Shown in pieces: positions 1-64,000 of a stretch of DNA of 64,000 nucleotides. The notes beneath the pieces were generated by a model. It saw only the letters and a list, made by a program, of their open reading frames with translations, was not told the origin of the DNA and did not search any database. Where the stretch lies: NCBI RefSeq assembly GCF_003790525.1, contig NZ_CP033635.1. One strand, written 5' to 3'. The translations under genes and the position numbers were made by a program. Positions within the stretch are counted from its first letter, which is position 1, and the number at the start of each line of letters is the position of its first letter. This DNA is from Escherichia coli. GTDB lineage: Bacteria > Pseudomonadota > Gammaproteobacteria > Enterobacterales > Enterobacteriaceae.

Positions 1-23528: not shown

Positions 23529-23651
23529 CGCCTGGTTTTATTTATTTTCCAGCTCAATAGCAAATTCAGATCAAATCAGCCTCGCAAATCATAGATTCAT
23601 AACCAATAATGTGCTGTTATGTATACATGCAAAAACAAGGAGAGAATGCTT

Positions 23652-24080
23652 ATGTACAAAACAATCATCATGCCAGTGGATGTTTTCGAAATGGAATTGA
23701 GCGACAAAGCGGTTCGCCACGCTGAATTCCTCGCCCAGGATGACGGAGTTATTCATCTACTTCACGTACTACCGGGGTCAGCCAGCCTGAGCCTGCACCG
23801 TTTTGCCGCTGATGTACGTCGTTTTGAAGAGCATCTGCAACATGAAGCAGAAGAACGTCTGCAAACGATGGTCAGCCACTTCACCATCGATCCTTCCCGC
23901 ATTAAGCAACATGTCCGTTTTGGTAGTGTGCGGGATGAAGTTAACGAGTTAGCGAAAGAACTTGATGCAGATGTAGTAGTGATTGGTTCGCGTAACCCAT
24001 CAATTTCAACTCATCTGTTGGGTTCTAACGCCTCGAGCGTGATCCGCCACGCCAATTTGCCGGTGCTGGTTGTGCGTTAA
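23652..24080 (+). CDS. uspG: Universal stress protein G
   Basis: 142 aa from [12 protein letters not shown]; good RBS aggagag upstream. Confidence 0.9.
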
Positions 24081-24098
24081 TTGCCAGAATAAGTATCC

Positions 24099-24134
24099 CG
24101 CCCTGCCCGGAGCCATCCCTGCAGGGCTTTTTAA
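24099..24134 (+). terminator. Terminator after uspG
   Basis: gccctgcccgg-agccatc-cctgcagggc hairpin followed by tttttaat. Confidence 0.55.
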
Positions 24135-24140
24135 TGCAAT

Positions 24141-24171
24141 AAAAAAGCCGCCAGGTTTGACCCCGGCGGCT
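24141..24171 (-). terminator. Terminator after ahpF
   Basis: On the minus strand agccgccgg-ggtcaaac-ctggcggc followed by tttttt. Confidence 0.55.
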
Positions 24172-24200
24172 AAGCAATTGCAGGTGAATCTTACTTCTTC

Positions 24201-25766
24201 TTATGCAGTTTTGGTGCGAATCAGGTAGTCAAAAGCACTCAGAGAGGCTTTGGCACCTTCGCCAGTAGCGATGATGATCTGCTTGTACGGAACCGTCGTA
24301 CAGTCACCCGCTGCGAACACGCCTTTGACGTTGGTTTCGCATTTCGCATCAATGATAATCTCGCCCATGCGGTTACGTTCGACTGCGCCTTCCAGCCAGT
24401 TGGTGTTCGGCAGCAGACCAATCTGGACGAAAATACCGGCCAGTTCGATGTTGTGAATATCGCCGCTGACACGATCGCGATATTCCAGACCTACGACTTT
24501 GCTACCGTCGCCTTTCACTTCCGTGGTTTGCGCATTCAGAATAATGTCGACGTTTTTCAGGCTGCGCAGTTTGTCCTGCAGAACCTGGTCGGCTTTCATT
24601 TCTGGCGCAAATTCCAGCAGCGTTACGTGCTCAACGATACCCGCCAGGTCAATTGCCGCTTCCACGCCGGAGTTACCGCCGCCGATAACCGCTACGCGTT
24701 TGCCTTTAAACAGCGGGCCGTCGCAGTGCGGGCAGTAGGTCACGCCTTTGGTGCGATACTGATCTTCGCCAGGAACGTTCATGTTGCGCCATTTTGCACC
24801 GGTCGCCACGATAATGCTGCGTGCTTTCAGTACCGCGCCAGAAGCTGTTTCAATCTGATGCAGGCCGCCTTCAACCGCTGCCGGGATCAGTTTGCTCGCG
24901 CTCTGGCTGTCGATCACATCAACGTCGTATTCATCAACATGAACTTTCAGCGCACCTGCCAGTTTCTGGCCTTCGGTCTTCGGTACAGAAATGTAGTTTT
25001 CGATATCAACGGTATCGAGGATCTGACCACCAAAACGTTCGCCCATCAGACCGGTACGGATGCCTTTACGTGCGGAGTAAATTGCTGCCGCTGCACCCGC
25101 CGGGCCGGAACCAACGATTAATACGTCATAAGCATCACGCTTGTTCAGCTCTTCTGCCGCACGTTTTTCCGCACCCGTATCAATTTTGGCAACGATTTCA
25201 GTCAACGTCATGCGGCCCTGACCAAACTCTTTCCCGTTTACGAACACTGCCGGAACGCCCATCACGTTGCGATCGGTGATTTCGTTCTGGAAGGTGCCGC
25301 CGTCAATTGCAGTGTGCTTGATGCGCGGGTTCAGTACGCTCATCAGGTTCAGCGCCTGCACCACGTCCGGGCAGTTGTGGCAAGAGAGCGAGTAATAGGT
25401 TTCGAATTCAAAATCACCGTCAATATGGCGAATCTGCTCCAGCAGAGACTGCGCTTCTTTCGACGGATGACCACCGGTCCACAGCAACGCCAGTACCAGC
25501 GAGGTGAACTCGTGGCCCAGCGGGGAGCCTGCAAAACGTGGTCCCTGGTTGGAACCTGGGTTGGTGATCAGGAAAGACGGCTTACGCACTGGCAAGCTGT
25601 TATCTTCTTTAAAGGTGACTTTGTCTGACAGTTCTGCGATTTCAGCCAACAGTTCCTTGATTTCTGCCGATTTAGCGCTGTCATCCAGCGTGGCAATTAA
25701 CTCAACAGGCTTGGTCAATTTCTCAAGGTAAGCCTTGAGTTGAGTTTTCATATTTGTGTCGAGCAT
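24201..25766 (-). CDS. ahpF: Alkyl hydroperoxide reductase subunit F
   Basis: 521 aa from [13 protein letters not shown]; two CxxC motifs (CHNC, CPHC) and FAD/NAD-binding GxGxxG. Confidence 0.95.
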
Positions 25767-25894
25767 GTTTATCTCCTGGGCTTTAAACATCATCATGCAA
25801 GCGGCCTCTGCGGCTACCTGGATGCAGCTTGCATCATGGTGCGGGGAAGAAAATCGGGTGCCGCAGCACCCGATTAATTACGCGATTGCGGAAC

Positions 25895-26458
25895 TTAGAT
25901 TTTACCAACCAGGTCCAGAGACGGAGCCAGAGTTGCTTCACCTTCTTTCCATTTAGCCGGGCAAACTTCACCTGGGTGAGAAGCTACGTACTGTGCTGCT
26001 TTGATTTTACGCAGCAGGTCAGACGCGTCACGGCCAATGCCTTCAGCGGTAACTTCGATTGCCTGGATGATACCCTGCGGGTCAACAACGAAGGTCGCAC
26101 GGTCAGCCAGACCTTCATCTTCACGCATGTTGTCGAAGTTACGGGTCAGGGCGCCAGTCGGGTCGCCGATCATCGCATATTTGATTTTAGCGATGGTTTC
26201 AGAGCTGCTGTGCCATGCTTTGTGGGTGAAGTGAGTATCGGTAGATACTGCGTATACGTCTACGCCCAGTTTCTGCAGTTCTTCGTAATGGTCAGCAACG
26301 TCACCCAGTTCGGTCGGGCATACGAAAGTAAAGTCAGCCGGGTAGAAGAAGAAGACGCTCCAGCGGCCTTCGGTATCTTTTTCGGTGATTTCGATGAATT
26401 CGCCGTTTTTGAATGCCTGGTTTTTAAAAGGTTTAATTTTGGTGTTAATCAAGGACAT
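25895..26458 (-). CDS. ahpC: Alkyl hydroperoxide reductase subunit C (peroxiredoxin)
   Basis: 187 aa; FVCPTE peroxidatic-Cys motif. Confidence 0.95.
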
Positions 26459-26829
26459 CTATACTTCCTCCGTGTTTTCGATGAGATGTAAGGTAACCAA
26501 TTTTTGCCGATTCGGCTAATGCGTTTCCATTATCAAATCGATAAGTTTTACCTTACAACCTTCGTAAGACAACTTTGTGAACTTTGCACCGCCAGCGGCG
26601 ATAAAAAGTAAAATGGCCCCCTTTCCAGGTGACCGTGTAATCTGAACTACCCTTTGGTATCTTCAGCGCCTGCCTGCAGGCTGAGGTGTTGCCCTTACAA
26701 ATGCAACAACGACGTGGATTACAACACCCTCATAAACAAAGGGCAATCACCTGATCTAAGCTCTTACCTATGACAGTGATAGGTTATGCCTTTTACCCGA
26801 CTTTTGCACTGACTGAAAAGGACAAATTA

Positions 26830-27576
26830 ATGTTAAAAAAGATACTTTTACTGGCTCTGCTTCCTGCAATCGCCTTCGCAGAGGAACTTCCTGCCCCAGT
26901 AAAAGCGATTGAAAAACAGGGCATTACAATCATCAAAACGTTCGATGCTCCCGGAGGAATGAAAGGTTATCTCGGCAAGTATCAGGATATGGGCGTCACC
27001 ATCTACCTGACTCCAGATGGTAAGCACGCTATCTCCGGTTACATGTACAACGAGAAAGGTGAAAACCTGAGTAACACACTTATCGAAAAAGAAATTTACG
27101 CACCCGCCGGACGCGAAATGTGGCAACGGATGGAACAATCCCACTGGCTCCTCGACGGTAAAAAAGACGCGCCGGTCATTGTCTACGTCTTCGCCGATCC
27201 GTTCTGCCCATATTGTAAACAGTTCTGGCAGCAGGCTCGCCCGTGGGTAGATTCTGGCAAAGTGCAATTAAGAACATTGTTGGTTGGCGTTATCAAGCCA
27301 GAAAGCCCGGCGACAGCAGCGGCAATTCTTGCCTCCAAAGATCCCGCAAAAACCTGGCAAGAATATGAAGCCTCTGGTGGCAAGCTTAAGCTAAACGTGC
27401 CTGCAAACGTAAGTACAGAGCAAATGAAAGTGTTAAGCGATAACGAGAAACTGATGGACGATCTGGGGGCAAATGTCACGCCAGCTATCTATTACATGAG
27501 TAAGGAAAATACACTGCAACAGGCCGTGGGGTTGCCCGATCAGAAAACGCTTAATATCATTATGGGGAATAAATAA
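26830..27576 (+). CDS. dsbG: Periplasmic thiol:disulfide interchange protein DsbG
   Basis: 248 aa from [21 protein letters not shown] active site. Confidence 0.9.
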
Positions 27577-27780
27577 AAGATAATTCATGGATGGTTGAAA
27601 TATATTCCTGCTTTTCAACCATCCTAAAAAAGCATGAATTGCTCGTAACCCACCTGACAGCTATGCTATTTTAGAAAATCTTAATCCAAAGTTAAGCAGA
27701 AAAACATAACACATATAAATACAACAACATTATTGATCAAGTGAATGATTTATGGAAGAGACAATACAACGGAGTATGTT

Positions 27781-28683
27781 ATGGCTAATCTTTATGATCT
27801 AAAAAAATTTGACCTCAATTTACTGGTTATATTTGAATGTATTTATCAACATCTCAGCATTAGTAAAGCGGCAGAATCATTATATATAACGCCCTCTGCT
27901 GTTAGTCAGTCGTTACAACGTTTACGTGCGCAATTTAATGACCCGTTATTCATTCGCTCAGGGAAAGGTATCGCGCCGACTACAACAGGGTTAAACCTGC
28001 ATCACCATCTTGAGAAAAATCTCAGAGGCCTTGAACAAACGATCAATATCGTTAATAAGTCTGAACTAAAGAAAAATTTTATTATCTACGGTCCTCAGCT
28101 TATTTCTTGTACTAATAACAACATGCTAATCCGCTGTCTTAGACAAGATACTTCAATCGATATAGAATGCCATGACATACTGCTTTCAGCTGAAAATGCC
28201 GAAGAACTGTTGGTTCAACGCAAAACTGACCTGGCAATTACACTACAACCAGTAATTAGCCGCTCTGTCATCTGCATGCCGTTACATACTATTCGCAATT
28301 CTCTTATATGTAGCAACAGACATCCTCGTATTACCGATACCAGTAACTATGAACAAATTATCGCCGAAGAATTCACCCTGTTGATATCTAAATCAGCAGG
28401 GATTGACGAAATTCAAATGGACATAGATGAACGTTTTATGAACCGTAAAGTTTCATTTCGCAGTTCTTCTTTGATGACTATAATTAATAGTATTTCTGTT
28501 ACTGACTTATTAGGCATTGTGCCCACCGAACTGTACAATTTACATCGTGACTTTTTGAAGTTAAAAGAAATAAAACTGGAACAACCTCTTCCTGCGGTTA
28601 AACTTTATATTTCCTATAACAAGGCTTCGTTGAACAACCTTGTCTTCTCCCGATTCATAGATCGTTTAAATGATAGCTTCTGA
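27781..28683 (+). CDS. ybdO: LysR-family transcriptional regulator YbdO
   Basis: 300 aa from MANLYDLKKF; LysR HTH; very AT-rich. Confidence 0.85.
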   Translation: MANLYDLKKFDLNLLVIFECIYQHLSISKAAESLYITPSAVSQSLQRLRAQFNDPLFIRSGKGIAPTTTGLNLHHHLEKNLRGLEQTINIVNKSELKKNFIIYGPQLISCTNNNMLIRCLRQDTSIDIECHDILLSAENAEELLVQRKTDLAITLQPVISRSVICMPLHTIRNSLICSNRHPRITDTSNYEQIIAEEFTLLISKSAGIDEIQMDIDERFMNRKVSFRSSSLMTIINSISVTDLLGIVPTELYNLHRDFLKLKEIKLEQPLPAVKLYISYNKASLNNLVFSRFIDRLNDSF

Positions 28684-28829
28684 TTCATTACCACTGACAA
28701 ATAATATATTACGCATCAATTAATTCATTATGTGAATATAAAATAATGTGCTCTATCTTGCTTCGTTTATCCTATAATTAGCGGATTCATCTCACGAGTC
28801 ACCCCGTAACGTTCAGAGAGCGTTTTTAG

Positions 28830-30050
28830 ATGTCTATTTATAAAATCCCGCTTCCACTGAATATTCTGGAAGCTGCAAAAGAACGTATTACCTGGACACT
28901 TAATACCCTACCCCGTATCTGTGTTTCTTTTTCGGGTGGTAAAGATTCCGGATTAATGCTGCATCTGACCGCCGAAATTGCCCGACAAATGGGCAAAAAA
29001 ATCTGCGTTTTGTTTATCGACTGGGAAGCGCAGTTCTCATGCACTATTAACTATGTTCAGTCATTACGTGAGTTTTACGCCGATGTCATCGAAGAGTTTT
29101 ACTGGGTTGCGCTCCCGCTTACGACGCAAAATTCCCTTTCTCAATACCAACCCGAATGGCAGTGCTGGGAACCTGATGTCGAATGGGTACGTCAGCCCCC
29201 GCAAGATGCGATAACCGATCCTGACTTTTTCTCCTTTTACCAGCCTGGCATGACCTTCGAACAATTTGTGCGTGAGTTTGCCGAATGGTTTTCGCAAAAA
29301 CGTCCGGCGGCGATGATGATCGGCATCCGTGCGGATGAGTCCTACAACCGTTTTGTCGCCATCGCCAGTTTAAATAAACAACGTTTTGCCGATGATAAGC
29401 CCTGGACTACTGCCGCACCAGGCGGTCATAGCTGGTACATTTACCCCATCTACGACTGGAAAGTCGCTGATATCTGGACCTGGTATGCTAACCATCAACA
29501 GCTCTGTAACCCACTGTATAATATAATGTATCAGGCAGGCGTTCCTCTGCGTCATATGCGAATTTGCGAACCTTTTGGCCCGGAGCAACGGCAAGGATTA
29601 TGGCTCTATCACGTTATCGAACCGGATCGCTGGGCTGCTATGTGCGCACGAGTCAGCGGGGTAAAAAGTGGCGGCATTTACGCCGGACATGATAATCATT
29701 TTTATGGTCATCGGAAAATCCTCAAGCCAGAACATTTAGACTGGCAAGAATATGCATTATTGCTGCTCAATAGCATGCCGGAAAAAACAGCTGAGCATTA
29801 CCGCAATAAAATCGCCATTTATTTGCACTGGTATCAGAAAAAAGGCATCGAAGTTCCACAAACCCAGCAAGGGGACATTGGCGCGAAAGATATCCCCTCC
29901 TGGCGGCGAATATGCAAAGTTTTACTCAATAACGATTACTGGTGCCGGGCATTATCATTTAGTCCTACGAAAGCGAAGAACTATCAGCGTTATAACGAAC
30001 GGATAAAAGGAAAACGTCAGGAATGGGGGATACTATGCAACAACGATTAA
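28830..30050 (+). CDS. ybdN: PAPS-reductase-like PP-loop ATP pyrophosphatase family protein YbdN (IbrA-like)
   Basis: 406 aa; PP-loop motif SFSGGKDS near the N-terminus. Confidence 0.85.
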   Translation: MSIYKIPLPLNILEAAKERITWTLNTLPRICVSFSGGKDSGLMLHLTAEIARQMGKKICVLFIDWEAQFSCTINYVQSLREFYADVIEEFYWVALPLTTQNSLSQYQPEWQCWEPDVEWVRQPPQDAITDPDFFSFYQPGMTFEQFVREFAEWFSQKRPAAMMIGIRADESYNRFVAIASLNKQRFADDKPWTTAAPGGHSWYIYPIYDWKVADIWTWYANHQQLCNPLYNIMYQAGVPLRHMRICEPFGPEQRQGLWLYHVIEPDRWAAMCARVSGVKSGGIYAGHDNHFYGHRKILKPEHLDWQEYALLLLNSMPEKTAEHYRNKIAIYLHWYQKKGIEVPQTQQGDIGAKDIPSWRRICKVLLNNDYWCRALSFSPTKAKNYQRYNERIKGKRQEWGILCNND

Positions 30051-30652
30051 CGCAGGATTTAACCCAATTTCTCGCCAGCTTGCCGGAAGATGATCGCATC
30101 AAAGCGATTAATGAAATCCGCATGGCGATCCATCAGGTTAGCCCCTTTCGTGAAGAGCCAGTGGATTGCGTTCTGTGGGTTAAAAACAGCCAACTTATGC
30201 CTAATGATTACAACCCAAACAACGTGGCACCACCCGAAAAAAAACTGCTGAAAAAATCCATTGAAATAGATGGTTTTACCCAACCCATTGTGGTCACGCA
30301 TACGGATAAAAATGCCCTGGAAATCGTGGATGGTTTTCACCGCCATGAAATTGGTAAAGGCTCATCATCGTTAAAATTACGCTTAAAAGGTTATTTGCCG
30401 GTGACCTGTCTGGAAGGTACGCGTAATCAACGCATCGCCGCAACTATTCGTCATAATCGCGCTCGTGGACGTCACCAAATCACTGCCATGTCAGAAATCG
30501 TCCGAGAACTCAGCCAGTTGGGATGGGACGATAATAAAATTGGCAAAGAGCTGGGAATGGACAGCGACGAAGTGTTGCGCCTGAAGCAAATTAACGGCCT
30601 GCAAGAGTTGTTTGCCGACCGTCAATTTTCCCGCGCCTGGACGGTTAAATAA
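30023..30652 (+). CDS. ybdM: ParB/sulfiredoxin-fold protein YbdM (IbrB-like)
   Basis: 209 aa; DGFHR motif typical of the ParB N-terminal domain; overlaps the ybdN 3' end by 28 nt. Confidence 0.8.
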   Translation: MGDTMQQRLTQDLTQFLASLPEDDRIKAINEIRMAIHQVSPFREEPVDCVLWVKNSQLMPNDYNPNNVAPPEKKLLKKSIEIDGFTQPIVVTHTDKNALEIVDGFHRHEIGKGSSSLKLRLKGYLPVTCLEGTRNQRIAATIRHNRARGRHQITAMSEIVRELSQLGWDDNKIGKELGMDSDEVLRLKQINGLQELFADRQFSRAWTVK

Positions 30653-31813
30653 CTAAAGCTGGCGCAGGCGTTCTGCTGCTGCCAGCAACGTCGATTCCTT
30701 CTTGGCAAAACAGAGACGAATCAGTTTATGTGGGAAGGGATCGGCGCAAAACACCGACAGCGGAATCGCCGCTACGCCGTGCTCCCGCGTCAGCCACTGG
30801 CAAAACTCAACATCATCCAGCGTAGATACGGCGCTGTAATCCACCAGCAAAAAGTATGTACCTTCGCACGGTAAAATCTCCAGCCGACTTTCATTTAAGG
30901 CATTCACCAGAATATCGCGCTTCTGGCGATAAAAGTCCGGTAACGCAAGATAATGCTCAGGTTCTGCACGTAGCATATCGGCAAGCGCCAACTGTGCCGG
31001 GGTATTCACCGAAAAGGTCAGATACTGATGCACTTTGCGGATCTCGGCGCTGATGGGCGCAGGTGCAACGCAATACCCCACTTTCCAGCCGGTCATATGA
31101 TAGGTCTTGCCAAACGATGACACCGCCACCGCTCGCTCACACAATTGCGGATGCGCCAGCACGCTGGCATGGCCCTGTTGTGAAAAATTGATGTGCTCGT
31201 AGACTTCATCGCTAATGACAAAAATCTCGTGCCCGGCAATCGCCTGCCACAGAGCGGAGAAATCAGCCTACTGCCAGACAGTTGCACTGGGGTTATGCGG
31301 GGTGTTGAGGATCACCAGTCGGGTGCGCTCGCTTAACAATGCGGCAAATTCCTGCCAGTCCACGCGAAAATGCGGTGGTTGCAGTGCAATACGTTTCACT
31401 ATTCCCCCCGAAAGCGCGATGGCGGGCGCGTAACTGTCATAGCTGGGATCAAAGCAAATCACTTCATCGCCATTGCGAACCAATGCAGTAATCGCTGCGT
31501 ATAGCGCTTCCGTCGCCCCTGCTGTTACGGTGATATCGCTGTCGGCATCTGGTTGATAGCCATACAGCCGTTCCGTTTTCTGAGCAATCGCCTCGCGTAA
31601 TGCCTGCACGCCGGTCATGGGTGCGTATTGGTTTGCCCCCTGGGCAACGTGGTACGCCAGCCGTTCCTGCAAATAGCGCGGACCATCAAAATCAGGAAAG
31701 CCTTGCGACAGGTTAATCGCCTGGTGTTGCTGCGCCAGTGCACTCATCTGGGTGAAAATAGTGGTGCCAAGTTGTGGAAGTTTGCTTTGTGGAATCAGAG
31801 GGTTATTTGTCAT
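30653..31813 (-). pseudogene. ybdL: Methionine aminotransferase YbdL (PLP-dependent), interrupted by an in-frame TAG
   Basis: 386-codon frame is continuous except for an amber codon at 31268-31270 (TVWQ-stop-ADFSALWQ); the aminotransferase sequence continues in frame downstream. Confidence 0.8.
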
Positions 31814-31921
31814 TTTTATTGTGCCTGATGAAGTTGCGTGTTGAAGGCACTATAACACGATGCTAGTATTTGGCAATCAAGACGTTTAGATGTCTAAATA
31901 AAACAATAAGGACAACACAAC

Positions 31922-33010
31922 ATGCCTCACAATCCTATCCGCGTGGTCGTCGGCCCGGCTAACTACTTTTCACATCCCGGAAGTTTCAATCACCTGCACG
32001 ATTTTTTCACTGATGAACAACTTTCTCGCGCGGCGTGGATCTACGGCGAACGCGCCATTGCTGCGGCGCAAACAAAACTTCCGCCAGCGTTTGAACTGCC
32101 AGGGGCAAAGCATATTTTGTTTCGTGGTCATTGCAGCGAAAGCGATGTACAACAACTGGCGGCTGAGTCCGGTGACGATCGCAGCGTGGTGATTGGCGTC
32201 GGCGGCGGCGCACTGCTCGACACCGCGAAAGCCCTCGCCCGCCGTCTCGGTCTGCCGTTTGTTGCCGTTCCGACGATCGCCGCTACCTGCGCAGCCTGGA
32301 CACCGCTCTCTGTCTGGTACAACGATGCCGGACAAGCGCTGCATTATGAGATTTTCGACGACGCCAATTTTATGGTGCTGGTGGAACCGGAGATTATCCT
32401 CAACGCGCCGCAAGAATATCTGCTGGCGGGGATCGGTGACACGCTGGCGAAATGGTATGAAGCGGTGGTGCTGGCCCCGCAACCAGAAACGTTGCCGTTA
32501 ACCGTGCGGCTGGGGATTAATAACGCGCAGGCCATTCGCGACGTCTTGTTAAACAGTAGCGAACAGGCGCTTGCCGATCAGCAAAATCACCAGTTAACGC
32601 AATCATTTTGCGATGTGGTGGATGCCATTATTGCTGGTGGTGGGATGGTTGGTGGTCTGGGCGATCGTTTTACGCGTGTGGCGGCAGCTCATGCCGTGCA
32701 TAACGGTCTGACCGTGCTGCCGCAAACCGAGAAGTTTCTCCACGGCACCAAAGTCGCCTACGGAATTCTGGTGCAAAGCGCCTTGCTGGGTCAGGATGAT
32801 GTGCTGGCGCAATTAACTGGAGCGTATCAGCGTTTTCATCTGCCGACTACGCTGGCGGAGCTGGAAGTGGATATCAATAATCAGGCGGAGATCGACAAAG
32901 TGATTGCCCACACCTTACGTCCGGTGGAATCCATTCATTACCTGCCGGTCACGCTGACACCAGATACGTTGCGTGCAGCGTTCGAAAAAGTGGAATCGTT
33001 TAAAGCCTGA
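31922..33010 (+). CDS. ybdH: Iron-containing alcohol / glycerol dehydrogenase-like oxidoreductase YbdH
   Basis: 362 aa; GGGxxxD NAD-binding signature (IGVGGGALLDTAK). Confidence 0.85.
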   Translation: MPHNPIRVVVGPANYFSHPGSFNHLHDFFTDEQLSRAAWIYGERAIAAAQTKLPPAFELPGAKHILFRGHCSESDVQQLAAESGDDRSVVIGVGGGALLDTAKALARRLGLPFVAVPTIAATCAAWTPLSVWYNDAGQALHYEIFDDANFMVLVEPEIILNAPQEYLLAGIGDTLAKWYEAVVLAPQPETLPLTVRLGINNAQAIRDVLLNSSEQALADQQNHQLTQSFCDVVDAIIAGGGMVGGLGDRFTRVAAAHAVHNGLTVLPQTEKFLHGTKVAYGILVQSALLGQDDVLAQLTGAYQRFHLPTTLAELEVDINNQAEIDKVIAHTLRPVESIHYLPVTLTPDTLRAAFEKVESFKA

Positions 33011-33019
33011 CGTACATAT

Positions 33020-33217
33020 TTAGCAGCAGCGCGCGCCGCCTTTTCCACCGTAGCGCGCGTCCTGCCGCTCACGGAAAAACTCTTCGTAGGTCATCGGCGT
33101 TTGATCGGGATGGTTAACCCGCATATGTTCGACATAGTTGTCGTAATCAGGCATACCAATCATCAGTTTCGCCGCCTGACCTAAATATTTTCCGGCTTTT
33201 GCCAGTGAATCAAACAT
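33020..33217 (-). CDS. ybdD: DUF466 small protein YbdD
   Basis: 65 aa, ending with CC, immediately downstream of cstA. Confidence 0.85.
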
Positions 33218-33329
33218 CTAAACCTCCGGTAATACAAATGCCCTCCTGAATTAAGAGGGCTTAATTGCTATCAACACGCTCGGGATGAGAGTAAGGGGAA
33301 CGCTCAGCACATTCCCCCTCACTCTGACT

Positions 33330-64000: not shown

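Follow-up and report, generated by a model that had tools for sequence, protein, structure and literature searches.

AhpC is among the most abundant proteins of Escherichia coli and is generally seen as the enzyme that removes most endogenous hydrogen peroxide. The task of AhpF is confined to recycling AhpC, and less of it is needed. An intrinsic terminator lies downstream of a gene and has, on its sense strand, a short-looped G+C-rich stem of ~5-14 bp, and a substrate of RNase III contains a double-stranded region of ~20-22 bp or longer. In Shigella dysenteriae, the protein ratio AhpC:AhpF is ~6:1 (PMC2716310). In E. coli K-12, the spacer between ahpC and ahpF carries an RNase III site at position 639695, which has been verified in vitro (Gordon, Cameron and Pfleger, 2017, mBio; PMC5371410). 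Reads at this position numbered 4 in the wild type and 3598 in the rnc mutant, a difference of ~900-fold. The half-life of ahpC mRNA was ~14 min with RNase III cleavage and ~6 min in the rnc mutant, while the stability of ahpF mRNA was unaffected by cleavage, and the authors proposed that exonucleases are stopped by a hairpin that remains 3' of ahpC (PMC5371410).

The other published data that bear on this spacer are 3' ends mapped by Term-seq in E. coli MG1655 under three growth conditions (Adams et al., 2021; PMC7815308, Supplementary file 1). A 3' end at 639668 (plus strand) was recovered in LB at OD 0.4 with a score of 17950 and in M63 with a score of 8697, and a 3' end at 639670 was recovered in LB at OD 2.0 with a score of 7690. 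The authors classed the ahpC-ahpF 3' end as 'orphan', Supplementary file 1 mentions neither gene by name, and the published table of Rho-dependent termination contains no region at the locus (PMC7815308). All of the experimental data at the locus come from K-12, in which a 116-nt ERIC insertion lies upstream of the hairpin and the stem has 8 bp, as against 10 bp in the DNA described here. When we searched the literature for a described ahpC terminator, for Northern data from E. coli and for a small RNA derived from the 3' UTR, nothing beyond the RNase III paper and the Term-seq tables proved relevant, and an in vitro termination assay for the ahpC-ahpF hairpin was not found in the literature searched.

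We analysed the ahpC-ahpF locus in a 64-kb stretch of E. coli DNA, referred to here as the window, in which both genes lie on the minus strand. The site belongs to the E. coli core chromosome; a 501-nt query was 100% identical to many complete E. coli genomes, and in these the same region is annotated as ahpC and ahpF. The ahpC coding sequence (25895-26458, minus; peroxiredoxin subunit C, 187 aa) was assigned from its open reading frame and its identity to annotated genomes, and has its stop codon at 25895-25897. That of ahpF (24201-25766, minus; 521 aa from the annotated start MLDTNMK) was assigned from its open reading frame and annotation. It begins with an ATG at 25764-25766, and a Shine-Dalgarno sequence, GGAG, can be read 6 nt 5' of this ATG (25773-25776, minus). 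The intercistronic spacer (25767-25894, minus) is 128 nt long and is of the allele that lacks the ERIC insertion.

A scan for promoter-like sites in the ahpC-ahpF spacer found none. A candidate ahpF promoter inside ahpC (26031-26004) scored at chance level only and was not retained. At the end of the operon, 3' of ahpF, a terminator scan and folding (-21.8 kcal/mol) located a terminator (24136-24171, minus) whose 10-bp stem has 8 G-C pairs; its hairpin (24146-24171) is followed by UUUUUUAUU. This structure is stronger than the intercistronic hairpin described below, and its U tract, UUUUUUAUU, is more continuous than the intercistronic one. At the other end of the operon, the dsbG-ahpC intergenic region contains a match to the STnc70 small RNA family of Rfam on the same strand as ahpC (26603-26696, minus; 44.1 bits with a gathering score of 40); the K-12 Term-seq 3' end at 638796, 149 nt 5' of ahpC, fits the end of STnc70 (~26607 in the window).

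The spacer contains a perfect inverted repeat of 10+10 nt with a 4-nt loop, which we call hairpin 1 (25852-25875, minus); it is recognized by its sequence, its folding and its covariation, and starts 19 nt past the ahpC stop in this allele. On the sense strand the arms are AATCGGGTGC (25866-25875) and GCACCCGATT (25852-25861), with the loop at 25862-25865. Written as RNA, the 5' arm AAUCGGGUGC (25875-25866) leads into a UGCG loop (25865-25862) and the 3' arm GCACCCGAUU (25861-25852), and the order along the sense strand of the spacer is GUUCCGCAAUCGCGUAAUU-AAUCGGGUGC-UGCG-GCACCCGAUU-UUCUUCCCCGCACC... The initial annotation had placed an inverted repeat between the ahpC stop and the ahpF start, and this is borne out by the coordinates, with 25852-25875 falling within 25767-25894. 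The repeat exists and the 22-mer quoted for it, atcgggtgctgcggcacccgat, is exact, but it lies at 25853-25874 and the interval originally given, 25841-25867, is wrong. That interval is displaced ~10 nt towards ahpF; besides the downstream tail it includes the 3' arm and the loop, but no more than two bases of the 5' arm.

Hairpin 1 is unlikely to have arisen by chance. The 38-nt segment that contains it folds with -18.3 kcal/mol, as against -6.9 ± 2.4 kcal/mol in shuffles (z = -4.7), and none of 200 shuffles was as good. When the 128-nt spacer was shuffled 5000 times with its dinucleotides preserved, ~0.1% of the shuffles contained a perfect stem of 10 bp or more with a loop of 3-8 nt, and perfect stems of at least 9 bp occur at only 8 places across the 64-kb window. 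The hairpin 1 core was found once in the window, and for an 81-nt query comprising hairpin 1 and the 3' end of ahpC, the median number of matching places in an E. coli genome was one. With Rfam 15 at a permissive E-value, no family matched hairpin 1 at its gathering score; the only overlap was with rncO, a sub-threshold chance match (19.4 bits with a gathering score of 43; E = 0.34).

Two further inverted repeats of the window can be recorded here. The longest perfect one (47054-47090) has a 15-bp A+T-rich stem and a 7-nt loop (ATAAACCCATAATTATTTCCTGTAATTATGGGTTTAT), and sits between the minus-strand open reading frames 45756-46940 and 47104-51123. A perfect 9-bp hairpin, AGAGGATGC-ACTC-GCATCCTCT, is present at 23330-23351, just past an open reading frame of 136 aa (22886-23296). 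Because the flank of the K-12 Term-seq end 643497 (minus) contains this hairpin, it is probably the terminator of the 136-aa gene.

The stem of hairpin 1, with 6 G-C pairs among its 10 bp, is what would be expected of an intrinsic terminator. It runs into a U-rich tail, UUUUCUUCCCC (25843-25853, minus), the first two U of which are also the last two bases of the hairpin 1 stem. When the tail is read from the end of the G-C core, UUUUCUU provides 6 U in the 8 nt past an 8-bp stem, in agreement with the U tract of an intrinsic terminator. The tract is nevertheless short and interrupted (4 U, C, UU, CCCC), and in Leclercia the tail is UAUCCCCU; a U tract is thus not universal. A consensus terminator scan of the window did not include hairpin 1 among its calls, presumably because the maximal 10-bp stem absorbs two Ts of the tail. 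A scan that permits a shorter stem calls TCGGGTGC-TGCG-GCACCCGA, followed by TTTTCTTC, and we therefore do not hold the omission by the consensus scan against a terminator.

The flanking sequences printed for the Term-seq 3' ends include ...TTCGGGTGCTGCGGCACCCGATTTTCTTCCCCGC and ...GCACCCGATTT (PMC7815308). They put the 3' end in the T run directly past GCACCCGA, 3-5 nt beyond the last pair of the G-C core, and alignment of the alleles maps the K-12 ends 639668 and 639670 to positions 25851 and 25849 of the window. By the published K-12 tables, therefore, a 3' end lies within the U tract in vivo, as it does at an intrinsic terminator. Term-seq does not tell termination from processing. The RNase III site is ~27 nt downstream of the Term-seq 3' end, and given this position the mapped end could be wholly a trimmed product. 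In the other direction, the 3598 reads recovered at 639695 in the rnc mutant indicate that transcription continues beyond hairpin 1 in a considerable part of the transcripts.

The RNase III site corresponds to ~25824-25825 in the window, 58-59 nt 5' of the ahpF ATG. This position is inside a second structure, hairpin 2 (25787-25842, minus), which had been overlooked in the initial annotation. Hairpin 2 is an imperfect stem of ~22 bp identified by folding (-23 kcal/mol, z = -2.6), beginning 9 nt past hairpin 1 and ending ~10 nt before the ahpF Shine-Dalgarno sequence. With only 10 bp, hairpin 1 is too short for RNase III, and hairpin 2, with its ~22 pairs, is probably the substrate. An alignment of 13 sequences from Escherichia, Citrobacter, Enterobacter, Leclercia and Superficieibacter shows that hairpin 2 is conserved in sequence, and contains no covariation within it: the arms are nearly invariant and the few variants break pairs. 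The structure therefore rests on thermodynamics together with the published cleavage. Hairpin 2 is restricted to the Escherichia-Citrobacter-Enterobacter group, and is missing in Pantoea, Erwinia, Providencia and Brenneria. A small open reading frame of 7 codons within hairpin 2, ATGATGCAA...TAG, was also considered; it was rejected because its length and sequence differ in other genera.

We then compared the spacer across species, using a scan of AhpC relatives that yielded 80 loci from different species, in most of which ahpF is the next gene after ahpC. A hairpin with the core CGGGTGC-loop-GCACCCG was present 3' of ahpC in 24 sequences of Enterobacterales, drawn from Escherichia, Citrobacter, Enterobacter, Leclercia, Superficieibacter, a Klebsiella-like genus, Mangrovibacter, Pantoea, Erwinia, Brenneria, Providencia and Arsenophonus. 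The loop varies in both length and sequence among these 24 hairpins, and the 22-mer recurs in identical form in Pantoea sp. Mb-10. In the alignment of the 24 sequences, 90% of the pair cells were paired, compared with 27-42% when the partners were slid. Compensatory changes were found at 6 of the 10 pairs of hairpin 1, and the observed covariation was reached by none of 500 shuffles. Examples are CGGAUGC/GCAUCCG in Erwinia, CGGCUGC/GCAGCCG in Enterobacter sp. Ag1 and exchanges of U-A to A-U at the base of the stem.

A stable hairpin followed by a T-rich tail was present in 20 of 22 Enterobacterales spacers, where shuffles gave 13%, and in 25 of 48 from other Proteobacteria, where shuffles gave 10%. 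The distance from the hairpin to the ahpF start is ~20 nt in Pantoea, Erwinia, Providencia, Brenneria, Mangrovibacter and Arsenophonus. In these six genera the gap between the hairpin and ahpF leaves no room for a promoter, so that expression of ahpF there would depend on read-through.

Taking these observations together, we believe, with a probability of about 0.7, that hairpin 1 combines two functions, those of a leaky Rho-independent terminator and of the protective 3' stem-loop of a monocistronic ahpC mRNA. The initial annotation had suggested a partial terminator or an RNA-stability element, a suggestion that is supported by the K-12 Term-seq 3' end, by the RNase III study and by the conservation of the hairpin with its T-rich tail. 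It is conceivable, although in our judgement unlikely, that hairpin 1 acts only as a barrier to 3' exonucleases, so that all polymerases would read through, hairpin 2 would be cut and the upstream fragment would be trimmed, with no termination at all. The short distance of ~27 nt to the RNase III site and the stabilization of ahpC mRNA by cleavage are what such a barrier would predict, Gordon et al. propose an exonuclease-blocking hairpin 3' of ahpC (PMC5371410), and the U tract is imperfect here and lost in Leclercia. A pure block, however, needs no T-rich tail, and yet tails of this kind are kept in 20 of the 22 Enterobacterales spacers, and Pantoea, Erwinia, Providencia, Brenneria and Arsenophonus, which are without hairpin 2, retain a hairpin followed by 6-8 T. 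The geometry, moreover, is that of a standard intrinsic terminator. Because terminator geometry and the T-rich tail are kept even where hairpin 2 is absent, we infer that part of the 3' ends arise from true termination.

A quite different role, in which the hairpin or its CU-rich tail pairs with the ahpF Shine-Dalgarno sequence and controls translation until RNase III cleavage releases it, appears improbable. In the minimum-energy fold of the spacer, UCUUC from the tail does pair with GGAGA in the ribosome-binding site of ahpF, and in K-12 this site is paired with the first 7 nt past the ahpC stop, in the minimum-energy fold and in the centroid alike. This pairing is missing, however, from the centroid fold of the window allele and from the consensus fold of the 13 sequences. 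Across the alignment its cells were paired in 77% of cases, compared with 77% and 71% when slid by -2 and -1 respectively, which is the level expected of any pyrimidine run set against a purine-rich ribosome-binding site; present in single folds only and with no gain over the slid controls, the pairing was rejected as unsupported. There is a slighter chance still that the palindrome is the site of a dimeric transcription factor, or a bidirectional terminator of an antisense transcript, and not a part of the ahpC sense RNA. The repeat of 10+10 bp has perfect symmetry, its core CGGGTGC/GCACCCG is unusually conserved and RNA of the plus strand also folds well (-17 kcal/mol). Against this, the one-sided changes among the aligned hairpins are wobbles in the sense orientation, 6 U-G and 3 G-U, which break the symmetry of the DNA and in the opposite strand would be mismatched, as C-A or A-C; they point to an element that acts as RNA of the ahpC strand, and away from a DNA palindrome or an antisense RNA. 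The T-rich tail is likewise found on the sense side only (the plus-strand tail is UUAAUUAC), no convergent gene ends here and the 3' end was mapped to the strand of ahpC. That hairpin 1 arose as an inverted repeat by chance, or belongs to the dispersed REP, BIME or ERIC repeats and has no operon-specific role, is hardly credible: ERIC elements do insert in this spacer in many strains, but the hairpin has a chance probability of ~0.001, is single-copy, lies outside the ERIC insertion, is present in all three alleles and is conserved across the Enterobacterales.

The spacer exists in three alleles, which we counted in 5426 complete E. coli genomes. The allele without an insertion, with a 128-nt spacer, was present in 1121 genomes (21%) and is that of the window and of strains that include O157:H7. 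A short derivative of the insert gives a spacer of 170 nt (+42 nt) in 2546 genomes (47%), and the full-length insert of K-12 gives a spacer of 244 nt (+116 nt) in 1763 genomes (32%). The K-12 insert is a dispersed repeat found at a median of 7 places per genome, which we take to be ERIC from its dispersed copies and from the ERIC core and primer sequences. It enters between the ahpC stop and hairpin 1 (25876-25894 in the window; 507-640 in the K-12 locus, L001), and hairpin 1, outside the insertion, is present in all three spacer alleles. In the ERIC-bearing alleles the two outer bases on the 5' side of the stem are changed, giving hairpin 1 a stem of 8 bp instead of 10.

A like insertion is present or absent among Citrobacter/Enterobacter species (L006, L007, L012 and L017 versus L008). 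In a DH5alpha assembly (L003; NZ_CP045741.1), ~98 nt are missing at 655-690 of the locus, a gap that opens midway through hairpin 1 and extends into the first ahpF codons, and ahpF is annotated with a different start; this could be a real deletion in that stock or an assembly error.

The polymorphism raises a speculative possibility, suggested by comparison of the alleles, that the ERIC insertion may alter the performance of hairpin 1 as a terminator or stabilizer. If so, lineages of E. coli would differ heritably in the ratio of ahpC to ahpF mRNA and in their peroxide-scavenging capacity. Separately, and equally speculatively, the core CGGGTGC/GCACCCG is unusually strictly conserved, from Escherichia to Providencia and Arsenophonus, which could mean that it has a sequence-specific second role, for example in being bound by a protein.

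A simple course of events would account for hairpin 1 as a leaky terminator and stabilizer. RNA polymerase that starts at the promoter upstream of ahpC would meet hairpin 1, with its G+C-rich stem of 8-10 bp, and because the U tract is interrupted presumably only some polymerases would stop there. Those that read through would make an ahpC-ahpF message, the apparent source of ahpF expression. In these read-through transcripts RNase III would cut hairpin 2, as the K-12 literature has shown, and 3' exonucleases would then be expected to trim the upstream fragment back to hairpin 1. The routes of termination and processing would thus converge on one stable ahpC mRNA that ends in the U tract. The expected outcome is an ahpC message that is more plentiful and longer-lived than that of ahpF, which would fit the ~6:1 ratio of AhpC to AhpF. 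The initial proposal that this spacer gives more ahpC than ahpF transcript is accordingly strengthened, both by the effect on ahpC half-life with ahpF unchanged and by the protein ratio.

We conclude that the element is already known, through the published Term-seq 3' end and the hairpin implied by the RNase III model. The design of the operon is of a textbook type, and its 3' end and the nearby RNase III processing had been mapped earlier in K-12. What our analysis adds is mainly a confirmation of the initial annotation, a corrected set of coordinates and evidence for the great age of the element and its wide distribution among ahpCF operons. A leaky terminator combined with a 3' stabilizer would be a simple, hard-wired means of setting a ratio of two products from a single OxyR-controlled promoter. 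Since hairpin 1 has no evident control by a ligand, a protein or a ribosome, it looks constitutive and not regulated.

The closest described system is the RNase III processing of the same locus (Gordon et al., 2017; PMC5371410), in which cleavage is proposed to leave a stabilizing hairpin 3' of ahpC. Hairpin 1 is the obvious candidate for this hairpin because it is the structure directly 5' of the cut. The cut itself maps to hairpin 2 and not to hairpin 1, and the spacers differ in that the K-12 one has the 116-nt ERIC insertion, which is absent here. Comparison with repeat families has to take account of the ERIC/IRU element, full-length (K-12-like) or short, that may lie directly 5' of hairpin 1 and be co-transcribed in the ahpC 3' UTR. 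Unlike ERIC, REP or BIME sequences, hairpin 1 itself is single-copy, is not within a repeat and is present with or without ERIC.

In its architecture, hairpin 1 resembles the attenuators found within operons, in having a G+C-rich hairpin with a short loop and a U tract between cistrons, with the 3' end in the U tract. It shares with attenuators that set stoichiometry a downstream gene that would rely on read-through and an upstream product that is needed in excess, and it departs from typical intrinsic terminators in that its U tract is short and interrupted. Hairpin 1 also resembles the 3' stem-loops that shield mRNA from PNPase and RNase II (summarized in PMC5371410), in that a stable hairpin stands at the mature 3' end; as with stem-loops that block these enzymes, the upstream message is longer-lived when its end is placed at the hairpin. 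Because hairpin 1 is at the same time built like a terminator, the terminator and protective roles are probably combined in this one structure.

What the first reader, a model, noticed from the sequence alone, without database searches (positions are those of the whole stretch)
27781..30652. AT-rich ybdO-ybdN-ybdM island: LysR regulator plus a PP-loop ATP pyrophosphatase / ParB-like pair of unknown function
A markedly AT-rich block sits between dsbG and ybdL. It encodes a LysR regulator (ybdO) followed by two overlapping genes: ybdN with a PP-loop motif (SFSGGKDS, the PAPS-reductase/DndC-type ATP pyrophosphatase fold) and ybdM with a ParB/sulfiredoxin-type DGFHR motif. The 28-nt overlap suggests translational coupling and a two-protein unit. 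The same domain pairing occurs in nucleic-acid modification systems (the Dnd phosphorothioation module pairs a PAPS-reductase-like DndC with a ParB-fold DndB), and these two proteins resemble the IbrA/IbrB pair described in E. coli ECOR-9. No biochemical function is known for the pair; a cryptic DNA/RNA modification or defence-related role is an inference from domain content only.
Basis: partly seen in the sequence, partly recalled or inferred. Interest (0 to 1): 0.65.

Follow-up and report, generated by a model that had tools for sequence, protein, structure and literature searches.

The report
Silenced IbrA/IbrB-type enzyme pair (ybdNM)
This is the already catalogued E. coli citR-ybdN-ybdM locus: a repressor gene followed by a tightly coupled ATP-using enzyme and a DNA-binding partner. 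The pair is common in phages, its chemistry is still unknown, and it most likely acts on DNA to switch genes on.

Summary
citR (ybdO), ybdN and ybdM lie at 27781-30652 in E. coli SMS-3-5, with the stated motifs and a 28-nt overlap. Structure prediction and fold search confirm a PAPS-reductase-type PP-loop fold plus DUF3440 in YbdN, and a ParB/Srx domain plus helix-turn-helix in YbdM.

"Island" is only partly right:
- Only citR and the two intergenic regions are markedly AT-rich.
- The locus is in about 5,420 of 5,426 complete E. coli genomes.
- It is syntenic in related Enterobacteriaceae.

The pair is essentially obligate. In 73 of 78 loci from many phyla, the YbdM-like gene directly follows the YbdN-like gene. 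The two proteins also have identical distributions in about 225 phage genomes.

Neither protein matches any known defence system. YbdN lacks the cysteines needed for CysH or DndC chemistry.

About 39% of E. coli genomes also carry accessory copies, often with a PerC regulator and beside adhesin operons. This fits the published IbrAB activation of eib genes.

Published work already shows that CitR represses ybdNM and that H-NS represses citR.

Best reading: a silenced, phage-derived, ATP-dependent enzyme pair that acts on DNA and alters gene expression. The chemistry is unproven. The locus is known, so interest is moderate.

The parts
27577..27780 (+). dsbG-citR intergenic region. It holds the dsbG terminator hairpin (27589-27624) and the citR promoter and 5' UTR. 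GC is 0.314.
   Evidence: Inverted repeat I1, 12 nt and 100% complementary. GC. PMC4720273 maps the ybdO transcription start 107 nt upstream of the start codon (about 27674) and defines H-NS-dependent upstream and downstream elements.
27781..28683 (+). citR (ybdO): LysR-type repressor of ybdNM. AT-rich (GC 0.369), bound by H-NS, and present as two deeply diverged alleles in E. coli.
   Evidence: NCBIfam NF047710 CitR equivalog, 454.8 bits against a cut-off of 400. RefSeq annotation. Against K-12: 80.3% nt identity, dS 1.9, dN/dS 0.03. ChIP-exo and RNA-seq in PMC9068703. H-NS data in PMC4720273.
28684..28829 (+). citR-ybdN intergenic region (146 nt, GC 0.336). Presumed ybdNM promoter and operator. 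Poorly conserved between genera.
   Evidence: Alignment A3. GC. The consensus promoter scan found fewer sites than its shuffled controls.
28830..30050 (+). ybdN: IbrA-family protein. N-terminal PAPS-reductase-type PP-loop ATP pyrophosphatase domain (residues about 10-235) and a basic, all-helical DUF3440 domain (residues 237-400).
28926..28949 (+). PP-loop motif SFSGGKDS (YbdN residues 33-40).
   Evidence: G37, K38 and S40 are invariant, and S35, G36 and D39 are at least 90% conserved, in 57 homologues at 26-84% identity.
30023..30652 (+). ybdM: IbrB-family protein. N-terminal helical hairpin (residues 1-40, found only in the long subfamily), ParB/Srx nucleotide-binding domain (about 46-150) and C-terminal helix-turn-helix (about 153-196). 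It overlaps ybdN by 28 nt, or by 16 nt if translation starts at 30035.
30329..30343 (+). DGFHR motif (YbdM residues 103-107). It aligns with ParB box II (GERR).
   Evidence: D103, G104 and R107 are invariant and H106 is at least 90% conserved in 58 homologues. The HMMER alignment to Noc and ParB places DGFHR over GERR.
30449..30469 (+). Invariant arginine-rich motif RHNRARG (YbdM residues 143-149, followed by invariant H151). This is the signature of the IbrB family.
   Evidence: R143, H144, N145, R146, A147, R148, G149 and H151 are invariant across phyla.

Best explanation
ybdN-ybdM is the core-genome, normally silenced E. coli member of the IbrA/IbrB family. This family is an obligate two-protein, nucleotide-driven module of phage origin that acts on DNA and changes gene expression.

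Proposed mechanism:
1. YbdM has a ParB/Srx nucleotide-binding domain and a helix-turn-helix, built like KorB, VirB or ParB. It binds DNA and recruits or gates YbdN.
2. YbdN has a canonical PP-loop. It cleaves ATP to AMP and PPi and transfers the adenylyl group to activate a group on the bound nucleic acid (a base or a phosphate). Its basic DUF3440 domain helps hold the substrate.
3. The resulting covalent change does not involve cysteine- or Fe-S-dependent sulfur transfer. It alters transcription, turning on otherwise silent horizontally acquired genes or late phage genes.
4. In E. coli the pair is kept off by CitR, which binds at its own locus and represses ybdNM. H-NS in turn represses citR.

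Shown here: the folds, the invariant motifs, the obligate pairing, the phage distribution, the core status and the purifying selection.
Shown in the literature: repression by CitR and by H-NS, and activation of eib genes by IbrAB (the last recalled from memory).
Inferred: DNA as the substrate, adenylyl transfer, physical contact between YbdN and YbdM, and the causal link to transcription.
For: Folds and motifs:
- Both folds are modelled with high confidence.
- The PP-loop, D64, E66, R167, E170, S171, R174 and D214 are invariant or nearly so in 57 YbdN homologues.
- YbdM has invariant NxYNPN, DGxHR and RHNRARGxH motifs, and its helix-turn-helix is almost unchanged across phyla. This points to a conserved ligand or general DNA binding, not to a species-specific operator.
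- The DUF3440 domain has net charge +9, against -7 for the N-terminal domain.

Pairing:
- 73 of 78 loci have the YbdM-like gene directly downstream, and one has it upstream.
- The other four contigs end 52-368 nt after the YbdN-like gene.
- 68 of the 73 downstream genes overlap it or lie within 20 nt; median gap -4 nt.
- In phages, 224 records hold a YbdN homologue and 225 a YbdM homologue, with identical host breakdown.

Links to DNA:
- The nearest relatives of YbdM outside its own family are ParB domains fused to DNA methyltransferases (phrog_498 1e-10; PADLOC MTase_II).
- Phage neighbours include DNA methyltransferases, extra ParB-like genes and terminases.
- An SNF2-type helicase lies directly upstream in 18 loci.

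Links to gene expression:
- In a citR deletion, ybdN rises by log2 5.5 and ybdM by 2.5.
- 86 genes change (flagella and cys regulon up, lrhA down), although the only CitR ChIP-exo peak matched to a differentially expressed gene is upstream of citR-ybdNM (PMC9068703).
- Accessory E. coli paralogues sit next to a PerC-family regulator and YadA-like or fimbrial adhesin operons in 4 of 4 loci inspected, and occur in 2,125 of 5,426 genomes.
- ibrB and perC are co-induced on adherence of STEC (PMC7649339).

Selection: dN/dS is 0.047 for ybdN and 0.072 for ybdM.
Against: - No modified nucleoside, substrate or enzymatic activity has been reported for any family member in the searched literature.
- Reasoning by analogy from DndB/C, DpdA/B and ParB-methyltransferase fusions does not amount to evidence for this pair.
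- The PP-loop family also acts on tRNA, small molecules and cofactors.
- The closest solved structures (FAD synthase, CysD, APS reductase) act on small molecules.
- The gene-expression effects could be indirect.
- The published citR-deletion data do not separate effects of CitR from effects of YbdNM.
- The pair also occurs in virulent phages of Gram-positive hosts that have no H-NS, so anti-silencing cannot be its general role.
- Physical interaction of the two proteins was not tested.
Confidence: 0.4

Rival explanations
1. The pair is purely a DNA-marking or anti-restriction module. It puts a protective covalent modification on phage DNA before packaging. The chromosomal ybdNM copy is a domesticated or orphan modification module with no regulatory purpose.
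For: The pair lies immediately upstream of terminase or packaging genes in mycobacteriophage Morty007, Arthrobacter phage Salgado, Faecalibacterium phage Taranis, Pseudoalteromonas phage XCL1123 and a Clostridium prophage. DNA methyltransferases are adjacent in Salgado and in Rhizobium phage RHph_I4. It is present in virulent phages. The ParB domain resembles those of ParB-methyltransferase fusions.
Against: This does not explain the requirement of IbrAB for eib expression, the PerC and adhesin linkage of the accessory copies, or the long retention of a tightly silenced core copy under purifying selection. No partner restriction gene is conserved nearby.
Confidence: 0.2
2. YbdM/IbrB is a ParB-family transcription factor or anti-silencer of the VirB/KorB type. 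It is an NTP-gated DNA clamp that remodels H-NS-DNA complexes. YbdN/IbrA is an accessory cofactor, for example one that makes or regenerates a nucleotide ligand or adenylylates the partner. No nucleic-acid modification is involved.
Against: The helix-turn-helix is nearly invariant from Proteobacteria to Firmicutes, Bacteroidota and an archaeal virus (PMC8813620). That is not expected for an operator-specific regulator, and most of these hosts lack H-NS. The strict co-inheritance with an enzyme that keeps every catalytic PP-loop residue suggests that catalysis is central to the function.
Confidence: 0.15
3. The pair modifies RNA (tRNA, rRNA or mRNA) and not DNA, as many PP-loop enzymes do (TilS, TtuA, ThiI, NcsA). 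Translation of particular genes changes as a result.
Against: The closest structures are of the PAPS-reductase, CysD and FAD-synthase type, not tRNA enzymes. The partner belongs to the ParB family, which binds dsDNA. The neighbours are DNA-metabolism genes: an SNF2 helicase, methyltransferases and terminases.
Confidence: 0.1
4. The pair is an anti-phage defence system, or the modification half of one.
For: Weak hits to DndC (2.3e-5) and BrxP (1.7e-4). PP-loop plus ParB pairings occur in Dnd and Dpd (established knowledge). One neighbouring gene in a Heimdallarchaeota MAG matches PDC-S37/Hhe.
Against: No PADLOC model matches beyond the superfamily level. Nine of ten sampled neighbour proteins had no defence match. 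No effector or nuclease partner is conserved. The family is abundant in phages themselves, including virulent ones. The E. coli copy is core, not a variable island.
Confidence: 0.07
5. The pair is a small-molecule enzyme for sulfur assimilation or for nucleotide or cofactor metabolism, with no nucleic-acid target. RefSeq names YbdN 'phosphoadenosine phosphosulfate reductase'.
For: The fold is closest to FAD synthase, APS/PAPS reductase and CysD. ParB/Srx members SbnI and SerK are small-molecule kinases. The cys regulon is induced in the citR deletion.
Against: YbdN has no C-terminal ECGLH-type cysteine and no universally conserved cysteine. The most commonly conserved cysteine column (81%) is Ala94 in E. 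coli. NCBIfam PAPS reductase scores are 34-35 bits against cut-offs of 154-254. YbdM carries a helix-turn-helix. The distribution in phages next to packaging and replication genes is hard to reconcile with a metabolic role.
Confidence: 0.05

Closest known systems
IbrA/IbrB of E. coli ECOR-9 (immunoglobulin-binding regulator; Sandt, Hopper and Hill 2002)
   Same: Same two families, same gene order and overlapping genes. RefSeq names YbdM 'IbrB-like domain-containing protein'. Phage proteins annotated IbrA and IbrB match at 4e-77 and 1e-41. A 73%-identical orthologue is named 'IbrA family prophage gene co-activator'.
   Different: ybdNM is a core, syntenic chromosomal copy under CitR and H-NS control, with no PerC or adhesin neighbour. 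IbrAB-type copies are accessory, are found in 39% of genomes on islands and plasmids, and often have perC directly downstream. An effect of ybdNM on eib or any other target has not been tested.
DndB/DndC of DNA phosphorothioation (also SspD and BrxP)
   Same: A PP-loop ATP pyrophosphatase of the PAPS-reductase superfamily is encoded next to a ParB/Srx-superfamily protein with a DGxHR motif.
   Different: The DndC models score 21.6 bits against a cut-off of 290. The DndC-type cysteines and Fe-S ligands are absent. No DndA, DndD or DndE genes are nearby. YbdM gives no DndB model hit at E<=0.01. In Dnd, DndB is a regulator and is not obligately coupled to DndC.
DpdA/DpdB of 7-deazaguanine DNA modification
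   Same: A ParB-like NTPase works with a DNA-modifying enzyme, and SNF2-type helicases occur in the same clusters (PMC12839542). IbrAB-like pairs have an SNF2-like helicase upstream in 18 loci.
   Different: The catalytic partner here is a PP-loop enzyme, not a tRNA-guanine-transglycosylase homologue. There are no preQ0 synthesis genes and no restriction module.
ParB-family transcription regulators and anti-silencers: KorB (RK2) and VirB (Shigella)
   Different: The motif is DGxHR of the sulfiredoxin/DndB type, not GERRxR. There is a unique invariant RHNRARGxH motif. There is no C-terminal dimerisation domain like that of ParB. The pair is obligately coupled to an enzyme. CTP binding was not tested.
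Phage ParB-domain DNA methyltransferase fusions
   Same: After its own family, the ParB domain of YbdM is most similar to these (phrog_498 9.9e-11; PADLOC MTase_II 6.5e-4). This suggests that a ParB module delivers a DNA-modifying activity.
   Different: Here the catalytic activity is a separate PP-loop protein, not a fused SAM-dependent methyltransferase.

Membership tests
PAPS-reductase / PP-loop ATP pyrophosphatase superfamily (PF01507) | Rossmann-like alpha/beta fold of the adenine nucleotide alpha-hydrolase type | tested here: met
PAPS-reductase / PP-loop ATP pyrophosphatase superfamily (PF01507) | SGGxDS PP-loop for ATP alpha-beta cleavage | tested here: met
   SFSGGKDS at residues 33-40. 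G37, K38 and S40 are invariant in 57 homologues.
Authentic PAPS/APS reductase (CysH) | Conserved C-terminal catalytic cysteine (ECGLH) and a score above the family cut-off | tested here: not met
   No invariant or nearly invariant cysteine. TIGR02057 scores 35.1 bits against 254, and NF002537 scores 33.9 against 154. The RefSeq product name is therefore an over-annotation.
DndC (DNA phosphorothioation) | DndC-specific sequence signature, Fe-S/cysteine ligands, and dndA/D/E neighbours | tested here: not met
   TIGR03183 scores 21.6 bits against 290. PADLOC DndC 2.3e-5, over residues 155-254 only. No conserved cysteines. The neighbours are dsbG, citR and ybdL.
ParB/Srx superfamily | ParB N-terminal/sulfiredoxin fold with a phosphate-binding G-x-x-R (DGxHR / GERR) motif | tested here: met
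Canonical partition ParB | ParA partner, a parS site, a C-terminal dimerisation domain, and a score above the family cut-off | tested here: not met
   TIGR00180 scores 15.8 bits against 58. No parA is adjacent. The protein ends after the HTH. A search for a conserved palindrome in the flanks found only a coding motif.
ParB/Srx superfamily | NTP (CTP or ATP) binding or hydrolysis | not testable with these tools
   Needs biochemistry. Only conservation of the pocket residues was shown.
IbrA/IbrB family | PAPS_reduct+DUF3440 protein encoded immediately before, and usually overlapping, a DGxHR ParB-like+HTH protein | tested here: met
   28-nt overlap in the window. 73 of 78 loci have this order. 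PHROG 2302 3e-76, PHROG 15645 5.6e-86 and PHROG 2159 1.1e-68.
IbrA/IbrB family | Joint activation of target gene expression (eib) | not tested
   This is a genetic property reported for ECOR-9 IbrAB only (Sandt 2002; the paper is not held). For ybdNM there is only the indirect citR-deletion transcriptome.
Known anti-phage defence systems (PADLOC-DB v2) | Significant match of the components to a defence-system model, and a defence-island neighbourhood | tested here: not met
   YbdN gives only the weak DndC and BrxP hits, YbdM gives only MTase_II at 6.5e-4, and CitR gives none. One of ten sampled neighbour proteins had a defence match.
LysR-type regulator CitR | Full-length match above the equivalog cut-off | tested here: met
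   NF047710 scores 454.8 bits against 400, covering residues 1-294 of 295 profile positions.

The most novel reading that the evidence does not exclude
IbrA/IbrB (YbdN/YbdM) may be a previously uncharacterised, widespread class of ATP-dependent DNA-modifying enzyme. It would not use sulfur and would be delivered to DNA by a ParB-type subunit. It would act as an epigenetic switch: phages would use it on their own or host DNA, and Enterobacteriaceae would have domesticated it (a core ybdNM copy plus accessory ibrAB-perC cassettes) to turn on silenced adhesin, virulence and motility genes. The many transcriptome changes in a citR deletion would then be caused by YbdNM, not by CitR itself.
Probability: 0.25. 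Interest if true: 0.8.

Novelty: already known. Interest (0 to 1): 0.4.

Why it matters
ybdN and ybdM are among the remaining E. coli K-12 genes with no known activity. Their family (IbrA/IbrB) occurs in about 0.4% of sequenced phages, in many bacterial phyla and in an Asgard archaeal virus. In E. coli, extra copies sit beside adhesin operons in roughly 39% of complete genomes.

If the pair proves to be an enzyme that acts on DNA and controls expression of horizontally acquired genes, three things would follow:
- A new nucleic-acid chemistry or regulatory principle would be added.
- The 2002 IbrAB observation would be explained.
- The published CitR (YbdO) phenotypes (flagella, capsule, oxidative stress) could be reinterpreted as effects of YbdNM.

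The locus itself, its domain content and its regulators are already in the databases and the literature. What this analysis adds is a sharper, testable hypothesis, not a discovery.

Tried and rejected
- The consensus promoter and terminator scan of 27400-30900 found fewer sites than its shuffled controls, so it was not informative.
- Rfam at permissive thresholds found no RNA family in 27000-31500.
- I searched the flanks of 65 non-enteric loci for a conserved parS-like palindrome. The only enriched palindrome (AATAATTATT) lies inside the coding sequence of the upstream 139-aa gene in Bacteroidota, so it is not an operator.
- Longer family members and apparent fusions were uninformative or looked like assembly artefacts.
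- The 139-aa upstream family has no Pfam or PHROG match. Its only weak PDB profile hits (E 0.14-0.78) are all GNAT acetyltransferases. This is a hint, not a finding.
- Both searches of the 5.8-billion-protein collection returned only close enterobacterial orthologues in the listed top 120. Diversity came from the representative search and the genome scan instead.
- The PANGU preprint (nucleoid-protein sensors paired with a PAPS reductase) does not concern this family.
- The original IbrAB paper (PMC135156) is not held. Statements about it rest on my memory of its abstract and on citing papers.
Full report
**1. What is in the sequence**

The window matches E. coli SMS-3-5 (NC_010498.1) at 100% identity over 27600-30700. 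The ORF list and the RefSeq annotation agree:

| Gene | Coordinates | Strand |
|---|---|---|
| dsbG | 26830-27576 | + |
| citR (ybdO) | 27781-28683 | + |
| ybdN | 28830-30050 | + |
| ybdM | 30023-30652 | + |
| ybdL | 30653-31813 | - (its stop codon abuts the ybdM stop codon) |

SFSGGKDS is YbdN residues 33-40, and DGFHR is YbdM residues 103-107.
- The 28-nt overlap is correct for the annotated ybdM start.
- Many orthologues are 205 aa and start at Met5 (30035). A GGGGG Shine-Dalgarno sits better before that codon, which would give a 16-nt overlap.
- The "markedly AT-rich block" needs qualifying. citR has GC 0.369, in the lowest 1.4% of 900-bp windows of this window. The two intergenic regions have GC 0.31-0.34.
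- ybdN and ybdM have GC 0.465 against a window mean of 0.516, only about one SD low.

**2. Is it an island?**

- Megablast finds the 3.1-kb region in 5,422 of 5,426 complete E. coli genomes.
- ybdNM alone is at least 80% covered in 5,400 of them.
- In Citrobacter, Enterobacter, Kluyvera and Superficieibacter, the same LysR gene lies upstream and the same aminotransferase gene downstream (families 12 and 6).
- The locus is therefore core and syntenic, not a strain-variable island. An ancient acquisition remains plausible.
- Against K-12, ybdN and ybdM have dN/dS of 0.047 and 0.072, so both are under purifying selection.
- citR differs sharply between the two strains: 80.3% nt identity, dS about 1.9 and dN/dS 0.03, while the flanking genes have dS of 0.01-0.25.
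- This explains the two identity classes seen. It matches Higashi et al. 2016 (PMC4720273), who showed three things. H-NS binds and represses ybdO. ybdO ranks in the top 50 for substitution rate. Its transcript starts 107 nt upstream of the start codon.

**3. Folds**

*YbdN*
- Pfam gives PAPS_reduct at 4.8e-14 and DUF3440 at 5.1e-23.
- An AlphaFold2 model built on 57 diverse homologues has pLDDT 91.9.
- The C-terminal DUF3440 domain is all-helical and basic: net charge +9, against -7 for the N-terminal domain. It has no sequence relative in the PDB.

*YbdM*
- Pfam ParB_N alone is weak (2.8e-4).
- A family profile hits Noc at 3.5e-6 and ParB at 1e-4, with DGFHR aligned over the ParB box II motif GERR.

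*CitR* is a full-length match to the NCBIfam CitR equivalog.

**4. Conserved residues**

- Across 57 YbdN homologues (26-84% identity), the PP-loop, D64, E66, R167, E170, S171, R174, D214 and Y230 are invariant or nearly so.
- No cysteine in YbdN is conserved. The most frequent cysteine column (81%) is Ala94 in E. coli.
- YbdN falls far below the curated cut-offs for PAPS reductase, CysD and DndC.
- It is thus an ATP-using (alpha-beta cleaving) member of the superfamily. It lacks the defining features of CysH and DndC, and the RefSeq name "phosphoadenosine phosphosulfate reductase" is an over-annotation.
- YbdM homologues are unusually conserved, with 49% mean column identity across phyla.
- Their invariant motifs are NxYNPN...E, DGxHR and RHNRARGxH, plus an almost unchanged C-terminal helix-turn-helix.
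- A nearly invariant DNA-binding element in such different hosts suggests general DNA binding or a conserved partner or ligand, not a species-specific operator.

**5. The pair is a unit and is mostly mobile**

- A scan of one genome per species returned 80 loci. They came from Proteobacteria, Bacteroidota, Firmicutes, Verrucomicrobiota, Lentisphaerota, Armatimonadota, Campylobacterota and a Heimdallarchaeota MAG.
- Of 78 loci with an intact YbdN-like ORF, 73 have a YbdM-like ORF directly downstream on the same strand. One has it upstream. The other four contigs end 52-368 nt after the YbdN-like gene.
- Of the 73 downstream genes, 68 overlap the YbdN-like gene or lie within 20 nt; the median gap is -4 nt.
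- In the phage collection, 224 records hold a YbdN homologue and 225 a YbdM homologue. The host breakdown is identical: Flavobacterium 90, Mycobacterium 60, Streptococcus 21, Arthrobacter 12 and so on.
- Both proteins match PHROG families strongly.
- In the annotated phages inspected, the pair lies just before terminase or structural genes in Morty007, Salgado, Taranis and XCL1123. The same is true in a Clostridium prophage.
- It is adjacent to DNA methyltransferases in Salgado and RHph_I4, and an extra ParB-like gene is often encoded nearby.
- In two lactic-acid-bacteria phages it lies between the lysis and early modules.
- Recurrent neighbours in bacterial genomes are an SNF2-type helicase directly upstream (18 loci; phrog_62 at 1e-66) and a 139-aa protein in 27 Bacteroidota loci.
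- That 139-aa protein's only weak profile hits are all GNAT acetyltransferases.
- The LysR gene accompanies the pair only in Enterobacteriaceae.

**6. Defence?**

- PADLOC gives only superfamily-level hits: DndC 2.3e-5, BrxP 1.7e-4 and MTase_II 6.5e-4.
- Of ten sampled neighbouring proteins, one matched a defence model.
- The family is abundant in phages themselves, including virulent ones.
- A defence role is not supported, although so small a sample cannot exclude it.

**7. Links to gene expression**

- Rodionova et al. 2022 (PMC9068703) found a CitR ChIP-exo peak upstream of citR-ybdNM.
- In their citR deletion, ybdN rises by log2 5.5 and ybdM by 2.5.
- Eighty-six genes change: flagella, chemotaxis and the cys regulon go up, and lrhA goes down.
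- The other ChIP peaks did not correspond to differentially expressed genes. This leaves room for YbdNM itself to cause the changes (my inference).
- More sensitive blastn (word size 11) shows extra paralogous copies in E. coli, including two more places in SMS-3-5 outside the window.
- One such cassette, used as a query, is found in 2,125 of 5,426 genomes, with 82 places on plasmids.
- All four contexts inspected lie beside horizontally acquired adhesin genes:
  - a tRNA-Phe island with the order ibrA-like, ibrB-like, perC, YadA-family adhesin;
  - a chromosomal island with F17 fimbriae and a YadA-like gene;
  - two plasmids where the pair follows F4(K88)-type fimbrial operons.
- A PerC-family regulator is directly downstream in three of the four contexts, and lies under the match in about half of the sampled rows.
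- Eib proteins are YadA-family adhesins (my own knowledge). This context therefore fits the 2002 report that ibrA and ibrB together activate eib genes. I recall that report from memory; it is cited, but the paper is not held.
- ibrB and perC are adjacent and co-induced when STEC adheres to epithelial cells (PMC7649339).
- Other scattered data:
  - YbdM protein rises 29-fold in cells carrying a blaCTX-M-15 plasmid, and that paper calls it "completely uncharacterized" (PMC8764527).
  - A ybdM deletion scored as resistant to a lacritin peptide (PMC12147183).
  - ybdL-ybdM is listed as a convergent excludon (PMC12288877).

**8. Most likely mechanism**

I favour an obligate two-subunit, nucleotide-driven machine that acts on DNA.
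- YbdM would be the ParB/KorB-like DNA-binding and gating subunit.
- YbdN would be the PP-loop subunit that transfers an adenylyl group.
- Their action would change transcription of otherwise silent genes.
- The pair would be held off in E. coli by CitR, with H-NS repressing citR.
- The chemical target is unknown. Cysteine- or Fe-S-dependent sulfur transfer is unlikely.
- My confidence is about 0.4.

The rivals are listed with their tests: pure anti-restriction marking, a non-catalytic VirB-like anti-silencer, RNA modification, defence, and small-molecule metabolism.

**9. Novelty**

- The genes, their domains, the IbrAB resemblance and both regulators are already in databases and papers.
- This analysis adds five things: the near-absolute pairing across phyla, the catalogue of invariant motifs, the absence of conserved cysteines, the split between a core copy and accessory copies, and the PerC and adhesin linkage.
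- These sharpen an old open question but do not answer it.

Noticed in passing
window 31268-31270 (ybdL, - strand): ybdL carries an in-frame stop (Gln182 to stop). This is the only difference from RefSeq SMS-3-5 across 21.1 kb: a single base at 31270, where the RefSeq record has an intact 386-aa methionine transaminase. It may be a sequence-version difference, a sequencing error or a true nonsense allele.
   Followed up: partly
window 27781-28683 (citR): citR exists as two deeply diverged alleles in E. coli. SMS-3-5 against K-12: 80.3% nt identity, dS about 1.9, dN/dS 0.03. The flanking genes have dS of 0.01-0.25. In the genome survey, 1,811 genomes are at least 95% identical to the window over the region and 3,550 are 80-90% identical. 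This agrees with the H-NS-linked diversification reported in PMC4720273.
   Followed up: yes
window 30652/30653: The stop codons of ybdM (+) and ybdL (-) abut with no intergenic base, so convergent transcripts must overlap. The pair is listed as a convergent excludon in K-12 (PMC12288877).
   Followed up: partly
E. coli genomes outside the window; L093 8987-11163, L094, L095, L096: Accessory ibrA/ibrB-like cassettes occur in 2,125 of 5,426 complete E. coli genomes (82 places on plasmids). A PerC-family regulator is often directly downstream, and the cassettes lie beside YadA-like adhesin genes or F4/F17 fimbrial operons. SMS-3-5 itself has three places in its chromosome that match ybdNM when searched with the more sensitive blastn setting (word size 11).
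   Followed up: partly
L026 5739-8775, L029 3367-6790, L036, L061, L081 and others: In 18 loci from several phyla an SNF2-type helicase gene (phrog_62) lies immediately upstream of, and often overlaps, the IbrA-like gene. In 27 Bacteroidota loci a 139-aa protein with only faint GNAT-like profile hits lies between them. This suggests larger three- or four-gene versions of the module.
   Followed up: partly
window about 10100-11000 (NC_010498.1 about 655250-656150): The lowest-GC stretch of the window (0.342 over 900 bp) is the dcuC-pagP region. RefSeq annotates there a pagP fragment and a frameshifted IS5-like ISKpn26 transposase next to an intact pagP.
   Followed up: partly
window 27589-27624: A perfect 12-nt inverted repeat (GGATGGTTGAAA ... 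TTTCAACCATCC) lies just after the dsbG stop codon. It is probably the dsbG terminator and marks the left edge of the AT-rich citR regulatory region.
   Followed up: no

What the first reader, a model, noticed from the sequence alone, without database searches (positions are those of the whole stretch)
31268..31270. In-frame amber codon interrupts the ybdL aminotransferase
The minus-strand ybdL frame is continuous for 386 codons except for a TAG at 31268-31270, and the recognisable aminotransferase sequence resumes in the same frame straight after it. That looks like a single CAG-to-TAG nonsense change rather than old decay. It could be a recent inactivating mutation, an allele tolerated in an amber-suppressor background, or a base-calling error.
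Basis: seen in the sequence. Interest (0 to 1): 0.5.

Follow-up and report, generated by a model that had tools for sequence, protein, structure and literature searches.

The report
Recent nonsense mutation in ybdL
A single C-to-T change has put a premature stop codon in the middle of a dispensable E. coli aminotransferase gene (ybdL); this is an ordinary, recent gene-inactivating mutation (or possibly a consensus error), not a special coding mechanism.

Summary
On the minus strand, ybdL (30653..31813) is one 386-codon frame broken only by TAG at 31270..31268 (codon 182). The window belongs to the phylogroup-F clone of E. coli SMS-3-5. Clone-mates read CAG (Gln) there, as does the solved YbdL structure 1U08. 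No 28-mer spanning the T allele occurs in 5,426 complete E. coli genomes.

The 181-residue product lacks Asp202, Tyr205 and Lys236 (the expected PLP-binding lysine, in the SFGK motif), so it should be inactive. ybdL is dispensable, and its only downstream neighbour is the convergent ybdM, so little consequence is expected.

The same CAG-to-TAG change occurs on at least five other E. coli backgrounds in public assemblies. W180*, Q181* and a +1C frameshift occur within nine codons of it. ybdL is therefore inactivated repeatedly at many sites, and I see no convincing hotspot at codon 182.

The TAG is one of five derived, private substitutions in 45.6 kb in which four clone-mates are identical to each other. 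The source genome is therefore either a long-branch (mutator or mutagenised) strain or carries substitution errors. Without reads I cannot separate these.

A suppressor background cannot be tested in the window, which has no tRNA genes. Clone-mate SMS-3-5 has wild-type glnX/glnV. Interest is low.

The parts
30653..31813 (-). ybdL (methionine-oxo-acid transaminase; fold-type I, PF00155). It is a pseudogene here: 386 codons plus the natural TAG stop, interrupted at codon 182.
   Evidence: Translation. 99.9% identical (1 mismatch) to the annotated ybdL of SMS-3-5 and 23 other complete genomes. Aligns over its full length with PDB 1U08.
31268..31270 (-). Premature amber codon TAG at codon 182. It is derived from CAG (Gln) by a C-to-T transition at window 31270 (G to A on the + strand). 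The next base is G (UAG-G context).
   Evidence: 0 of 5,426 complete genomes have a 28-mer spanning the T. The control with C gives 3,470 genomes.
31271..31813 (-). N-terminal fragment, codons 1-181. This is the only part expected to be translated (about 20 kDa). It keeps Asn170/Asn174 and lacks Asp202, Tyr205 and Lys236.
   Evidence: PF00155 is recorded on identical 181-aa products.
30653..31267 (-). Untranslated C-terminal remnant: codons 183-386 plus the natural TAG stop at 30655..30653. It contains the SFGK motif (Lys236). In this haplotype the first in-frame start candidate is GTG at codon 218; codon 188 is CTG here, not TTG.
   Evidence: It is still identical to the clone's intact gene, so no secondary decay has occurred.

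Best explanation
This is a young, strain-private loss-of-function allele of ybdL. One C-to-T transition changed Gln182 (CAG) to amber (TAG). Shown: the change is a single base, it is derived, and it is absent from all close relatives. Inferred: RF1 terminates translation at codon 182 and releases a 181-residue fragment. That fragment lacks the C-terminal half of the PLP-binding domain (Asp202, Tyr205, the expected Schiff-base Lys236) and the whole small domain, so no aminotransferase activity remains. Also inferred: the allele is tolerated because YbdL is redundant with other transaminases, and because ybdL has no gene downstream on its strand. It is therefore ordinary neutral (or nearly neutral) pseudogenisation caught very early. 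Any low-level near-cognate or supE-type readthrough would insert Gln and restore the exact wild-type protein, but nothing indicates that this is programmed.
For: 1. One base only. ybdL differs from 24 clone-mates by exactly one base, and SMS-3-5 reads CAG at codon 182. A 24-kb stretch around it matches 14 genomes with a bit score consistent with a single mismatch.

2. Derived. Near outgroups CE10 and LR-28 carry G on the + strand. PDB 1U08 has Q182. 3,470 complete genomes match the C-allele 41-mer and none matches the T-allele.

3. No secondary decay. The remaining 385 codons are unchanged.

4. Lost residues. D202, Y205 and K236 (SFGK) all lie after the stop. Both halves are recorded as PF00155.

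5. Dispensable gene. Deleting ybdL gave no growth defect even in a glutamate-auxotroph background using Met, His or Phe as amine donor (PMC9436414).

6. No polarity target. ybdM converges on ybdL tail to tail.

7. Viable and recurrent. The same allele is present in six other assemblies on backgrounds differing by 1.1-3.8% (L006, L032, L033, L042, L051, L063). Other knock-outs lie within nine codons: W180* TGA, Q181* TAG and a +1C frameshift. The YbdL fragment cluster has 813 members, including frameshift alleles found on many contigs.

8. Error type. There are no indels in 62.7 kb aligned to SMS-3-5, which argues against long-read-type consensus errors.
Against: No reads are available, so a substitution error in the consensus cannot be excluded.

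The TAG is one of five private derived substitutions in 45.6 kb in which four clone-mates are identical and a fifth has two. By my arithmetic, the Poisson probability of 5 or more at the clone-mates' mean of 0.4 is about 6e-5. That excess could reflect errors rather than biology.

The window's FepE L174Q protein and the predicted 169-aa downstream fragment are not on record in the large assembly collection. There is therefore no independent assembly of this genome to confirm the base.

Loss of activity and lack of phenotype are inferred, not measured, for this strain.
Confidence: 0.68

Rival explanations
1. The T is not in the organism's DNA: it is a substitution error in the assembly consensus or a low-frequency variant called into it, and the real gene reads CAG and is intact.
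For: The window carries five private, derived substitutions in 45.6 kb, while four clone-mates from different countries and hosts are identical to each other. The five show no sign of selection: 1 nonsense, 2 missense, 2 synonymous. Their spectrum is mixed: 2 G:C>A:T, 2 G:C>T:A, 1 A:T>T:A. No complete RefSeq genome and no other assembly of this clone carries the T.
Against: There are no indels in 62.7 kb, whereas error-prone long-read consensus usually shows indels first. Short-read consensus substitution errors are far rarer than 1 per 10 kb (general knowledge). The identical allele exists in several independent isolate-type assemblies and in a metagenome contig with about 70x coverage in its name (L006), so it is biologically viable. 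The window also differs structurally from clone-mates: it has an IS186-type insertion and no IS5 in pagP. It is therefore a genuinely distinct strain that may have a genuinely long branch.
Confidence: 0.24
2. The mutation is real but phenotypically masked: the strain carries an amber suppressor (for example a supE-type tRNA-Gln with a CUA anticodon). UAG182 is then read as Gln, giving full-length wild-type YbdL.
For: The lost codon was CAG, so a Gln-inserting suppressor would restore the exact wild-type sequence. From general knowledge, amber suppressors do occur in natural coliforms. A long private branch would also be compatible with a mutagenised laboratory derivative, and suppressors are common in such strains.
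Against: The window has no tRNA gene, so there is no positive evidence at all. Clone-mate SMS-3-5 has wild-type CUG/CUG/UUG/UUG anticodons in its glnX-glnV-glnW-glnU cluster. No suppressor is needed to explain survival, because ybdL is dispensable. ybdL's natural stop is also TAG, so a suppressor would extend the protein as well.
Confidence: 0.04
3. Codon 182 is a mutational hotspot, or ybdL loss is positively selected, and this explains why the same nonsense allele recurs in unrelated E. coli.
For: CAG-to-TAG at codon 182 was found on at least six distinct backgrounds, with different polymorphisms 3 and 12 bp from the site. Q181* was found in two lineages and W180* in one, the latter clonally expanded to 15 contigs.
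Against: I searched for Q182* more than for any other allele, so the comparison is biased. The less biased look-up through the 199-aa downstream product returned four different lesions within nine codons. The site is not a Dcm (CCWGG) site (sequence). My estimate is that with hundreds of thousands of sequenced E. coli, every neutral transition is expected to recur a few times. None of 5,426 complete genomes has the allele, so it never reaches appreciable frequency.
Confidence: 0.04

Closest known systems
E. coli YbdL, methionine-oxo-acid (methionine/glutamine-type) aminotransferase; PDB 1U08, UniProt P77806
   Same: Same gene and same locus (hcxA-ybdL-ybdM-ybdN). With Gln restored, the 386 aa align end to end with 1U08 at E = 1e-260 with only five substitutions. 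It is identical to WP_000183920.1 of SMS-3-5 apart from codon 182.
   Different: The reading frame is cut at codon 182. The encoded product is a 181-aa fragment without the Lys236 region, so it is a pseudogene allele and not a functional member.
Strain-specific nonsense pseudogenes of dispensable genes in E. coli/Shigella (ordinary early-stage gene decay)
   Same: A single in-frame stop in an otherwise intact, conserved gene. The allele is private to one strain, the gene is dispensable, and many independent knock-out alleles of the same gene exist in the population.
   Different: Nothing substantive. The only peculiarity is that this exact allele recurs on several backgrounds.
Laboratory amber alleles suppressed by supE (glnV44)
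   Same: A CAG-to-TAG change, which a Gln-inserting suppressor would revert phenotypically to the exact wild type.
   Different: No suppressor tRNA is visible. The clone background is wild type at glnX/glnV. The lineage is a wild phylogroup-F clone, not K-12.

Membership tests
YbdL / class I-II aminotransferase (PF00155) | Full-length colinear similarity to characterised YbdL | tested here: met
   Residues 1-386 align to 1-386 of PDB 1U08, E = 9.6e-261. The locus is annotated ybdL in SMS-3-5.
YbdL / class I-II aminotransferase (PF00155) | An uninterrupted ORF that includes the PLP-binding lysine (SFGK, Lys236) and Asp202/Tyr205 | tested here: not met
   TAG at codon 182 precedes D202, Y205 and K236. 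The assignment of these residues as PLP ligands rests on general knowledge of fold-type I aminotransferases and was not tested here.
Nonsense pseudogene (recent) | Orthologues carry a sense codon at the position and continue to full length | tested here: met
   CAG in SMS-3-5, CE10 and LR-28. 3,470 genomes match the C-allele 41-mer and none matches the T-allele. References are 386 aa.
Nonsense pseudogene (recent) | No further disabling changes downstream of the stop, which marks it as recent | tested here: met
   One difference in 1,161 bp against clone-mates.
Nonsense pseudogene (recent) | The base is truly present in the organism's DNA | not testable with these tools
   No reads are available. 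No second assembly of this genome was found.
Programmed stop-codon recoding or readthrough | The in-frame stop is conserved among orthologues | tested here: not met
   Absent from 5,426 complete genomes. It occurs only sporadically on unrelated backgrounds, alongside other knock-outs.
Amber allele in a suppressor (supE-type) background | A tRNA with a CUA anticodon in the same genome | not testable with these tools
   The window has 0 tRNA genes. Clone-mate SMS-3-5 has CUG, CUG, UUG, UUG Gln tRNAs, but that is not the source genome.

The most novel reading that the evidence does not exclude
ybdL loss is not neutral. Under this reading, the region around codons 180-182 (and Q182 in particular) is hit repeatedly because inactivating this promiscuous Met/His/Phe/Gln transaminase is advantageous in some niches, or because the C at position 544 is unusually mutable. 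The window would then be one instance of a convergent adaptive knock-out.
Probability: 0.06. Interest if true: 0.3.

Novelty: already known. Interest (0 to 1): 0.08.

Why it matters
It matters little. For annotation, this ybdL copy should be flagged as a pseudogene (internal stop) rather than called as two ORFs. The strain is predicted to lack YbdL activity, with no expected phenotype.

Two points may be of practical use. First, the source genome carries an unusual excess of private substitutions, which calls for a quality or mutator check. Second, ybdL is a frequently and independently inactivated gene in E. coli, so it could serve as a near-neutral marker of gene decay.

Tried and rejected
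1. Contig ends. Many public contigs end exactly at codon 181, one base before the SNP; one of them (L004) is 100% identical to the window. I considered that this marked within-sample C/T heterogeneity, as a de Bruijn graph branch. Control look-ups at codons 178 and 180 returned similar numbers of contig-end hits: 10 and 4, against 13. I dropped it as background. A skew towards ends at exactly base 543 remains unexplained.

2. Source genome. I tried to find it through its private proteins. FepE L174Q and the 169-aa downstream fragment are not on record. CitC T74 is on record, but only in unrelated lineages at 97-98% identity.

3. Ancestral alleles. I tested whether the window's 'private' SNPs might be ancestral, which would make the window a basal lineage. 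Outgroups show all five are derived.

4. Hotspot at codon 182. Matched controls found Q181* and W180* alleles and a frameshift nearby, so there is no convincing hotspot.

5. JGI metagenome scan. The T allele gave 0 hits, but the wild-type control gave only 6 contigs, so the null result is uninformative.

6. Recoded or amberless strain. Rejected: the lineage is a wild phylogroup-F clone, and ybdL's own natural stop is still TAG.

Full report
**Observation**

Read on the minus strand, window 31813..30653 is a single frame of 386 sense codons plus a terminal stop. One internal stop, TAG, lies at 31270..31268, which is codon 182. The mechanical ORF list splits the gene into a 181-aa ORF (31268..31813) and an in-frame remnant whose first start candidate is GTG at codon 218. 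With Gln restored at 182, the protein aligns residue for residue with the solved E. coli YbdL structure 1U08 (386 aa, E = 1e-260), which has Q at 182.

**Provenance and the ancestral state**

The ybdL stretch matches 5,419 complete E. coli genomes. None is identical, and the 24 best differ by one base. A 24-kb stretch around the gene matches 14 of them with a bit score consistent with a single mismatch.

A base-by-base comparison of the whole window with E. coli SMS-3-5 (NC_010498.1, phylogroup-F clone) gives 62.7 kb of alignment with no indels and five substitutions:
- 15217: citC A74T
- 31270: ybdL Q182*
- 46305: fepE I195I
- 46369: fepE L174Q
- 47920: entF R1022R

There are also two insertion-sequence differences, described below. 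At codon 182, SMS-3-5 reads CAG. On the coding strand the change is therefore a C-to-T transition.

A 41-mer centred on the T allele finds no 28-mer match in 5,426 complete genomes. The same 41-mer with C matches 3,470 genomes.

**How recent**

The other 385 codons of ybdL are unchanged relative to the clone, so there has been no secondary decay. Near outgroups (CE10, LR-28) carry the clone's allele at this site. At the four other variable sites they carry non-window bases, so all five changes are derived on the window's own terminal branch.

Over the 45.6 kb between the two IS polymorphisms, four clone-mates are identical to one another, and a fifth has two private SNPs. The four are SMS-3-5, 2D (human blood, China), KFu014 (river water, Japan) and M172-1 (pangolin, China). 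By my arithmetic, the Poisson probability of five or more private changes at the clone-mates' mean of 0.4 is about 6e-5.

The window's genome therefore sits on an unusually long branch. The five changes look unselected: one nonsense, two missense, two synonymous. Their spectrum is mixed: two G:C>A:T, two G:C>T:A, one A:T>T:A. In ybdL, 136 of 3,474 possible single-base changes (3.9%) create a stop. One nonsense among five random coding changes is therefore unremarkable, at roughly 18% by my arithmetic.

**Consequence (inferred)**

Termination at codon 182 leaves residues 1-181. Asp202 (SDEVY), Tyr205 and Lys236 (SFGK) all lie downstream. From general knowledge of fold-type I aminotransferases, these are the pyridine-N ligand, a PLP-stacking/phosphate residue and the Schiff-base lysine. 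The fragment should therefore be catalytically dead.

Re-initiation could begin no earlier than GTG218 in this haplotype, which still lacks Asp202 and Tyr205.

ybdL has no gene downstream on its strand. ybdM converges on it with no gap, so classical polarity is not an issue. ybdL-ybdM is listed as a convergent excludon in K-12 (PMC12288877). Reduced read-through transcription into ybdM/ybdN is a conceivable but purely speculative side effect.

YbdL is a promiscuous Met/His/Phe/Gln transaminase (bioRxiv 10.1101/2024.03.19.585368). Deleting it gave no growth defect even in a glutamate-auxotroph strain fed Met, His or Phe as amine donor (PMC9436414). A null allele should therefore be tolerated without any suppressor.

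**Is the allele seen elsewhere?**

Exact look-ups of the 181-aa product and its haplotype variants found six other assemblies with a true stop at codon 182, all by the same C-to-T change:
- L006: ENA metagenome ERZ15609987, contig name cov ~70, reading CAG TAG ACT
- L032: SRR10067817
- L033: SRR30025690
- L042: SRR15540898
- L051: SRR8586207
- L063: SRR13403406

These sit on backgrounds that differ by 1.1-3.8% over 4 kb, with different polymorphisms 3 and 12 bp from the site. A published primer shows the wild-type form of the ACT haplotype, CAGCAGACTG (PMC2947995). L032 and L063 differ by only 4 bases in 2.6 kb and may share one origin. That leaves at least six independent origins of the mutation, counting the window.

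A less biased look-up used the 199-aa downstream product, which any stop in codons 168-187 would generate. It returned W180* (TGG>TGA, 15 contigs of one clone), Q181* (CAG>TAG), Q182* (three strains) and a +1C frameshift near base 521. Q181* was found again on another haplotype (L075 plus five similar contigs).

The cluster of YbdL fragments has 813 members. It includes 133- and 137-aa frameshift alleles seen on 17 and 15 contigs.

ybdL is thus knocked out repeatedly and in many ways across E. coli. That fits near-neutral loss under very deep sampling. The data do not establish a hotspot at codon 182.

**Rivals**

A consensus error cannot be excluded without reads. The excess of private substitutions raises its probability. 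The absence of any indel in 62.7 kb and the demonstrated viability of the allele lower it.

A suppressor background cannot be tested. ARAGORN finds no tRNA in the window. The glnX/glnV cluster lies about 30 kb beyond its start, and in clone-mate SMS-3-5 it is wild type. ybdL's natural stop is itself TAG, so a suppressor would also extend the protein.

Programmed recoding is rejected because the stop is not conserved.

**Verdict**

This is an ordinary, very recent, strain-private nonsense allele of a dispensable gene, at about 0.7 probability. The main alternative is a substitution error, at about 0.25. It is a known kind of feature, and the same allele already exists in public data. Interest is low.

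Noticed in passing
window 55795-57130: A ~1.34-kb insertion between hokE and entD, flanked by a ~12-bp target duplication (GGGATTGCTCCC) and terminal inverted repeats (CATAAGCGCTAACTTAAGGGTTG). It encodes an IS4-family transposase (NF033592, 124.8 bits). By sequence, and from my memory of the InsL protein, it looks like IS186. It is absent from SMS-3-5 and from four other clone-mates. From memory, K-12 also has an IS186 copy next to hokE, so this may be a preferred target.
   Followed up: partly
window ~10221-10224 (pagP): SMS-3-5 carries an IS5-like (ISKpn26-family) element that splits pagP. The window and the other clone-mates lack it and have an intact pagP. The window is therefore not SMS-3-5 itself.
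   Followed up: partly
window 15217, 46305, 46369, 47920 (with 31270): Four further private, derived substitutions: citC A74T, fepE I195I, fepE L174Q and entF R1022R. They lie in 45.6 kb in which four clone-mates are identical. This unusually long terminal branch suggests a mutator or mutagenised strain, or consensus errors. Three of the five lie within 1.6 kb (fepE/entF).
   Followed up: partly
loci L004, L005, L008-L012, L034, L038-L041 (public contigs): Many Logan/ENA contigs end exactly at base 543 of ybdL, right after codon 181, rather than 1-2 bases later. Controls at other codons show no such skew in the exact end position. This may be an assembly-graph effect of the common G/A polymorphism at base 547 or of a variant about 30 bp upstream. 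I did not resolve it.
   Followed up: partly
loci L061, L068 (+13 similar), L062, L065, L066, L075; proteins P0010, P0011: Other ybdL knock-out alleles circulate in E. coli. W180* (TGG>TGA) occurs in a clonally expanded lineage (15 contigs). Q181* occurs in two lineages. A +1C frameshift sits in the C-run at about base 521. Frameshift products of 133 and 137 aa are seen on 17 and 15 contigs, one of them a 5.16-Mb replicon.
   Followed up: partly
window 30650-30655: ybdL (minus strand) and ybdM (plus strand) end back to back with no intergenic base. ybdL's natural stop codon is also TAG. The pair is listed as a convergent excludon in K-12 (PMC12288877).
   Followed up: no
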